Below, piece by piece: positions 1 through 64,000 of a stretch of DNA of 64,000 nt; position 1 is the first letter of the stretch, and every line of letters begins with the position of its first letter. The notes beneath the pieces were generated by a model. That model did not search any database. It was not told the origin of the DNA and worked only from the letters and a program-made list of their open reading frames with translations. The stretch comes from an uncultured Bdellovibrio sp. (GTDB lineage Bacteria > Bdellovibrionota > Bdellovibrionia > Bdellovibrionales > Bdellovibrionaceae): positions 1-64,000 of the forward strand of contig CAWVRN010000015.1 of NCBI GenBank assembly GCA_963932905.1, in the 5' to 3' direction. The position numbers were made by a program, and so were the translations under genes.

Positions 1-199
1 CGAATGTATTACGAGTTAATTCGGATAATAATTTTTTTTGAAAAACTGTTTCAAGACAGCGCTTTAAAATTTCAGCTAAACAGCTGTCTTTCCAATAGAA
101 TTTAGCTTCTTAGCCGCAAGCTAAGGAGCCAGTTCTCGAAGCTTAAAATAATTGTCCACTGAAAACAAATCTGTCACGCTAGAACACAAGGAGTGAGTT

Positions 200-577
200 A
201 TGAATAAACAGATTTGGATTGGACGTGTTCTAAGTGGCCTTGCTATCGCATTTTTACTATTCGATGCCATCATGAAATTTTTTATGGATAAATTACCACC
301 CGAAGCCTTAGAAGCGGGAGCCGCTTTACAATGGCCAATGGAGAAAATGCCAACGGTTGGAACTATTCTTTTAATTTGCACTATCCTGTACGCTATTCCC
401 CGCACCGCTCTGCTAGGTGCTATTTTATTAACAGGCTATTTAGGTGGCGCGATTGCCAGTCACGTGCGCGTGGGCAATCCCCTTTTCACACACACTTTAT
501 TTCCGATCTATATCGCGGTCTTCGTCTGGCTGGGGTTGTATTTAAGAGATGCAAAACTAAGAAGTATATTTCCTTAG
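200..577 (+). CDS. DoxX family membrane protein
   Basis: 125 aa hydrophobic ORF with PRTALLGAILLTGYLGGAIASHVR motif typical of DoxX-like proteins; AAGGAG RBS upstream. Confidence 0.85.
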   Translation: MNKQIWIGRVLSGLAIAFLLFDAIMKFFMDKLPPEALEAGAALQWPMEKMPTVGTILLICTILYAIPRTALLGAILLTGYLGGAIASHVRVGNPLFTHTLFPIYIAVFVWLGLYLRDAKLRSIFP

Positions 578-612
578 GTTTCTACCGGCAGCAGTCAAGG
601 CTGCCGACCGCC

Positions 613-849
613 TTAGTGTTTGTGGTCGGATTCCTTCATTTTTTGGATAACGATTTCCACCGTCTGCAAATCAATTCTGGCCAGCTTCATTAGCTTAGAC
701 GCTGCTTTAAAATCATCAGAATCAATGGCCGCAAAAAATTCATCTAATTTGTCAATTTCGGCCAATTTTTCTAATACCACGGTACCTTCAAAATCACTTT
801 CGTCCATTTCAAAACCCCACTGAAAAAATTCTTTGTCAAAAGCTAACAT
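613..849 (-). CDS. hypothetical protein (acidic, ~65-78 aa)
   Basis: ORF between DoxX and helicase; plausible helical protein; start uncertain. Confidence 0.6.
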   Translation of the reverse strand: MLAFDKEFFQWGFEMDESDFEGTVVLEKLAEIDKLDEFFAAIDSDDFKAASKLMKLARIDLQTVEIVIQKMKESDHKH

Positions 850-908
850 AGTCGTCTAAAAAGGTAAAAATATTTACAGTCACGGACCAGCCAGACTAGG
901 ATAGATAA

Positions 909-2645
909 ATGTACAAATTGCGCGATTACCAGCAACAAGCCGTTAACAATGCGGTTAAATTTTTTCAAAAACGTCGCGAACCTATAGTTATTGTTTTACC
1001 TACCGGTGCAGGAAAAAGTTTGGTCATTGCGGAATTGGCGCGGATCGCTCGCGGTCGCGTGTTAGTCTTGGCTCATGTAAAAGAACTGGTCGAGCAAAAT
1101 TACGAAAAGTATAAAAGCTACGGATTATCAGCTGGTGTTTTTTCTGCTAGTCTAGGAAAAAAAGATTGGGACGACAAAGCGATTTTTGGCAGTGTTCAAT
1201 CAGTAGCTCGCGCTCCCGATGAATTCTTTGATAATTTTTCTTTACTTGTTATCGATGAATGTCATCGCGTCGCTGATGAGAGCGAAACACAATACCAAGA
1301 AGTTATTAAAAAACTACGAGATAGAAATCCTGATTTGTGCATTTTGGGCTTAACGGCAACACCCTACCGCATGGGACTTGGTTGGATTTACGAATTCAAT
1401 CAATCCGGCGAAATGAAAACAGATAAAAAGCGATTTTTCAAACAGTGTGTTTATGAACTACCACTGGCATACATGATCAAGAACAAGTATTTAACGGCTC
1501 CAGTAAAAATCGACATTCCCGTTACCAGCTATGACTTTTCGGAACTAACAGATAGAGATCGCACCTACACAACTGCCGAAGTTGAAGAGATTCTAAAAAG
1601 TCAAAAGCGTCTGACTCCGTTGATTATTAAGAATATTATCGACATCACTGAACGTTATAAAAGAAAAGGTGTCATGATTTTCAGTAGCTCGGTAAAACAC
1701 GCCGAAGAAATCATGACTTATTTGCCTGAAGGTGATGCTCGCGTTGTTTTGGGTGACACCGATATCAAAGATAGAAATGATATCGTAAACGATTTTAAAA
1801 AAAGAAAATTTAAATACCTGGTCAATGTCTCGGTATTAACAACTGGTTTCGACGCGCCTCACGTGGATGTGATTGCTATTATGCGCCCTACTGAATCGAA
1901 TAGTCTTTACCAACAAATCGTTGGCCGCGGACTTCGTCTGTCTGATCAGAAGAAAGATTGTTATGTTTTGGATTACACCGGCATGGGCCATGATCTTTAC
2001 GCACCTGAAATCGCTGACAAGCGGCCAAGCAAAGATACTGTTCCTGTGCGTGTTCCATGTCCTGTCTGTGAATTTGAAAATATCTTCTGGGGATATGCGG
2101 ACGATGACGGGAATTTGATCGAGCATTTTGGTCGCAAATGCAGAGGAGCGACTCAGGACCCCGTCACTTTTGATGTCAAACCGTGTGGTTTTCGATTTCG
2201 CTTTAAACTGTGCCATGCGTGCGGCAGTGAAAATGATGTAACAGCTAGAGAATGCGAAAAATGCAGTACCGTACTGATTGATGCCGATACGAAACTTAAG
2301 CAGGCTAAACTCTCTAAGAATGCACATGTTTTAACTCCCGATAGAATTACGTTTGAAGAACGCAAAGATAAAAATTTGAATCCTTACCTAGAAATCAGAT
2401 ACTACGATTATGATGGCCAATACGTCAGTGAGGCACATTTTTTTAATAACCCGTCAGCAATTAAGAAATTCAATATCAATTTTTTGCGCTCGCATTTACG
2501 TCGTCCTGAATTAGCTACTGATTTGGAATCGCCTTCAGATGTGATTCGATTTCAAAAACTGTTTCGCCTGCCGGCGTTTGTTATTGCACGCAAACAAGAC
2601 AAATACTGGAAGATCACTGAAAAAGTTTTCTCAGAGGAATTGTGA
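909..2645 (+). CDS. radD: DEAD/DEAH-box DNA repair helicase RadD/YejH
   Basis: LPTGAGKS Walker [17 protein letters not shown] motifs and C-terminal CxxC zinc clusters; N-terminus [12 protein letters not shown] typical of YejH. Confidence 0.9.
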
Positions 2646-2862
2646 ACCGCAGGATTTACTTCTGTTCCAAATTCTTAATTAGTTTTTTCAAGTGAGTCCG
2701 AAGAGTTTTAAATTCTCCCTCATGCAACTTAGTTTTACAGGCGATCGCATGCTGAATGTCTGAAAAAGTGCATATAGCTTGTCCGTATTCAAACGCGACT
2801 CGCGGTAACATCAAAGTCATTTTGGATGTGGTTTAAATACGTAAGTTAGGTATACTGCTAAA

Positions 2863-3723
2863 GTGATGAAACGAAGAACGATACTCGCAGCGGCAAGTAC
2901 GCTAGCCGCTGCTTCCGCAGCTTCTATATTAACGAGGTTTACTATGTCACAGCGAATGCCTGTATTATTTATTGGTCACGGATCACCGATGAACGCGATT
3001 GATACAAATGCCTATACGAAAACACTCACTGTGCTAGGACGAAATCTTCCCAAACCAAAAGCTATATTGATGGTTTCGGCGCACTGGATGACCGAAGGAA
3101 CTTACATTACCGATATGAAGAATCCAAAAACGATTCATGATTTCTACGGATTCCCTCAAAAGCTCTTTGATGTTCAGTACCCCGCTCCCGGTAGTCCTGA
3201 AATAGCAAAGCTCATTCAGGAAACTGTGCTGAATCCAAAAATTCACGGCGATAAAGAAATGTGGGGCTTAGATCATGGAACCTGGTCGGTGCTTAGACAT
3301 ATGTATCCTGATGCGGATATCCCGGTGATGCAATTAAGTGTCTACATGGCTCAACCGCCAGAATACCACGTCAAACTCGGTCAGCAGTTATCGATACTGC
3401 GCGATCAAGGGGTGTTAATTCTTGGCAGCGGGAACCTAGTTCACAATTTGCGACAAATTAAATGGGAACCGAATGCGCAGCCATTTGATTGGGCGGCTGA
3501 GTTTGATGCCTGGCTAAAAGAAAAACTGATAGATCGTGATTTCAAGGCGGTTCAAAATGATTTTCATAAAACAAAAGCCGGCCAACTGAGTGTGCCAACT
3601 TTAGATCACTATCTTCCCATGCATTATATTTTAGGTGCATCGGATAATCGTGACGAACTTAAATTTGAATACGAAGAAATGCAAAACGGTTCGATTTCTA
3701 TGCGCAGTTTTCGATTGGGTTAA
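2863..3723 (+). CDS. ygiD: 4,5-DOPA extradiol dioxygenase (LigB family, YgiD); alternative start at 2944
   Basis: FIGHGSPMNAI, SAHW, TIHDFYGFP, GLDHGTW, GSGNLVHNL motifs. Confidence 0.9.
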   Translation: MMKRRTILAAASTLAAASAASILTRFTMSQRMPVLFIGHGSPMNAIDTNAYTKTLTVLGRNLPKPKAILMVSAHWMTEGTYITDMKNPKTIHDFYGFPQKLFDVQYPAPGSPEIAKLIQETVLNPKIHGDKEMWGLDHGTWSVLRHMYPDADIPVMQLSVYMAQPPEYHVKLGQQLSILRDQGVLILGSGNLVHNLRQIKWEPNAQPFDWAAEFDAWLKEKLIDRDFKAVQNDFHKTKAGQLSVPTLDHYLPMHYILGASDNRDELKFEYEEMQNGSISMRSFRLG

Positions 3724-3745
3724 TTTTAAATTTAAAAAATCAGAT

Positions 3746-4117
3746 TCATTTCACTTTACTTTTCGTAAGCAGTGTAAGCGCCCCGCTGACGCTTTCAGTG
3801 AAAAAATTTTGGTTTCCCTGATTGCTTTCATAAATAAACGCTTTCAGACTTTTACTGTCAATTGCCGAAAAATCACCGATGAATGCAATCTTGACCCGGT
3901 AGTTGACAGCTTTTTGAAGTAGCTCGCCTAACAGACCTGTTTTTAAATCGAAGAATTTATCTACGATATTGGACTTATGAAATATAACACGATTTACGCC
4001 CGCGTAAGATTGATCCATCATAATTTGCATAGCATCGTTCACACTGCCAACAATGATCCCTGAGCCAGTAACTTCAGCAATTTTCTTTCCATTGTATTCG
4101 TGAATAGCTGTCGCCAT
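3746..4117 (-). CDS. DUF4180 domain protein
   Basis: FFDLKTGLLGELLQK..NY..K.A..GDFS...SKSL..FIYESN.G motif. Confidence 0.85.
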   Translation of the reverse strand: MATAIHEYNGKKIAEVTGSGIIVGSVNDAMQIMMDQSYAGVNRVIFHKSNIVDKFFDLKTGLLGELLQKAVNYRVKIAFIGDFSAIDSKSLKAFIYESNQGNQNFFTESVSGALTLLTKSKVK

Positions 4118-4194
4118 ATTTTCCCCTAGCTAGTTTTTTTATATCTTATAGGTTTTATCTTGTAATAGCCACCTAGGACTGAAAAAATAGGCTC

Positions 4195-5121
4195 ATGTGC
4201 TATTCCGCGATGATCGAAGCCGACCTACGAAAACTTGAAAAACAATTTGGAGTAAAGATTGACTGGAGCAGCTTTGACGAAGCTTTTAATATTCGGTCAA
4301 AGTATTCACAATCCATGATTCCGTCGGGACTAGACTCCTATATAATTCAAAACGCTGAAACACCGTTGCAAAAACGCCTAGCTAAAATGGCTAAGGCCCA
4401 CTACCAAGCCGAAATTGATAAGTTTTCAGCAAAACTTAAAAAATACGAACAAGACGTCAAAGATTTTGAAGCCAAATTGAAAAGTGGATCGAAGATAAAA
4501 GACCTTGAAAGCAAACTACAAAAACGCCGCGAAACAGTTGAATGGCATAAAGAAAAAATAAATTACTATGAACGCATCGAAGAAACCGGAGCGCCACGTG
4601 TATTCCCTAATTTCTTTGCTCCCGTCATCGTCGATCAAGGTAAAGAAAAATTAGTTAAATTGATGCGCTATCACGTGTGTCCGAAAAATGGTAAAGAGCT
4701 GAATGCATTTAAATATAATTTGTTTAATGCTCGACGCGATCGTTTACTAGATTCTAGAACATGGAAACCTTTGTTCGGTAAGCAGCACGCCATATTCCCG
4801 TTCCATCGCTTTTATGAAAGCGTCGCCGGCGCAAATGGACAAGCCAAAATTATTTATTTTGAGCCCAAAGAAAAAGAAATTATGTGGTCTGCGGCCATTT
4901 ATGAAGAAGCCAAAATTGAGCCCGGATTTCTTAGGTCCTTCGCAGCCGTTACCGACGAGCCACCACCAGAAGTCGCAGAGACGGGTCACGATCGTTGCCC
5001 CGTTTTTTTGTCAGAAGATAAATTTGAATTGTGGTTGAACCCCACAGGTATTCCGAGAGAAGAACTGGTAAAATTATTAGACTCTAAGGTTCCTACTTAC
5101 TTCGAGCACAAAGCCGCATAA
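4195..5121 (+). CDS. SOS response-associated peptidase (SRAP/DUF159, abasic-site protection) with coiled-coil insertion
   Basis: Cys at position 2 (MCYS), FNAR, FYE, HDRCP motifs. Confidence 0.85.
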   Translation: MCYSAMIEADLRKLEKQFGVKIDWSSFDEAFNIRSKYSQSMIPSGLDSYIIQNAETPLQKRLAKMAKAHYQAEIDKFSAKLKKYEQDVKDFEAKLKSGSKIKDLESKLQKRRETVEWHKEKINYYERIEETGAPRVFPNFFAPVIVDQGKEKLVKLMRYHVCPKNGKELNAFKYNLFNARRDRLLDSRTWKPLFGKQHAIFPFHRFYESVAGANGQAKIIYFEPKEKEIMWSAAIYEEAKIEPGFLRSFAAVTDEPPPEVAETGHDRCPVFLSEDKFELWLNPTGIPREELVKLLDSKVPTYFEHKAA

Positions 5122-5215
5122 AACTGTAGAAAAATATTTCGTTTTTCTACCTATGCTATTTTCGTTAGCCTATGTAACCCATTTTCCCGTTTTCCCAATC
5201 CTCATTAGCTGGTGA

Positions 5216-6304
5216 TTATACTATGACAAGTTTTCGCGACATTTCGACGGCGCGCTCGACAAGTTGAAATGAGTTTTGTCGTAAGTATTCACTAGTTTTA
5301 ACATAGTCCATGTTGCGTTCCATTTGCTCTGCCGACCAGCCAAGCGAATGGCCAACATAAGGAAACGGCGGCGCTACAAATCCAAGCTCACCAAAAAAAT
5401 TTAGCATTTGACCAGCCACGGATTGAATATTGTCCTGTCCGCCCGTGATGATTAGCCCCACCACTTTATTTTGAATTAAAACACGATTGTTTACAGTGAT
5501 TTGATTTTGAACACTGTTAAGGCGCTCGGCCATTTTGTAATATAACGAACTGGCATTACCCCAACGAATTGGCGAAGACAGAATCACCACGTCGGCCCAG
5601 TGAACCATATTTTCATACACCGTCACCATTTCGTCTTTCGGGTCCATTTTTGTAATCGAGCAAGGCCATGTGCAGGCCTTCTCTGATTTAGAATAAAATC
5701 CTTCGCAATGTCTGAAGTTTAATTCTGACAATGACAGTAAGCGAGTTTCGACATCTAAGGAACTAGAGGCTTGATTCAATGCCGATTTCAAAAGATCTTC
5801 AGATGTCGAGTATCGTGGATGGTCTTTGTCCATCGCCGTCGTTGAAATGCCAAGGACACGAATTTTGCCCGGCTCGCGTTTTATTTCGCGCGCTAGATTG
5901 CTGCCGCCGTGATTGTAAACGGCGCGAACACGTTCAGATGGCTGTTTTAGATTGATAAACAAAGATGCATTTTCAATTTTAAGTGGAAACTGGGGTGTAT
6001 TTCCTGGCGCCGATGAAATCGGCTCGGCAGAACCTTCCCGAGCGATTCCCGTTTTATGATTGTATTCCCAGTAGTGCCAAGGACATTCGATACAACCTTT
6101 TTTTAGTTTTCCGCGTGATAGCGGTCCACCCATATGATTGCATTTATTGTTGAGCGCACCGAAGCTGCCGTCGTGATAACTTAAGACGATTTTCTTGCCA
6201 TCAAAATCTAGCTCTTTTAAAAAGCCATTGGATTCAAGTTCACGCAACAGTTCGTCTGTTTTTCCAACGAGCGTCCACTCGGAGGAAACACTATCAATGC
6301 TCAT
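5216..6304 (-). CDS. Rieske [2Fe-2S] domain fused to flavodoxin-like (NADPH-dependent FMN reductase/ISF-type) domain
   Basis: CNH...CPWH Rieske ligands; C-terminal CEG..S...C.WPC and SPIRWG flavodoxin-fold motifs. Confidence 0.8.
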   Translation of the reverse strand: MSIDSVSSEWTLVGKTDELLRELESNGFLKELDFDGKKIVLSYHDGSFGALNNKCNHMGGPLSRGKLKKGCIECPWHYWEYNHKTGIAREGSAEPISSAPGNTPQFPLKIENASLFINLKQPSERVRAVYNHGGSNLAREIKREPGKIRVLGISTTAMDKDHPRYSTSEDLLKSALNQASSSLDVETRLLSLSELNFRHCEGFYSKSEKACTWPCSITKMDPKDEMVTVYENMVHWADVVILSSPIRWGNASSLYYKMAERLNSVQNQITVNNRVLIQNKVVGLIITGGQDNIQSVAGQMLNFFGELGFVAPPFPYVGHSLGWSAEQMERNMDYVKTSEYLRQNSFQLVERAVEMSRKLVIV

Positions 6305-6375
6305 ATCAGATCTCCCATTAGATTCACTTTGGATTGAAAGATTCTATACAGGAAAATTTTCGGAGTCCAAATGAT

Positions 6376-6678
6376 TTACAAATATTGAAACCATTTATCT
6401 TTGATGGCTTGCTCGACATCAATTCCGCGATGTTTAGCAAATAGTATAGTCAAAGCCATTACATCAGCCACTTCGTCCCGCAAATTTTTCTCAAGATCGG
6501 CTGCCGTTTCTGACCCCACACGCGCACGTTGAGTTAGTTTCAAGTACGCCGAAGAAAGCTCGCCCATTTCTTCTTGAAGTTTTAAAAGGAACCAATCGTT
6601 ATCGCGCTTGATTCCAAATTTCTGCGCATAGATATCGCTGACTTTACCAAGCTGCTCGGAAATTTCTTTTAAATTCAT
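6376..6678 (-). CDS. MazG-like nucleotide pyrophosphohydrolase
   Basis: KLQEEMGEL...DEVADV motif. Confidence 0.8.
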   Translation of the reverse strand: MNLKEISEQLGKVSDIYAQKFGIKRDNDWFLLKLQEEMGELSSAYLKLTQRARVGSETAADLEKNLRDEVADVMALTILFAKHRGIDVEQAIKDKWFQYL

Positions 6679-7109
6679 TATTTTTTGCCTTTGCTCGCAT
6701 TAAAAGCGGCGGCTTCTTTAACCAAAGCTTTGAACGCAGTCTCGTTTATTTTTTCACCTTCTTTAATGTCGATCGCACGACGAGTGTTACCTTCCAGACT
6801 GGAATTAAAAAGTTTTTTGGGATCTTTTAGTTTGGCACCATAGGCAAATGTTAACTTAACGACCATTTTGTATGTTTCGCCCGTACAAATGATTCCGTTA
6901 GAATACCAAACAGGAACACCTGCCCATTTTAAATCTTCGGTAACATTGGGAAGCGCTTCTTTTATCAGTGAACGCATATGGGCCACGGTCGTTCCACGCC
7001 AGTCCTTCTGTTCTTTGATTCTTGCATCGACTGCCTTTGAATTTCCGGCTGGACTAACCACCGTTTTTTTCACGGTTTTCTTCACCACTTTCTTTGCGGT
7101 CTTTTTCAT
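6678..7109 (-). CDS. DUF1801 (YdhG-like) protein
   Basis: DWRG..., KW.GVPVW..NGIICTGETYK..VKLTF..GA.L.DP..LFNSSLEGNTRRAID. Confidence 0.85.
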   Translation of the reverse strand: MKKTAKKVVKKTVKKTVVSPAGNSKAVDARIKEQKDWRGTTVAHMRSLIKEALPNVTEDLKWAGVPVWYSNGIICTGETYKMVVKLTFAYGAKLKDPKKLFNSSLEGNTRRAIDIKEGEKINETAFKALVKEAAAFNASKGKK

Positions 7110-7264
7110 CGCTATGCCACCTTTGGGTTTTAATAGTCATATCTAATATAAGTCTCGTCAACAGGTCTAGATCAATATCTAAATATCGATCGCTAAATTG
7201 GGAAATTCTGGTGTTCAGAAATACCCCATTTTATTATTAAGTCACATCTATTTGAGGTTCCTAT

Positions 7265-7921
7265 ATGAATAAAATCACGTTGTTATTGTTGTCATTTGTC
7301 TTAACATATTCTCACTCTGCATTTTCTGCCAGCAGCGGCGAGGTTCCCTCACAAATTAGAATATTTTATGGCAAGGGCCTGGTGAACTCGACTGTTATCA
7401 ATGACTATCTAACTACGCAAAATCTAGATTCAATAAAAGATATAAATCGCATTGGCGTCGAGGTGGGACTATATACAGGTAACAACAAAATGTTTAATTT
7501 TGGATTAAAATACTACGCTGGCCAGAAAACTGTCGATGGTGCTGCTTCTGGTGAACACGGCACCGTAACTCAAGGCGTGTGGCAGTTTATAGGGCGCGCG
7601 ACCATCACACGCAAAGACACTCACTATGTAGATTTCCTACTAGGCGCTGGAGGCGCTTCACTGGCGTTTTTGCGCGAAACCGCAACAACACGATCTATGC
7701 TAGAAAGAACGAACCACACATCGCGCGCATTCACGACTGGGTTTTCAACCGGGTTTGGGTACAAACGTTTATATTTCTATCTTGAAGCGGGTTACGATTG
7801 GAATTACGTCGGCTCAATGGAGCAAATATCAGGTACCCTTGAGCCCTTTGACAAAATCGATATGTCCGGTCCCTACGCCACCATCGGTATCATGATTGAC
7901 GGCATACCGATAACTCCATAG
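7265..7921 (+). CDS. secreted hypothetical protein, probable outer-membrane beta-barrel
   Basis: N-terminal signal peptide; alternating beta-strand pattern with Gly and aromatics. Confidence 0.6.
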   Translation: MNKITLLLLSFVLTYSHSAFSASSGEVPSQIRIFYGKGLVNSTVINDYLTTQNLDSIKDINRIGVEVGLYTGNNKMFNFGLKYYAGQKTVDGAASGEHGTVTQGVWQFIGRATITRKDTHYVDFLLGAGGASLAFLRETATTRSMLERTNHTSRAFTTGFSTGFGYKRLYFYLEAGYDWNYVGSMEQISGTLEPFDKIDMSGPYATIGIMIDGIPITP

Positions 7922-8191
7922 GCGTTTCAACTTCCTTTCCTCAGATCAAATCTAATGTAGGTATGTATATGGACGGACGAGCCTATGTTTTTTTATTTTA
8001 ATCTGTATGTAGATGATATGTATCAGGTATATCGATAAACAGAGACCTTTAGCCCGTTCACCCCAATTATAACCTTAGGTTAATAGCCAAAAGCGTGTTA
8101 CACTGCGATCAGTTCAATAGCTAACTTTCAGAGTTCATGTCCATAGTGTTCATTTCCTCCTAAGTAAGCGCTCAAAGCCTTTGGAGGTATT

Positions 8192-8476
8192 ATGAGTAAA
8201 AAATTATACGTTGGTAACCTTTCTTTTTCTGTTGATGATCAAGCATTAGCAGACGCATTTTCACAATTCGGAACTGTTGAATCAGCTAAAGTGATCACTG
8301 ATCGCGATACTGGTCGCAGCAAAGGTTTCGCATTTGTTGAAATGTCTTCAGCTACTGAAGCACAAAATTCAATCGCAAAATTACACGGTTCTCAGTTTGA
8401 AGGCCGCGCAATGAACGTTAGCGAAGCAAAACCACAAGCCCCTCGTGAAGGCGGCGGCGGACGCGGTCGTTACTAG
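8192..8476 (+). CDS. RNA-binding protein (RRM), Gly-rich tail
   Basis: LYVGNL (RNP2), KGFAFVEM (RNP1); GGAGG RBS. Confidence 0.95.
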   Translation: MSKKLYVGNLSFSVDDQALADAFSQFGTVESAKVITDRDTGRSKGFAFVEMSSATEAQNSIAKLHGSQFEGRAMNVSEAKPQAPREGGGGRGRY

Positions 8477-8510
8477 TTTCTAATTCTATTTTACATTTAT
8501 AAGATTTTGG

Positions 8511-8537
8511 AAACCGATCCGAAAGGGTCGGTTTTTT
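8511..8537 (+). terminator. intrinsic terminator after RRM gene
   Basis: AAACCGATCC-GAAA-GGGTCGGTTT followed by T-run. Confidence 0.8.
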
Positions 8538-8553
8538 ATTTTCTGGGGGTTAC

Positions 8554-9027
8554 ATGAGCGTTCAAGTCATTTCTTTCAAGTGCGTACTTAAAAATAAGCT
8601 CGGCACCGTTATCAGTTCAACTTTCAATCGCGATGTTCTAACAGCTGGTCAAAATGACCCGACATCTATGCTTTCAGGATTAACAAAAGGTCTGCAAAAT
8701 TTAACCAAGGGTGAAAAACGATCGATCGCACTTTCAGCTGAAGAAGCTTACGGTCTATACGATCCCAAAAAAGTAGTTTTCTTTCCACGCAAGAAACTTC
8801 CAAGTAACACCAAAAAAGGCGAACTAATCAATATCGTCAGCAAAAGCGGCATTCCACGCGCTTACCGGGTGTTAGAAATTCATTCTGATTTTGCCAGTCT
8901 TGATGGTAATCATCCATTAGCTGGACAAGATTTAGTTTTTGAAATCGAGGCTATAGACGCCCGAGACGCCACCAACGAAGAAATTAATGAATCTCTGAAC
9001 ATGGTAGCGACTCAGTTACTGAATTGA
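8554..9027 (+). CDS. FKBP-type peptidyl-prolyl isomerase (SlyD-like)
   Basis: AEEAYG, DGNHPLAGQDLVFEIE...RDAT.EEI motifs. Confidence 0.85.
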   Translation: MSVQVISFKCVLKNKLGTVISSTFNRDVLTAGQNDPTSMLSGLTKGLQNLTKGEKRSIALSAEEAYGLYDPKKVVFFPRKKLPSNTKKGELINIVSKSGIPRAYRVLEIHSDFASLDGNHPLAGQDLVFEIEAIDARDATNEEINESLNMVATQLLN

Positions 9028-10002
9028 CGAATTGACGTTAATTACAACATTGCCGCGTTTGTGACGGCTCTGAACACATTTATGAGCCTCCACTATATCT
9101 TGAAACGCATATTCCTTTCCAATTACAGGTTTATATTTTCCAAGCTCTACCAATCGAACGAGCTCAGCAAGTCTCTGCGGCGATTCTTCTATTACGCCAC
9201 TAAAAATTTCTTGCTTCGAAAAAAAATTCCTAAGCGCACTGGTCAGCATTTGCCACAGACTCGCCGAAACTAAAACTAGCTTTCCATTTTTATGAAGGCT
9301 GTTTAGCAATTTCGACGTTTCTAAGTTTCCCACGGCATCGAAAATCACATCGTATTTAGAGCTCTCTTCCCAAAATTTTGTGCGTGCATAATCGATCACT
9401 TGGTCGGCACCTAGACTTTTTACGAAGTGTTGATTTTCATAGCTGCAAACAGCGATGACGTTGGCACCCAAAATTTTCGAAATTTGAATAGCGGCGGTTC
9501 CAACAGCCCCGGATGCCCCCACCACTAGCACATTTTGGTTCGGCTTCACCTTAACTCTATATTTTAAGAAGTCTAAAGCCGTTAATCCTCCAAACGGCAA
9601 ACAAACAATTTCTTGAAATGTTAAACGGGATGGTTTCTTTAAAACCACACCATTTTCAGAAACTTTAGAAAATTCCGCATGCGCGCCAAACTTAGCACCG
9701 GTAGTCGCCACTATATCGTCACCCACTTTGAAACGCGTTACACTTTCACCCACCGAAACAATTCTTCCTGCGAATTCTGTTCCTAAAATGGGCTGCTTCA
9801 TTTTGTTAAAACCAAAAAATATTTTTGCAAAGAATGTCATCCCGGCTGGCATAGTTAACGTTCTGACACGCCAATCAGCCGTTTGTACAGTGGTTGTTGC
9901 CACTTGTACCAAAACCTCGTCTTTCCCTATAGCCGGCTTTTCAACTTCCAAAATTTTTAAGTGCTCGACATCTCCGTACTGCGTGCAATGAATAGCTTTC
10001 AT
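9016..10002 (-). CDS. NAD(P)-dependent alcohol dehydrogenase / quinone oxidoreductase (MDR family)
   Basis: ILGTEFAG, GASGAVG, GADQVIDY motifs. Confidence 0.85.
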   Translation of the reverse strand: MKAIHCTQYGDVEHLKILEVEKPAIGKDEVLVQVATTTVQTADWRVRTLTMPAGMTFFAKIFFGFNKMKQPILGTEFAGRIVSVGESVTRFKVGDDIVATTGAKFGAHAEFSKVSENGVVLKKPSRLTFQEIVCLPFGGLTALDFLKYRVKVKPNQNVLVVGASGAVGTAAIQISKILGANVIAVCSYENQHFVKSLGADQVIDYARTKFWEESSKYDVIFDAVGNLETSKLLNSLHKNGKLVLVSASLWQMLTSALRNFFSKQEIFSGVIEESPQRLAELVRLVELGKYKPVIGKEYAFQDIVEAHKCVQSRHKRGNVVINVNSSIQ

Positions 10003-10664
10003 TAAATTAACTCCTTTGAATATTGTCGTTCTTCGTTAAATTCTTTCTCGATTCCATCTAAAACTAGGTCTAAACCAAAATCAAATTCAGCTGCAAATGA
10101 ATACCCTGGCTTCATATAGTAGTTCATTGTCATTTCCATCATGTGCGGAATAAAATCAGGTGGCATATCCGAGAAAATAGATTCTGACATTTCAGCAATA
10201 TCGTCGGAATTGCTCACCGGCAGACTGTTTTCTTGGACGGCAAAACCGAAGACATAACTATCGAGAATCGCGTACGCGTGAGCCGTCAATTTTAAAGAAA
10301 AACCGTTTTGACGAAATAAGCCTAGCATCTGGTCATGATGCTTCAATGTTTCTAATCCGGGGTTACGACGTGAATCTAATAGGCTGACCGCCCATGGATT
10401 TGCGTTTAGAACTTTTCTCAGTGAAACGCAACGATCACGTGCACTTGTTTTCCAATTATTTTTATCGGGCTTCCAGTCGATCAATTTAAATGCGTGGTCC
10501 ACAAGGGCACTTAAAATCTGATCTTTATTTTTAAAATGATAATATAGCGACATGGCTTCAATCTTCAGCTTACTCGCTAGTTTACGCATACTCAGGGATT
10601 CTAAACCATCCTTCTTTGCCAACTGGATAGCCGCTACAATAATCTTTTCTCTATTAAGAGCCAT
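10002..10664 (-). CDS. TetR/AcrR family regulator with TetR_C domain
   Basis: LSMRKLA..L.IEAMSLYYHF HTH; EFDFGLDLVLDG C-terminus. Confidence 0.9.
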   Translation of the reverse strand: MALNREKIIVAAIQLAKKDGLESLSMRKLASKLKIEAMSLYYHFKNKDQILSALVDHAFKLIDWKPDKNNWKTSARDRCVSLRKVLNANPWAVSLLDSRRNPGLETLKHHDQMLGLFRQNGFSLKLTAHAYAILDSYVFGFAVQENSLPVSNSDDIAEMSESIFSDMPPDFIPHMMEMTMNYYMKPGYSFAAEFDFGLDLVLDGIEKEFNEERQYSKELI

Positions 10665-10703
10665 ATTTAATATTCCTTTAGTATCAATAGGATAGCAAAC
10701 TAT

Positions 10704-10751
10704 TTGACTATCTTACAGTGTAAGTGTATCCTTACACTGTAAGATAGTCAA
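10704..10751. promoter_or_regulatory. double TetR operator (perfect 21-bp-arm inverted repeat containing two CTTACA-N-TGTAAG palindromes)
   Basis: TTGACTATCTTACAGTGTAAG-tgtatc-CTTACACTGTAAGATAGTCAA immediately upstream of the TetR gene. Confidence 0.8.
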
Positions 10752-10769
10752 TATAAAAACAACAACGAG

Positions 10770-11324
10770 GTGCTTGTGAGACAGTCCTATTTGATAGCAT
10801 TACTTCTATTTCTTCCTTTATCGAACTACGCCGTAACAGGGTTTCCCGGCATCAATTTGTCGATTTCGGCCCATCATGAATCCGCTACGACCAAAGACAA
10901 TCAAGTGGATACTACGACCAGTAGCAAAAGTTCCAATATCACTTTTGGTCTTGGCGCAACACTCAATGGCGGCATGTATTTAGGATCTATCTATGATGTG
11001 GCAATTAAAAATGAGGGAAATAACAATTTTCAGGATTCAAATCTTGGATTCAGCGTTGGATTCACAGATCGCGGTGCATACATGACTTACCATCACTTTT
11101 TTAATTCCGTTTATTATTTAGACTCTAATACTAAATATCTAGGCGACGGATACGGTTTTGATTTGGGATTTCAAATGATATTAGGAGAAGGTTTTTCTAT
11201 CGGCGGACAATTTTCTTATAAGAAGACTAATTTAAATAACAAAATTGTTAATGGAGAGACAACGCCAGCCGATTACGGTCGTGAAACAATTTATCCATCA
11301 GTGATTTTAGGTTTCTCGTTTTAA
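10770..11324 (+). CDS. outer-membrane beta-barrel hypothetical protein
   Basis: signal peptide; C-terminal ILGFSF beta-signal. Confidence 0.65.
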   Translation: MLVRQSYLIALLLFLPLSNYAVTGFPGINLSISAHHESATTKDNQVDTTTSSKSSNITFGLGATLNGGMYLGSIYDVAIKNEGNNNFQDSNLGFSVGFTDRGAYMTYHHFFNSVYYLDSNTKYLGDGYGFDLGFQMILGEGFSIGGQFSYKKTNLNNKIVNGETTPADYGRETIYPSVILGFSF

Positions 11325-11377
11325 CAGAACAATGACAACCCGGGCATTAAACGGAGTTGTCAGATTTTTCAAATAAA

Positions 11378-11962
11378 TTATTTTTGAGTAAAATTCTTTT
11401 CAACAAAGTTCCAATTTACTAGTTTCCAAAAAGCACCTAAGAAATCGGGACGTTTGTTACGATAGTCAATGTAGTAAGCGTGTTCCCAAACATCACAAGT
11501 TAGTAGTGGTTTCTTCCCATCGGTCATTGGATTACCGGCATTTGATGTTGAGGTAATTTCAAGACGGCCTTCATTATTTTTCACTAGCCATCCCCAACCG
11601 GCACCAAATTGCTTGATCGAAGCGTCCGAAAATTTTTCTTTGAAATTATCAAATGATCCAAAATCACGTTTGATGGCGTCGGCTATCACACCCGTTGGTT
11701 CACCGCCCGCTTTGGGTGCTAGGCATTCCCAGAAAAATGTGTGATTCCAGATTTGGGCTGCATTATTAAAAATACCACCCGCCGATTTTTTGATAATTGT
11801 TTCTAAATCTTTTCCTTCGAATTCAGTGCCGGGAATAAGCTTATTTAAATTATCAACATAGGTTTTATGATGTTTATCATGATGATACTCTAGGGTTTCC
11901 TTGGACATATAAGGAACCAAGGCATCATGTGGATAAGGAAGTGGTGGAAGTTCAAAAGACAT
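11378..11962 (-). CDS. sodB: superoxide dismutase [Fe]
   Basis: HHDKHH, NNAAQIWNH, DVWEHAYYIDY motifs. Confidence 0.95.
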   Translation of the reverse strand: MSFELPPLPYPHDALVPYMSKETLEYHHDKHHKTYVDNLNKLIPGTEFEGKDLETIIKKSAGGIFNNAAQIWNHTFFWECLAPKAGGEPTGVIADAIKRDFGSFDNFKEKFSDASIKQFGAGWGWLVKNNEGRLEITSTSNAGNPMTDGKKPLLTCDVWEHAYYIDYRNKRPDFLGAFWKLVNWNFVEKNFTQK

Positions 11963-12055
11963 TGTATCTCCTTTACAGATTAAAAATGTGATTTCTCACA
12001 TTAAGGAGATGATAAGACCTCAAGCTAAGTTGAGGTCAAGTCGGTTTTCTGTTTT

Positions 12056-12949
12056 TTAACGAGGCAGGTTTTTAAGATAATCTAAACCGCCTGTAATAGC
12101 GGCAACTTGTGCATCTACACAATTTTGAGCAGTTACTTTAGGACTATCCGGATAGACTTCGGTAGTCGTTGTATATTTAGCATTTGAAAACCCAGCGCAT
12201 AGAAAAAGTTTTTTCAAAGGATAATTAATCACCCCTTCCTGTTCTAACTTTTCACCAATTATGTTTCCGTATTCATCGGCGGGTGCAATATGAGTCACTT
12301 TTTTGACAGACTTAATAACGGCCGCTTGAAATTCAGGGCAGGGATTTTCAGTATCACCTACGGCATAAAATCCATCTGGAATTTCAGACCACGGCTCTTC
12401 TGGTTTTCCATCACGCAAAGCTTTAGCGGGACGAAAAATCGTGTTGTCTGTATCCGTTGTTTCATGCAGATCGAAATGCGCGTACAGATCTTGGCTATAA
12501 GGCGCTACAGCTTTTAGAAATAAATCACATTCTTCGGCGGGACTATTGGGAACAAAGGAACGATTCGGATCAATAGCTTTTGGGTTCCAACGGTTGACGG
12601 TTTCGTAGGCCCATGGACTGATACACGGAGTGCAAACAAAATTAAATTTATCTGAATATTTGAAAGCTTCACGATCCATAAATGCGATCGCGCCGTGAAC
12701 GCCACTGGTTTCATACCCATGAACACCGCCCGTGATTAGGATCGTTTTTTTATTAGGATCAAAGTTTTTAGATTTCACCAGGAACAAGGGGTAGAGTTCT
12801 TTATTCAAAGATAAAGCCCCGTACGGAGTGACTTCAAACTTTGATTTCAATTCTTGGATTTTCGTTACGACTTCTTTTAAGTAAGAACGTTTGACCAGTT
12901 GTTGTTGAAACCAGATTTCCTTTTCTGCTTGTCCCCATGCTGCTGCCAT
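12056..12949 (-). CDS. M14 family metallocarboxypeptidase (ASTE/ASPA-like)
   Basis: GGVHGYE, NR, DLHET, TTEVYP motifs; start moved to ATG 12949 after AGGAG. Confidence 0.85.
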   Translation of the reverse strand: MAAAWGQAEKEIWFQQQLVKRSYLKEVVTKIQELKSKFEVTPYGALSLNKELYPLFLVKSKNFDPNKKTILITGGVHGYETSGVHGAIAFMDREAFKYSDKFNFVCTPCISPWAYETVNRWNPKAIDPNRSFVPNSPAEECDLFLKAVAPYSQDLYAHFDLHETTDTDNTIFRPAKALRDGKPEEPWSEIPDGFYAVGDTENPCPEFQAAVIKSVKKVTHIAPADEYGNIIGEKLEQEGVINYPLKKLFLCAGFSNAKYTTTTEVYPDSPKVTAQNCVDAQVAAITGGLDYLKNLPR

Positions 12950-13168
12950 GAAATCTCCTGTGCTAGCCATAACTTTGCCTAACATAAATGAGGTGATTGG
13001 TATTCGCAAAATATTTCCTATTTAAAACGCATTTTTTCCATAATTAAAAACCATCAGCAGGCCTCGAGGACACATAAAATAATTATTCTTAATTTAAAGA
13101 CTCCGTCCTGAATATCGGACGGAATCTTCTTTTAAAATACGTTTAATTCGATCTGAGTCAAATTTTTC

Positions 13169-13185
13169 TTGGTCTCCCCGTTGCT
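13169..13185 (+). promoter_or_regulatory. putative sigma-54 (-24/-12) promoter of the RiPP-like locus
   Basis: TTGG-TCTCCCCGTT-GCT: GG(13171-72)-N10-GC(13183-84), about 45 nt upstream of the small ORF. Confidence 0.55.
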
Positions 13186-13227
13186 TTTGTGACTACTCGG
13201 CAATCAAGCCAACGCAAAGGGGAACTT

Positions 13228-13350
13228 ATGCAATTAGAAATCAATCTTGAAACTGTGAGCCTGTCTTCGGTTGAATCTGAACGAATTCAAATTATTGAAG
13301 CAGAACTAGCTCAGACGGAATGTCACTTGGTGATGTTAGTTCTTGAGTAA
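13228..13350 (+). CDS. putative RiPP precursor peptide, 40 aa (MQLEINLETVSLSSVESERIQIIEAELAQTECHLVMLVLE)
   Basis: hand-translated; AAGGGGAA RBS; directly upstream of HExxH enzyme; below ORF-track length cutoff. Confidence 0.7.
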   Translation: MQLEINLETVSLSSVESERIQIIEAELAQTECHLVMLVLE

Positions 13351-13356
13351 ATAAAT

Positions 13357-13384
13357 AAGGCCGATAGATAGATCTATCGGCCTT
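13357..13384 (+). terminator. perfect stem-loop between precursor and modifying enzyme (partial terminator or mRNA stabiliser)
   Basis: AAGGCCGATAGA-TAGA-TCTATCGGCCTT. Confidence 0.7.
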
Positions 13385-13402
13385 TCACTTTCAGGGGAAG
13401 GT

Positions 13403-14245
13403 ATGTATTACACTTTGGGATTTAAAAGAAATATCGAAAATTGTGTTAAACTGATCTCAACAAAAGAAACTAATAAATTTAATTCATTATTAGATATAAA
13501 ATCCGCACTAGCTCGATATATCGATCAGGTTCAACCGCAAAACAGAATCTCTTTTCCAATAGATGATTTGCCGGTTTTAATTTTTTCTTTAGATCAAAAA
13601 GCAATCCTGGCCAGTGCATTCTGTGTCCGGTCTCAATTAAACGACTTAGCGCAGGCATCTATGATTGAAGAACTCGTGGTTCCTGACGAGGAAGTCTATC
13701 AACAACGTCTTCTTGATGCTATTCGCCTGATAGAAACCCAAAATCTGGAACTGGCATCATTAATTAAAATTATTTTTCGCTACACTTTTTTTGGCAAATC
13801 TTCAAAAGCACATGGAGGATCGTCTTCGAACGCACTAGGTGTATTGTGGTTAAATCCTAGTGATAAGTGGACCATTCAAGACTATTGTGAATTCATTGTC
13901 CACGAATTAACTCACCAACTCTTATTTTTAGATGAACGTATCTATGGTCATTATTCTCAATATCCAAAAATTTCCTTAAAAGAAAACTTTGCGTTTTCAA
14001 CAATCCTTAAACGATCTCGCCCACTAGATAAAGTAATTCATAGCTATTTTGTCGGCCTAAATGTTTTAAGTTATCGCAAAGAAAACTGGAATAATGAAAA
14101 TGCTTCCTACATACTTCATCCACCGATCGATCAGCTATTGCAAGGATTAGAAGATACGCGCAATTCTTTGACTTCAACTCACTGGTCGCTGATGACTGCT
14201 CGGGTGAGCGAGCTTTTTGAGGAACCTTATGCTAGAGCTATTTAA
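13403..14245 (+). CDS. standalone aKG-HExxH-type peptide-modifying enzyme (putative beta-hydroxylase)
   Basis: GGSSS..LG.LW, IVHELTHQLL and KRSRPLDKVIHS motifs matching the HExxH...RP....H pattern. Confidence 0.7.
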   Translation: MYYTLGFKRNIENCVKLISTKETNKFNSLLDIKSALARYIDQVQPQNRISFPIDDLPVLIFSLDQKAILASAFCVRSQLNDLAQASMIEELVVPDEEVYQQRLLDAIRLIETQNLELASLIKIIFRYTFFGKSSKAHGGSSSNALGVLWLNPSDKWTIQDYCEFIVHELTHQLLFLDERIYGHYSQYPKISLKENFAFSTILKRSRPLDKVIHSYFVGLNVLSYRKENWNNENASYILHPPIDQLLQGLEDTRNSLTSTHWSLMTARVSELFEEPYARAI

Positions 14246-15596
14246 AATAAAACACGGTAAATACATGCTGATTAGTTTTACCCTGCAGCAGATCTGTGCG
14301 GCGGCTACGTCGTGGGCGTTGGTCGATTTTATTAAAGACGTTTCCAATCCTGAAACTTTTCACGTGTCCAAGATTTTGGTTTTGATTTTGATCGCTATAT
14401 CACCTTATCTGCCTGGGTTTGTGGGAAATTACTTCTATCATATGTGGACCACTTTTGCGCGTTCAGCAAATGTGAAACTTTTTGCGGATTTGATCGATGG
14501 CAGAAAAGCGTGGGTATTTAACACCAAACAACGCGACGATGTCTTTGCCTTGCAACGTGAACATATAGGCTTGATAGAAGAAACGACGCGATTCCTATTC
14601 TTGAACTTCCCGGCTATGCTAAGTTTGGTTTTCAATTCGATTGCGATCGGTTTTCTGTTAGGGCAAGATATTATTTTGGGGATGATTGCTGGTTTTGTTA
14701 TTTCGGCGTTTCAGTTTTTCTTAGCACCTTACTTGACTGAAAAGAAGCAGAAACAAAAGCAAGAAACTCAATATGAAACTGAAAAGTCATTGCTAGGTTC
14801 TTGGCAGACATTGACTTTGAAAAACAAACCATTCTATCAGACGTCTCTTCAAACTATTTCAGGTCACACGAACACCACTGAATCGCTTGCTTCTGGAATT
14901 TATAGAATCGAAGCCCTGGCAAATATATTAGTTTTGATCGCATCATTCATTCCTATAACTTGGATTCTATTCGTTAAATTTAACAGCAGACAATTAGATC
15001 AAGTATTTCTAATGTCTTTAGGTGTTTTGCTTCCACGCATTCTGCAGATTTTTAATATGAGTTCAAATTTAATTCTAGCGGGACAAGCGCTGCAAGCCCT
15101 CAGAATTAAATGGCGATCATTCGAAGAACGCCTATCAAAGCATTACACTGTCGAGCGATTAGAAGATAGAAATACGGGAAAATTAATTTCCATTATTGAT
15201 ACTAAGACAAACCTGTCGTCACCGATTGAGGATATTCTGGCTGCCAACGCTCGAGGTAGATATCTAGTGTCGGGACCAAATGGCAGCGGCAAATCAACAC
15301 TATGCTTGAGTCTTAAGGGCGATAAAGAAAATATTTTCTATCTACCTGCTAAATATGAAAACCCACATCTCGACATCAAAGGATCAACCGGACAACTCAA
15401 GCTTGCCGAGTTAAAATGGCTAGCTGAAAACCGATCGCTCTATTCGATGGTATTATTAGACGAATGGGATGCTAACTTAGACGCCGAAGCCACTGCTATT
15501 GGCGATTCTACAATTCAAAGCATCGCAGAAAACTGTCTAGTATTTGAAGTCCGTCACAAAACAACCGCTACTGAGCCGATTTCAAAAACTCGGTAA
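14229..15596 (+). CDS. ABC exporter (TMD plus short, degenerate NBD)
   Basis: several TM segments, then GPNGSGKST Walker A, STGQ signature, LLDEWDANLD Walker B; overlaps upstream gene. Confidence 0.75.
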   Translation: MLELFKIKHGKYMLISFTLQQICAAATSWALVDFIKDVSNPETFHVSKILVLILIAISPYLPGFVGNYFYHMWTTFARSANVKLFADLIDGRKAWVFNTKQRDDVFALQREHIGLIEETTRFLFLNFPAMLSLVFNSIAIGFLLGQDIILGMIAGFVISAFQFFLAPYLTEKKQKQKQETQYETEKSLLGSWQTLTLKNKPFYQTSLQTISGHTNTTESLASGIYRIEALANILVLIASFIPITWILFVKFNSRQLDQVFLMSLGVLLPRILQIFNMSSNLILAGQALQALRIKWRSFEERLSKHYTVERLEDRNTGKLISIIDTKTNLSSPIEDILAANARGRYLVSGPNGSGKSTLCLSLKGDKENIFYLPAKYENPHLDIKGSTGQLKLAELKWLAENRSLYSMVLLDEWDANLDAEATAIGDSTIQSIAENCLVFEVRHKTTATEPISKTR

Positions 15597-16431
15597 TAAT
15601 TGTCAAACTAGCTTGCGCCATCTCGGGCGAACTGTTTGAAACATCACCGATAAAATTATCGTGAGGTCCTGGCAACACGGCAAATCGGCCTTTCGGTAAC
15701 AGTCGTGTTACTTGAATTCCGTGTTCAACACTGGCTACGTCTTGATCGGTTTGCATGATCAACACCGGAATTTGAACTTTCTGAATTGATTTTGTTGGGA
15801 CGTCTTTAAATTCTTTCATTCGTGTTGAATCAAATTTGAACATTTTCACTAGATCGCTAGGCTTAGGCGAATTTTTTAAATAGGCATCTTTTAATTCTTG
15901 AGGCATATCGTTCAATGAAGATTTATCCATGGCTTGCCAGAACTGTTTCGGTGCCCCACTGCGGCTGTATAGCCCCGAACCTAAAACCATTTTTTTCAAA
16001 ACGTCGGGATGACGAATGGCAATGTACATTCCCGTCGTCGCGCCGTTACTGAAACCAAGAAACAGGGCGTTTTCAATTTTTAATTGCTTTAAGGCCGCAG
16101 CAATATCATCAGCCGTATTTTCAAAACCAAATGCTCTATCGGTAGCTGGCGATTTTCCATGTCCTTGTTCATCAAATGCAATAACTTTGAAATTCTTTGC
16201 TAATGTGGCGATTCCTTTTCCAAAACTGACGTGAATGTCAGAACCACCACCATGCAACAACACTAGTGGTTGGCCTGACCCGTACATTTCGTAATACAGG
16301 TCAGTACCGTTTACAGAAACATAGCCGCTTTGGCTAGGAACTAACTTGGAAAATTCTGTTTTTGTAGATTGAGACTTAGTTGCGCACGCAATGATTGAAA
16401 GAACGAAAATTGAAAGAATAAGTTTTATCAT
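15568..16431 (-). CDS. alpha/beta hydrolase, probable lipoprotein
   Basis: LLHGG, GFSNG nucleophile elbow; IIAC lipobox. Confidence 0.85.
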   Translation of the reverse strand: MIKLILSIFVLSIIACATKSQSTKTEFSKLVPSQSGYVSVNGTDLYYEMYGSGQPLVLLHGGGSDIHVSFGKGIATLAKNFKVIAFDEQGHGKSPATDRAFGFENTADDIAAALKQLKIENALFLGFSNGATTGMYIAIRHPDVLKKMVLGSGLYSRSGAPKQFWQAMDKSSLNDMPQELKDAYLKNSPKPSDLVKMFKFDSTRMKEFKDVPTKSIQKVQIPVLIMQTDQDVASVEHGIQVTRLLPKGRFAVLPGPHDNFIGDVSNSSPEMAQASLTIITEFLKSAQ

Positions 16432-16632
16432 AAATCCTCTTTGAGAAAATTTCTCACATTATAAAAATAAATTCAAAGAGAAATGCAATTTGTTGAATTT
16501 GTTGAACTATGGGACTCTAAGTACTAACGCGTAAATAAATCTCGTTATCCTTAGTCTCCATCCAGTTAAGCGGAGTTTCGGTTACTTTGAAATTAAATTT
16601 CTTATACAGTTCGTGGGTGTTCTTTTTTATAT

Positions 16633-17223
16633 TTGCCAAAAATCGTTTCCATAAAACATCCCTTGTTTAAAGACCCCATGGCAAAGCTTCTTATTGGAGA
16701 ACGCGGGGAACAGATTGCGGCACATTTTAACGAAACCACGGCACATACCGAATTCAATGTTTTAATACGCACTGTAATTATCGATCGCCATAAGCGCAAG
16801 AATATGCTCAGCGAAATTGGGAAACAATATACTCATATCGTCGTCCTTACCGAAGGCGTTTTACCTTACCTAACTCAAGAACAGGTCGCTGAGTTAGCCG
16901 AAGATCTGCTATCTGAACCTAATATAAAAAATTGGATCGCCGACTACATTTCTCCTGTCGTTTATAAATATTTGAAGGAAAGCAAACGTGCCGCCAAAAT
17001 AAAGAATGCTCCATTTCAATTTTATCCACCAGATTGGTTTGGATTCTTTAGCGCCAAAGGTTGGGATGTCGATACAATTCAATACTTACCAGAAGAGGGA
17101 CAGAAACTAGGTCGCTCGATGCCAGCGCCTTTCATTGCTAAACTGATAGGTCCATTCTTAAGTAAAGCCACTAAAGAAAAATTTATGCGCACGTCGGGTT
17201 ACATGATCATGAAGCGAAAATAA
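16633..17223 (+). pseudogene. degenerate LCM-type (class I SAM) methyltransferase
   Basis: F.DP.A.LL.GERG, RT.IID and LTEGVLPYL motifs present, but the LGAGLD SAM-binding segment and normal N-terminus are absent. Confidence 0.6.
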
Positions 17224-18069
17224 TTACAGCGTAAAACTAGCGAGTCTAACTAACTCGCGGCCCGCTCTGTTCGCCAAAACATCTCTTCGATACGCAACAA
17301 ATATTTTATCTTCGAAAATAGGTAATTTGGAATCATACGGTACCAAATCCGCGCCATCAGCCTTAGCTACGCGTTCGGGAAGAATACCCACGCCCTGTCC
17401 TGCTAATGTCAGCGTTCTGATTAGCTCTAGACTGTTGCTGTTGACAAGCTGCCAATCATGAAATTCTTTTGCGTGTGTTTTTCCTAAGATACTTTGAATC
17501 TGCATCATATTCGCGTCTGCGAATATTTTTTTGGGAACATTCACAGTATCGCGAGCACGCCAGAATAAAACACGATCATCGCCCATTTTTTTTAATATTA
17601 AATCAGGATGCCGTACTGGATTTACAACAAATCCAAGATCAATATCGTAAGACACAACACGCTCGGTAATTTTTCTAGAAAAATCGTGAACCAAATCAAT
17701 ATCAATCCCAGGAGCTTCCTTGTGCAAACCTTCAAGAAATCGTGGCAATGTATACGCGCCTACACTTTGATGGCAGCCAATTTTAAAGTGACCTTGTATA
17801 TTTTCCATCGACTGACCTAAATCATGATGAAGATCATTCCAAGAATCTAATAACCCATGGGCTTTTTTATAGAACAATGTTCCTTGGTCAGTCGCGACCA
17901 CGCCTTGCTTTGTTCGGTGAAATAATTTTACACCCAGCTTCTCTTCCAAGCGCTGCAGACTCAGTGTTAAAGTCGGCTGGGTTACACCAAGCCTGATTGC
18001 AGACTTGGAAACATGTCGAGTTTGATAGACTTCAATAAAATATTCGATTTCGGTCGGTGTCGCTAACAT
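17224..18069 (-). CDS. LysR family transcriptional regulator
   Basis: SKSA.RLGVTQPTLT..LQRLE..LG..LF.R HTH. Confidence 0.9.
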   Translation of the reverse strand: MLATPTEIEYFIEVYQTRHVSKSAIRLGVTQPTLTLSLQRLEEKLGVKLFHRTKQGVVATDQGTLFYKKAHGLLDSWNDLHHDLGQSMENIQGHFKIGCHQSVGAYTLPRFLEGLHKEAPGIDIDLVHDFSRKITERVVSYDIDLGFVVNPVRHPDLILKKMGDDRVLFWRARDTVNVPKKIFADANMMQIQSILGKTHAKEFHDWQLVNSNSLELIRTLTLAGQGVGILPERVAKADGADLVPYDSKLPIFEDKIFVAYRRDVLANRAGRELVRLASFTL

Positions 18070-18218
18070 ATAAGTACGCTATCACACGATATTCAGTTTT
18101 GGAAATGGACGTCGATTTAACGTTACCTGCCAAATCAACGCATACAAAATTAAGCTCGCAGCTGCATAGGGTAGATTTCTAGGATCTAATCCACTTTCGA
18201 TCGCGATTCCCCCAAGGG

Positions 18219-19658
18219 TCATAATAACGACTCGGGAAAAAGTGATTCAATTTTATCTAATGACGTTACCGATTGGATGTAGGAATCGGGGCGCACAAGA
18301 ATAGCTAGATTTTTATATAGAGAACTCTTTGTCCACACATCCCTATCAGAACTCGAGCCAACACGAATAACGCTCACTGACTTCGATGTATTTAATTCTA
18401 CGTTAGCATCTCCAAATACAAACAAAGTAAATCGTGAATAATCAAGTAACGAATATAATCTAGTTTTTTCGTTCCCTTGAAACACTTCGAAGTCAAACAA
18501 CCTTGAACCACAAGGACCCTGTTTACCATAACGAATTCCCATCCCCGTGATGTTGCCAGAGCGTTTCTGAACGATGTTTACATAGTCTTGCGCATGAGTT
18601 CCCTTTTCAGAATACTTTGTCGAACGAACCAGTTCACCCGAGGATTCAATCACACTTTGAGCCACTGGTTTACGTTCACTTTCATAGCTATTTAGGATGT
18701 CTTTCGAAGCACCTGATTTTAAAACCAATCCCAGTTTCCACATCAGATTAAATGCGTCGGCAAGTCCCGTGTTTAATCCCTGTCCACCATTCACCGAATG
18801 AACGTGGCACGCATCACCGGCTAAGAAAACGCGATCGTTAACAAAAAATTTCTCGGCCACCGATTCCTTCACAGAAAACTGGGAAAACCAAACGACTTCT
18901 TTAAATTTCAATCTGTGAGGTTTCATCGCTCGATTAATTTTTGCTAAAGCATCTTCAAACGTAAAGTCTTTGGTATCCATTCTAATATAAAAACGATCGA
19001 TGTTACCTTCTCTAGGTATCCAAGCCACATCTGATGTTTCAGCTTGGAATACAATGATTTCGGGAACTTTTTGAAAATCAGTTTCGATAACGCCGTCAAT
19101 AACTGCCCAAATGATCTGCGGTCGTACGATTTCAAAAGGCACTTTAAATAGTTTACGGACAAACGAGCGTGATCCGTCGGCACCAATAACATAGCTAGAT
19201 TGAATTCTTTGACCGCCTGATAACGTTGTCAGACAGCCCTCTGCATTCACTTCGATATTTTCCACGGAAGTAGAACGTTTCACAGGTGCCGATGTTTCAT
19301 TAAGTTTACGATCTAATAGTTTCTCTACATAAGACTGCCCGATCATCAGGAAATGTTTGTGGAGACAGCCTTCAAGACTATCCCACCAGGATGACTGACG
19401 CGAAAGAAATCTACCGTCCGCCCATACTGAACTTGTATTGCATGGTTTTCCAAGTGGGTACAGGTCATCAAACAAACCCGCAACTTCCATCAATTGCAAC
19501 GTTCTCGCGTTCAAAGCATCGGCTCGGCCGACCTCTAGCGGTCCATCTGACTTATCCACAACGACAACACTTAATCCACATTGCAGCCCTAAGTACGCAC
19601 TCATTAATCCTACCGGTCCGGCACCCACAATAACGATGTCTACATTTTGAATACTCAT
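18219..19658 (-). CDS. FAD-dependent monooxygenase (PheA/TfdB family)
   Basis: GAGPVG, GADGSRS, LAGDACH.HS..GGQGLNTG motifs. Confidence 0.9.
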   Translation of the reverse strand: MSIQNVDIVIVGAGPVGLMSAYLGLQCGLSVVVVDKSDGPLEVGRADALNARTLQLMEVAGLFDDLYPLGKPCNTSSVWADGRFLSRQSSWWDSLEGCLHKHFLMIGQSYVEKLLDRKLNETSAPVKRSTSVENIEVNAEGCLTTLSGGQRIQSSYVIGADGSRSFVRKLFKVPFEIVRPQIIWAVIDGVIETDFQKVPEIIVFQAETSDVAWIPREGNIDRFYIRMDTKDFTFEDALAKINRAMKPHRLKFKEVVWFSQFSVKESVAEKFFVNDRVFLAGDACHVHSVNGGQGLNTGLADAFNLMWKLGLVLKSGASKDILNSYESERKPVAQSVIESSGELVRSTKYSEKGTHAQDYVNIVQKRSGNITGMGIRYGKQGPCGSRLFDFEVFQGNEKTRLYSLLDYSRFTLFVFGDANVELNTSKSVSVIRVGSSSDRDVWTKSSLYKNLAILVRPDSYIQSVTSLDKIESLFPESLL

Positions 19659-20491
19659 TTGTGACTCACTAACCGCGGATTATCTAGCGGAGGATTGCTT
19701 AACACATGCACACGTTGCAAATGACGAGGAGCCTTGGTTTCAAACCCTTCACGTCCATGCAGCAGAGAAAAGTTGTCAGAAACTACAACATCACCTTCTT
19801 GCCATTCGTGGGCATAGAAATTTTCTGGCGCATAGAGAGCCTCTTTTAATGTAGAATGAAATTTTTCAACGTCATTGCCGTTTACGCCCGTAAATTCCAA
19901 AGTCGGTGGATTTACGAAATTTCCAAAACCCGCGCTGGGCGGCTCGTTGTAGCGAATCACAGAGTGACCACGTAAGGGATGTGTATCGATCACTGGCGAC
20001 ACCGTGGTACTGTCATAGAATTCCATTTTACGCTGATATTTGCCGGTGACCTTGTTCCATAAATTTTTTACTTCGGCCGACGCTTTTTCTAAGGCCTGTA
20101 CTGTATCTGAAAATGTTGTCCGCCCACCTTGTCCTGCTTTGGGTGCTTTCACACAGTGAAACAACTGAAATTCAGGAACTTGCGGACGATACATTCCATC
20201 CCAATGCAGGGGAACATAGTTATTATCAAAAATGTGATCCTCTGGGTTGTTACGTTCTACTAATTCAAGAACTTTACCAAAAGGCCATACACTGATTTCA
20301 CCCCAGTGTTCGCAGTAATTAGCGAAATCATCAGCGCCTGAAAATGTATGAAAGCCTCTTAGTACAAGCAAACGTTCATTCCAAACTAGATCACGAAGCA
20401 TTTTCACATCAACGTCACGAACATCTTCATTAATTCCACGTGCCTCAACAATAACGCCAAACGGTTTATTGGGTTTGATATCAGGCTTCAC
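19655..20491 (-). CDS. TauD/TfdA Fe/2-oxoglutarate oxygenase, IsnB/PvcB-like
   Basis: PLHWDG, GGRTTF, HEW..GDVV..DNF.LLHGRE; adjacent to isonitrile synthase. Confidence 0.85.
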   Translation of the reverse strand: MKPDIKPNKPFGVIVEARGINEDVRDVDVKMLRDLVWNERLLVLRGFHTFSGADDFANYCEHWGEISVWPFGKVLELVERNNPEDHIFDNNYVPLHWDGMYRPQVPEFQLFHCVKAPKAGQGGRTTFSDTVQALEKASAEVKNLWNKVTGKYQRKMEFYDSTTVSPVIDTHPLRGHSVIRYNEPPSAGFGNFVNPPTLEFTGVNGNDVEKFHSTLKEALYAPENFYAHEWQEGDVVVSDNFSLLHGREGFETKAPRHLQRVHVLSNPPLDNPRLVSHK

Positions 20492-21557
20492 TTAAGGCTC
20501 CCTGTAATTTTAGGATTTCTTCTTTGTTAGTTAATACGTAGTGGCTTGGTCGACCAAATCGGGTCACAAGATGGGCTCCAATCGCTTCAGCTTGAGCGCG
20601 TTTCAACAAAATGTAACGACCGCCAACTAAAACGGCGACTCCATGCCAAGGCGTTGCCCAGTTATCTGGTTCAATTAATTTGATTCCTAGTTTCTTAGAA
20701 CCACACGCTTGTGGATGGATGGACAAACGAACGGCATCTGGAAACTGACGTTCAACTAATTCACCCCACGCTTTACTTCGCTGAATAACAGAGTAGGCAC
20801 GGACACGGCATTCCTTCTGAATGCTGGATCGACTTTTCGTTTGGCCGGGCATCATTGCATCCTCAACCAAAAATCGTGTAATGCCTAGGTATAACCGATG
20901 CGACTCTTGATCTTCAATAGAACTATCCAAAAATTTGCCGCGACTGACAGATGCTTTCAGAGTTTCTACTGATTCTCCATGGGCATCCATTAAATGGGCG
21001 CGCATTTCATCAAAACTCTCGCTGTGATAGAGTTCTTCTAAATTAAATGTCGAAATCGAGTTTAATCCTAACGTTTCAATCATTTTTGAAATCTCATTCT
21101 GGTAGGCAGTAACGTCCTCGTCACGCAACCCCACCACATCGCTAAAAACACGGCCATCAGAGGCCAAAATAATTCGAGCACCCGGAGAGTAATGACGTTT
21201 AATACGATCGTTTAGACTCTGTAGAAATTCTAAAGCACATCGCTCTGCCATATCTGGCAATGGCCCCAAAACCTTGGACGGGTTTGGCGATTTTCCTGGG
21301 AAAGCGGGCAGTACAAAAGTCACCGGCTCGCCTTTGGATACCGCCGTGATAATTTTAGACAAATGGGGAGACGCACACTGATCGCATGTCGCTACATCGC
21401 AAGCTGACTGAAGTTCAGCGCTCCGTCTAAATTGCATAACATCAACTAAAATATTTTTTGCAGTGGCAACTACCAGCGGCTGTTTTGTTTGGTACCGAGG
21501 TTCCAAATCGTTAAAGTTATCAGACAATGTATTCAGTGAAGCTTCCGTTAGTGTCAT
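20481..21557 (-). CDS. L-tyrosine/L-tryptophan isonitrile synthase (IsnA/PvcA/Dit1 family)
   Basis: LPAFPGKSPN..KVLG.LPDMAE, SDGRVF, RS.AW, RLSIHP, TPWHG motifs; start moved to ATG 21557. Confidence 0.92.
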   Translation of the reverse strand: MTLTEASLNTLSDNFNDLEPRYQTKQPLVVATAKNILVDVMQFRRSAELQSACDVATCDQCASPHLSKIITAVSKGEPVTFVLPAFPGKSPNPSKVLGPLPDMAERCALEFLQSLNDRIKRHYSPGARIILASDGRVFSDVVGLRDEDVTAYQNEISKMIETLGLNSISTFNLEELYHSESFDEMRAHLMDAHGESVETLKASVSRGKFLDSSIEDQESHRLYLGITRFLVEDAMMPGQTKSRSSIQKECRVRAYSVIQRSKAWGELVERQFPDAVRLSIHPQACGSKKLGIKLIEPDNWATPWHGVAVLVGGRYILLKRAQAEAIGAHLVTRFGRPSHYVLTNKEEILKLQGALSEA

Positions 21558-21724
21558 GGTGCCACCCCCTTTTCTGAATACCAATCTACCGATCAAATTG
21601 TCATAAATAAAATAGGTAATAAAGTATTCTATCATAAATGATATTTATTATTGGTTTTAGGCTATGATTAAACGATGATGATATTATTAGATCTATACCA
21701 TAAGATACGTTAACCTTTACAGAA

Positions 21725-22081
21725 ATGAAATACTTCCATATTCACATCTACTTTGAAGTTAATGACATTGGTTATGCCCTAGAGTTATGGGAGAAAGCCA
21801 AATTGATAGGCCTATTTGACGTCGTCAAGTTTCAAGAAAAACCCGTAGGGCCACACCCAACGGGCATGGTAGAGATGCATTTCAAAGAACCCCGTTATAG
21901 CCTGGCACTCGAATGGGTGAAAATTCATCGCGGTCATCTGACCGCAATGATTCACCAAGATACCGGTGACGATTTTAAAGATCACACGGATCACATCCAA
22001 TGGATGGGAAAAGAATTGCCACTGGATTTTCGTTTCTTTGAACTTATTTTATTGCGACCGGATCTAAAAATTAATCCGTGA
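21725..22081 (+). CDS. DOPA 4,5-dioxygenase family protein (DODA, small type)
   Basis: FHIHIYF, PVGPHP, IH..TGD...DH....WMG..LPL motifs. Confidence 0.85.
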   Translation: MKYFHIHIYFEVNDIGYALELWEKAKLIGLFDVVKFQEKPVGPHPTGMVEMHFKEPRYSLALEWVKIHRGHLTAMIHQDTGDDFKDHTDHIQWMGKELPLDFRFFELILLRPDLKINP

Positions 22082-22140
22082 TGCCGTCTAGCTTCAAAGA
22101 ATTTGTGTGCCTTTTTAGAAGTTATATTTATAATTTAACT

Positions 22141-22761
22141 ATGAATAATACAGACTCCATACGATCTTATGCGATCATGATTCTTGCGCTTGTGTATCTA
22201 GTTATTAGATTTGCCTTTACAGCACAGTTAGATGCCTTAGGAGTTTATAGTTCCTACATTTTTGAAGTTATCTGCCTAGTGTTGGCGGCGGCAATTTTAG
22301 GAAAACGGACCCTAACTAACCTATCATTCACAAAATCAGTCTTGCCCTGGACACCAGTTTCTTTAGTCGCTGGCTTTGCCATCTATAAGGCCGCAGGACC
22401 ACTTGAAATTCTGATACCATTTGTCTTTAACACACCAGAGACTTTAATTTTCCTACTTATTGTTGCGCCTGTTCTTGAAGAGGCCATTTTCCGTTTCTTT
22501 CTTTGGCAATCGTTTCAAATATCAACTCGAGGTCGCATAATTGCATTAATCCTAACCTCATTGATTTTTTCGTATTCCCATTTACATGCCATTTGGTTTG
22601 TTGCGCCAGAAATTCATAAATTCGTACTCTTCCAAACAGCTTATACATTGGCGTTAGGTTTCGCCTGCGGATTTTTTGTATACAGATATGCATCGCTAAC
22701 CTCAGCGATATTAATACATTTCGCCTTTAATTTGGGTTTCTACATAGCATCTATTATATAA
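22141..22761 (+). CDS. CPBP (CAAX/Abi) intramembrane glutamic endopeptidase
   Basis: EEAIFR, F...H, H...N motifs; multiple TM helices; start 22141 preferred over 22078. Confidence 0.85.
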   Translation: MNNTDSIRSYAIMILALVYLVIRFAFTAQLDALGVYSSYIFEVICLVLAAAILGKRTLTNLSFTKSVLPWTPVSLVAGFAIYKAAGPLEILIPFVFNTPETLIFLLIVAPVLEEAIFRFFLWQSFQISTRGRIIALILTSLIFSYSHLHAIWFVAPEIHKFVLFQTAYTLALGFACGFFVYRYASLTSAILIHFAFNLGFYIASII

Positions 22762-22995
22762 GTTGAACTTGTCAAAGCCGAGGTCAATAAATATGTTGCC
22801 CGCGAACGCCGCAAGGCTTTGCCAGAAGGAGTAGACTTTTGGGATTTTGATTGCAAATGCGGCGCTACGGCCGACACGGCCGTAGTCGTGCACGTTAATG
22901 CGATCAATAAAAAGATTGAAGAGGTTACCGCTAGTAAAGCCGAATCTGTTTATGTTGAAATTCTAGCAAAACCGGGCATGCGAAAAAAAGCCTAA
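22762..22995 (+). pseudogene. 5'-truncated DUF6172-like remnant
   Basis: hand translation VELVKAEVNKYVARERRKALPEGVDFWDFDCKCG...YVEILAKPG...*; lacks the family N-terminus and an RBS-supported start; begins right after the CPBP stop. Confidence 0.65.
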
Positions 22996-23257
22996 CCTGT
23001 CTTAAATTCAGAATTTGATGGACATGCATTAATTGCTTTCAGCTTGAACGCTCCAGTCTATTGAATTTAAAGGTAAAACAAGTCCACTATTTATTTGGTA
23101 TGGAATCGATAAATGAGAACTTCGTCTAGGTAGGCTGAATGCCTCATTTATAGATTTTTTTTGTCGCAATAACTCTCTTCGAAAACGTTAAATGGATCAA
23201 GATTTCTAGAAACCCAGCTGGCTTTCGATATAAAGAAGAAACTCAAAGAATATACTT

Positions 23258-23285
23258 TAAAGTATCCCAAACTATGTACCGAAAA
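23258..23285 (+). promoter_or_regulatory. possible sigma-28 (FliA) promoter
   Basis: TAAAG-N15-ACCGAAAA upstream of an MCP gene. Confidence 0.4.
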
Positions 23286-23325
23286 ATGAGTGTCACATAG
23301 AAATGTTTTCTGAAGGAGAACGTAT

Positions 23326-25059
23326 ATGAATTTGAGTTTCAAAGCGAAGTTAGTGGCCCTGACCGGGTTTATGGCGTCAATCACTGTGGTCGTGGCATTG
23401 ATCGGTTACAATGGCCTTTATAGCGTAGAGCAAGAAAATAGAAAAGTGAGTGGCACAGCACTACCCAATTTGAACTCATTAAATGATATGTTTTTAAATT
23501 ACCGAGCCGTCCGCATTAATTTGCGAAGTTTGGGACTTGCCGGAGTATCAAAAGAACACGCCGAAGATTTTATCTCAAACGTTAATTCGGCCATTGAAGC
23601 TTTTGAGATCGCCGAAAAAGAATACCTTTCTCAGCCTTTTATGCCTGGTGAAGAAGTCTTGTACAACAAGCTCAGCGACTCTTGGAAACATTTTAAAGGT
23701 ATTGGTACGGCGGTCATTGGTTACTATCGTGACGGTTCCCCGGAAGCAAAAGAAAAATTGACAGGAATCTTCCTAAAAGATTGTCCAGAAGCTGCCAAAG
23801 ATTTTACGGCACACGTTAATGAACTAAAAGCTTTTCACGTTGAAAAAGCAAAAACGTTCGTTCGCTCAGCAGAACAATCAAGTTCACTTGCGGAAAATTT
23901 AATGATTCTGTGTTCTGCGATTGGCTTAGCTTTAAGTATCACCGGTGGATATTTTTTCGCCAATCAAGTTACTAAATCTTTAACATCTGTTGCACATCAA
24001 TTATCTTCCAACGCAAACCAGGTAGCATCAGCCAGTACGCAGATTGCGTCTTCATCACAACAGTTATCAGAAGCTAGCTCAGAACAAGCCGCCTCACTAG
24101 AACAAACGGCGGCCTCGCTTGAAGAAATCACTTCGATGATTTCAAAAGCAACTGAAAACGCCCAAAACACGTCTGAAACTTCTGCCGAGTCACATAAGAA
24201 AGCTGAAGAAGGACGAGGTGCCGTTGATCAAATGCTGACGTCAATGGATGAAATTAGTCAAAGCAATGACGCCATCCTGACTCAAATCAACGAAAGCAAC
24301 CGACAAATGACTGAAATCGTTAAAGTGATTCAAGATATTGGAAACAAAACCAAAGTCATCAACGAGATCGTTTTTCAAACCAAGCTGTTATCGTTCAATG
24401 CCTCGGTCGAAGCGGCACGAGCTGGTGAGCACGGAAAAGGATTTGCGGTAGTTGCAGAAGAAGTTGGTAATTTGGCTCAAATGTCTGGCAATGCTGCTAA
24501 AGAAATTACAGACATGCTAGACAATAGTATTTCTAAAGTTGAAGGCATTGTTAAAGACACTCAACAAAAAGTAGAAACTCTGGTTCAATCTGGCAAAGAA
24601 AAAGTCGAATCTGGAGTCACGGTCGCAAAACAATGCTCTGAAGTTTTAAATGAAATTGTACAGAACGTGTCACGTGTATCTGGCCTTTCACAAGAGATTT
24701 CTCAGGCTACTAAAGAGCAAGCTCAAGGTGTCTCTGAAATTAATAATGCTATGACCCAGCTAGATACAGTAACTCAGCAAAATGCGGCCACCAGCGAAGA
24801 GGCAGCCAGCGCAGCCGAAGAACTTTCAGCCCAAGCCGAATCCTTAAAAGCATCAGTGGCAGAATTGATGGGGATTATTTCTGGCAATAGAACTGAGTCT
24901 ACAGAATCACCTGTAGCGGCCTTACCAAAACAAGTGGTAGCAAAAAAACAAAAATCAAATTTGGTTCACTTGCGCTCAAATAAACAAAAAGAACTAAAAA
25001 TGGTCTCTGGAGAGTCATCAACACCAAATCGAAATGATGACGGCTTTAAAGACGTTTAG
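23326..25059 (+). CDS. methyl-accepting chemotaxis protein (4HB sensor)
   Basis: two TMs; [30 protein letters not shown] signalling domain. Confidence 0.95.
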
Positions 25060-25145
25060 TTATGTTTTTTCAATTTAAATGTATTGAGCGTTCTATTTGA
25101 AAAGATTTTCTCTTATAAAATAGAGAAAATCCTTTCAAACGTCAT

Positions 25146-25460
25146 TTACTTACAAAAAATCTGATACATAGATTTCATTAATTCCAAAACCCTCTTATCC
25201 ACGATTTTATAGTAAACCTGTTTTCCTTCACGTCGAGAGTCTATCAATCCCTCTAGCCGCATACCTTTTAGAAACTGCGACACAGCAGACTGCGAAGCGC
25301 CACATGCTTCTTCAATTTCACCGACTGATTTTTCTCCGTCAGCCATACTACAAAGAATCAGGAGCCTCTGAGGGTGTGATAATTGCTTTAATAAGCCAGC
25401 CACTTCTTCGCTTCGGTGCCTTAAAGCCGATAGTGTTTTTATAGTATCTTGACTTTTCAT
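25146..25460 (-). CDS. ArsR/SmtB regulator, BigR/SqrR-type persulfide sensor
   Basis: HPQRLLILC and YQIFC carry the two conserved Cys; divergent from sulfur operon. Confidence 0.85.
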   Translation of the reverse strand: MKSQDTIKTLSALRHRSEEVAGLLKQLSHPQRLLILCSMADGEKSVGEIEEACGASQSAVSQFLKGMRLEGLIDSRREGKQVYYKIVDKRVLELMKSMYQIFCK

Positions 25461-25516
25461 ATTATGATATTATAATATAATTATATGATGAGCAAGGAAT
25501 ATTTAGGAGTTTAAAT

Positions 25517-25876
25517 ATGACATCAAAGAAAATTTTCAACCCCAAAGTCGTCGACGACGTACCCGAAATCACACCCGAAGAGTTCAAGGCATATATTGGG
25601 AAAGTAACTCTTATCGATGTTCGTCGCCCCGAAGAATTCAATGGTGAACTGGCCCATATTCCAGGCTCAAAGCTTGTCACTTTGGGACCTGAGCTAGATG
25701 AATTTCTTAAAACACATAACAAAGAGGACGAAGTTGTATTTGTTTGCCGCAGCGGAGCTCGCTCGGGCCGTGCGACCTTGCAAGGTCGCGCACTGGGTTT
25801 TTCTAATTGTGTAAACCTGCAAGGCGGAATGCTGCTTTGGAATCAAAAAAATTTCCCAACTGAAGGAGGCCGTTAA
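25517..25876 (+). CDS. rhodanese-like sulfurtransferase
   Basis: IDVR.PEE, HIPG, CRSGARS, L.GG...W motifs. Confidence 0.9.
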   Translation: MTSKKIFNPKVVDDVPEITPEEFKAYIGKVTLIDVRRPEEFNGELAHIPGSKLVTLGPELDEFLKTHNKEDEVVFVCRSGARSGRATLQGRALGFSNCVNLQGGMLLWNQKNFPTEGGR

Positions 25877-26307
25877 TGGATCTGAACCAAGCTCTTTATT
25901 CTTTGATAGGCGGCGGTCTTATTGGAATTGCTGTTACCATGATGTTGCTCTTTAACGGCCGGGTCACCGGAATTAGTGGAATCATCGCCTCGTCTTTGGC
26001 AAAGCCCACTCGTGACAGTCTTTGGAGATGGATGTTTATTGGCGGACTGATTTCAGGTGGTATTGTGATTCGCCTTATCCACCCAGATTTTTTCATCAAC
26101 ACCTCAGCTAGAAGTACCATCGCCATTTTAGTAGCCGGCGTTCTAGTAGGATATGGAACCGTCATGGCCAGTGGTTGCACCAGTGGACATGGTATCTGTG
26201 GAATGAGCCGTTTCTCTGTTCGATCGGCTGTGGCTACCTTAACATTTATGGTCTTCGGATTTTTGACTGTACAAGCTGTACGTTACTTTGCGGGAGGATT
26301 GATATGA
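25876..26307 (+). CDS. YeeE/YedE sulfur transport family protein
   Basis: GR.TGISGI, GCTSGHG.CG..R motifs. Confidence 0.9.
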   Translation: MDLNQALYSLIGGGLIGIAVTMMLLFNGRVTGISGIIASSLAKPTRDSLWRWMFIGGLISGGIVIRLIHPDFFINTSARSTIAILVAGVLVGYGTVMASGCTSGHGICGMSRFSVRSAVATLTFMVFGFLTVQAVRYFAGGLI

Positions 26308-26744
26308 GTCCCAAACTAGGAAAACAAAATATAATTTCGTTCGTAGTCGGTTTTATTTTTGCGATTGGACTTGCGGTATCTGGGATGACCCAACCATCAA
26401 AGATCATCAATTTCTTAAATCCCTGGGAGTGGGACCCATCGCTTCTTTTTGTGATGATCGCGGCCTTAGGCGTTCACATGTTAGCGTACCCAATGGTAAG
26501 ACGACGCACGTCTCCTATTTTAGATACCAAATGGCACGTGCCCACACGGAAAGATGTTACAGCTCGATTAATTATTGGCTCGATGCTTTTTGGAGTTGGC
26601 TGGGGACTGGGGGGATTTTGCCCGGGACCTGGAGTGACTTCGTTAGCATCAGGTGATCTTCGTGCCATTCTTTTTGTGGGATCCATGATTGCAGGAATGC
26701 TGCTATTCAAAAAAACCGAACCTTATTTAAAGCTAAGGGAATGA
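26304..26744 (+). CDS. YeeE/YedE family protein (second subunit)
   Basis: GL.VSGM..P.KI..FL, WDPSL.FVM, FG.GWGL.G.CPGP; start 26304. Confidence 0.9.
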   Translation: MSPKLGKQNIISFVVGFIFAIGLAVSGMTQPSKIINFLNPWEWDPSLLFVMIAALGVHMLAYPMVRRRTSPILDTKWHVPTRKDVTARLIIGSMLFGVGWGLGGFCPGPGVTSLASGDLRAILFVGSMIAGMLLFKKTEPYLKLRE

Positions 26745-27550
26745 TTATGGAATTTATTGGATATACGGCAAGTTTAGCGATGGGAATTACACTTGGTCTG
26801 ATGGGCGGCGGTGGATCTATTTTAACAGTTCCAATTTTGGTTTACCTATTTGCGCTCTCACCAATGATTTCAACTGGCTATTCGCTTTTCGTAGTAGGCA
26901 CAACAGCACTGATAGGCAGCATTATGTACATTCGCAAAGGCGACATCGATCTACAAGCAGGTATTACGTTCGCACTTTTGAGTGTGATCGGGGTAAATGT
27001 TTCTCGTGGATTAATAATACCTAAAATTCCTTCGGTCGTTGCTCACGTTGGTAGTTTTGCGCTGACAAAGGAAATTTTGGTTATGGCTACATTTGCCACG
27101 CTTATGGTAGTGGCATCATATTCAATGATTAAAAGAAAAAAGGATCAGAAGCCCATGGAAGCTCACCCAGCGGTGCGCATCGCGCTGATTGCGACTGTTG
27201 GACTGTTTGTGGGAATAATTGCAGGTTTCGTTGGAGCCGGTGGAGGTTTTCTGATCATTCCCGCACTCGTGTTTTTGGCGGGGCTTTCTATGCGAATAGC
27301 CGTAGGTACCTCGCTGATGATTATTGCTCTTCAATCCCTTTTGGGATTCGCTGGCGATATTTCGCGAGGCCTGATTGTGGATTGGTCGCTACTAGGTACT
27401 GTGACAGCATTTGCGGTCGTCGGTATCATTGCAGGATCTGCAATGGCTCACAAGATCAAGGAACAAAAATTAAAAACTGCTTTCGGATGGTTCGTTCTTT
27501 TCATGGGCGTCTCCATTCTGCTGGAGCAGCTTCACCATCTTTCAACTTAA
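26741..27550 (+). CDS. TauE/SafE sulfite exporter
   Basis: GGGGSILTVP and GAGGGFLIIPAL repeats; many TM helices. Confidence 0.9.
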   Translation: MIMEFIGYTASLAMGITLGLMGGGGSILTVPILVYLFALSPMISTGYSLFVVGTTALIGSIMYIRKGDIDLQAGITFALLSVIGVNVSRGLIIPKIPSVVAHVGSFALTKEILVMATFATLMVVASYSMIKRKKDQKPMEAHPAVRIALIATVGLFVGIIAGFVGAGGGFLIIPALVFLAGLSMRIAVGTSLMIIALQSLLGFAGDISRGLIVDWSLLGTVTAFAVVGIIAGSAMAHKIKEQKLKTAFGWFVLFMGVSILLEQLHHLST

Positions 27551-27565
27551 TTAAGGAGAAACTAT

Positions 27566-28423
27566 ATGAAACAAATCAAAGAATTTTTCGATAGAAATAC
27601 ATGGACGCTAACTTATGTAATGTGGGACGATGAAACTAAAGACGCTATCGTTATCGACCCAGTAATGGACTACGATCCCGCCGCATCAAAGACTAGCGAA
27701 GAGTCCGCAAAAACAGTCATTGAATTCCTAAATTCAAAGCACTTAAAGCTTCATTTTATTTTAGAAACGCACGCTCATGCAGATCATTTAAGTGGATCTC
27801 AAATCATCAAAAAAGATTTTCCAAAAGCACAAATAGCCATCGGCGAGAAAATCACTGCGGTTCAAGAAATTTTTAAAGGTGTATTTGCCCTTCCAGACGA
27901 TTTCAAAACGGATGGTTCCCAATTTGATCGATTGTTGAAAGATGGCGAAGAATTTTCGGCTGGATCAATTAAAATAAAAACTATTTTTACTCCGGGCCAT
28001 ACGCCTGCGTGTGCCTCCTATTATATAGACGGCAATATTTTTGTCGGCGATGCTTTGTTCATGCCTGACTACGGTACAGGCCGATGTGATTTTCCGGCTG
28101 GAAGCGCTGTTGAACTGTATCATTCGATTCATGGTCGAATTTACGAGCTTCCCGAAGACACCAAGGTATACACCGGACACGACTACATGCCGAACGGCCG
28201 ACCTTTAAAATTCATGGCGACAATTGCCGAAGAAAAAAAGCAAAACATCCAACTCAAGGGCAACACGACCCTTGAAGATTTTGTACGCTTTCGCACGGAA
28301 CGAGATCGCATCCTGGCCGCACCAAAACTGTTACTACCTTCCGTGCAAGTGAATATCGATGCCGGTCATCTTCCGAAACCGACGGTAAATGGGAAACGAT
28401 ATTTGCGGATTCCAATTAGTTAG
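27566..28423 (+). CDS. persulfide dioxygenase (MBL fold, ETHE1/Blh-like)
   Basis: ETHAHADHLS, TPGHTPAC, GDALF.PD.GT.RCDFP, GHDY motifs. Confidence 0.9.
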   Translation: MKQIKEFFDRNTWTLTYVMWDDETKDAIVIDPVMDYDPAASKTSEESAKTVIEFLNSKHLKLHFILETHAHADHLSGSQIIKKDFPKAQIAIGEKITAVQEIFKGVFALPDDFKTDGSQFDRLLKDGEEFSAGSIKIKTIFTPGHTPACASYYIDGNIFVGDALFMPDYGTGRCDFPAGSAVELYHSIHGRIYELPEDTKVYTGHDYMPNGRPLKFMATIAEEKKQNIQLKGNTTLEDFVRFRTERDRILAAPKLLLPSVQVNIDAGHLPKPTVNGKRYLRIPIS

Positions 28424-28557
28424 TCGGTATCGAGCGAACTATCGAGACACAAAGTCCATACCTGTGACAAATTGTCTCGCGAGTTCACTAAATTTTGGCT
28501 TAGTTAACATCCCGAGACGGCCTGCAAGTTGCTATTGGGAATAGAACGGAGAAGAAA

Positions 28558-29007
28558 ATGAAAACGACAGTCGTCTGGAAAGACGCAATGGAATTTGAAG
28601 GAATCGCAGATTCGCATACACTGCGAATGGATGCCAAAGCACCGATAGGTAAAAACTCGGCGCCGACTCCCAAGGAACTTGTGGCCCTTGGTTTAGGTGG
28701 CTGCACCGCCATGGACGTGATCGCACTTTTAAAAAAGCACAAACAACCTACCCAGGATTTTAAGATCGATATAGATATCGAGCCTTCAACTAACGGACAC
28801 CCCGTAGTTTTCGAAAAAGCGGTATTGAGTTTTATTGTTAACGGCGAAATCAGTGCGGACAAGCTTGTTGAGGCTGTCACACTTTCACAAACGAAATTCT
28901 GTGGTGTCAGTGCAATGCTGTCAGAGTCGTTTCCTATAGAATACAAAGTTATTTTAAATGGTAAAGAAATCGGAACTGGCATGGCCAAATTCGAAACCAA
29001 AGATTAG
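28558..29007 (+). CDS. OsmC family protein
   Basis: P.PKEL...LGGCTAMDV, SQTKFCGVS motifs. Confidence 0.9.
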   Translation: MKTTVVWKDAMEFEGIADSHTLRMDAKAPIGKNSAPTPKELVALGLGGCTAMDVIALLKKHKQPTQDFKIDIDIEPSTNGHPVVFEKAVLSFIVNGEISADKLVEAVTLSQTKFCGVSAMLSESFPIEYKVILNGKEIGTGMAKFETKD

Positions 29008-29015
29008 GAGTCTTT

Positions 29016-29210
29016 ATGAAAAAAAATGAAGGAAATGTTGATCGTATTTTAAGAGTTGTTGTCGGAGCCGGTTTACTGAGCCTAGTGTTCGTAGGCCCAC
29101 AAACAATGTGGGGCCTGGTCGGTGCGGTTCCACTTCTTACTGGACTAGTAGGCTTTTGTCCTCTGTACAAAGTGTTTGGTTTTGACACATGTCCAATGGG
29201 ATCAAAATAA
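29016..29210 (+). CDS. DUF2892 (YgaP-like) membrane protein
   Basis: N.G..DR.LR...G, TGL.GFCPLY...G..TC. Confidence 0.9.
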   Translation: MKKNEGNVDRILRVVVGAGLLSLVFVGPQTMWGLVGAVPLLTGLVGFCPLYKVFGFDTCPMGSK

Positions 29211-29222
29211 AACTGCAGATTC

Positions 29223-29642
29223 TTATCTTCTTACTTCGACCGCAGGATAATCTTCTTGGTAGGTTTCTCCTGCGGCTCCATAATAGATAACAGTCCTCCC
29301 TATAAAGTCGACATCATAGCCAACAACACCAGCTTTCCAGGCAGCCTGGAGAAATTCGGGAAACGTGCTGCGTCCTTGTTGATCAGCTCTCAATGCGGCG
29401 ATCAAAGACGTGCGGTCAAATTTAGGAATTTCGTGTACGCCGACCAAAAGAGGTGTGCCTTGTTGTAGAACGGCACCGTCCTTCAATAGGAAGACGGACT
29501 GACATGATGGTAGTGACCAGCGATTCTTTTGGACTCCGGCTTGGCGAAGAACTTCTGCCAGCACAGGAAATCCACCGATATTAGGCCGTATCGACATAGC
29601 AAACTTTTGAGCCTCTATTAGTTTATCTACAACTTTTTCCAT
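29223..29642 (-). CDS. DUF1398 family protein
   Basis: RP..GGFP.LAEVLRQAGV, DQ.G.STFPEFL..AW.AGV..Y.VD motifs. Confidence 0.85.
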   Translation of the reverse strand: MEKVVDKLIEAQKFAMSIRPNIGGFPVLAEVLRQAGVQKNRWSLPSCQSVFLLKDGAVLQQGTPLLVGVHEIPKFDRTSLIAALRADQQGRSTFPEFLQAAWKAGVVGYDVDFIGRTVIYYGAAGETYQEDYPAVEVRR

Positions 29643-29655
29643 AGTACCCTCTTTA

Positions 29656-29840
29656 TTATTCAATTGGATTAGTGGTGAGCATGTGTAAGTCAGCCAGTTT
29701 TTTTAGAGTGCTTATTAATGTTTTTCTTTCGGCCTTGCCAAGAATCGAAAAAAATATTTCATCATTTTCATCAGCGATATTGGCCAGCTTTGGAACCAAC
29801 TTAACGGCGGTGGCCGTCAGCTTAATTTTTTGATAACCAA
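29656..29840 (-). pseudogene. C-terminal remnant of MarR family regulator
   Basis: YQ.I.LT....KLVPKLA.IADENDE.FF..L...ER resembles a MarR C-terminus; HTH missing. Confidence 0.55.
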
Positions 29841-29906
29841 GTTGAAAAGTGACACTCGTATCGTAATTCCAACCCGGATGTGCCCTTATTTTAGCGAGAC
29901 GAGTTC

Positions 29907-30233
29907 TCATGTTCCGTCTTTCCCGAAACTATATTCTCGCTCAACTTTACATATTCTTGTCGTAAAGCTGTCATACCATTTCGAGCGCCCAAATTCTTGA
30001 GCCATTTTATGTTCCGTGTTTGCCTTCCATGCCACAATATCCTCCTGGCTTTGCCAATAAGATACCGTAATTCCAAAGCCATCATTTCCACGGCTGCTTT
30101 CCATGCCTAGAAAACCTTTTTGAATTTTGGCAAGCTCGACCATACGCTCAGCCATCTGTTCATATCCCGAGCTGTCAGATGAATTTCGTTTGGAAGTAAA
30201 TATTACTGCGTAATAAGAGGAGTTCACAGTCAT
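29907..30233 (-). CDS. antibiotic biosynthesis monooxygenase (ABM) family protein
   Basis: YYAVIFTS, GFLG.ES, GITVSYW, EH..AQ..GR..WY motifs. Confidence 0.9.
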   Translation of the reverse strand: MTVNSSYYAVIFTSKRNSSDSSGYEQMAERMVELAKIQKGFLGMESSRGNDGFGITVSYWQSQEDIVAWKANTEHKMAQEFGRSKWYDSFTTRICKVEREYSFGKDGT

Positions 30234-30471
30234 CGCCTTAAATTTTGCGGCAAACCATCCGCAATTTCATAGTAGTCACCTTTATAGGCGACAAAGATAT
30301 TTTCGTTATTCATTATGTCCTACAAATTTTTGATTCCCTATTAAACCACGGAACCTGCACCTTAGCTACATACTTAGTTTTGAAAATAGAAAAAGCAATA
30401 TGCAGAATGTACGTTTCTAAAGTAATCATAGAAAAATTTTAGAGTTTTCTTTTTATTGGACCTGGAGGCAG

Positions 30472-30798
30472 TTATAAAATGCTGAGTTCTTCGATGAGTC
30501 CAGACTTGAATCTGAACTTATAGCTCAAATTTATGGGGCTACCAGGAAAATCGCCTGTCACTCTAGCGGTTAGCACGGCGCTATCTTTGTGGTCCTCAAA
30601 GTGAAGAGGTTCCGTTTTGAATTTGTATTTGCGGCGAGTCTTTACGAACCAGCTACTGATTTGATCGATTCCGGTTCGTAGCTCGCCTTCATCATGCACA
30701 GAAGCAGAGCTAGCGAAACACGAGACGAATTTCTTCACATTATTTTCGTTTGATGCCTGAACGTACTTTTCCAATAGCTTCGGTAATTTTGTTTTCAT
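30472..30798 (-). CDS. SnoaL/NTF2-like protein
   Basis: F...A.V.DEG....G...I..W, V.G.FPGSP..L.Y.F motifs; start 30798 after GGAGG. Confidence 0.85.
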   Translation of the reverse strand: MKTKLPKLLEKYVQASNENNVKKFVSCFASSASVHDEGELRTGIDQISSWFVKTRRKYKFKTEPLHFEDHKDSAVLTARVTGDFPGSPINLSYKFRFKSGLIEELSIL

Positions 30799-30856
30799 TT
30801 TTCCTCCTTCTGTTGGACTAACTGGAAATGGATAACTTATATTCACACCTTGTTCA

Positions 30857-30880
30857 TTTTAATACACATCTGTATTAAAA
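30857..30880. promoter_or_regulatory. putative TetR operator
   Basis: TTTTAATACA-catc-TGTATTAAAA palindrome between divergent SnoaL and TetR genes; degenerate second copy near 30942-30959. Confidence 0.6.
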
Positions 30881-30969
30881 TCAAAATAAATCCAGGTTCA
30901 GGCAAAAGTGCATGATATTACTTGTATTTTAGGTATTGTTATAATTCATTTATGTATTATAATTGATCT

Positions 30970-31560
30970 ATGAAGACGAAGAAGGGCGAAAAAGAAAAGT
31001 TAAGACGTATCATCCTAGACAAGACAATTTCCTATTTAAAACGGCATGGCAATGGCGGTACAGGTACGGATGAAATCATGAGGCAGATGGGACTAACTAG
31101 AGGTGCACTCTATAGTCATTTCAAGTCGAAGGACGATTTGTTTGCCGCAGCCGTAAGCCACGATTTGCAGAAATTAGAAGAATCCCTTTCTTATCGTTTC
31201 GCTCACGATGGGCCATCTGCCCTAGCAAGAATCATTAAAGATCACCTTTCAGAAAAAAGTCTGACTGATATCGAAGGTGGATGCGCGTTCACTTCTTTGA
31301 GTAGTGATATGCAGAGAGGAAAGGCTGCCCATCGAAACTTATACGAATCACATATGAATAGAATCTACGAATCGTTTGCTGAAGCTCTTCGCCATCAGTT
31401 TCCCGACGATTCAAAAGAGATCCGCTATCAAAAAGCTTTAAATCTATACTCAGGACTTGTCGGAACATTAACGATGGCTCGAACCATGAAGGACAAAACA
31501 AAGGCGATGCAAATTCTAGAGTCCGGTCGCGAATTTCTACTTCGTTCTTTTACTCGTTGA
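30970..31560 (+). CDS. TetR/AcrR family regulator
   Basis: IM..MGLTRGALYSHFKSKDDL HTH. Confidence 0.9.
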   Translation: MKTKKGEKEKLRRIILDKTISYLKRHGNGGTGTDEIMRQMGLTRGALYSHFKSKDDLFAAAVSHDLQKLEESLSYRFAHDGPSALARIIKDHLSEKSLTDIEGGCAFTSLSSDMQRGKAAHRNLYESHMNRIYESFAEALRHQFPDDSKEIRYQKALNLYSGLVGTLTMARTMKDKTKAMQILESGREFLLRSFTR

Positions 31561-31781
31561 GAACCGTTCCTGAATCTTCCAGACATATCTTTTACACTTT
31601 CTGGAAAGAAAATTTTCGGGAAATCTAAAAGATCAACTTCATCGTGCGGGATCTTGTATCCCAGTCAATTTTTCAGAAGGGAATGCCAGACTACCTTGAA
31701 ATTGATTAAAGAAGCAGATTCAGATGCGTACAAGACTTCTGATCAGCTTGGTGCGTATTTATATCGGCTTGTACTATTAAC

Positions 31782-32390
31782 CTATCCCATCTTTGTATTT
31801 GTATCACGAACAAGAATTTGTAAATAACTATCATAGGCATATCTTCTGTTTCGTTGTTTACCGCTAGTTTCTCTGATGATTCCAAGTTTGACTAAGTGTT
31901 GCAGTGCTCGACTTACCTTTGGCATATTTGATTTGTGCCTTTCAATCAGTACATGTGAATTTAAAATTGGATATCGGCAAAACTCATTAAAGACTTGGAT
32001 AGTGTACGTTGTTGGTTTGCTTTCTTGTAAACGATCTTTATCTTTTTGATGAAGGCGGTGTATCTCAAGTGCGGCTAAGTTAGCCATATCTGCGGATTCA
32101 GAAACAGCTTTGAGAAAAAATTTAACCCAGCTTTCCCAATCGCCTTTAAATCGAACATCCATTAATCTTGCATAGTACTCTGATCGGTAGGCTTTAAAAT
32201 AATAGCTTAGATACAAAAGTGGACGATCCAGGATCTTCCAAAAACAAAGAAGATAGGTGATCAATAGCCTTCCTAAACGACCATTACCATCTAAGAAAGG
32301 ATGTATGGTTTCAAATTGTGCGTGGCTTAGCCTTAGGTAGTTGATATTCTGACTTTTGTTGAAGTTGGAGCCTATGGGTAGTGCCAGCAC
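31782..32390 (-). pseudogene. Fic family protein, N-terminally truncated
   Basis: HPFLDGNGRLGR Fic motif only ~30 codons into the ORF; C-terminal HTH (E.SG..RNR.Y.Y..YL). Confidence 0.75.
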
Positions 32391-32393
32391 TGA

Positions 32394-34247
32394 CTACTCC
32401 ACTACTGAGGAAAAGTATTTCCTAGTCTCCTCGTCTTGACTAAAGATATAGCAGCCTTTCATCCCACGAGTCATCAATGCACGATAAGTGTTTTTAATAA
32501 TACTTTCTGCAATCCGCTCGGCTTTTAAAGGATCGCTCTTAGCGATTTTCTTTATACCTTTCAGCGATTGGTCTGACCGAGCCCTTGCCCGATAATTGGT
32601 AACTACTTTTTTGTCTCGAACAACTAAGTCAGGACCGATGATTACACCCACATAGTCTAACTCTAAGCCCTGACAAGTGTGAATACACCCAATCTGATCT
32701 ATTGAGTCTTCCTTTAAAATCCACAGCATCACGTTTTCAGCCAAATTCCACTTCATAGAAAAACCGTATTCTGGAAAATTAATGTCGAATACTTTGCTAT
32801 TATTCTTAGAGGCCCATTCCCAGCAATACCCCGCCACCATCCTCGCTCTATTGTTTTGATTTTTGCTCTTAATAGCTTCGTATAAGAGTCTCGGATCATC
32901 AAAAATCTGAATGTCGAATTCTTTCTTATCAAGTTTACTATTGGCTGTAGTTCTAATATCAAGAGCATTGTCAAGCCAGGCAATATACCCGTCCGAACCA
33001 TTACACCGAAATTGAGATGCCAATTCAAACTCTGAAAGGTTAGCATTTTGATTTTTTGCATAACTAACTATTTCAGTCTTTTTACCAATATCATGAATAG
33101 TAACTCGCTGGTCTTCGTCTAACAAAAAAACGGTAGTTTTTGATGCATGAATTAGCTCTTTAATTTGGTTTTCGCCTAAATTTCTAAATAGTCCCGATTT
33201 TTCATTTAATCGATGAGCCTCATCTACAATTAGCAAATCAAATTCATTTTTTTTAGATTCGGTAAAGGAACCAGAACCTACAAACAAATTTGAAATTTGT
33301 GTCTTTCGCATAGATTTACTGAGCTTTGCCTGATACACCTCGCGGGGCGCTGAATTTTTTGAAACATACTGCGCTAGTTTGCCTCTTTTGGTGGCCTCAA
33401 CTAAAAGGTTGATCGCTAACACGGTTTTCCCAGTCCCAGGACCGCCTTCGATGATGATAACATTCTTTTCTTTTGCAGGTGCCTCTAGGTAGTTTAAAGA
33501 CATTTCATAGGCAATTTTTTGCTCATCAATCAGAACAAATTCTGGGTTACCTTTTAAAAGACTAACCATATGGTCAGCCAATTGTTTTGAAGGCTTTATT
33601 TTTCCATTTTCAATTCTGTATAAAACTTCATTCTTATCACCATATTTAATATGCTTTTTAATAAAGTTTCTTAGCTTATCTATATCCTCTTGAAAGAATA
33701 AAGGTGCTTTCGATAGATCATCAGAATATTGAGCGCCATTTATAATCCCATCATTTTTGTAGTTATGAAGAAACGCACATGGAGATAACGTTATGTCTTC
33801 ATTCTGGACGGTCTCATTATAGTCTTGAATAAGCCTTGCATAAGACCAGGCTTGATAACTTGGATGAAGCGAATTAACTAGGCCATTAGAATATTGGACC
33901 TTAACAATCGATGGTATATCAGTTGGAATGACAGTAGACCATTGTTTCAACTCAACGATAATAGCGGAGTCTCTCTTTTTTTCGTCCATTCCAGAGATGA
34001 CAAAATCGATTCGTTTAGAAGAATTAGGAATATGATATTCTATAGAGATTCCGGCATCATCGGGAATCTCTGAAACTCCACGTAACGTTCTATCCATAAA
34101 AGGAAGAGAGTTTTTCCAAGACTGAACTTCACTACTACCGACTCGCTTATTCGACCGAGTTTCCATTAAATGAAGTATCTTTTGCTCCATTGTGCCCGAA
34201 TCCATATCAGTCAGGAATCCACTTTTATTTGAAGAATAAACTATCAT
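32394..34247 (-). CDS. DUF2075 (Schlafen group 3-like) nuclease-helicase
   Basis: N-terminal IEY...KRIDF...IVELKQW nuclease-like motif; GGPGTGKT, VDEAHRL, SQFRC, HTCQGLE, TRG helicase motifs. Confidence 0.85.
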   Translation of the reverse strand: MIVYSSNKSGFLTDMDSGTMEQKILHLMETRSNKRVGSSEVQSWKNSLPFMDRTLRGVSEIPDDAGISIEYHIPNSSKRIDFVISGMDEKKRDSAIIVELKQWSTVIPTDIPSIVKVQYSNGLVNSLHPSYQAWSYARLIQDYNETVQNEDITLSPCAFLHNYKNDGIINGAQYSDDLSKAPLFFQEDIDKLRNFIKKHIKYGDKNEVLYRIENGKIKPSKQLADHMVSLLKGNPEFVLIDEQKIAYEMSLNYLEAPAKEKNVIIIEGGPGTGKTVLAINLLVEATKRGKLAQYVSKNSAPREVYQAKLSKSMRKTQISNLFVGSGSFTESKKNEFDLLIVDEAHRLNEKSGLFRNLGENQIKELIHASKTTVFLLDEDQRVTIHDIGKKTEIVSYAKNQNANLSEFELASQFRCNGSDGYIAWLDNALDIRTTANSKLDKKEFDIQIFDDPRLLYEAIKSKNQNNRARMVAGYCWEWASKNNSKVFDINFPEYGFSMKWNLAENVMLWILKEDSIDQIGCIHTCQGLELDYVGVIIGPDLVVRDKKVVTNYRARARSDQSLKGIKKIAKSDPLKAERIAESIIKNTYRALMTRGMKGCYIFSQDEETRKYFSSVVE

Positions 34248-34613
34248 TTATTCCTCATTGTATTTTTTATTCGAGCCTTTTGCTCTATCGATCGGATACT
34301 TTTCAGCGTTTTGAAGAAGTTTCTTAGATAATGCCTGAGAAATATCAATGTTGTTCATTTGCCCAAATCGAAGTACGAAAAAAAAGATATCTGCTAATTC
34401 GTGCTCAATCTTTTCTTTGAACTTTTCGTCACGAATTTTTAAGGCAATTTCATCATTTGTTTTAAATCTAAATAGATCCAACAACTCGGCAGCCTCTGTC
34501 ACAATCCCGATAGCCAGATCTTTTTGAGAGTGAAACTGATCCCAGTCTCGATCGCTGCAAAATTGTCGGACGATCTCTTCCAATTTACTAATTGAATCAA
34601 TATTTTTCATCAC
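34248..34613 (-). CDS. MazG-like nucleotide pyrophosphohydrolase (dCTP pyrophosphatase-like)
   Basis: RDWDQFH..KDLA.....EAAELL.LF, ELAD, N..KYP motifs. Confidence 0.9.
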   Translation of the reverse strand: MMKNIDSISKLEEIVRQFCSDRDWDQFHSQKDLAIGIVTEAAELLDLFRFKTNDEIALKIRDEKFKEKIEHELADIFFFVLRFGQMNNIDISQALSKKLLQNAEKYPIDRAKGSNKKYNEE

Positions 34614-34660
34614 CCAATTGCACTATGAAAGGGTATGCTAGTCAATTTTGTAAAAATTTT

Positions 34661-34879
34661 TTATCTAGGCGTCGAAGAGACGTTTAAAAATTTACCAATA
34701 AAGTCCTCTACAAAGATATCGAGTTCAGAGGTCGTCAATGATTTGGAACTCAATAGGTCCTTCTCCTTTTGAACGTAGGCCTGTATTCCAAACTCGTTCC
34801 AACCATTTAACATGCTTATAAAAGATGACCTCTCAGATTTGGTAAGATGTCTCCCTATAGCTGATTCATAAATCCTCAT
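34661..34879 (-). CDS. hypothetical protein, possibly 5'-degraded
   Basis: ORF only; the frame stays open ~100 nt upstream without a start. Confidence 0.35.
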   Translation of the reverse strand: MRIYESAIGRHLTKSERSSFISMLNGWNEFGIQAYVQKEKDLLSSKSLTTSELDIFVEDFIGKFLNVSSTPR

Positions 34880-35318
34880 TGAATCATCATAATTGAGTTC
34901 GCCCTCACTCCACTGTTCAGTTAATAAGTCTTTGAGAAAGTTAATAGCATGTTGGTTTTTAATATGATCACCGTTGGTTTGAACTCAATAGTTTTTTAAT
35001 TAACATACAATATTAATACTCTCTTCTAGAAACAAATGTTAATTTTCTTTTTTTTTAGTCCGAATTTTGTATGTTTCAATACGACCGCTGTATTTCAGAC
35101 ACTGACGGTCAGCCGTTTAATGGGTCATATATCGTCCCGTAAGGGCATATCCTAAAAAAAGATCTAGGCTGGTTTAAGCCGACCCAGTCAAATTATCGAC
35201 TAAATCAATTAAGTTTAATTTTACACGACAAAAGTTTAGTTTGTAGTAATTCTCCATTGAGTGCGGGAGTATAAATTCCGATTATTTTCCGAAATCTTAT
35301 CTTATTTAGGAGAACCAC

Positions 35319-38300
35319 TTGAGCGAACAACCTAAGGGCGATGCACGAATAAAAATTCAAAAGGTCTTCTCTTATATTCGTGAGCTGACAAAGCTTCGAA
35401 CCCCGCCCGTTTCGCAACTTAATTCTTATGATTGGAGTCTTCGTTTTTCCTCGCTACCAAGTTATCCAACGATTCAAACAACAAGTATACCAGATGACGA
35501 AAGCGAATTTGATGGGGTGATTTTGCGGGTCAAGCGCCCCTTAGAAACTCCTTGTCCGCCTCCCCCTGGAGTCTTAACCGATTGGATAGAGAATGGCTGG
35601 GAGAAAATCACTGGCGAACCTAATTACATAGAGGCCCGCAATATAAAAGACGATTCAGATTTAACAATAACCGAGCGTTTCGATGACGCCCCAGAACGGA
35701 TTAAGGCATTCGATTCATGGTTTAAAAGACGTCAAAATTGGCAGGATGCTGAAAAACCAGTGCGCGAAGCTGCGTCGGTTTTCTCAGATCTATTCAAACT
35801 ACAGGGGCAACTTCAGCGCGAGTCCGAGAAATATCAACTTTATTTAGGCGATGGAAATCTTGTTTGGAATAGCGCAGTCGAGCCTGTTGATCATCCAATT
35901 CTTCTAAAGAAAATCGAATTGGAATTCGATTCATCCATACCCGAATTTATCCTTCGTGAATCTGAAGACAGCCCGGAACTGTACACTTCACTTTTAAGGT
36001 ACCATGAGCTTGACGGAAATGCAGTTCTTGCTTGTAAATCACTTCTCGAAGATGCAGAGCCTCATCCGCTTGCTAATGGAAAAACAGTCGATTTTTTTAA
36101 GTTTTTAGTTCAGAGATTTTTTCCTGACGGAAGCCTCTGCGAAACACGTGAACAAATCAATTTAACGACTCCTTCTCTTTATCGTGATCCAGTCATTTTT
36201 ATTGGTAACAGAACTCAAGGTTTTATGGAAGGGCTCGACAAACTTATAGATGCCTTACCCAATGTTGAATTTGTACCTGAAGCTTTGCTAAGAGTCGTTG
36301 GAATTGATGAGAAACTCTCTTCCAATGCGACTAATTTAAATATTGATTTAGATGGAAAGCCAACTATATCTCAAAACTCTGAAATTGACTTTCTTCTCAC
36401 TAAACCAGCAAATAAAGAACAAGAGCGCGTAATAACACAATTAGAGAAGACTGGATCAGTCTTAGTCCAAGGACCACCAGGAACCGGCAAGTCACACACC
36501 ATAGCCAACATTATAGGTCACCTTCTTGCAAGCGGAAAAACAGTACTCGTCACCAGTCATACCTCAAAAGCGTTGAAAGTTGTGCGTGAAAAAGTTGTAG
36601 CCCCCCTTCAACCACTTTGCGTTTCCGTTCTGGAGAATGATTTAGAAAGTAAATCTCAGCTCGAAGAGTCGATCAATGGCATCGTAAGCTATCTTTCGCG
36701 AACCGATTCAGAATCACTATCTAAAGAAATTCAACAGCTGGGTGATCGTCGAATTCATATAAAACAGCAGCTAGAAAAGCTTGAGGCTGAGGCGTTAGAA
36801 ATTTGTAAAGGTGAGTATACAGATATAATTGTATCAGGAAAGGGAACACCGCCATCTGAGGCCGCACGACGGGTCTGTAATTTAGAGCTCGAACACGGCT
36901 GGATTCCAACCCCTGTAGAACCTGGCGCCCCGATTCCGTTAACCGAGACGGAATTGCGCAGACTATATGACACGAATAGAATTCTTTCGTCTGAAGATGT
37001 AAGTTGTATAGCCGAGCGATTGCCTGATTTCACACAAGTACTCAAACCTTTTGAACTGAGCGAGTTGGCTTCAAGTTTAAAGGCTGTGGACCGAAATCTT
37101 GCCAATCGATTTGCCGACCTTTGGGAAAATTCAAACCAGGGTCTGCTTGATTTAGAGCAGGTCTTCACCAGCCTTACCAAGTCATTAGAAATTTTCAAAG
37201 CCCATAAGTGGATCCGCAAAGTTGTGGAGGATTCAAAGCTTGGGCAGGAACGTCTTCAGCCATGGCATACGTTGATAGAGTTGATAGAATCCACAAACCA
37301 AAAAGTTGCTGTACGCTCGGAGCTTGTTTTAAAATATGGACCACAGTTGTCGATTGAAATTTCAGCAGAATCAATAAAGACTTGTGAAGAGATTCTGGTT
37401 CACCTTCGATCAGGTAAATCTCTTGGTTTCTTTTCTACAATTTTAAAATCTTCATGGAAAGTACTTTTAACCGGCAGTAGAGTCGACGAGGGGCCACCAT
37501 CAAAAACTGAACATTTCGAGGCTATACTAGCTTTCATGGAATCCACACAGCTTCGCAGAGAACTCGTTCGTAGATGGGATCGGCAGATTACCTCTTTGCA
37601 AGGGCCAAAACTTGAAACTTCTGAACCTGAGGTTCACGCCTTATCACTCATTGATGCCCTGAGGGTCGGAACAAATTGGACATCATCATCGTGGAATAAT
37701 ATTGAAGGGCAGCTATCAAACCTAGGATTCAATCTTAAGGCTGCTTTCGACAAAGCGTCTTTGACCACCCAAGCGAATGGTTATATCGATCAAATCCAAG
37801 CTCTCGTGGAGAATCTGCTTATACCATCTATCGAGTCACGTCGCCTTTGGATTCGACTAAAAGAACTAGAGGCACTCCGTGAAAAAACCCTTCAAGAATT
37901 CAGACTCAACAATCAAAAAGCTGCAAATATCCAGTGTTACCTTCGAGTTCTTTCTTCTTCAGTCGAACATCTGAACGTCGAAGAATATGAAAACGCTTTT
38001 GATAGGTACCTCGACTTACAAAGTAAATCAGAGAGTTACCAAGAGCGTGAAACTCTCCTTAAAAAATTAGCATTAACGGCTCCAGGCTGGGCAAAAGCAA
38101 TAGAGCAGAGATTAGGCGTACATGGCTTAAGTTCATTGCCTGGAAATCTGACAACGGCCTGGAATGTCAGTCAATGGCGACAAGAGCTAGATAAACGATT
38201 GTCACAAGACTACTCAAGCGTTCAGCGTGAACTTCAACGACTCAAAGTGGAATTAAACGGCATCAATGCCCAATACGTCGAGAAACTTGCTTGGAAATTT

Positions 38301-40238
38301 CAACATTCACGTACCGGTTTACACGAGAAGCAGGCTTTGACGGGTTGGCAACAACTCCAGAAAAAAATGACAAAAACAGGGCGCGGAAAACGTGATGTTC
38401 ACATTAAACGTGAGGCGAGGAAGACTCTTAAAGATTGTAAGAACGCGGTTCCCGTTTGGATTATGCCTCTTTCACGTGTGTTCGATAGCTTTGACCTTGT
38501 CGAGACAAAGTTTGACGTGATCTTGCTGGATGAAGCTAGCCAAAGTGATATTACAGCGTTGGTTGCATTTTCTATTGCGAAACAAGTAATTGTAGTCGGC
38601 GACAATGAGCAAGTCACGCCACATGCCGTTGGTCAGGAACTTGGAAAAATCCAATCACTTATAGATGAGCTACTTCAAGGAATTCCAAACCGTATGCTCT
38701 ACGATGGAAAAACGTCAGTCTATGATTTAGCTGAGCAGGCATTTGGTGAAACTATTAGGTTAGTTGAACACTTTCGTTGTGTGCCTGATATCATCGAGTT
38801 TTCCAATCAACTTTCATACAACGGCGAAATAAAACCACTTCGAGAAGCGTCTAGCAGTCCATATGTAAATCATTTGGTCGCCCACCGAGTAAGTGGCGCC
38901 AGTTCACACAATAAAACTAATCGAGTTGAAGCAACTGAAGTTGCATCTATTGTGGCTGCAATGACTAGAATCCCAGAATATGCAAAAGCCTCAATAGGAG
39001 TCATCTCATTGGTTGGACAAGAACAAGCCATTTTGATCGACAGTATTTTACAACATCAACTTCCCACCGACATCTACTCTAAGCACAATATTTTATGTGG
39101 AAACGCCTCCCAGTTCCAAGGAGATGAACGTGATGTAATAGTGATATCAATGGTGGATGCTTGTGATTCTCCACCCTTATCGATTCGCCAAACTGAAGAT
39201 TTCAAAAAAGTATTTAACGTAGCGGCTTCGCGGGCAAGAAATCAGCTTTGGGTAGTCCACTCCTTGAATCCAAATACTGATCTGAAACCGGGCGATCTGC
39301 GTTTGCGCCTAATTCAGCATGCTGAAAGCCCTAAAGCACTTCGACAAGCCATAGAGAGTACACAAAAAAAGGCTGATCCAAAGTCAGTCGTATTTGAACC
39401 GATGGTTATTGATGATCTAATGCGCGCGGGTTTCCGTGTTACACCTCAGTTCCAAGTAGGTGCATACACGATCGACATGGTTGTCGAAGGTAGTAAAAAG
39501 CGAATCGCCGTCGAATGTGACGGAGACAGATTTCATCCACCAGAGAAGTTAGCAGACGATATTAGTCGTCAAATAGTCTTAGAGCGGCTGGGCTGGAAAT
39601 TTATAAGAATTCGAGGCAGTGAATATTTTCGACGTCGCGAAGCGACTATTAAGCGAGTAATCGAAGAGCTTGAAGCTTATGCGATTGAAAAGCTAGGCCC
39701 ATCTTCAAATGTTTCACCTGAAGAAAAATCAGATGAAGTTAAGCAACAGATTCTCAAACTGGCTTACGAATTTAAGGAAGAATGGAAAACAAGTAATGAG
39801 CCCGAAGCTGAACAAAAGGTTCGTCACGGTCGTTGGGGCAGAAAGACTCCTGTAAAATCTACTGATACAAATTTAGAAGGTAATGCCGCTATTAAAGTTG
39901 AACCTATTATCGCAAGCAATCTTGAACAAGATTCGATTTCAGAGCGCGTGAGGCGTCAGCATACAGCTCCCGACCATATGGTGGATGAGGTGGAAATTAA
40001 TTGGAGTTCACTTACAGAGAGACTAGATGCTTCAGAAATTGTTTCTTTTTTTCAAAGACACAAATTTGAAGTAATTGATAAACGGGCTTCAGGTGATGTT
40101 ATTTGGGTAATTGACAATACGAGATTTAAGAAACTTGCAGAAGCCCTTTCCCTAAAAGGGATTCATTTCTTATTTGCGAAAAATGGAAGCAAGTCCACAT
40201 CGAATCGTCCCGCATGGTACACATCCAACAAGCACTAG
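35319..40238 (+). CDS. large SF1 (UPF1/DNA2-like) helicase with C-terminal restriction-fold (Vsr/MTES_1575-like) nuclease
   Basis: GPPGTGKS, DEASQ, GD.EQ, FQGDERD, NVAASRAR; then Q..VG.Y.ID......AVECDG..FH......D..RQ..LE.LGW; TTG start after AGGAG. Confidence 0.88.
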   Translation: MSEQPKGDARIKIQKVFSYIRELTKLRTPPVSQLNSYDWSLRFSSLPSYPTIQTTSIPDDESEFDGVILRVKRPLETPCPPPPGVLTDWIENGWEKITGEPNYIEARNIKDDSDLTITERFDDAPERIKAFDSWFKRRQNWQDAEKPVREAASVFSDLFKLQGQLQRESEKYQLYLGDGNLVWNSAVEPVDHPILLKKIELEFDSSIPEFILRESEDSPELYTSLLRYHELDGNAVLACKSLLEDAEPHPLANGKTVDFFKFLVQRFFPDGSLCETREQINLTTPSLYRDPVIFIGNRTQGFMEGLDKLIDALPNVEFVPEALLRVVGIDEKLSSNATNLNIDLDGKPTISQNSEIDFLLTKPANKEQERVITQLEKTGSVLVQGPPGTGKSHTIANIIGHLLASGKTVLVTSHTSKALKVVREKVVAPLQPLCVSVLENDLESKSQLEESINGIVSYLSRTDSESLSKEIQQLGDRRIHIKQQLEKLEAEALEICKGEYTDIIVSGKGTPPSEAARRVCNLELEHGWIPTPVEPGAPIPLTETELRRLYDTNRILSSEDVSCIAERLPDFTQVLKPFELSELASSLKAVDRNLANRFADLWENSNQGLLDLEQVFTSLTKSLEIFKAHKWIRKVVEDSKLGQERLQPWHTLIELIESTNQKVAVRSELVLKYGPQLSIEISAESIKTCEEILVHLRSGKSLGFFSTILKSSWKVLLTGSRVDEGPPSKTEHFEAILAFMESTQLRRELVRRWDRQITSLQGPKLETSEPEVHALSLIDALRVGTNWTSSSWNNIEGQLSNLGFNLKAAFDKASLTTQANGYIDQIQALVENLLIPSIESRRLWIRLKELEALREKTLQEFRLNNQKAANIQCYLRVLSSSVEHLNVEEYENAFDRYLDLQSKSESYQERETLLKKLALTAPGWAKAIEQRLGVHGLSSLPGNLTTAWNVSQWRQELDKRLSQDYSSVQRELQRLKVELNGINAQYVEKLAWKFQHSRTGLHEKQALTGWQQLQKKMTKTGRGKRDVHIKREARKTLKDCKNAVPVWIMPLSRVFDSFDLVETKFDVILLDEASQSDITALVAFSIAKQVIVVGDNEQVTPHAVGQELGKIQSLIDELLQGIPNRMLYDGKTSVYDLAEQAFGETIRLVEHFRCVPDIIEFSNQLSYNGEIKPLREASSSPYVNHLVAHRVSGASSHNKTNRVEATEVASIVAAMTRIPEYAKASIGVISLVGQEQAILIDSILQHQLPTDIYSKHNILCGNASQFQGDERDVIVISMVDACDSPPLSIRQTEDFKKVFNVAASRARNQLWVVHSLNPNTDLKPGDLRLRLIQHAESPKALRQAIESTQKKADPKSVVFEPMVIDDLMRAGFRVTPQFQVGAYTIDMVVEGSKKRIAVECDGDRFHPPEKLADDISRQIVLERLGWKFIRIRGSEYFRRREATIKRVIEELEAYAIEKLGPSSNVSPEEKSDEVKQQILKLAYEFKEEWKTSNEPEAEQKVRHGRWGRKTPVKSTDTNLEGNAAIKVEPIIASNLEQDSISERVRRQHTAPDHMVDEVEINWSSLTERLDASEIVSFFQRHKFEVIDKRASGDVIWVIDNTRFKKLAEALSLKGIHFLFAKNGSKSTSNRPAWYTSNKH

Positions 40239-40985
40239 TTTATATTAAAAACAGTTCGTTATTGGCACATTTACTAGATTTATTACTCCGAAAGTAAATT
40301 TGCCTATCCCTCGGACATATCATATAAACTTTGATCTTGGGCGATACTTGCTGGGCAAAGCGCGCCAGGAGGTGACTTTGAAATACACCCACACCTATCA
40401 GCAGCCAGCAAATACGTCTTAGAATAGTAATCAATTAAATTAGTTTATTGAATAATTTTTTCATTTATCTATCGAAAATAAACCACTAATACACAAGCCA
40501 TAGCGAAAAATTGGACTAAAGCCGATAGACTGATGGCTGTCATTCGCCTAACATATTTTTTGTTTATATTATAACTCAACAACCCTTACCTTATGGTGAA
40601 CTATGGCTCTAACAGATGCATACCTGATTACAACAAAAAATCTTGAATCTTTTCTAAACGCGATTGTCGCAGCAAGAGCACCAGATAAATTTACCCAAAA
40701 ATTCTTAGAGTCTTTAGAGTTTAAGAGTACCAATGACCGTCTTTTCATTAAGCTCTTAAGGTCACTTGGTTTCCTAGATGGAAACGGTACACCAACACAA
40801 CGCTATCATGACTTTCTCGATCAAACTCAATCCAAAACAGTAATGGCGGAAGCAGTCAAAGAGGCTTACAGTGACCTATTTAATGTGAAGAAAGACGCCA
40901 ATACATTGAGCGCTCAAGATGTAAAAGGGAAACTGAGGACACTTACTCAAGGAAAGAAATCTGATGATGTCTACAATTGGATGGC

Positions 40986-42282
40986 TGTCCGTCCTGACAC
41001 ATAGGTTACATTTTATACCGGACACATAGTTTACACTTTTCTAATCTAGGAGGGATTCCAATGGGTTGGAAGGAGTGTACAAAAATGGATGAGAAGTTAA
41101 AATTTATAGCAAGGTATCTTGAAGGTGAAAAAATAGCCCCATTGTGTAAAGAATTTGGTATCACCAGACCAACAGCTTACAAGCTGATTGATCGTTACAA
41201 GATGATGGGTCAATGTGCCTTGGTCGAACAAAAAAGAACACCGCATAGGTATGCGCATGCTTTACCAGTTCAAGTTGAAGCTTTGATTTTAGATTTAAAA
41301 CGAGAATACCCTGATTGGGGTGCGCCAAAAATCAGAGAAAAAATAATTAAAAAATATCCCGATGTTAAAACACCTGCAAAAAGTACCATACACGCAATCC
41401 TTGATCGCCACGGACTTGTTAAACACAGACTAGGTCGAAGAAGATTTAAAGTGACTGGTACACCACTAGAACATGTTACCGAGCCCAATCAGCTGTGGTG
41501 TGCGGATTACAAGGGTGAATTTATGTTGGGTAATCGACAGTATTGTTATCCACTAACAATAACGGATTATGCTTCAAGATATTTAATTAAGTGCGATGCT
41601 TTATCATCAACCAGAGAAGAATTTGCATTTGAAGTTTTTACGAGAGCATTTAAAGAATTTGGAATACCTGATTCTTTACGAACTGATAATGGAAATCCTT
41701 TTGCAAATGGTCAGTCATTTTATAATTTAACAAAACTATCTGTCTGGTGGATGCGACATGGAATAAATTTAGAACGAATAAACCCCGGTCACCCTGAAGA
41801 AAATGGTCGTCATGAAAGAATGCATTTAACTTTAAAACTCGCAACAACAAGACCGCCAAGACCAACACTTGTTTCACAGCAAGAAGCATTCGATCATTTT
41901 CAAAATGTTTTTAATAATGAAAGACCACATGAAGGAATAAAAAATAAATATCCTTCAGAAGTTTATAAAAAATCCGATAAAGAATATAAGAAATTAGAAC
42001 CATTATTTTACCCAATGCATGATCAGACAATCACGGTCACTCAGTGTGGAAGAATTTGCACCAAGACGCTGAAGGTATCTTTAAGCAGATCTTTTGCAGG
42101 TCAACAAGTTGGAATAAAAGAAATGGAAGATGGCCTCTGGGTCGTCAGTTTTATGGATTATGATCTAGGTTACTTCGATGAACGAGGTTCTAGAGTTGAA
42201 CCAGTGGATGATCCTTTTGGATTTGAAAAAGTGTAAAGGATGTCTCCGGTATAAAGTGTAAAGTATCTATCCGGTATGGACC
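40986..42282 (+). mobile_element. IS481-family insertion sequence
   Basis: imperfect ~50-bp terminal inverted repeats (TGTCCGTCCTGACACATAGG... / ...TATCCGGTATGGACC) with an internal repeated motif; GGC target duplication at 40983-85 and 42283-85. Confidence 0.88.
41061..42236 (+). CDS. IS481-family DDE transposase
   Basis: N-terminal HTH; PNQLWCADYKG, TITDYASR, TDNG, PEENGRHERMH rve core. Confidence 0.93.
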   Translation: MGWKECTKMDEKLKFIARYLEGEKIAPLCKEFGITRPTAYKLIDRYKMMGQCALVEQKRTPHRYAHALPVQVEALILDLKREYPDWGAPKIREKIIKKYPDVKTPAKSTIHAILDRHGLVKHRLGRRRFKVTGTPLEHVTEPNQLWCADYKGEFMLGNRQYCYPLTITDYASRYLIKCDALSSTREEFAFEVFTRAFKEFGIPDSLRTDNGNPFANGQSFYNLTKLSVWWMRHGINLERINPGHPEENGRHERMHLTLKLATTRPPRPTLVSQQEAFDHFQNVFNNERPHEGIKNKYPSEVYKKSDKEYKKLEPLFYPMHDQTITVTQCGRICTKTLKVSLSRSFAGQQVGIKEMEDGLWVVSFMDYDLGYFDERGSRVEPVDDPFGFEKV

Positions 42283-42536
42283 GGCAAATACTTTCAATGC
42301 TCTATGTTCTTGGGCCGATTTTTCAACGAAGAAAACAACAACTCCTCTGCCAAACGACGAAGACTCCAGTCCACCGATCGACATTAAAAATGACATGGAT
42401 GAAAAAAAGAATGCCTTACCTAAGCCTCAAAAACTTGATCTTCATTATAATATTCAGATTCATTTGCCAGAGACCAGAGATACAGCAGTATATGATGCAA
42501 TCTTTCAGAGCTTAAAAAAGCATATGGTTTAGTCCG

Positions 42537-43121
42537 ATGAAAAATTCTATATACGACTTCGTCTTTAAAGGTCTTCTAACAGAAAATGCACTCGATAAAA
42601 CTGACCGAATTCCGAAACAGGCATATTCGGCTTTCGTCGAAATGAGCACTGTTGATAAACTTCCATTTGAACTATTGGACGACAGTTTCTCAAGTGCAGG
42701 CAAAAAAATGGCGGCAGTCTATGTCGCCTTATTCTCTTTTGAAAATTCGGTACGAAAATTCGTTTCAGATTTACTTCTAGAAAAAGTCGGCGAGAATTGG
42801 TGGGTAACTTGTGTTCAACAAAATATGAAGCAAAAAGCAGAATCTCGTCTAGAGGAAGAAAAAAAGATTTTATGGCATGCTCCGAGAGGAGATGAACCGA
42901 TAAATTTTCTAGATTTTGGTGACTTAGCAAAGATTATGACCAGCAACGAAAACTGGGCAAGATTTGAGCCGTACATACGAGACCAAGAATGGGCAAAAAA
43001 TCTTCTCACCTCTCTTGAAAGATCAAGAAACGTAATTATGCATAGCGGATCACTTGGAGAGAGAGATATAGAGAGAATTGGAACTCTTATGGAAGACTGG
43101 TTGCAACAGATAGGTTCATAG
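42537..43121 (+). CDS. Swt1-like HEPN domain protein (putative RNase)
   Basis: FENSVR...WW, DF.DL..I, RNVIMH (RxxxxH) motif. Confidence 0.8.
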   Translation: MKNSIYDFVFKGLLTENALDKTDRIPKQAYSAFVEMSTVDKLPFELLDDSFSSAGKKMAAVYVALFSFENSVRKFVSDLLLEKVGENWWVTCVQQNMKQKAESRLEEEKKILWHAPRGDEPINFLDFGDLAKIMTSNENWARFEPYIRDQEWAKNLLTSLERSRNVIMHSGSLGERDIERIGTLMEDWLQQIGS

Positions 43122-43209
43122 CATCAAAAACTGGAATACCACGGAACCCAATATACTTCACCAAGAGGAGTATTATCTAATTATTTAGAACCATTCCAGG
43201 TTCCAAGAA

Positions 43210-43310
43210 TGGTGGAGGCGCCGGGAATGGACTCGCACCATCCTGGCGCTCGGGCCTGCGGCCTGGCTGCGCCATCCAAAAAGGACGTCATGTCCTTTTT
43301 GTGAACCCGG
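43210..43310 (-). repeat. duplicated tmRNA 3' end (att site) split by a 73-bp hairpin-rich insert
   Basis: 43210-43228 = 56182-56200 (TGGTGGAGGCGCCGGGAAT) and 43302-43310 = 56201-56209 (TGAACCCGG). Confidence 0.85.
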
Positions 43311-43354
43311 AGGACGATCTCAGAGTCTAATCGCGATGTATCTACAGTTTAAAT

Positions 43355-43385
43355 AAAAAAACCAACCCGATGGGTTGGCTTTTTT
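43355..43385. terminator. bidirectional intrinsic terminator-like hairpin
   Basis: A-run, CCAACCC-GAT-GGGTTGG, T-run. Confidence 0.7.
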
Positions 43386-43479
43386 ATTTAAATGGTGGAC
43401 TCCGAAGTGAGATGAACGAACTCCGATGGTCACCTATCAATATCAACTACACATTTAGCAGTATTACACTGCGATCCAC

Positions 43480-44259
43480 TTACTCTTCAAACTTTTTAAG
43501 CTTTCTTCTCAACACCGCCCACCATAGATCACCTTGATCAATAATTTCAATCTGAGTATTGTGCAAATGCCCATCTTCAACATCATTATTGGTCCAAGTT
43601 ATCCGAATATGACAATAGTGAGATGGAACTAAAAAGTTATCGTTGCTTACAATTATGCATAAATCGTACGGAAGACCCGGCAACAGTCTGATGCTCTCTT
43701 GCTGGTTCCTCCTATGAAGAATCAATTCAAGTGGTTTGGACGGAGTCACCTTATTCGGCCCAACAATAGCGGTATCAAGGTAACAAAAATCAGCTCGATA
43801 TTTATATCTACCTGGGATGATACAGCCGACTTGGAAGTCCCGATCTGTCTCCGACCAGTTCATTTCAAATGTTGTGAAGGGAATATGACCCGACAACTTA
43901 CCCGATCCAGCTGTCATTCCAACACACCAAATACGAGGAGACACCAATTTTACCCATCCTAAATTTTGAACTCTTAGGCGGTACCAGCTTTGGATTTTTT
44001 TCAGTTCACTATTGCTGTTGTAGAACTTAACTCCATGAACGGCATCTCCGCTATCATGGCTAAAAGATACTTCCAGCTTCGGTCTCAAAAAAATAAATCT
44101 TGCAGCGATTGGAATAAGAAGCAGAAAAATTCCTGAAAAACCCGTATTCCAGATATTAGGTGCTTCCCAAGGATCTACTGCAAAAGCAACAGATGCACTG
44201 CTCATCAACAAGAAGATTATGCAAGTTCTGAAAAAAATCGTTCTATATTCTGGGCGCAT
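43480..44259 (-). CDS. hypothetical membrane protein
   Basis: signal/TM segments at N-terminus; no recognised family. Confidence 0.6.
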   Translation of the reverse strand: MRPEYRTIFFRTCIIFLLMSSASVAFAVDPWEAPNIWNTGFSGIFLLLIPIAARFIFLRPKLEVSFSHDSGDAVHGVKFYNSNSELKKIQSWYRLRVQNLGWVKLVSPRIWCVGMTAGSGKLSGHIPFTTFEMNWSETDRDFQVGCIIPGRYKYRADFCYLDTAIVGPNKVTPSKPLELILHRRNQQESIRLLPGLPYDLCIIVSNDNFLVPSHYCHIRITWTNNDVEDGHLHNTQIEIIDQGDLWWAVLRRKLKKFEE

Positions 44260-44536
44260 ATATCGTCACCGGAACCAAATAAGATCCAAAGTCCGCCGCA
44301 TCTTGGGGCTCTCCAAGAGTATAGAAAAGTCGATTCAAATCACAAAGTCTTTCTAATTCGGGGTGAGCCATGCGAGCCAATACAACTCTTGAGATAATCT
44401 CCCTCGTTATATAGTCACCGGCAGATATCTTGAGCAATTCCTTGGCTACCACCGGGTTATTGAATCCTTGAGCTTTAAGAAAACCATTTGATACTTCCAA
44501 AGAATTTTCAGGCTGGATAGGCGAATACTTTATCAT
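44243..44536 (-). CDS. hypothetical protein
   Basis: overlaps the S8 stop (ATGA) and the next start, suggesting an operon. Confidence 0.55.
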   Translation of the reverse strand: MIKYSPIQPENSLEVSNGFLKAQGFNNPVVAKELLKISAGDYITREIISRVVLARMAHPELERLCDLNRLFYTLGEPQDAADFGSYLVPVTIYAPRI

Positions 44537-46770
44537 CGGTTTAGTCCCTGCTGAATTTCGATTGCAACCGGTTGCATGATCTCGAGCTGAGTTCGATACT
44601 TCTGTGCAATCTTATTGTAGAGATTCGGCTCCTTCGGCGCATGGACGGTAATGACCAGCGAATATGGAATAGACTTCGCCGAAGTTGCTTTCGAGGCTCC
44701 GTCTCTAGCCACATAGTGGATATCAAAAACAGGATCATTGAAGTTCGCGCCCTGTTTTCTGACTGAATTGTGCAACACGGGCTCCCACTTGTGAGCATCA
44801 TTTCTCAAATCGCTCTCGGAAGGGAATAGCTTCGCGCTACTAAAAAACGGCTGCGTAACATCCAAATTATTTATGTCAGGTCTAAATGTGATAACTAGGC
44901 CACTGTTAGTATAATTCGATGGCTCTTGGGAGTTTATCTCGCACGAAAAGCAAAATGTGGCTTTCACGGTTACCATTCCCGCAAGACCCGAGATCATAGG
45001 GATTCTAGCACGAACATATTTCGACGGCTCCAAAGTTCCCTGATAAATTATTTTTGCCGTAGAATCATCGGATGTTAGAAATGTTTCAACGTCATTCGAT
45101 ATGCGCCCCCAACCAACATCTGCCACCGGATGGTTTCCGTTATCGGTATGATGAATAAGCAAAGTTTTACATCCTAACGGTATCAATCTGTTTCCTAAAG
45201 TTGATCTCAATCCCGAAGAAACTCTTAAAGCAAGCGGCGAAGAAAAGCTTGTACCCAGTTCTCCTTGCGCCTTTGGAGAAATTCTTGAATCAACAACAAA
45301 AAATGGTTCCTTCTCACAACCCCCAAAAGCAATTAAATCTGGCTTAATAAAACCAGGTGCTCGACCTGGTCCGATTGAGCTGTAGTCGGCTCGTCGCCAC
45401 TGCCCAGGAGAAGTCGAATCAGATGCGCCCACCGCCAATCCATTTACACAGTCTGACGGCACCTGGATTCTCGCATTTCCCGAATCGCGATCCAAGTCGC
45501 CATCATTGCCAACTGCAAATGAAGCCAATGTTTTGCCATTACTTAAAAGTTGATCGAATGTTGCGGTCCATACATGAACATCATCATCTTCAATTGGCAG
45601 ATGTGGCCCAAGACTAAGATTTATAAAGTCGTATTCCTTCTGCTTTAGTACCGACGTTACTCGATCAAGAACATCAAACAAATCCTCATCAACGTCTAAC
45701 TGTTGATCATAAACTTTATAGTGATCAACAGTCGAAAAGGGGGCTTGCACTGGCTTACCTGATTCTATGGGGCCAAATAAGAAAGCAGAGGTAACAGCCT
45801 CACCGTGCGACAAATCCTCCTCATCAGGCTCGCCGTGTCCAACCAAGTCCTTGTAGTTTACCCAAGGAAGTAAATGTGAATTTTCCGGAAGCCCACCATC
45901 AAATATAGCAGTTCTAATCGAAAGATCCGATGCCGCCACTTTAGGTAGTTCATACTCAACTTGCTTCTTTGCTCTTCTTCGAGTTTTTCTAACTCCAACC
46001 ATTGGCATCCGTCGTATAACTCGCAGAAATGCAAACTTCTCCAATAGAGCAATTTCTTTCTTCGTAGCCTCTACTGGTAAAAAGCAAAGTCCTTGCGCGA
46101 AAATTCTTCTATCGATATCAACATCGACCTGAACCTTCTTTGCGTAATGCACAAATGAATCAAGTATAAATGAGTCTTCTTTTGCATCTGAACAATGAAT
46201 CGCCACCTCATAGAGTTTTTCATTTGAATGAGCCTCTTTAGATTTTTTAACTCTCTCGCCCGGATAAAATGGATGAATATCTTCAATTTTTCTAAAATCT
46301 TCTAACCACTTGATATCAGTCTCATCCATCGTAGAAAGATCAACTTCACCATCTCGCATAAAAATAATGTTATTTGCCCAGTTTTCAAAATTCGTTTTTT
46401 TCCCTGCAATAAAAAGTGTAGTTGTCAGATAAGAGTCTTTAACTTTTTTCTGAGTGACCTTATCGGGCGAGATTTTTGCTGGTCGGCTACCGACAGATCG
46501 AAGATCATACGCCCTAAGCAATGCCTCCGGGAAGTAGCTCTTTGATAAATAACTCGGATGGATTGTCACCGGAGTAACTACCTGACCTTCGGGACACGCA
46601 AGCTCTGGCAACTGAAGCAAAGAACCCACGGTTTCTTCAAGAGGAGTTGATAGCCGCAAAATAGCATCTTCGATAGAATAAGGATGAGACTTTGTTGGCT
46701 TTATTTTAGGAGGCTCGATGGATGCGGTAAGCCTCTCGCCAAATCCAAATAGAAAGTTCTTATTTGCCAT
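44533..46770 (-). CDS. ietS: S8 subtilase, IetS-like
   Basis: IFDGG, HGEAV, GNDG, KPDL, GTSFSSP catalytic motifs; no signal peptide; paired with AAA ATPase. Confidence 0.8.
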   Translation of the reverse strand: MANKNFLFGFGERLTASIEPPKIKPTKSHPYSIEDAILRLSTPLEETVGSLLQLPELACPEGQVVTPVTIHPSYLSKSYFPEALLRAYDLRSVGSRPAKISPDKVTQKKVKDSYLTTTLFIAGKKTNFENWANNIIFMRDGEVDLSTMDETDIKWLEDFRKIEDIHPFYPGERVKKSKEAHSNEKLYEVAIHCSDAKEDSFILDSFVHYAKKVQVDVDIDRRIFAQGLCFLPVEATKKEIALLEKFAFLRVIRRMPMVGVRKTRRRAKKQVEYELPKVAASDLSIRTAIFDGGLPENSHLLPWVNYKDLVGHGEPDEEDLSHGEAVTSAFLFGPIESGKPVQAPFSTVDHYKVYDQQLDVDEDLFDVLDRVTSVLKQKEYDFINLSLGPHLPIEDDDVHVWTATFDQLLSNGKTLASFAVGNDGDLDRDSGNARIQVPSDCVNGLAVGASDSTSPGQWRRADYSSIGPGRAPGFIKPDLIAFGGCEKEPFFVVDSRISPKAQGELGTSFSSPLALRVSSGLRSTLGNRLIPLGCKTLLIHHTDNGNHPVADVGWGRISNDVETFLTSDDSTAKIIYQGTLEPSKYVRARIPMISGLAGMVTVKATFCFSCEINSQEPSNYTNSGLVITFRPDINNLDVTQPFFSSAKLFPSESDLRNDAHKWEPVLHNSVRKQGANFNDPVFDIHYVARDGASKATSAKSIPYSLVITVHAPKEPNLYNKIAQKYRTQLEIMQPVAIEIQQGLNR

Positions 46771-46790
46771 TTACGATCTCCGTTCTCAAG

Positions 46791-47903
46791 CTAAGCCTCT
46801 GCTCCCGAGCCAGCCTTTTTTCTAATGGTGTCCCGACTTACTCCGGTCAATTCACTAATTTTTCGCTGAGAGGCATGACCGCTTTTATAAAGTGAATCCG
46901 CTATATTCATCCGATCTTCGTGAGAGATTCTGTTCATAGCTAGGGCGATATAACTTTCAACCGCTGAGTCAAAGTTTCCATTTCCTAGTATCGCAGTTTT
47001 TTTAAGATTTTTTATCTCTCTAATAATTTCAGAGTGCGACTGGTCCTTAAATAAAAGTGTCAGAACAGACAACAGGTCGGGACCAATTTGTACTCGTCCA
47101 GACAATTCCGCCTTGATAATATCAGTAACCTGACCTTCAGTTGGGCGAGGAAAGCGAATAATGCGATCAAAGCGTCGCCATACTGCTGGATCTAAAAGTT
47201 CGTCGTGATTCGTTGCTGCTATAATAAGATTATCCGATGGCCACGCATCTAACTCTTGGAGGAGAACTGTTACAAGTCGTTTCAATTCACCAACCTCAGC
47301 AGAATCATCTCTTTTTTTTGCTATCGAATCCAACTCATCTAAAAAAAGAACGCACGTCGAACTTTTTGCAAAATCGAAAACATTTCGGATATTACTTCCT
47401 GTGCGCCCTAAGAAACTGCTCATGACTGCTGACAAATCAAGAGTCAACAACGGTAGCTTCAGGTCTCGCGCAAGTATCTTAGCAGATAAGCTCTTGCCTA
47501 CTCCGGGTGGGCCGACAAATAGCACTGCTCTAGTCGCTTCTGCTCCAGCCAACAGTAATTCTTTTAAGCGACTTCGTTCTGCGACAATTTCGTTAAGTTC
47601 ATTTTGTATTCGATCTAAGAGAATAGGCTCATTATCAATTATCGGATTTTGATCCACCTTCAAAAGGCTTAATCGAGTATCCCTATCTACCGGCATTGAA
47701 TCTATCTCATTAGATCGAACCACCGATGAACGCTTAGGTAGCTGATTTACAATGTCCGCAAGTTCTTCCGCCGCATCTGGATCCCATTTTTGAATCTTTC
47801 TAATGAGGCGACGAATATAGAACTCTAGGTCCTTACGAGACCCAGTTAGGGATAGCCTTGCCAGCTGGACTATTTCATTTGAAATTTTCTTTATCTCTTC
47901 CAC
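46791..47903 (-). CDS. ietA: AAA+ ATPase, IetA-like, with C-terminal HTH
   Basis: GPPGVGKS, FLDELD, AATNH..LLDPAVWRRF; SQRKISELTGVSRDTIRK HTH. Confidence 0.8.
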   Translation of the reverse strand: MEEIKKISNEIVQLARLSLTGSRKDLEFYIRRLIRKIQKWDPDAAEELADIVNQLPKRSSVVRSNEIDSMPVDRDTRLSLLKVDQNPIIDNEPILLDRIQNELNEIVAERSRLKELLLAGAEATRAVLFVGPPGVGKSLSAKILARDLKLPLLTLDLSAVMSSFLGRTGSNIRNVFDFAKSSTCVLFLDELDSIAKKRDDSAEVGELKRLVTVLLQELDAWPSDNLIIAATNHDELLDPAVWRRFDRIIRFPRPTEGQVTDIIKAELSGRVQIGPDLLSVLTLLFKDQSHSEIIREIKNLKKTAILGNGNFDSAVESYIALAMNRISHEDRMNIADSLYKSGHASQRKISELTGVSRDTIRKKAGSGAEA

Positions 47904-48072
47904 TTAGATCCTATATTTATGTATTTTCAATAAGTTATAGTATCATTTTAACTGGACTAGATCAATACATTTTTAAACTAACTAGTCCATTGTTGCATTT
48001 TGAGGCGATTTAACCTGTCCTCCGCTTTTGTAGTGAAAAATATGGCCAACCATGTGCGACATAGCAACTCGA

Positions 48073-49863
48073 TTAAAAATTGATCTCAAGATCGACAGCG
48101 ATAGGGTCAATGGGAGCTGATGAATTTTGGATCATGGACTGCGACATATCGATGGCACCCGTGACCATCCATTTGCTGTTGTTCTGATTGAGATTCTTTT
48201 TTTCGGTTCGAGATTGCTGCACACAAACCAAACCATTAAGAAATAATTTACGGAGAGCCGCATTTGCCAATGCTGAATCTCTCTCGAATAGCTCCGTCAG
48301 ATTTTCAAAATGTTTTCTTATGCTAAAAATTGTCACAAGAACCTTATCCGACTCCGCAACCTGCAAAAGACGAATCTGCTCTTCAGTGTAACGAAGTTCT
48401 ATTTCTCGCTCACCGAGATTTACTTTTACCAGTTCTGCCGAATCAGCCCCTTGTTCGATAAAGTTCATCAAATTGCGAACCTTGCGCTGAATTTCATTTC
48501 GCCTTTGCTGAAGCTGGCTTATTTCAACCGGCACTGATCTTAATCGCTGATTGATTTTTTTATTGATAATGCTTACTGCAAGTTGAATGTTCTGCTCGCT
48601 TAGAAGAATCTCCTTTACCTTCTCGACAACAAATTTCTCGAGCTTCAGGCGATGAATAAGGAATTTATTCTTACAAACCTCTTTGCTCTTTCTATGATGT
48701 GTAAAGCAGCCATAGTAACCACCGCGACGACCAGTGATTTGCAGCATATTGGATCCACATTCAGAACATTTTAAGATTCCCGCCAACAGCGATTCAGATT
48801 TTGATCCAATCACTTTTGATGCTCGTGCGTATGAAAATGAATCGGTGCCTTCCTCTTTCTTACGGTATTCTCTTATCTCGATAGTTTTTTGAACCTTTAC
48901 CCAAGTATCAATATCAATGATTATCAAATCTTGCCGAATGTCTTTACCCTGATGATGCTTGACCCAAAGGTTTCGGGGCTGCTGTCGCTTTTCGTATTTA
49001 TCCGTATCAGGATTCAGAATCCTTGTTGTCTTACCCCATTCCCATATACCGATGTACTTTTCGCGTGTCAGAATTTTCCGAACTGTGGTCTGACTCCAAT
49101 TACAGACGCGGCCAGTTCGAGTTCTCCCTCTTCGCGGAGAAGGGATATTTCGTTTATTTAAAAGTTTAGCCGTAGATGAAAAACCTAAGCCCTTTAAGCG
49201 CAGTTCAAAAATAAGTCTGACAACCGCCGCTTCTTCCAAATTTACTTCCAACTTATAATGCGACGGAATTTCAATTCCACCTTTTGGACGCGTCCTCGTT
49301 GGTATGCTGTTGTAGCCGTAACAAACATCGCCTGAACTAAAGCCATCAAGAACTCTAATCTCCTGACCTCGCTTAGTTCGATGGGCGAGATCCTCATTCG
49401 CCATCTGGTTCGCCATGCCCTTGAATGTGAAGTTGATCATTGAGTTAGGCTGCTCGGAGGAAATGCCGTCGCAAATGCTTATAAGTTCGATGTTGTTAAA
49501 CTTCAGCAGCTTGTGCAAATTGACCTGAGTTCCAAGATCGCGGGTAAGTCTTGAAAGATCATCTACAATTACCGCATCGAACTTCTTTTGCCGAATACCA
49601 TTGAGAAGGGCTTCATAGCCAATGCGGCTTCCAACTTTGCCCGACACTGCTTCATCCTTGAAAATACACCCATCCATGATTTGAATTTGGTATTCGGCCA
49701 ACGGAAATTTCGTGAAGATCACTTGGTTATTTTCAACCCGATATTGGATACGTCGAATTTGATCATCAGCCGATACTGGAGATTGGTTGTCTGAACTGAA
49801 CCGTGCATATAATCCAACACGGCAGATGTTTTTTGATTTTAGTATTGTCTGGCGCGTATTCAT
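48073..49863 (-). CDS. large serine recombinase (resolvase, recombinase, Zn-ribbon, coiled coil)
   Basis: YARFSS..Q, D.A.SG, DDLSRLTR, YGY, LL.GIL.CSECG, YYGC motifs. Confidence 0.92.
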   Translation of the reverse strand: MNTRQTILKSKNICRVGLYARFSSDNQSPVSADDQIRRIQYRVENNQVIFTKFPLAEYQIQIMDGCIFKDEAVSGKVGSRIGYEALLNGIRQKKFDAVIVDDLSRLTRDLGTQVNLHKLLKFNNIELISICDGISSEQPNSMINFTFKGMANQMANEDLAHRTKRGQEIRVLDGFSSGDVCYGYNSIPTRTRPKGGIEIPSHYKLEVNLEEAAVVRLIFELRLKGLGFSSTAKLLNKRNIPSPRRGRTRTGRVCNWSQTTVRKILTREKYIGIWEWGKTTRILNPDTDKYEKRQQPRNLWVKHHQGKDIRQDLIIIDIDTWVKVQKTIEIREYRKKEEGTDSFSYARASKVIGSKSESLLAGILKCSECGSNMLQITGRRGGYYGCFTHHRKSKEVCKNKFLIHRLKLEKFVVEKVKEILLSEQNIQLAVSIINKKINQRLRSVPVEISQLQQRRNEIQRKVRNLMNFIEQGADSAELVKVNLGEREIELRYTEEQIRLLQVAESDKVLVTIFSIRKHFENLTELFERDSALANAALRKLFLNGLVCVQQSRTEKKNLNQNNSKWMVTGAIDMSQSMIQNSSAPIDPIAVDLEINF

Positions 49864-50198
49864 TAAACTGCAATCTCCTTTCTAATGATCTCGTCGCAAA
49901 TGAGATCAAGTATTGTGTTGAGTCCTGCGTGAGTCTCATCAAGTTGCATGATATTCAGCTCACCGTTCGCATAAGGTCCCGTCTTCGCAATGGCCTTATA
50001 CTTGTTTCTGCGCCATATATTGTGACAGCCACCACAGCGGCCTTCACGACGACCTCCCCCTTTGGGTGGAAATTGCAAAATGGGGAATGTCTGCTTGCAA
50101 TCACGGCAAGTTCTTAGTTCGGCACACGCCCTCGTCTTATCAACGGGTTCAACGTGTTGGCACGAGACCTGAAAATCTTTTTCATCCTGTTGGTTCAA
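49863..50198 (-). CDS. small Zn-finger protein, candidate recombination directionality factor
   Basis: CRDC...CGGC; stop overlaps the LSR start (TAATG). Confidence 0.55.
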   Translation of the reverse strand: MNQQDEKDFQVSCQHVEPVDKTRACAELRTCRDCKQTFPILQFPPKGGGRREGRCGGCHNIWRRNKYKAIAKTGPYANGELNIMQLDETHAGLNTILDLICDEIIRKEIAV

Positions 50199-50268
50199 TG
50201 TTCATATACTACCTCCCCTCTGTCAGATTACGTCTTGGCAGTACCGCCCCTGTCCGACCCTTTTCCTG

Positions 50269-50368
50269 GAGGTGACTCTACCGATGCAGATTCCTGCCTC
50301 TAGCAAGAGTCACCTCTTAAAAGAAGGATAGCTACGCTATCCTTAAAGAGATCCCTACGGGACTCTTT
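50269..50368. other. cluster of three hairpins downstream of rep (candidate origin)
   Basis: GAGGTGACTCT/AGAGTCACCTC; AAGGATAGC-TAC-GCTATCCTT; AAAGAG(A)TCCC-TAC-GGGACTCTTT. Confidence 0.6.
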
Positions 50369-50377
50369 TCTCCCACC

Positions 50378-51262
50378 TTAATGTTGAGAAAAACCTCTAA
50401 TGCCCTGGGTGTAAATCTCATTTAGGGTTGGCTGCATTTCTTCAAGGTCATAGAAATTACCGAACTTCTTTGCGAAATTGCCTTTATATTTTTTATTGAG
50501 TTTCTTGCGAGTATGCCAGTAACCCCAACGCAGACATTTCTGTTCAAATTCAAAATAGTTTCGCCATACTTGAGGTCTGGCATTTTTTCTCGGTTCGATA
50601 AATCTAAAGTGGTGGGATGTACAACCAGCGAAGGGCTCGATCTCAAGAACTTGAGATAGGTTCTCTACACGCATTTCATCTTCAGGTTCCCAAGTAATTT
50701 CAATTCGAGAGCACGGGTAGTTGATAGTTTGCTGATTTCTCTTTGCCTTAGCTTTCATCTCTTTCGTCTTGTCGTAAATTTTAATTTCAATTTTCTTACC
50801 GAGTTTACCAACATAAGCAGTCTCACCTCTGCCTTCGACACCAACGTGCTTGATGTATCGGCGAAAGCCGAAGTCCAAGCCCATATACAAAGAATAAAAG
50901 TCACAGGGAAAAGTTAGAGCAACATCGATATATTTGATATTGGCTCTCAGGCCGGGTCGGCCAAGAACAGACTCTATTGCATCAAGACAATCCCATATAG
51001 TATTGAAGCGAGAAGGATTCAGACTAAATCTTAATCCAGCATCAAAAGCATCTGCGAAAAACAGAGTTGCTCCGTGCCCCTTCGGCAAGTCTTTGATGAC
51101 GTACCCGTCACCTTTATTTGCCGATTGGGCACGTCCAATAAGGGCTTCTCGATCAAGAGGATAGTTGGTAGTAAAGACAAGTTTATCAAGAGACGCGACA
51201 ACCGCAGACTCGTGAACTCGTCCCGCGGCGACCTCGTCGAAAGAAGGAGTGAAGCTAATCAT
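50378..51262 (-). CDS. Rep_trans-like rolling-circle replication initiator/relaxase
   Basis: IDVALT, GETAYVGK, KIYDKTKE, RIE motifs. Confidence 0.7.
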   Translation of the reverse strand: MISFTPSFDEVAAGRVHESAVVASLDKLVFTTNYPLDREALIGRAQSANKGDGYVIKDLPKGHGATLFFADAFDAGLRFSLNPSRFNTIWDCLDAIESVLGRPGLRANIKYIDVALTFPCDFYSLYMGLDFGFRRYIKHVGVEGRGETAYVGKLGKKIEIKIYDKTKEMKAKAKRNQQTINYPCSRIEITWEPEDEMRVENLSQVLEIEPFAGCTSHHFRFIEPRKNARPQVWRNYFEFEQKCLRWGYWHTRKKLNKKYKGNFAKKFGNFYDLEEMQPTLNEIYTQGIRGFSQH

Positions 51263-51515
51263 GCCAAACCCCCTCTGCGAGTGGGTCTCGGCGGAATTGA
51301 TTCCGATAGGAAGTTACGACGGTATCCCCCATGTTATTGGGAGATGATTCGCCGTCTAAGTGTTGAAGTAAATCCCGTCTTAGGTCGTTCAGGTGTGTTA
51401 AAAGTTGCCGCCGGAAAAGGGGCAGCTTCCTGTCGTCGAAGTATATCGACTCTGCCAGATTTAGTATGGCATTGATCCGTTTATTTATTATTTGATTTGT
51501 TTTTTTCTTTTTCAT
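51255..51515 (-). CDS. hypothetical protein
   Basis: GGAGG RBS; overlaps the rep start. Confidence 0.6.
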   Translation of the reverse strand: MKKKKTNQIINKRINAILNLAESIYFDDRKLPLFRRQLLTHLNDLRRDLLQHLDGESSPNNMGDTVVTSYRNQFRRDPLAEGVWHD

Positions 51516-51583
51516 ATCGCCTCCATTGAGGCGAAGTTCTGCTTTAAATTTGTGAGATTTGCGATAAGTACTTAGGTAAGTGC

Positions 51584-52249
51584 TTATTTACTCCTACGTT
51601 TCCTTTTGAAATCCAAATCTAAGAGGGGGGCTTGTTCAATAAGTTTCTTTGCCATCTGTAAATTATTTGAAACAGTCTTGTGATGCCTGCTTGGCTTATT
51701 CGTCTTCGTTATTTCATAAAATTTAGGAAGGCGTTTTGCGATTTCATATGTAGATGCTTTGGGATTTTTTAAATGAACTTTGTAAGTAGCAATAATCGTA
51801 TCTAGTCGTTTTTTATCAAGCCGATTTCTTTTAACTGATTTCGCAACCTTCACTTTCATCTGTTCTTTTAATCCAAATACTTCTTTCTGAAAATCAGCAT
51901 AGTCTTTAGGCAAAAGATTTTTCATATCAAAGGCAACAAGAAGATATCGTGGTTCGTTTGGATTATCCGGTTGAAGCGTAGAAATGTCTTCGGCAATCAC
52001 ATTTTCACGCGTAATACTATTGTAGCTAAAAATGCCAAAGTTGGAAATTTTCTCAAAAAAGATCTCAGGAAGAATATCTGGATCCTCATCACGCCAATCT
52101 GGATAACTTCGCAATCCCCATCGTTTGTGAAGCTCTAGTAAGGTCAGCTCACCGGCAGTGTATTTGTCGTACATATTTTGATACTCAGAATTTAGCCTGA
52201 GAAACTGCCATGTATAGTATAAAACGTCTTCATCAAAATCTGGGTGCAT
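51584..52249 (-). CDS. DUF6499/DUF2285-like transcriptional activator
   Basis: WQFLRLNSEY...RWGL....D motif resembling WEFLRRNPEY...RWGL; C-terminal HTH-like YEIAKRL. Confidence 0.55.
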   Translation of the reverse strand: MHPDFDEDVLYYTWQFLRLNSEYQNMYDKYTAGELTLLELHKRWGLRSYPDWRDEDPDILPEIFFEKISNFGIFSYNSITRENVIAEDISTLQPDNPNEPRYLLVAFDMKNLLPKDYADFQKEVFGLKEQMKVKVAKSVKRNRLDKKRLDTIIATYKVHLKNPKASTYEIAKRLPKFYEITKTNKPSRHHKTVSNNLQMAKKLIEQAPLLDLDFKRKRRSK

Positions 52250-52389
52250 ATCAAATTGATTTTACTTTTTATGTCTCAGAAATGCAATGTCGGTGAACCG
52301 GTGTTCTTTTCTCTTACCCTACAAAATTTTATGAGAGCCTAGAGTGGCCTTTATTTATTAAGGACAATCCTAAAAAAACACACCGGGGG

Positions 52390-53004
52390 TCATAACACAG
52401 CATCGACTCGAACTTGAGTTTGCTCGGTGAAGTGCAGATACATCGCGGTGATCGTAGGCGACGAGTGACCTAGGATTTTTTGAACTTCGGCGAGATTGAA
52501 CCCATTGTTCAGCAGAAAAGTAGCAAAGTGATGCCGAAGACTGTGATAGTTGATCGACCGTTCGATGTTGCACCTGCATCGCCAGTAAGTGAACCGACGA
52601 GCAACGGCATGACGGGTGAAGGGCTCTCCATTTCGATTTAGGAAAAGGAAGGAATCTGATGTCACGGACTGGTTCATCAGTCCATCTTTCAGCCGAATGA
52701 GTTCGTCAATGGCGGCGCGTCCGCGTTTGCCGAGAGGAATTATCCGAAGCTTACGACCTTTACCGACCACCTTGACCGAGTTCTCTGCGATGTCGCCGAT
52801 CTTGATATTGGCAGCTTCTGAAACTCGCAGACCAGTCAGCGAACCAATTAAAATTAGGAAGTAGTCGTTGATGAAATGAAGGTGTCTTCCGGTTCGCAGA
52901 GATTGCTCCATCGACGGTTTGATTGTCTTGAGCATGAGTTTAAGTTCGGAATCTGAGAGGATCTTGTCCTCGGTCAGCGCATAATTCTTGGGATTTCGGT
53001 TCAT
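52390..53004 (-). CDS. tyrosine recombinase (catalytic domain only, ~204 aa)
   Basis: TGLRVSE, GKG.K.R, HSLRH, LGH, Y catalytic motifs; start 53004 after GGAGG. Confidence 0.9.
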   Translation of the reverse strand: MNRNPKNYALTEDKILSDSELKLMLKTIKPSMEQSLRTGRHLHFINDYFLILIGSLTGLRVSEAANIKIGDIAENSVKVVGKGRKLRIIPLGKRGRAAIDELIRLKDGLMNQSVTSDSFLFLNRNGEPFTRHAVARRFTYWRCRCNIERSINYHSLRHHFATFLLNNGFNLAEVQKILGHSSPTITAMYLHFTEQTQVRVDAVL

Positions 53005-53734
53005 TTTAGTCCTCCTGATCACCGTAGTTATCGGATCACAAGACTATCTTCCCAACTGATAACGGGTTCATCACCAGGCAAGATCGAACCGAATTGATCG
53101 GCACTAGAACCATCACAGAAATCAAACGGTTATAAAGATAGTTACCAGAACAGAGATTTTGATAACTGGAATGAGATCAACCGATCAGCTTAGAGTTTTA
53201 GGGCCAGGCCACGGATTTACTACAATCTCCTCGGGAGCCCCCCATTTTGCACCGGTATTAATGGATTTAGTGGACGGGGCCGTCACCCAAAGAAGATACA
53301 TCCAGTTTTCGATGGTACTTTTTGTACTGATTTTAGAAATCAATCACCGCAGAGACAAGGGCGGGAACTCGGAACTTTCTTGAGTGCTTTCAACGTGTGG
53401 GCTAACTCCCTGACTTGCCATCTTTCTATCTAGAGGCATAACCAGGATTTTAAATACTTCTCTGGATCTATTATGCCTTGTTGATGTTTTTCCCGATCTC
53501 ATTATTTGTCTATCTCTTTGGAATTACTTATCGATCAGTCTTTTCGGTTGGGCAGTATGCTCCTATCTTTTGTTACCTTTTTTTGTATTTTCTTGGACAT
53601 TACGGGGACTCTCCCTTGGTAGTGTTGGCTTTTAAGTCTTTTCAGAACGTGCTATTTCAACGAATATTTAGGTCATTGCGGTAAGCTGCGGTGTTGCGGT
53701 GATCTGCGGTGGCATACACCTTTAATAGTTCTAT

Positions 53735-54256
53735 TTACTTTGCATCTGGCAATTTTGAACCAGTGTCTTTGAGCTGGCCAAGGCATTGACGAGGCTTTTC
53801 AATGCGTACAACTTTGCGACCTACTATCTCACCGTGAGTGAAAACCACGGCCTGCATATAGTCGAACTTCTTTTTAAGATCGTCAAAGCAGAGTCTGTAT
53901 TTAGGGTGAACCTGTATTAAAAAATCTCCTTGCCCTTTAGAGCTATAGGCAAAGTGATAGTAGCCGTCATCGAAAATCTCATTCTTCAAATCAACTGCAT
54001 CGACATCAATTTGCATGATGTATCGCTGCCGCTTGCTTGAGTCGTTTTCGTAATCGGTTTTATCCTTTTTAAGAACATCCGAGTGAGGCAATTGCGGGAA
54101 ATGTTGGTCTTTGACCATGCCCTCCCATTGCTTCCAAAGTTGGTGGTCGGCACGAGCCCCGCCAGGAGGAGACTCAATGGGTCCAAGATACTTCTTCTTG
54201 GCATTAGCGGCCATTGTTATAGAAAAGACTACTGCAATAATCATCATATGTTTCAT
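53735..54256 (-). CDS. secreted hypothetical protein
   Basis: signal peptide ending AANA; AAGGAG RBS. Confidence 0.65.
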   Translation of the reverse strand: MKHMMIIAVVFSITMAANAKKKYLGPIESPPGGARADHQLWKQWEGMVKDQHFPQLPHSDVLKKDKTDYENDSSKRQRYIMQIDVDAVDLKNEIFDDGYYHFAYSSKGQGDFLIQVHPKYRLCFDDLKKKFDYMQAVVFTHGEIVGRKVVRIEKPRQCLGQLKDTGSKLPDAK

Positions 54257-54265
54257 AGGTTCTCC

Positions 54266-54607
54266 TTATCCCTTTCGTCTAAGTCTTCTAGCTGAAATTT
54301 CAAAAATGCCGGAGAAGCTAGGATCGGGCTCAGAATCAAAAAGTTCGGCCATTGAAATTTCCTTAGGTTCAACCCGACTATCTGATCCAGTAAGTAGCCA
54401 CTCAAAGGAGCAGCCCAATGCCCGACATAGCCGTTGAACTGCAATGTGATCATTTGGTACAGAGCCAGCCAACCAATCGTTCAAAGTTGCGGGTGTCACA
54501 TTTGCGATCTCGGCTGCTGATTTTTGCGAAAGTCCACGCTCTGCAAGAATTGATTTTAAATTCTTAGCTAACGGGCTTTGAATTTTCTTGCGAGCAGGTT
54601 TGGGCAC
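54266..54607 (-). CDS. XRE-family HTH regulator
   Basis: LSQ..AAE...V.PATL.DW..G..P, L.CS.EWLLTG. Confidence 0.88.
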   Translation of the reverse strand: MPKPARKKIQSPLAKNLKSILAERGLSQKSAAEIANVTPATLNDWLAGSVPNDHIAVQRLCRALGCSFEWLLTGSDSRVEPKEISMAELFDSEPDPSFSGIFEISARRLRRKG

Positions 54608-54748
54608 AGACGAACTCCTCCAGCCAAACCAATCGGCTCAAACAAAACCAGAGTTCAACTAAATCCGGTTCTGCTGATTGATTCGGTTCTTCTTATTTTC
54701 TATGGAGTTGGTTCGATTGGCACGTAGTTGGACCAAAATGGACCGAAA

Positions 54749-55384
54749 CTAAGAGTCCCCATCTCGACGCGCAGGAATTGATTCATAGTAGGCCATTATC
54801 TCCGCCCACAATTTTTGATAGTTTTCTAAATTGAGCCATGCTTCTGGATCTCCAACTGTACCAAATCCCGATGGGCTCTTTACCCTTTGTCCATCAAGAA
54901 TTTTGCGTGTTGACTCAAACTGTTCTCGACTCTTAGGTGCTGGGTACCGACCAAGCCAGTAAACATACTCGGTCATTACATCAAGCAATCTTCGCTGAGG
55001 ATCTGTGACAACAAATCCTGCATCTTTTGCGATCTTATTTAGTTGATGAATTGGCTTTAGGTTCTCGCAATGGCCGTCCCGTTTAACGATACACGCTTTT
55101 AGAAGTAGTTCGATAGCCAATCCAGCATTTAATCGAAAAATAGGAGGAAGAGCTGCGCCAAACGCAAAACCAGATCCAAGGCCTAATACTTCAGGGGACA
55201 CATTTACCGGACTATCTTTTTCACACACATTACCTAGAAGAACTGCGGCTGCATTAAGGTCTGAAGCTCTATTTCGCCAATACACTCCAAATCGAATGTT
55301 GATGTCGTAGCGGTCCCACACTCTCTCGTATTCATAAGAGCAATCTAAATCTTCAGTTGGATGAAGCTTCTCGAATTTTTTCAT
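54749..55384 (-). CDS. HEPN-like hypothetical protein
   Basis: AIELLLKA...H.L..I...GRYP pattern. Confidence 0.5.
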   Translation of the reverse strand: MKKFEKLHPTEDLDCSYEYERVWDRYDINIRFGVYWRNRASDLNAAAVLLGNVCEKDSPVNVSPEVLGLGSGFAFGAALPPIFRLNAGLAIELLLKACIVKRDGHCENLKPIHQLNKIAKDAGFVVTDPQRRLLDVMTEYVYWLGRYPAPKSREQFESTRKILDGQRVKSPSGFGTVGDPEAWLNLENYQKLWAEIMAYYESIPARRDGDS

Positions 55385-55403
55385 ATTTTTAATTCCTACC
55401 GAC

Positions 55404-55961
55404 TTAGATTTTATCGAGCTTGGCTTTAAGGCTCGATTGTATAGGAGAATTGAAAAGAACGGAGACTTCCTCCCCTGACAGTTCCTCACTCTCATATAGT
55501 TTTTCAGCGATCAATTTAATTGCCGGTTTAAATGGGGTAAGTGTTCTTAATACCCAGGAAAGCTTCCAATCGACATAGGCTCTGACTAGCGGATTTTCAA
55601 TGTCAGCAAGTGTTCCAGGATTATTGACGGATAATTTGACCGTTGCGTTTTTAAACGTTTCATCAAATTCCAACAAATCCTCGATTAGTTCAATTGCGCC
55701 AACTAAGTCAGTATGACTGCGATATATAGTGTATCTGCCCGATATCAATACCTCGCCGACAAACCCTGCTAAAGAGATTCTGATTTCCCGAAGAGCTTCG
55801 TCAGGATTTGTTATTTCTCGTGCGGGCGGTTCTGTTGACATCACTCCACGGTATTTATCGGTTCCTTTTATCGAGATTCTTTTTATCTTTAAACCATGAA
55901 TAGTGGCCATAACGGCGTGAGCAGTCTCATGGTATGCAGTTTTCAACTTTTCATGATCCAC
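55404..55961 (-). CDS. standalone M41 (FtsH protease domain)-like metallopeptidase
   Basis: TAYHETAHAV, LAG..GE, IA..L.E.EELSGEEV motifs; no AAA domain; start uncertain (55961 or 55997). Confidence 0.7.
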   Translation of the reverse strand: MDHEKLKTAYHETAHAVMATIHGLKIKRISIKGTDKYRGVMSTEPPAREITNPDEALREIRISLAGFVGEVLISGRYTIYRSHTDLVGAIELIEDLLEFDETFKNATVKLSVNNPGTLADIENPLVRAYVDWKLSWVLRTLTPFKPAIKLIAEKLYESEELSGEEVSVLFNSPIQSSLKAKLDKI

Positions 55962-56181
55962 GCCGTAACCTCTTTGCTCCAATCGTCCCCATCCCATAAA
56001 AAAGCCCGAAGTCTGTGTTGTCTCAGCCCTTCGGGTTCAACGTTTTCGTCCCCAATTTCTATTTCTGGATTTGCCGCAAATCAACAGCGGCCAAGATCAA
56101 CTATTTAAAATCCGTATCTAATTTTCAATTCCAAGTTCCCGAGAACTCACGGGGACGACCCGGGTTCTCAAACTCTGAAAT

Positions 56182-56534
56182 TGGTGGAGGCGCCGGGAAT
56201 TGAACCCGGGTCCGCAAGAGTTCCACGAAAAGGCGCTACATACTTAGTCACTGTTTTTAGTTAGGCTATCGGACTTCCAACGACAAAATTCCAATAGTCA
56301 CCCCCGCAGTTTATTTAGGTCGGTGCCCTGTAGAGAACAGCACTCAACCGGTACGGCATTAATAACAGATCTTCAGCTCAACACCGTCGATTCAACTGAG
56401 ATCCGTGACAGAACTAAGCTGCCATTGCAACGTTTTCGTTAGCAAATAATAGTTTGCACCTTTTTAACGAGGTCCCTGTGCGCCCCGGTATGCTCCCTTT
56501 GCTTCACTTCCCACGTCGAAGCCATGTCGCCCCC
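56182..56534 (-). ncRNA. ssrA: tmRNA
   Basis: 5' GGGGGCG pairs with 3' CGCCUCC-ACCA including G3.U; T-arm CCCGGG-UUCAAUU-CCCGG; tag ORF 56443-56414 ANENVAMAA*. Confidence 0.95.
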
Positions 56535-56598
56535 ACTTGAAAGTTTCTAAAACAAAGACAGACCCTAGTTCTAAACTATTTCCGATTGGTTTACAAAT

Positions 56599-57090
56599 TT
56601 AATAAGGCGTTCCGTCTTTTCTTGTGAAAACCCATTGTCCATTATCGTTCTGAACACCCCTAATATCGTCATTAGGATACGTCACCTCATCCCCTAATGA
56701 TCGATCGCCGACCTCTAAATACCAAGCGTCCTTGTTCGACCGGTTCTGAAACTGATGAGCCTCGCCTCCCGCGGGAAACCCTGCGCACATACCCGCGCTT
56801 AGCACCGTTTCTGTGCCGTCACCCAGGATCAGCGTCAATTCGCCTTCAACCACATAAACAAATTCATCTTGTGTTTTATGTTTGTGTAACAAAGACGATT
56901 TCGAATTAGGTTTCAAATGAGTCAGATTCACTCCGAAATTTTTCAATCCAAATACTTCGCCTAATTGACGTTTCTCTCGCCCCGCCATCAGCGCCGCAAA
57001 CGGTGCTGGATAGATGGATGGTTTGGCTCTTATCGCTACATCTTTGGATTTAACCGCAACCAGTTTTAAATTTTTATTTGTCATCTGCAC
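56599..57090 (-). CDS. cupin domain protein
   Basis: GLKNFGVNL..L.P...SSL.H.H..QDEFVYV.EG, AH...N motifs. Confidence 0.9.
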   Translation of the reverse strand: MQMTNKNLKLVAVKSKDVAIRAKPSIYPAPFAALMAGREKRQLGEVFGLKNFGVNLTHLKPNSKSSLLHKHKTQDEFVYVVEGELTLILGDGTETVLSAGMCAGFPAGGEAHQFQNRSNKDAWYLEVGDRSLGDEVTYPNDDIRGVQNDNGQWVFTRKDGTPY

Positions 57091-57135
57091 ACTATATCGA
57101 TCCGTGTGCGAGCCTTACAAGTTTTGACTGGTCGT

Positions 57136-57228
57136 AAAAAAGAAAAAACCGAGTGGGGGGACACTCGGTTTCATTTGGGGGGAGAAGCAACCGTCTTTGG
57201 GGGGAAAGACTTTGTGGCCGCTTCTGTC
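57136..57228 (-). ncRNA. candidate sRNA with three UCCCCCCA motifs
   Basis: nested stems, three identical C6 motifs, intrinsic terminator, upstream sigma-54 site. Confidence 0.65.
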
Positions 57229-57238
57229 TTTATAGTAT

Positions 57239-57255
57239 TGCAATGGCCAAACCAA
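57239..57255 (-). promoter_or_regulatory. putative sigma-54 promoter of the candidate sRNA
   Basis: TTGG-TTTGGCCATT-GCA (GG-N10-GC). Confidence 0.6.
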
Positions 57256-57440
57256 CTGACTCGTCTACGTTCGCTTCTATAAGCAAATAAATCACAGCGG
57301 CCACTTTGGGAACACTTCGCGCGCCAAACCTGGCCTTAGTGTTTACGTTCCAAATCGATGCGGATTAAATTGATACACAAACAAGACCTGTACTGTGGAC
57401 CGATTGAAATCAGCAGCGGGCTCACTTATCCTTTCTAACG

Positions 57441-57863
57441 ATGACGTCGATACTGCCGGCACCTTTAAAAATTCAAGATCTGGCTATCAAGGATGACAAC
57501 GCCAAACTGGTTTGGGATTTCACTCTTCGTTGCCAAACCAAAAAATCACTGTCACTGATCACCGAACTCAGATTAATCCAGCGCAGTCCAATGGATGCTG
57601 ATCGAATCACATTTGAATCTAAAGATATTAAATTATTTAAAGACACTATCGAGCTTCAGCCGGGCGTCGAAAAATTTAGTCGTGAAATTTCTTTGGCAGA
57701 ATTAAAATCGATTTTTCAATCCACGATCAGCGAGTTAACCCAAGATCGCAAATCCAGCCATCCGTTTTGGCAGCTCAGATTAAAATTTACGGATTCAAAT
57801 AAAACGGAAACATTTGGCCTAACATTTAAACCAGCACCGGAAAATTGGTTTCATGTTACTTAA
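57441..57863 (+). CDS. hypothetical protein
   Basis: 140-aa ORF, no recognised motif. Confidence 0.5.
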   Translation: MTSILPAPLKIQDLAIKDDNAKLVWDFTLRCQTKKSLSLITELRLIQRSPMDADRITFESKDIKLFKDTIELQPGVEKFSREISLAELKSIFQSTISELTQDRKSSHPFWQLRLKFTDSNKTETFGLTFKPAPENWFHVT

Positions 57864-58312
57864 TAAAGTTTTGGAACTTTGAACCTAGATTCCGACCGAA
57901 ATCGGCTTGAAAAAAACATTCAAACTTAGATGAACTCGACCCCAAAATTAAGCTTAAAGTTTATAAAAGTTTGCGTCATAGATTAGCAAATATTATGTCA
58001 AATCCTATTTTTTCTAATTTACGCAGGCCAAAGTTGTCCAAAAAAACCCGAAAAACAAGGAGTTATCAACCAAGCCCACAGGTTTATCCACATACTGGAC
58101 CGAAAATTTAAGAAAATCTTAAATTCGTTTAAGAAATCAAATCAGCATAAATATTGGGCATAAAAGACAGCGCAAGTAAAATTTTAGTAAAAAAATTAAT
58201 TACTTAGCGCAATTACTCTGAATTTTTGAAAAATAAGAAATAACTTTCGACCAGACGCAAGTCCAGAAATCTTAATAATGGCAAATTCCTAACTCAAGCG
58301 AGTCACTTCAAT

Positions 58313-58346
58313 AAAAAAGCGAGCTCTTTCGGGCTCGCTTTCTTTG
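58313..58346. terminator. bidirectional intrinsic terminator
   Basis: AAAAAAGCGAGCT...GGCTCGCTTTCTTT. Confidence 0.75.
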
Positions 58347-58370
58347 TCAATTTTAAATGTTAAGAATGAT

Positions 58371-59384
58371 TTACAGCTGTCCTTCATTTTCAAATAAATT
58401 AGCTGCCTTCATTGCCTCTTCAGCCAAATCCTGAACTGATTTTTTTACCGGCGCTACCGTTTGATCGGCAGCAACGGCCTTCCCAGCTGTTAACGCGTCT
58501 GTTTTCGCCACATCAGTGACCGGGAATAATTGGATATTAATCTGATAAATACGCTCGCCCTTTTTTTCTTTACGTGCGATCGCATTGTCTTTGTTTAGGC
58601 TCTTACGTAATTGGCGTAATTTGAATTTAGTTTCCTCAAATTCTTCTTTAGTCAGTGACAGCGTTAATGTTCCAAATTCACGTTCCTGAGGCGCTTCTTG
58701 ATACAATGATTCTAAACCGATGTACATCAGCTGCATCTGCAATTTACGAACTAGCGCCACGGGAATTTCTTCCGCTGAATCCATCAGATTATGGGCGCGT
58801 TTCATTTCACCTGTGACTGGATCTTTGCGGATCTCACCACTTGAAATTAATGAATTCAACGCCGCTTCGATTTCTTGTTCAGACGCCTTGTTACGAAGAA
58901 GGGCTTTTAACGATTGAATATCAAACGAAACGCCTTCTTGATCAATCATCGCATAGATAACCCAAGCTACCCAATTAGGAATCTTTTCCCAAATGCGACG
59001 ATCGATTTCGCCTGATTTCAATTTTTGATTGATACGAACTTCAGACAGCTTTTTTAAATAAACGTTACGTTCCGTTGTATCTTCGGCTTGGTTTAATTTT
59101 ACCAAGTGTAAGAATTCTTCTGTTTGTTCTTTGTTTAATGAAAGTGCTTTAGCGAATTTTAAAATCATATCGTCGGACAAGTTACGCTGTCCTTCGATAA
59201 TCATCTTTAGATAATTAGGTGATTTGATATTCGCCGCTGCCGAAAACAGTTGGTAGCTGTATGGGCGAAGATCGTTTTTGGTAAGCTCTTTCTTGTAGTG
59301 ATAGAAATCCTGCAAGAACAAGCGATAGTCTAAATAATCGGACAAGGCAGGTGGTAAAATATTGTTTTTATCAAGTGCGCTCAT
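58371..59384 (-). CDS. TIGR02147 / DUF4423 family protein
   Basis: Y.DYR.FL.DFY...K, YSY..FS..A.I.SPNYLK.II.G.RNL, R.F..LTL, YQIN.QLFP motifs. Confidence 0.88.
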   Translation of the reverse strand: MSALDKNNILPPALSDYLDYRLFLQDFYHYKKELTKNDLRPYSYQLFSAAANIKSPNYLKMIIEGQRNLSDDMILKFAKALSLNKEQTEEFLHLVKLNQAEDTTERNVYLKKLSEVRINQKLKSGEIDRRIWEKIPNWVAWVIYAMIDQEGVSFDIQSLKALLRNKASEQEIEAALNSLISSGEIRKDPVTGEMKRAHNLMDSAEEIPVALVRKLQMQLMYIGLESLYQEAPQEREFGTLTLSLTKEEFEETKFKLRQLRKSLNKDNAIARKEKKGERIYQINIQLFPVTDVAKTDALTAGKAVAADQTVAPVKKSVQDLAEEAMKAANLFENEGQL

Positions 59385-59537
59385 CTGTAACCCCCGAGGT
59401 CTTTTCGCCTCTCTATTAAAAATCAAAATGCTAACATCTGCTAACATTTACTTTAGAGTTGATACCTTGCGGCTATTGCTGAATTTGGTGTCAAAATTTC
59501 CCAACCCCTAACTCTAATGTCCCCGGATTGTTACTAG

Positions 59538-59554
59538 AGCAATGACGATGCCAA
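59538..59554 (-). promoter_or_regulatory. putative sigma-54 promoter for the TIGR02147 gene
   Basis: TTGGCATCGTCATTGCT, close to the TGGCAC-N5-TTGC consensus. Confidence 0.65.
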
Positions 59555-59595
59555 AAAAAAAGAGCCCGAAGCGCACCATTTTGCGCTCGGGCTCT
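59553..59595 (-). terminator. intrinsic terminator of the lipoprotein gene
   Basis: AGAGCCCGA...TCGGGCTCT stem with an A-run on the + strand. Confidence 0.7.
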
Positions 59596-59675
59596 GTATA
59601 AAATCGTGGAATAATTTCAATTAGTTCACCGATTTTTTAGGAATCGGTTAGGACAGACGTGTAATCAGCAAAAAA

Positions 59676-60872
59676 TTAAAGACTTGCTGACACCGGCACG
59701 CGTGTAAATCGTAAAGTGAACGAGTTTGATGAACCCGTAGACGCAGATTTAACTGTCATATCAATAGTGATTTGACCTTTAGTGCTGTTTTGAACCAGTT
59801 TCGCGTCAGAGATCGCGTTCATAAAGCTTAAATCTTTGCCTACGATTTGGCCCATCCACAGATCAACACCTTTAAATTTAGTCTCTTTATCCACAGAGAT
59901 CATTGGTGCTGATAGATCTTTCTTTAATAGTAAGTCCGCTTTAAAGCCTAATACTTGGCTGCGTTTACCAGTCACTACGGCTTTGAAACCTGATTTACCG
60001 TTTACAACTTCAAAAGTGTTTAAATACGCTGAATCCACTTTGTTACCTGTTTCAAAATCTAACTGCGAGTTTTTGAAGAATTCAACTAGGGTTGCGTATT
60101 CGTTAGCTTGTTCTACTTTTTCATATTCAAACCAGATGTTAGCTAATGTTTGACGTAACAAAGCCGTTGCTTCCGCGCCGTCTTTTACAAATTTAACTAA
60201 TAAGTTTGAGCATTGGTTAGCCTGTTTCACAGAATCTAAACATTCAGCTGTCAATTGAATTTCCGAACCAGAACCTGTTGTCGCTACGACTGACATGACC
60301 TGACCAGCTGAATACTGCGTGCGAACTTTAACTTGAGATAAACCAGCGCCTTTCGTTAGTGCGATATCTATAGTTAGCTCGCCTTGCGCATCTACTACAT
60401 ACGACATATCCCAGATGCTAGCCGCTAGAATAGCGTTTCTATCTTGTTCAACCGCCAACTTCATTTTTTCGTTAGCTAACAACTGAGTCATAATACCATC
60501 AGCCGCAGAACCGGAATATTTCATACCTGATTTTGTTTTACCGCCAGTTACAACGATATCTTGAGTTCCCAAGAAGCTATCAGAAGAATCACCTTGTGAA
60601 GCTGAAGAACCTTTGTCTTCGGACTTGTGTTTGTGATTGTGTTTTCTACCAGAAGTGGCACCATGGCCTTGTTTAGATTTCTTTTTTTCTGCCGCTAATT
60701 TTTCAGCTTCTGCTTTCTTTTTAGCTTCTTCAGAAGAAATAGTAGGCGCCGGAGCTGCCGTTTCTGCTTTTTGAGCTTCAGCGGGCTGTTGAGCTGCTGA
60801 TTCTTTTTTAGATCCACACGCTGTGAAAAACACAGCGGCCAATGAAAATACTAATAATTGTCTTAACTTCAT
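59676..60872 (-). CDS. hypothetical lipoprotein
   Basis: MKLRQLLVFSLAAVFFTAC lipobox; low-complexity A/K/E linker; start 60872 after GGGGG. Confidence 0.75.
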   Translation of the reverse strand: MKLRQLLVFSLAAVFFTACGSKKESAAQQPAEAQKAETAAPAPTISSEEAKKKAEAEKLAAEKKKSKQGHGATSGRKHNHKHKSEDKGSSASQGDSSDSFLGTQDIVVTGGKTKSGMKYSGSAADGIMTQLLANEKMKLAVEQDRNAILAASIWDMSYVVDAQGELTIDIALTKGAGLSQVKVRTQYSAGQVMSVVATTGSGSEIQLTAECLDSVKQANQCSNLLVKFVKDGAEATALLRQTLANIWFEYEKVEQANEYATLVEFFKNSQLDFETGNKVDSAYLNTFEVVNGKSGFKAVVTGKRSQVLGFKADLLLKKDLSAPMISVDKETKFKGVDLWMGQIVGKDLSFMNAISDAKLVQNSTKGQITIDMTVKSASTGSSNSFTLRFTRVPVSASL

Positions 60873-60917
60873 GGTAACCCCCAAGGTTATAAAAAAAAGT
60901 TCGATGCCTGGAAGTAC

Positions 60918-60933
60918 AGCAAGGCGTAGGCCA
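60918..60933 (-). promoter_or_regulatory. putative sigma-54 promoter
   Basis: TGG-CCTACGCCTT-GCT (GG-N10-GC), about 45 nt upstream of the lipoprotein start. Confidence 0.55.
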
Positions 60934-60990
60934 GCTAAAAACACCGAATCAAGCCTTGTCTTTCTAATGGAATGAGAAAAAAATACAGAT

Positions 60991-61635
60991 ATGTACCAAG
61001 ATAAAGCAGCCGTAATTAAGTATAACCTAAAATTCATCGTCGTAATCAGCTTGCTAGCTTTACTGTCTATCTTCTATATCGATCAGAACCTGACGATGAT
61101 ATTTAAAGAAGACGACTGGAAATGGTTGATAGCAAGGGAAATCACGCATGTGGGGTTGTTTACGAATTACTTTATCCCTGCCGTTATCGTCTGGGGTGGA
61201 GTTGAAATATTCTTGCGCTGGAACAAATCAAAACCGCGTGAACGTTTAAAAAAAGTCGCCACGCAAGCTCTGTGGTTAGTATACTGTTTGTTGTTTTCTG
61301 GATTGTGCGTCCATATTTTTAAATTCTTGGTCGGTCGTCAGCGACCTAAAATTTCCCCTGAATTTGATCCCCATGTGTTTCAACCGTTTACAACCAACTG
61401 GGATTTTCATTCAATGCCATCAGGACATTCACAGGTTCTGTTCACTGTCGCAACGTACTTTGCGTATCTGTTTCCTCGATTCAAGTACGGCATATACACT
61501 GTAGCTTTTATACTGTCTTTCACACGAGTGATGACTCGTGACCATTTTTACTCGGATGTATTGATGGGCCTAGCCGTTGGTCATTTATCGACTGTAGTGA
61601 TGATATATTGGCTTACACGTCGAAAAATGCCTTAA
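60991..61635 (+). CDS. PAP2 family phosphatase
   Basis: K...GR.RP, SMPSGH, RV....H..SDV motifs. Confidence 0.9.
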   Translation: MYQDKAAVIKYNLKFIVVISLLALLSIFYIDQNLTMIFKEDDWKWLIAREITHVGLFTNYFIPAVIVWGGVEIFLRWNKSKPRERLKKVATQALWLVYCLLFSGLCVHIFKFLVGRQRPKISPEFDPHVFQPFTTNWDFHSMPSGHSQVLFTVATYFAYLFPRFKYGIYTVAFILSFTRVMTRDHFYSDVLMGLAVGHLSTVVMIYWLTRRKMP

Positions 61636-61724
61636 TGTAAGCACTTTTAACAGCGACTTTTTACAGCGAACTGTTTACAAAGTAAACTCAAAAAGCTCAC
61701 ACCCTATTGAAATTATAGTCCTAC

Positions 61725-62561
61725 TTGCGATACACCAGAAGTATGGATATCGAAAAAGAAAACTTACAATCATCAGCTGAGTTTATCAAAACACGGCTTC
61801 AGAATTTGAAAGCGGAACGCCCGCATTTTTCAATTCGTAATGAATGTTTAAAGTTACGTAAGGTATCACCCACGTTGGTCAGCCTTATGTTGCAAGGTAA
61901 ACGAAAAGTTTCTTTAGATCGCGTGGATGAATTATCTATATTGTTAAAACTCTCTCCCAGTGAAAAACAAGCGTTCAAAAACCTAGTCGAATCAGAAACG
62001 CCGCAAAGTCGAAATCCACAAAAGAAATCGACTGTGGAAAAAACTCTGCTGAAAGAAATCAAAAAACGAAATGAAGTTTCTGATTCCATCCTGACGAATT
62101 TTTTAAATATCTACGTTAAAGACGCATTTCAAATCCAAGAACTGCAGGATCATCCGGAATTAATTTACAAAAAATTAGCCTTTCTAGCAGACGAAAAAAG
62201 TATTCGCAAAAGCATTCATTTTTTACTGCGCGAAGGTTATTTGCGAAAAACACTAGACAACAAAATTGTGTTAGATCAACCCCTGTCCGTGAAAGAACCA
62301 AAAGAAGCGCATCTGTTAGTTAGACGCTTTCACAAGAAAGCATTGAAATTAGCGGCCGTAGGTTTGGATTTAGTTCCCACAGATAAACGCATCGCTAATA
62401 CGTTTATCGTGCCGTTAGATCAAGCGACTTATTTTGAACTGCAAGACATGATCAGAAACTTTGCTGATCAGTTAAAAGAATTTTGTGAAACCCGCGCCCT
62501 GAACGGCGAAAACCTATATCAATTGACCCTGAACCTGACCCCAACTGGAGATTTAAAATGA
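61725..62561 (+). CDS. TIGR02147 / DUF4423 family protein
   Basis: FSIR, SP.LVSL.L.GKR, FH.K.L.LA, YQL..NL.P motifs; start may be ATG 61744. Confidence 0.8.
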   Translation: MRYTRSMDIEKENLQSSAEFIKTRLQNLKAERPHFSIRNECLKLRKVSPTLVSLMLQGKRKVSLDRVDELSILLKLSPSEKQAFKNLVESETPQSRNPQKKSTVEKTLLKEIKKRNEVSDSILTNFLNIYVKDAFQIQELQDHPELIYKKLAFLADEKSIRKSIHFLLREGYLRKTLDNKIVLDQPLSVKEPKEAHLLVRRFHKKALKLAAVGLDLVPTDKRIANTFIVPLDQATYFELQDMIRNFADQLKEFCETRALNGENLYQLTLNLTPTGDLK

Positions 62562-63748
62562 AACGGATTTTATTAACGATGCTATTTACAAGCTCATCCG
62601 TGTTGGCATCCACATTTATTGGTAACGGTGGCCAGACTGGTGATGTGGAACTGGCCGTCAGTTTAAAACAAGTTCGAGCGGCTGTTGATCGCATTGAAAC
62701 TTTAAAACAAGAACAACCTGATAAGCGTTACTGTTTATGCCCTGAAAACTATGCGGATCATGCTTTGTGCGAAATCATTGCAAAACTTAATGAAGATCAA
62801 TTGAAATACTGTGACCGTTTTGTGGTGACTCAGCTACAGAAACTAGCGCGCGCTTCGCAATCAACACAATTTGAATGGGTTCCCACCTCGATGGTGAACC
62901 AAAATAAAGTGGGTGAACGCGTCGTCGATGCCGTGGCTCAGAAAGACAAAAAATTAATATATATCGACCAAGAAAAATTTGTGGCTCTGACCCAATCAAA
63001 ACGTATGTTCCTGTTAACTCATGAATTATTCCACATGGATACGTTCGATGGAAAAACCCTGGACGATGAAGATGCCATCGGACCATTTAAATATCAGTAT
63101 GGCGTCCGCGATCTGCTGAATGCAGCGGCGGCAGGTATTACGTTAACATCGATTGATGAAACTGTTTTCCAAGACTACACAAAATACTTAAGCCAATCAC
63201 GATCGACAAAACGTCACTGGTTTAGCTTGATGACCCCGTCAACATCTTTGAAAGACGAAAATAAAACTCGATTTGATACCGAGATGTTGCATGGAACGCG
63301 CTTCACGTACCAATATCAATTTCCCAATTTGTTCAATTTTGGTTTAATACTGCATTTGCAAAACCAAAGTGGCGAGAAATCGATTTTTACCTCGACGAAA
63401 ATTAAACAAAAGCAAAACATCACAGCCGTGGGCGCAACCTATAGATACTTTATATTTAATAATATGGATCCGTTCAGTCATTTCTGGAATACATTTGTTC
63501 AATTCGAAGTTTTAACCGAGCGTCTGGATGCCAATTTTGATATGTCAGATGGCTCTTCCAATGCTCAGTCATCCGCATCGTCGACAAACCTTGCTGGCCG
63601 AGTGAGTGTGTATTTCCCAATGAAACATGATTTTTGGATCAACACCGGTGTTCATTTCAGCGATCATAAGGTCAGCTTCCCAGAATTCGATTACAATTTA
63701 ACGTCAAACAGCCCGACATTTTTCTTAGGAGTCACATATGGCTTATAA
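62558..63748 (+). CDS. secreted protein with HExxH motif and C-terminal beta-barrel-like region
   Basis: signal peptide, GNGG, LTHELFH, C-terminal FFLGVTYGL. Confidence 0.6.
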   Translation: MKRILLTMLFTSSSVLASTFIGNGGQTGDVELAVSLKQVRAAVDRIETLKQEQPDKRYCLCPENYADHALCEIIAKLNEDQLKYCDRFVVTQLQKLARASQSTQFEWVPTSMVNQNKVGERVVDAVAQKDKKLIYIDQEKFVALTQSKRMFLLTHELFHMDTFDGKTLDDEDAIGPFKYQYGVRDLLNAAAAGITLTSIDETVFQDYTKYLSQSRSTKRHWFSLMTPSTSLKDENKTRFDTEMLHGTRFTYQYQFPNLFNFGLILHLQNQSGEKSIFTSTKIKQKQNITAVGATYRYFIFNNMDPFSHFWNTFVQFEVLTERLDANFDMSDGSSNAQSSASSTNLAGRVSVYFPMKHDFWINTGVHFSDHKVSFPEFDYNLTSNSPTFFLGVTYGL

Positions 63749-64000
63749 TACAATACAGAAACTTCTTTTGGCCGTAGGTGCTGCGATGGCCTTTACAGCG
63801 TGTTATCCCGGAAGCACGAGCGTAGTACCAGATTACAAAGCAGAAAATGTAATCGGTATTCCGTTAAGCAAGAATTCAAAATTGCAATCATCAACGGATG
63901 AAGATTCCGACAAGGTCGTTATCTTCGATAAAACCATTCGCAAGATTCATCATTTTGATTTGGCGTCATCGAAACATTTAGGTCTATTTGAAGTCGAGCA
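63738..64000 (+). CDS. lipoprotein (partial, runs off window)
   Basis: MAYNTIQKLLLAVGAAMAFTAC lipobox; AGGAG RBS. Confidence 0.7.
   Translation, partial: MAYNTIQKLLLAVGAAMAFTACYPGSTSVVPDYKAENVIGIPLSKNSKLQSSTDEDSDKVVIFDKTIRKIHHFDLASSKHLGLFEVE

Follow-up and report, generated by a model that had tools for sequence, protein, structure and literature searches.

The minus-strand locus and its predicted transcript

The locus lies on the minus strand of the 64,000-nt stretch of DNA that was analysed (the window), upstream of a cupin gene on the same strand (56599-57090). It consists of a sigma-54-type promoter, a predicted small RNA (sRNA) of ~92 nt (57137..57228) and a conserved block further upstream. 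The promoter, TGGTTTGGCCATTGCA (57254-57239), has GG at 57253-57252 (-24/-25) and GC at 57241-57240 (-12/-13), separated by exactly the 10 nt of sigma-54 spacing. Standard sigma-54 geometry places the predicted transcription start at the G at 57228, 12 nt past the C of the -12 GC, and the distance from this position to the first stem is equal in all copies compared. Stem-loop 1 (57183..57225) appears in both the minimum free energy (MFE) and the centroid folds. Its outer stem, formed by AGAAGCGGCC (57225-57216) and GGTTGCTTCT (57192-57183), encloses the inner hairpin GTCTTT-CCCCCC-AAAGAC (57210-57193, with arms at 57210-57205 and 57198-57193). A single-stranded linker, UCCCCCCA (57183-57176), leads to an intrinsic terminator hairpin of 11 bp with a 6-nt loop (57145..57172), detected by a terminator scan. 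Five of the 11 bp are G-C pairs and a U-tract follows, TTTTTTCTTTTTT (57136..57148, the T-run ending at 57136), as in a Rho-independent terminator; both the sequence and the scan place the end of the predicted transcript there.

Three cytosine runs are exposed in this fold. The first (CCCCCC, 57199..57204) forms the apical loop of stem-loop 1 and the second (CCCCCC, 57177..57182) lies in the linker, both unpaired in the MFE structure, and the third (57160-57155) occupies the terminator loop given by the terminator scan. A model working from the letters alone (the sequence-only reading) had listed the promoter, start, stems, linker, terminator and U-run, and all are present on the minus strand where it had placed them. 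The TGGGGGGA copies that it counted are likewise exactly at 57154, 57176 and 57198. The whole 64,000-nt window holds 4 copies of TGGGGGGA against 0.91 expected, a number reached in 2 of 100 shuffles, and therefore three copies inside 52 nt are not due to chance. The fold that it had drawn is also borne out: the 103-nt stretch has an MFE of -33.3 kcal/mol compared to -15.85 +/- 2.93 for shuffled sequences (z = -5.96), and 0/200 shuffles folded as well. The predicted sRNA scores 100.9 and 120.5 bits with two covariance models (R1 and R2, respectively). A G-quadruplex or i-motif was set aside by reasoning and not by computation, as it needs four tracts and there are three here and two in Bdellovibrio.

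A small open reading frame (57115-57255, 46 aa) was rejected as the gene at this position. Its frame begins upstream of the predicted transcript start, and the insertions and deletions in the C-runs are not multiples of three. Because C-run lengths vary by 1, 2 or 4 nt between copies, the locus is regarded as noncoding.

The sequence-only reading had taken the RNA to be new, and comparison with Rfam 15 agrees. At gathering thresholds, the whole window matched the tmRNA only. At E <= 10, the interval 56900-57500 gave two weak matches, neither of them the sRNA itself. One lies outside the locus (56906-56995). The other (C0465), on the opposite strand, spans the hairpin of the terminator together with the adjoining spacer and scores 15.4 bits, where the gathering threshold is 40. 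At E <= 0.01, nothing was matched at the sRNA positions in the loci of seven relatives. A published Bdellovibrio transcriptome describes eight attack-phase sRNAs, none sigma-54-driven (Karunker 2013), and the seven-C run carried by the Bdellovibrio copies found here is absent from all sRNA sequences of that supplement. A search of the open-access literature found nothing linking Bdellovibrio, sRNA and C-rich sequence, and the titles and abstracts on Bdellovibrio with RpoN, sigma-54 or small RNA name no such RNA. The locus is very probably an uncatalogued gene for a ~92-base regulatory RNA of predatory Bdellovibrio-like bacteria.

Copies, distribution and covariation

The genome, that of an uncultured member of the Bdellovibrionaceae/Pseudobdellovibrionaceae, contains a second copy (G000:C29:14867-14979), 83% identical, and the window locus is thus one of two putative paralogous genes. 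All nine congeners carry 1-3 copies, with a total of 16 full copies and one truncated copy. The copies occupy at least three unrelated gene neighbourhoods, as expected of free-standing genes. With its paralogues, orthologues and unrelated neighbourhoods, the locus behaves as the unannotated, free-standing sRNA gene that had been proposed.

Beyond the genus, a covariance model that includes the promoter found matches in 66 of the 151 genomes of the family (21/41 genera); 22 of these matches were inspected and 20 showed the architecture. Cultured Bdellovibrio strains with complete genomes have a minimal form with two C-runs, predicted to be ~55 nt long, and members are present in two further families of the phylum. 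Of 20 R1 matches inspected in other genera, 11 had no correctly spaced GG-N10-GC; taken as C-loop terminators or doubtful matches, these 11 were not counted as members. The phylum sample also leaves out the matches in f10 and in G212 (f21), in which promoter spacing is absent, as well as those in G295 and G234 (f21), in which spacing is kept but the terminator loop holds the only C-run.

Both helices and loops are conserved. In the genus alignment, 96.1% of cells are paired and 12 of 26 pairs show compensatory changes, a level reached by 0/500 shuffles. In an alignment of 41 distinct sequences from several families, 93.1% of cells are paired, compared to 32-54% in slid controls, and 25 of the 26 base pairs have compensatory changes, although these counts come from alignments fitted to the model and therefore lean towards structure. 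The changes affect 9/10 pairs of the outer helix, 6/6 of the inner helix and 10/10 of the terminator helix, which is paired in 99.8% of cells. A plain MAFFT alignment analysed by RNAalifold, later replaced by the model-based alignments, recovered stem-loop 1 only; the terminator was missed because its 3' arm was misaligned.

Among the unpaired elements, C-run 1 has five or six cytosines in 16/16 genus copies and C-run 2 has four to nine across all of them. In the wider set, each of the 42 members has 2-5 runs of at least 4 C, nearly all of them unpaired in the member's own MFE structure, and the terminator loop holds a run of at least 5 C in 42/42. Two of the three findings that would have spoken decisively against the sequence-only reading were looked for, and neither holds: the C-motifs and promoter are conserved in relatives, and no known Rfam family matches. 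The locus is almost certainly a real, conserved RNA gene.

C-runs, promoter and competing explanations

Candidate partners for the C-runs exist at translation-initiation regions. In the host genome, 13.6% of GGGGG occurrences lie at Shine-Dalgarno distance, compared to 13.5% for GGAGG and 2.8% for CCCCC. A run of at least 5 G at the Shine-Dalgarno position precedes 142 ORFs (~3.6% of ~3,994), and in 26 cases the run has six G or more. These are candidate sites of regulation, and they could simply be a variant of the ribosome-binding site. The 3' end of the 16S rRNA, which holds the anti-Shine-Dalgarno sequence, was not found in a search of the assembly, in which rRNA is probably not assembled. 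No match to Hfq was found in this 98.6%-complete genome, and Hfq-independent pairing between C-runs and G-runs is plausible.

Genes for sigma-54 activators stand out among these ORFs. The genome has 23 strong Sigma54_activat matches, that is, 23 activator genes among its ~3,994 ORFs, and 8 of them, including those at G000:C30:4758-6173 and C22:18636-20027, are among the 142 ORFs with a G-run (hypergeometric P = 6.5e-7, a post hoc value for paralogues that are not independent). Among orthologues of this activator clade, 15 of 17 loci keep at least 5 G although their flanks have diverged, compared to 0/11 in the next activator clade. The enrichment is not seen in two Bdellovibrio genomes, one of which has no sRNA match: sites with at least 5 G are present on 1/11 and 1/12 of their activator genes. 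The link between G-runs and activators is therefore genus-specific at best. In co-folds restricted to nested pairs, with the linker site alone scored, the linker C-run paired with the G-run of seven out of eight activator leaders, the energies being -7 to -12 kcal/mol compared to -2.5 to -4.3 kcal/mol for shuffles; the remaining leader, at -2.3 kcal/mol, was within the shuffles. Duplex folding of the whole sRNA against the leaders gave huge interior loops and energies of -30 to -44 kcal/mol. Those energies were discarded as unrealistic, and only the list of G-run sites was kept.

On balance we lean towards C-run/G-run pairing as the mode of action of the sRNA. The C-runs could instead attract a protein, with the RNA acting as a decoy or sponge for a C-specific RNA-binding protein such as Rho or a KH-domain protein. 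The primary site of Rho prefers unstructured C-rich RNA, and repeated, unpaired, near-identical motifs are a hallmark of sponge RNAs such as CsrB/RsmZ. Each molecule has two to five such C-motifs. Moreover, the inner stem GUCUUU/AAAGAC is near-invariant in the genus, where 4 of its 6 pairs never change, hinting at sequence-specific recognition beyond structure, and the mRNA targets are predicted ones. However, no candidate protein that binds C-runs was identified, complementary G-runs occupy ribosome-binding positions in 142 ORFs, and the experimentally studied C-rich-loop sRNAs LhrC, sX13 and 6C act by pairing according to the available text on them. A sponge function is thus rather improbable.

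The promoter bears on a second alternative. GG and GC are invariant in 21/21 aligned members from 9 genera, across which the spacer varies, and GG-N10-GC is kept in 39 of 42 members. The three exceptions all belong to family f6, where the two boxes are at least 2 nt too close for sigma-54. The motif TGG-N9-TTGCA occurs 150 times in the genome, compared to ~121 expected from composition; because the motif alone is not significant, support for the promoter comes only from its conservation in relatives. The genome encodes rpoN (Sigma54_DBD, 220.5 bits, in a 483-aa frame). Further upstream, a conserved block TTTGGAACGTAAAC ... GCGCGAAGTGTTCC ... GTGGCC (57298..57354, minus strand, ~-126 to -70) is a candidate enhancer region for activator binding. 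It is common to paralogous loci whose flanks otherwise do not align (260 nt upstream, 17 copies aligned). In the upstream regions of the Bdellovibrio, f24 and f25 copies, the block (TTTGGnACGTAAAC...) was not found, and TGTCGAG/CTCGACA repeats stand in its place. None of 37 flanking ORFs scanned around the sRNA copies has a sigma-54 interaction domain.

Transcription of the sRNA is likely to be sigma-54-dependent. A real trans-acting RNA might nevertheless be transcribed by sigma-70, or from overlapping sigma-70 and sigma-54 promoters as in glmY/glmZ, with GG-N10-GC not operative. The -24 box of the window copy is weak (TGGTTT, not TGGCAC), and the conserved ATACTATAAAG between the -12 box and the start contains TATAAA, which resembles a -10 element and has TTGGTT 15 nt upstream. 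In addition, the f6 members retain TTGCAATAG despite box spacing that is wrong for sigma-54. On the other hand, the invariant bases of the would-be -35 element are GG and not TTG, with variable bases before them (TTGG, ATGG, GTGG, CTGG), and a spacer of 15 nt is about as short as sigma-70 tolerates. In relatives, the promoter converges on the exact sigma-54 consensus TGGCAC-N5-TTGC without a -35-like hexamer, and a sigma-70 scan gave no site here. We therefore consider this alternative very unlikely.

A cis-acting role of the RNA, as leader or attenuator of the cupin gene that follows it, is highly improbable. The same-strand cupin gene does begin 45-50 nt past the U-tract in the scanned orthologous 'a' loci (this genome, G006 and G008). 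However, convergent or unrelated genes follow the other paralogous copies: the second copy in this genome is followed by an opposite-strand YiiD thioesterase gene and three other copies by an opposite-strand astacin gene. The strong terminator has a stem that covaries as in a constitutive terminator, neither the MFE nor the centroid structure contains an alternative anti-terminator fold, and a sigma-70-like promoter is predicted in the interval from the terminator to the cupin gene.

Public sequencing runs add little on expression. The window was matched mainly in DNA runs from groundwater metagenomes, and six RNA runs contained ~1/10 of its sampled words. Assembled contigs from four RNA-library runs cover the tmRNA (56177-56561) and one low-depth piece of the cupin gene, with no contig over the sRNA locus. 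Because 90-nt RNAs are easily lost in assembly, this gap is uninformative rather than negative. It could be read, together with a promoter motif that alone is not above chance, as a sign that no gene exists, the locus being either a chance conjunction of low-complexity C-runs with a neighbouring gene's terminator or a repeat element, but this is strongly disfavoured: promoter, structure and unpaired C-runs are conserved over dozens of genomes with abundant compensatory changes, 1-3 copies per genome exclude a dispersed repeat, and no convergent upstream gene ends at the terminator, the ORF at 57441-57863 running divergently.

Proposed mechanism and comparison with known RNAs

Taken together, the data suggest the following account, to which we give somewhat better than even chances as a whole: a trans-acting C-run sRNA, made under sigma-54 control from two genes in this genome, that pairs with G-run sites. 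Transcription would start at ~57228 from the sigma-54 promoter and end at the intrinsic terminator. The conserved block 70-126 nt upstream would be the binding site of the enhancer-binding ATPase that such a promoter requires. The three cytosine runs predicted to be left unpaired (apical loop of the 5' hairpin, linker and terminator loop) would serve as redundant seeds for Hfq-independent pairing with stretches of at least 5 G at or beside the Shine-Dalgarno sequence of target mRNAs. Pairing would block ribosome loading or alter mRNA stability, as for LhrC, sX13, RsaE and 6C. An expanded clade of genes for NtrC-type sigma-54 activators is among the candidate targets in this genus; the genes themselves lie behind sigma-54-type promoters, which might create a feedback loop on the sigma-54 regulon. 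The trans-acting role and the possible part in the life cycle suggested by the sequence-only reading are both inferred.

Very little is known about regulatory RNAs of Bdellovibrio-like predators. The family spans uncultured groundwater lineages and, in its minimal form, cultured Bdellovibrio strains, and is therefore bench-testable straight away. It may open a way into the sigma-54 regulon of such predators, and a new Rfam family could be built from its covariance model. A bolder and doubtful extension is that C-run sRNAs are an ancient, phylum-wide, sigma-54-wired module of predatory Bdellovibrionota, which in this genus feeds back on sigma-54 itself by pairing with short activator leaders whose ribosome-binding sites are runs of 5-8 G. 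If so, the sRNAs would simultaneously cap or time the outputs of numerous two-component/sigma-54 pathways, in a many-activator version of the Qrr-LuxO loop without Hfq. Should the leaders of the activator genes indeed be targets, the sRNAs would also exemplify feedback on an entire family of sigma-54 activators.

The sequence-only reading had named Pxr of Myxococcus xanthus as a parallel that is sigma-54-driven and has C-rich loops. The first part stands, as a sigma-54 promoter is predicted for Pxr, whereas the term 'C-rich' occurs 0 times in the available text of PMC5568312. As described there, Pxr also has a multi-stem-loop fold, has paralogues in some genera and is a life-cycle gatekeeper (PMC5568312); its group and Bdellovibrio were formerly both counted among the deltaproteobacteria. 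Unlike the sRNA described here, it always adjoins the activator gene nla19 according to the same text (PMC5568312), and the two have no model similarity.

The Qrr1-5 sRNAs of Vibrio, according to the available sources on them, are sigma-54-dependent, LuxO-activated, multicopy siblings of ~100 nt. Their feedback acts on luxO, the mRNA that encodes their activator, and the same logic is proposed here for the G-run activator leaders. They differ in being Hfq-dependent, in a seed that is not a C-run and in showing no model similarity; in addition, qrr1 adjoins luxO, while no activator gene flanks the copies described here.

Unpaired C-rich seeds directed against G-rich or Shine-Dalgarno sequences are present in the CcsR or 'cuckoo' sRNAs of Alphaproteobacteria. 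A C-rich unpaired motif is similarly reported as the seed of 6C in Actinobacteria in the available text of PMC6486639. RsaE/RoxS of Firmicutes and RepG/HPnc5490 of Helicobacter have C-rich seeds that are often chaperone-free, as cited in the available parts of PMC4132741 and PMC3771888. All four (RsaE/RoxS, 6C, RepG and CcsR) are unrelated sequence families from other phyla with other promoters, and no Rfam match to them was obtained in the window or in the relatives' loci.

A parallel in function is sX13 of Xanthomonas, a structured sRNA with C-rich (4C/5C) apical loops that, in the available text, represses mRNAs with G-rich motifs near the translation start independently of Hfq (PMC3771888). 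The proportion of genes with a G-rich motif at the ribosome-binding position, 5% in that genome according to the same text (PMC3771888), is comparable to the ~3.6% found here. In contrast to the present sRNA, sX13 is described there as single-copy with all three motifs in hairpin loops, the available text of PMC3771888 mentions no sigma-54 promoter, and the two share no model similarity.

In architecture, the closest match is a different system from the one named in the sequence-only reading: LhrC1-5 of Listeria monocytogenes, with which Rli22 and Rli33-1 are grouped. LhrC is a Firmicute RNA driven by the LisRK two-component system and not by a sigma-54-type promoter, its motif is described as UCCC/CUCCC compared to C5-C8 here, and there is no sequence or model similarity, nor any Rfam match even at E <= 10. 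Nevertheless, LhrC provides an experimental precedent for C-rich sites: the available text of PMC4132741 describes multicopy sRNAs of ~100 nt that block the Shine-Dalgarno region of their targets without needing Hfq, through three redundant C-rich sites located, as here, in the loop of a 5' hairpin, an unpaired segment and the loop of the terminator (PMC4132741). The RNA described here represents a conserved, Rfam-absent sRNA family with a clear promoter type and a clear seed.

Architecture and surroundings of the sRNA locus

Direct reading of the minus strand from 57260 to 57130 recovered every element listed in the sequence-only reading, which had proposed a sigma-54-driven sRNA carrying three C-motifs. 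The predicted gene (about 92 nt, 57137-57228, minus strand, predicted start 57228) is preceded by the sigma-54-type promoter TGGTTTGGCCATTGCA at 57254-57239, with GG at 57253-57252, GC at 57241-57240 and ten bases between them. An outer stem, AGAAGCGGCC/GGTTGCTTCT (57225-57216 with 57192-57183), encloses the inner hairpin GTCTTT-CCCCCC-AAAGAC (57210-57193), and is followed by the linker UCCCCCCA (57183-57176) and by the terminator hairpin (57172-57145) with TTTTTTCTTTTTT after it, all on the minus strand. The terminator scan describes this 3' hairpin as terminator-like, with 11 pairs (5 G-C) around a 6-nt loop, and a T-run. The three copies of the 8-mer TGGGGGGA do lie at 57154, 57176 and 57198; with 0.91 copies expected, the 64-kb window contains four, three of which fall in the locus. 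Dinucleotide shuffles of the stretch gave -15.85 ± 2.93 kcal/mol and its own minimum free energy is -33.3 kcal/mol (z = -5.96), a value that no shuffle out of 200 equalled; its predicted fold is exactly the structure proposed from sequence. The promoter motif by itself carries little weight; base composition predicts about 121 TGG-N9-TTGCA sites in the genome, and 150 were found.

At gathering thresholds, Rfam recognizes nothing in the window but tmRNA (RF00023, 176.6 bits; 56182-56534, minus strand), which lies two genes downstream of the sRNA and is covered at high depth by contigs of RNA libraries from four metatranscriptome runs. With permissive settings, Rfam gave only two weak matches in 56900-57500: one lies outside the sRNA locus, the other on the strand opposite, spanning the terminator hairpin and the spacer past it. 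A Cupin_2 ORF (56599-57090) lies on the same strand as the sRNA, and a sigma-70-like promoter, TTGTAA-18-TATAGT (57091-57120, minus strand), stands between it and the sRNA terminator, which fits separate transcription of the cupin gene. Divergent from the sRNA is a 140-aa ORF with no Pfam match (57441-57863). Further on, ORF and Pfam analysis places a DUF4423 gene (58371-59447, minus strand), which would have a G5 run as ribosome-binding site if it starts at 59384; in another genus (g3, genome G104; L029 536-1387), a same-strand DUF4423 gene directly precedes the sRNA. Two overlapping minus-strand ORFs of 248 and 197 aa at 54749-55997, the second with only a partial Peptidase_M41 (FtsH-like) match, may represent a truncated or frameshifted gene.

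Copies, structural conservation and distribution

The source genome (4.55 Mb, 58 contigs, 40.7% G+C) carries a second copy, 83% identical, on contig 29. By BLAST, each of the nine remaining genomes of the genus holds one to three copies, and the 27 genomes from the family's other genera yielded none; the genus total is 16 full copies plus a truncated one. TGG, TTGCA, the stretch to the predicted start, the inner hairpin and the three C-runs are invariant or nearly so in the aligned copies, and variation falls in the spacer of the promoter and in the outer and terminator stems. Because C-run lengths differ by 1, 2 or 4 nt among copies, a reading frame is excluded. That the RNA is the leader of one particular gene is argued against by its occurrence in at least three unrelated neighbourhoods (a cupin gene downstream; astacin and cytidylyltransferase genes; ABC transporter and YiiD thioesterase genes), often with convergent downstream genes. 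The truncated copy (L016; G009:C52, ~11242-11296) is 95% identical to that of the window over the promoter and first 55 nt; similarity ends inside the first C-run, unrelated sequence follows, which makes it a disrupted or rearranged paralogue. The contig-29 copy is flanked on both sides by long near-perfect inverted repeats (L002 1277-1403 and 1852-1980), possibly REP- or MITE-like palindromes, which a permissive Rfam scan scored as eukaryotic miRNA-precursor-like hairpins at 43-50 bits, below gathering.

A covariance model (R1) was built from the 16 genus copies and used to realign them. Standard pairs filled 96.1% of cells, with changes on both sides in 12 of 26 pairs, counts that lean towards structure because the alignments were fitted to the model. 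An artefact of this fitting is disfavoured by slid controls, which were 34-62% paired, and by the many distinct pair types; none of 500 shuffles reached any of five measures. Realignment of 42 members (41 distinct sequences) with a second model that includes the promoter (R2) gave 93.1% paired cells, compensatory changes in 25 of 26 pairs and a terminator helix 99.8% paired. Folded alone, each of the 42 has two to five runs of at least four C, almost entirely unpaired, with a final run of at least five C within the terminator loop. GG-N10-GC is kept in 39.

In a family sample of 151 genomes, R1 had matches in 58. Among 20 R1 loci inspected from other genera, 11 without the promoter were set aside; in the remaining nine the sigma-54 box is correctly spaced and frequently reaches the complete consensus TGGCAC-N5-(T/C)TGCA, and each has C6 in the hairpin loop, C5 in the linker and C5-C6 in the loop of the terminator. 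At E <= 1e-4, R2 matched 66 of the 151 genomes and 21 of 41 genera. The architecture was present in 10 of 12 loci newly returned by R2, the exceptions being one without promoter (L126) and one with the promoter but only short C-runs (L129). The 66 genomes matched by R2 include 27 of 32 from genus g9, where a minimal gene has the promoter TGGCAC-N5-TTGCT and a predicted RNA of about 55 nt, with C7 near the 5' end and C8 in the terminator loop.

Exact-pattern scans of a public species collection (596 Gb) found the long form in 12 stretches, 11 of them from MAGs titled Bdellovibrio, Bdellovibrionaceae or Pseudobdellovibrionaceae. The twelfth, from a rumen MAG titled Peptostreptococcaceae (L187, CAJOQI010000142.1), matches the genus-specific hairpin exactly and probably belongs to a Bdellovibrio-like contig that was mis-binned or mislabelled. 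Carriers of the minimal form are a Bdellovibrio MAG and five cultured Bdellovibrio strains with complete genomes; 27 further stretches from unrelated taxa are compatible with chance, since about 70 chance matches are expected for a 17-mer in 596 Gb.

Across the phylum, 19 of 151 sampled genomes matched. In family f25, four of six genomes have TGGCAT-N5-TTGCT and then AGCAGAAGCGGCC..., a pair of C-runs and C7 in the terminator loop; these members and the one from family f24 (one of nine genomes) are clearly homologous. Similar RNAs occur in five of 11 genomes of family f6. There, the three best-scoring loci (L135, L136 and L137, in G210, G218 and G304) have TGGCA(C/T) and TTGC boxes 3 or 0 bases apart, not 5, a spacing that should be incompatible with sigma-54, and in the other two, GG-N10-GC with correct spacing is missing. 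The C-run RNAs of L135, L136 and L137 are clearly related and were possibly re-wired to another sigma factor. Membership of the matches in families f10 and f21 is doubtful. The sRNA is very probably a real, conserved and uncatalogued gene family of Bdellovibrionota.

Promoter type and candidate targets

A sigma-54 promoter very probably drives the family. The -24 GG and -12 GC are invariant in an alignment of 21 members from nine genera, promoter included, and RpoN is encoded in the source genome (220.5 bits), as are 23 strongly matching sigma-54 activators. A sigma-70 promoter fits worse: GG, not TTG, is invariant at the would-be -35 position, and a sigma-70 scan found no sigma-70-like site at the sRNA locus. 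Upstream of the sigma-54-type promoter, paralogous loci share a block from -126 to -70, the usual region of enhancer sites, and the rest of their upstream sequence does not align. The upstream repeat of the Bdellovibrio, f24 and f25 copies differs from this genus block, being TGTCGAG/CTCGACA; inverted repeats TGTCGAG ... CTCGACA, a candidate enhancer site, lie 70-160 nt upstream in L127, L128, L130-L134 and L139-L141. No activator gene is among the genes flanking any sRNA copy.

Since the exposed motif is a C run, the complementary site is a G run. The sRNA would probably act through such pairing. Of all GGGGG occurrences, 13.6% fall 4-10 nt ahead of the start codon of an ORF of at least 100 codons, compared to 13.5% for GGAGG and 2.8% for CCCCC. 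In the source genome, 142 ORFs have at least five G 3-10 nt upstream of a plausible start. By Pfam, the 26 with at least six G include three NtrC-type sigma-54 activators, FliW, one MotA/ExbB protein, four peptidases (two S8, one S41, one M14) and several enzymes as well as domains of unknown function; eight have no Pfam family. No Hfq match was found in this genome, which is 98.6% complete.

Checking the 23 activator genes left 22 assessed, one being cut by a contig end. The ribosome-binding site contains a run of at least five G in eight of these and G4 in a further four. Activators thus account for 8 of the 142 ORFs with a G-run, compared with 23 among the roughly 3,994 ORFs of the whole genome (hypergeometric P = 6.5e-7, a post hoc value with non-independent paralogues). 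Across the genus, one expanded clade of NtrC-type response-regulator/sigma-54 activators keeps a run of at least four G in all 17 loci, reaching five or more in 15, with diverged flanks; none of the next 11 activator loci has a G-run, seven of them forming a neighbouring clade that uses GGAAGGAAGG. The G-run clade (ribosome-binding site G5-G8, upstream GGCAC-N5-TTGC/TTGT) comprises, in the source genome, C30:4758-6173, C22:18636-20027, C3:102614-104026, C1:541584-542975, C1:383154-384566, C52:11281-12627, C33:~1-1345 and C3:231991-233520; it is also represented by loci L076-L098. Because GGCA(C/T)-N5-TTG(C/T) precedes the start codon by 39-71 nt in 15 of its 17 loci, these genes look sigma-54-dependent themselves, which suggests that they may be autoregulated.

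In nested co-folding, which cannot score loop contacts, the linker C-run paired with the G-run in seven of eight activator leaders, with gains of -7.0 to -11.9 kcal/mol, compared to -2.5 to -4.3 ± ~2 kcal/mol for shuffled leaders and -2.3 kcal/mol for the eighth leader. Two Bdellovibrio genomes have 11 and 12 activator genes, against 23 in the source genome. Only one activator gene in each has a G-run site, and one of the two genomes has no sRNA match; these counts oppose a general G-run/activator rule. The sRNA may feed back on sigma-54 activator mRNAs in this genus, with fairly low probability.

Comparison with known systems

For B. bacteriovorus HD100, Karunker et al. (2013) reported eight attack-phase sRNAs, and the available part of that article does not mention RpoN (PMC3627812). 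CCCCCCC occurs once in its supplementary files, in an mRNA promoter, and never in the sRNA sequences. A literature search covering work other than subscription-only publications returned no paper joining Bdellovibrio, sRNA and C-rich, and an RNA of this kind is not named in the titles and opening abstract lines that pair Bdellovibrio with RpoN, sigma-54 or small RNA.

Sigma-54-dependent sRNAs have been described before, Qrr1-5 among them; Pxr has a predicted sigma-54 promoter and adjoins nla19 (PMC5568312). Xanthomonas sX13 is Hfq-independent and uses C-rich loops to target G-rich motifs near start codons, 5% of genes in its host having such motifs at the ribosome-binding position (PMC3771888). 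Listeria LhrC, a multicopy sRNA that blocks the Shine-Dalgarno region and does not need Hfq, carries three redundant C-rich sites in a 5' hairpin loop, a segment that is single-stranded and the loop of the terminator (PMC4132741), the same arrangement as in the Bdellovibrionota sRNA. As the sRNA has no Rfam match, none of the four is a sequence relative. By analogy, the Bdellovibrionota sRNA would work like LhrC and sX13, as a member of neither family.
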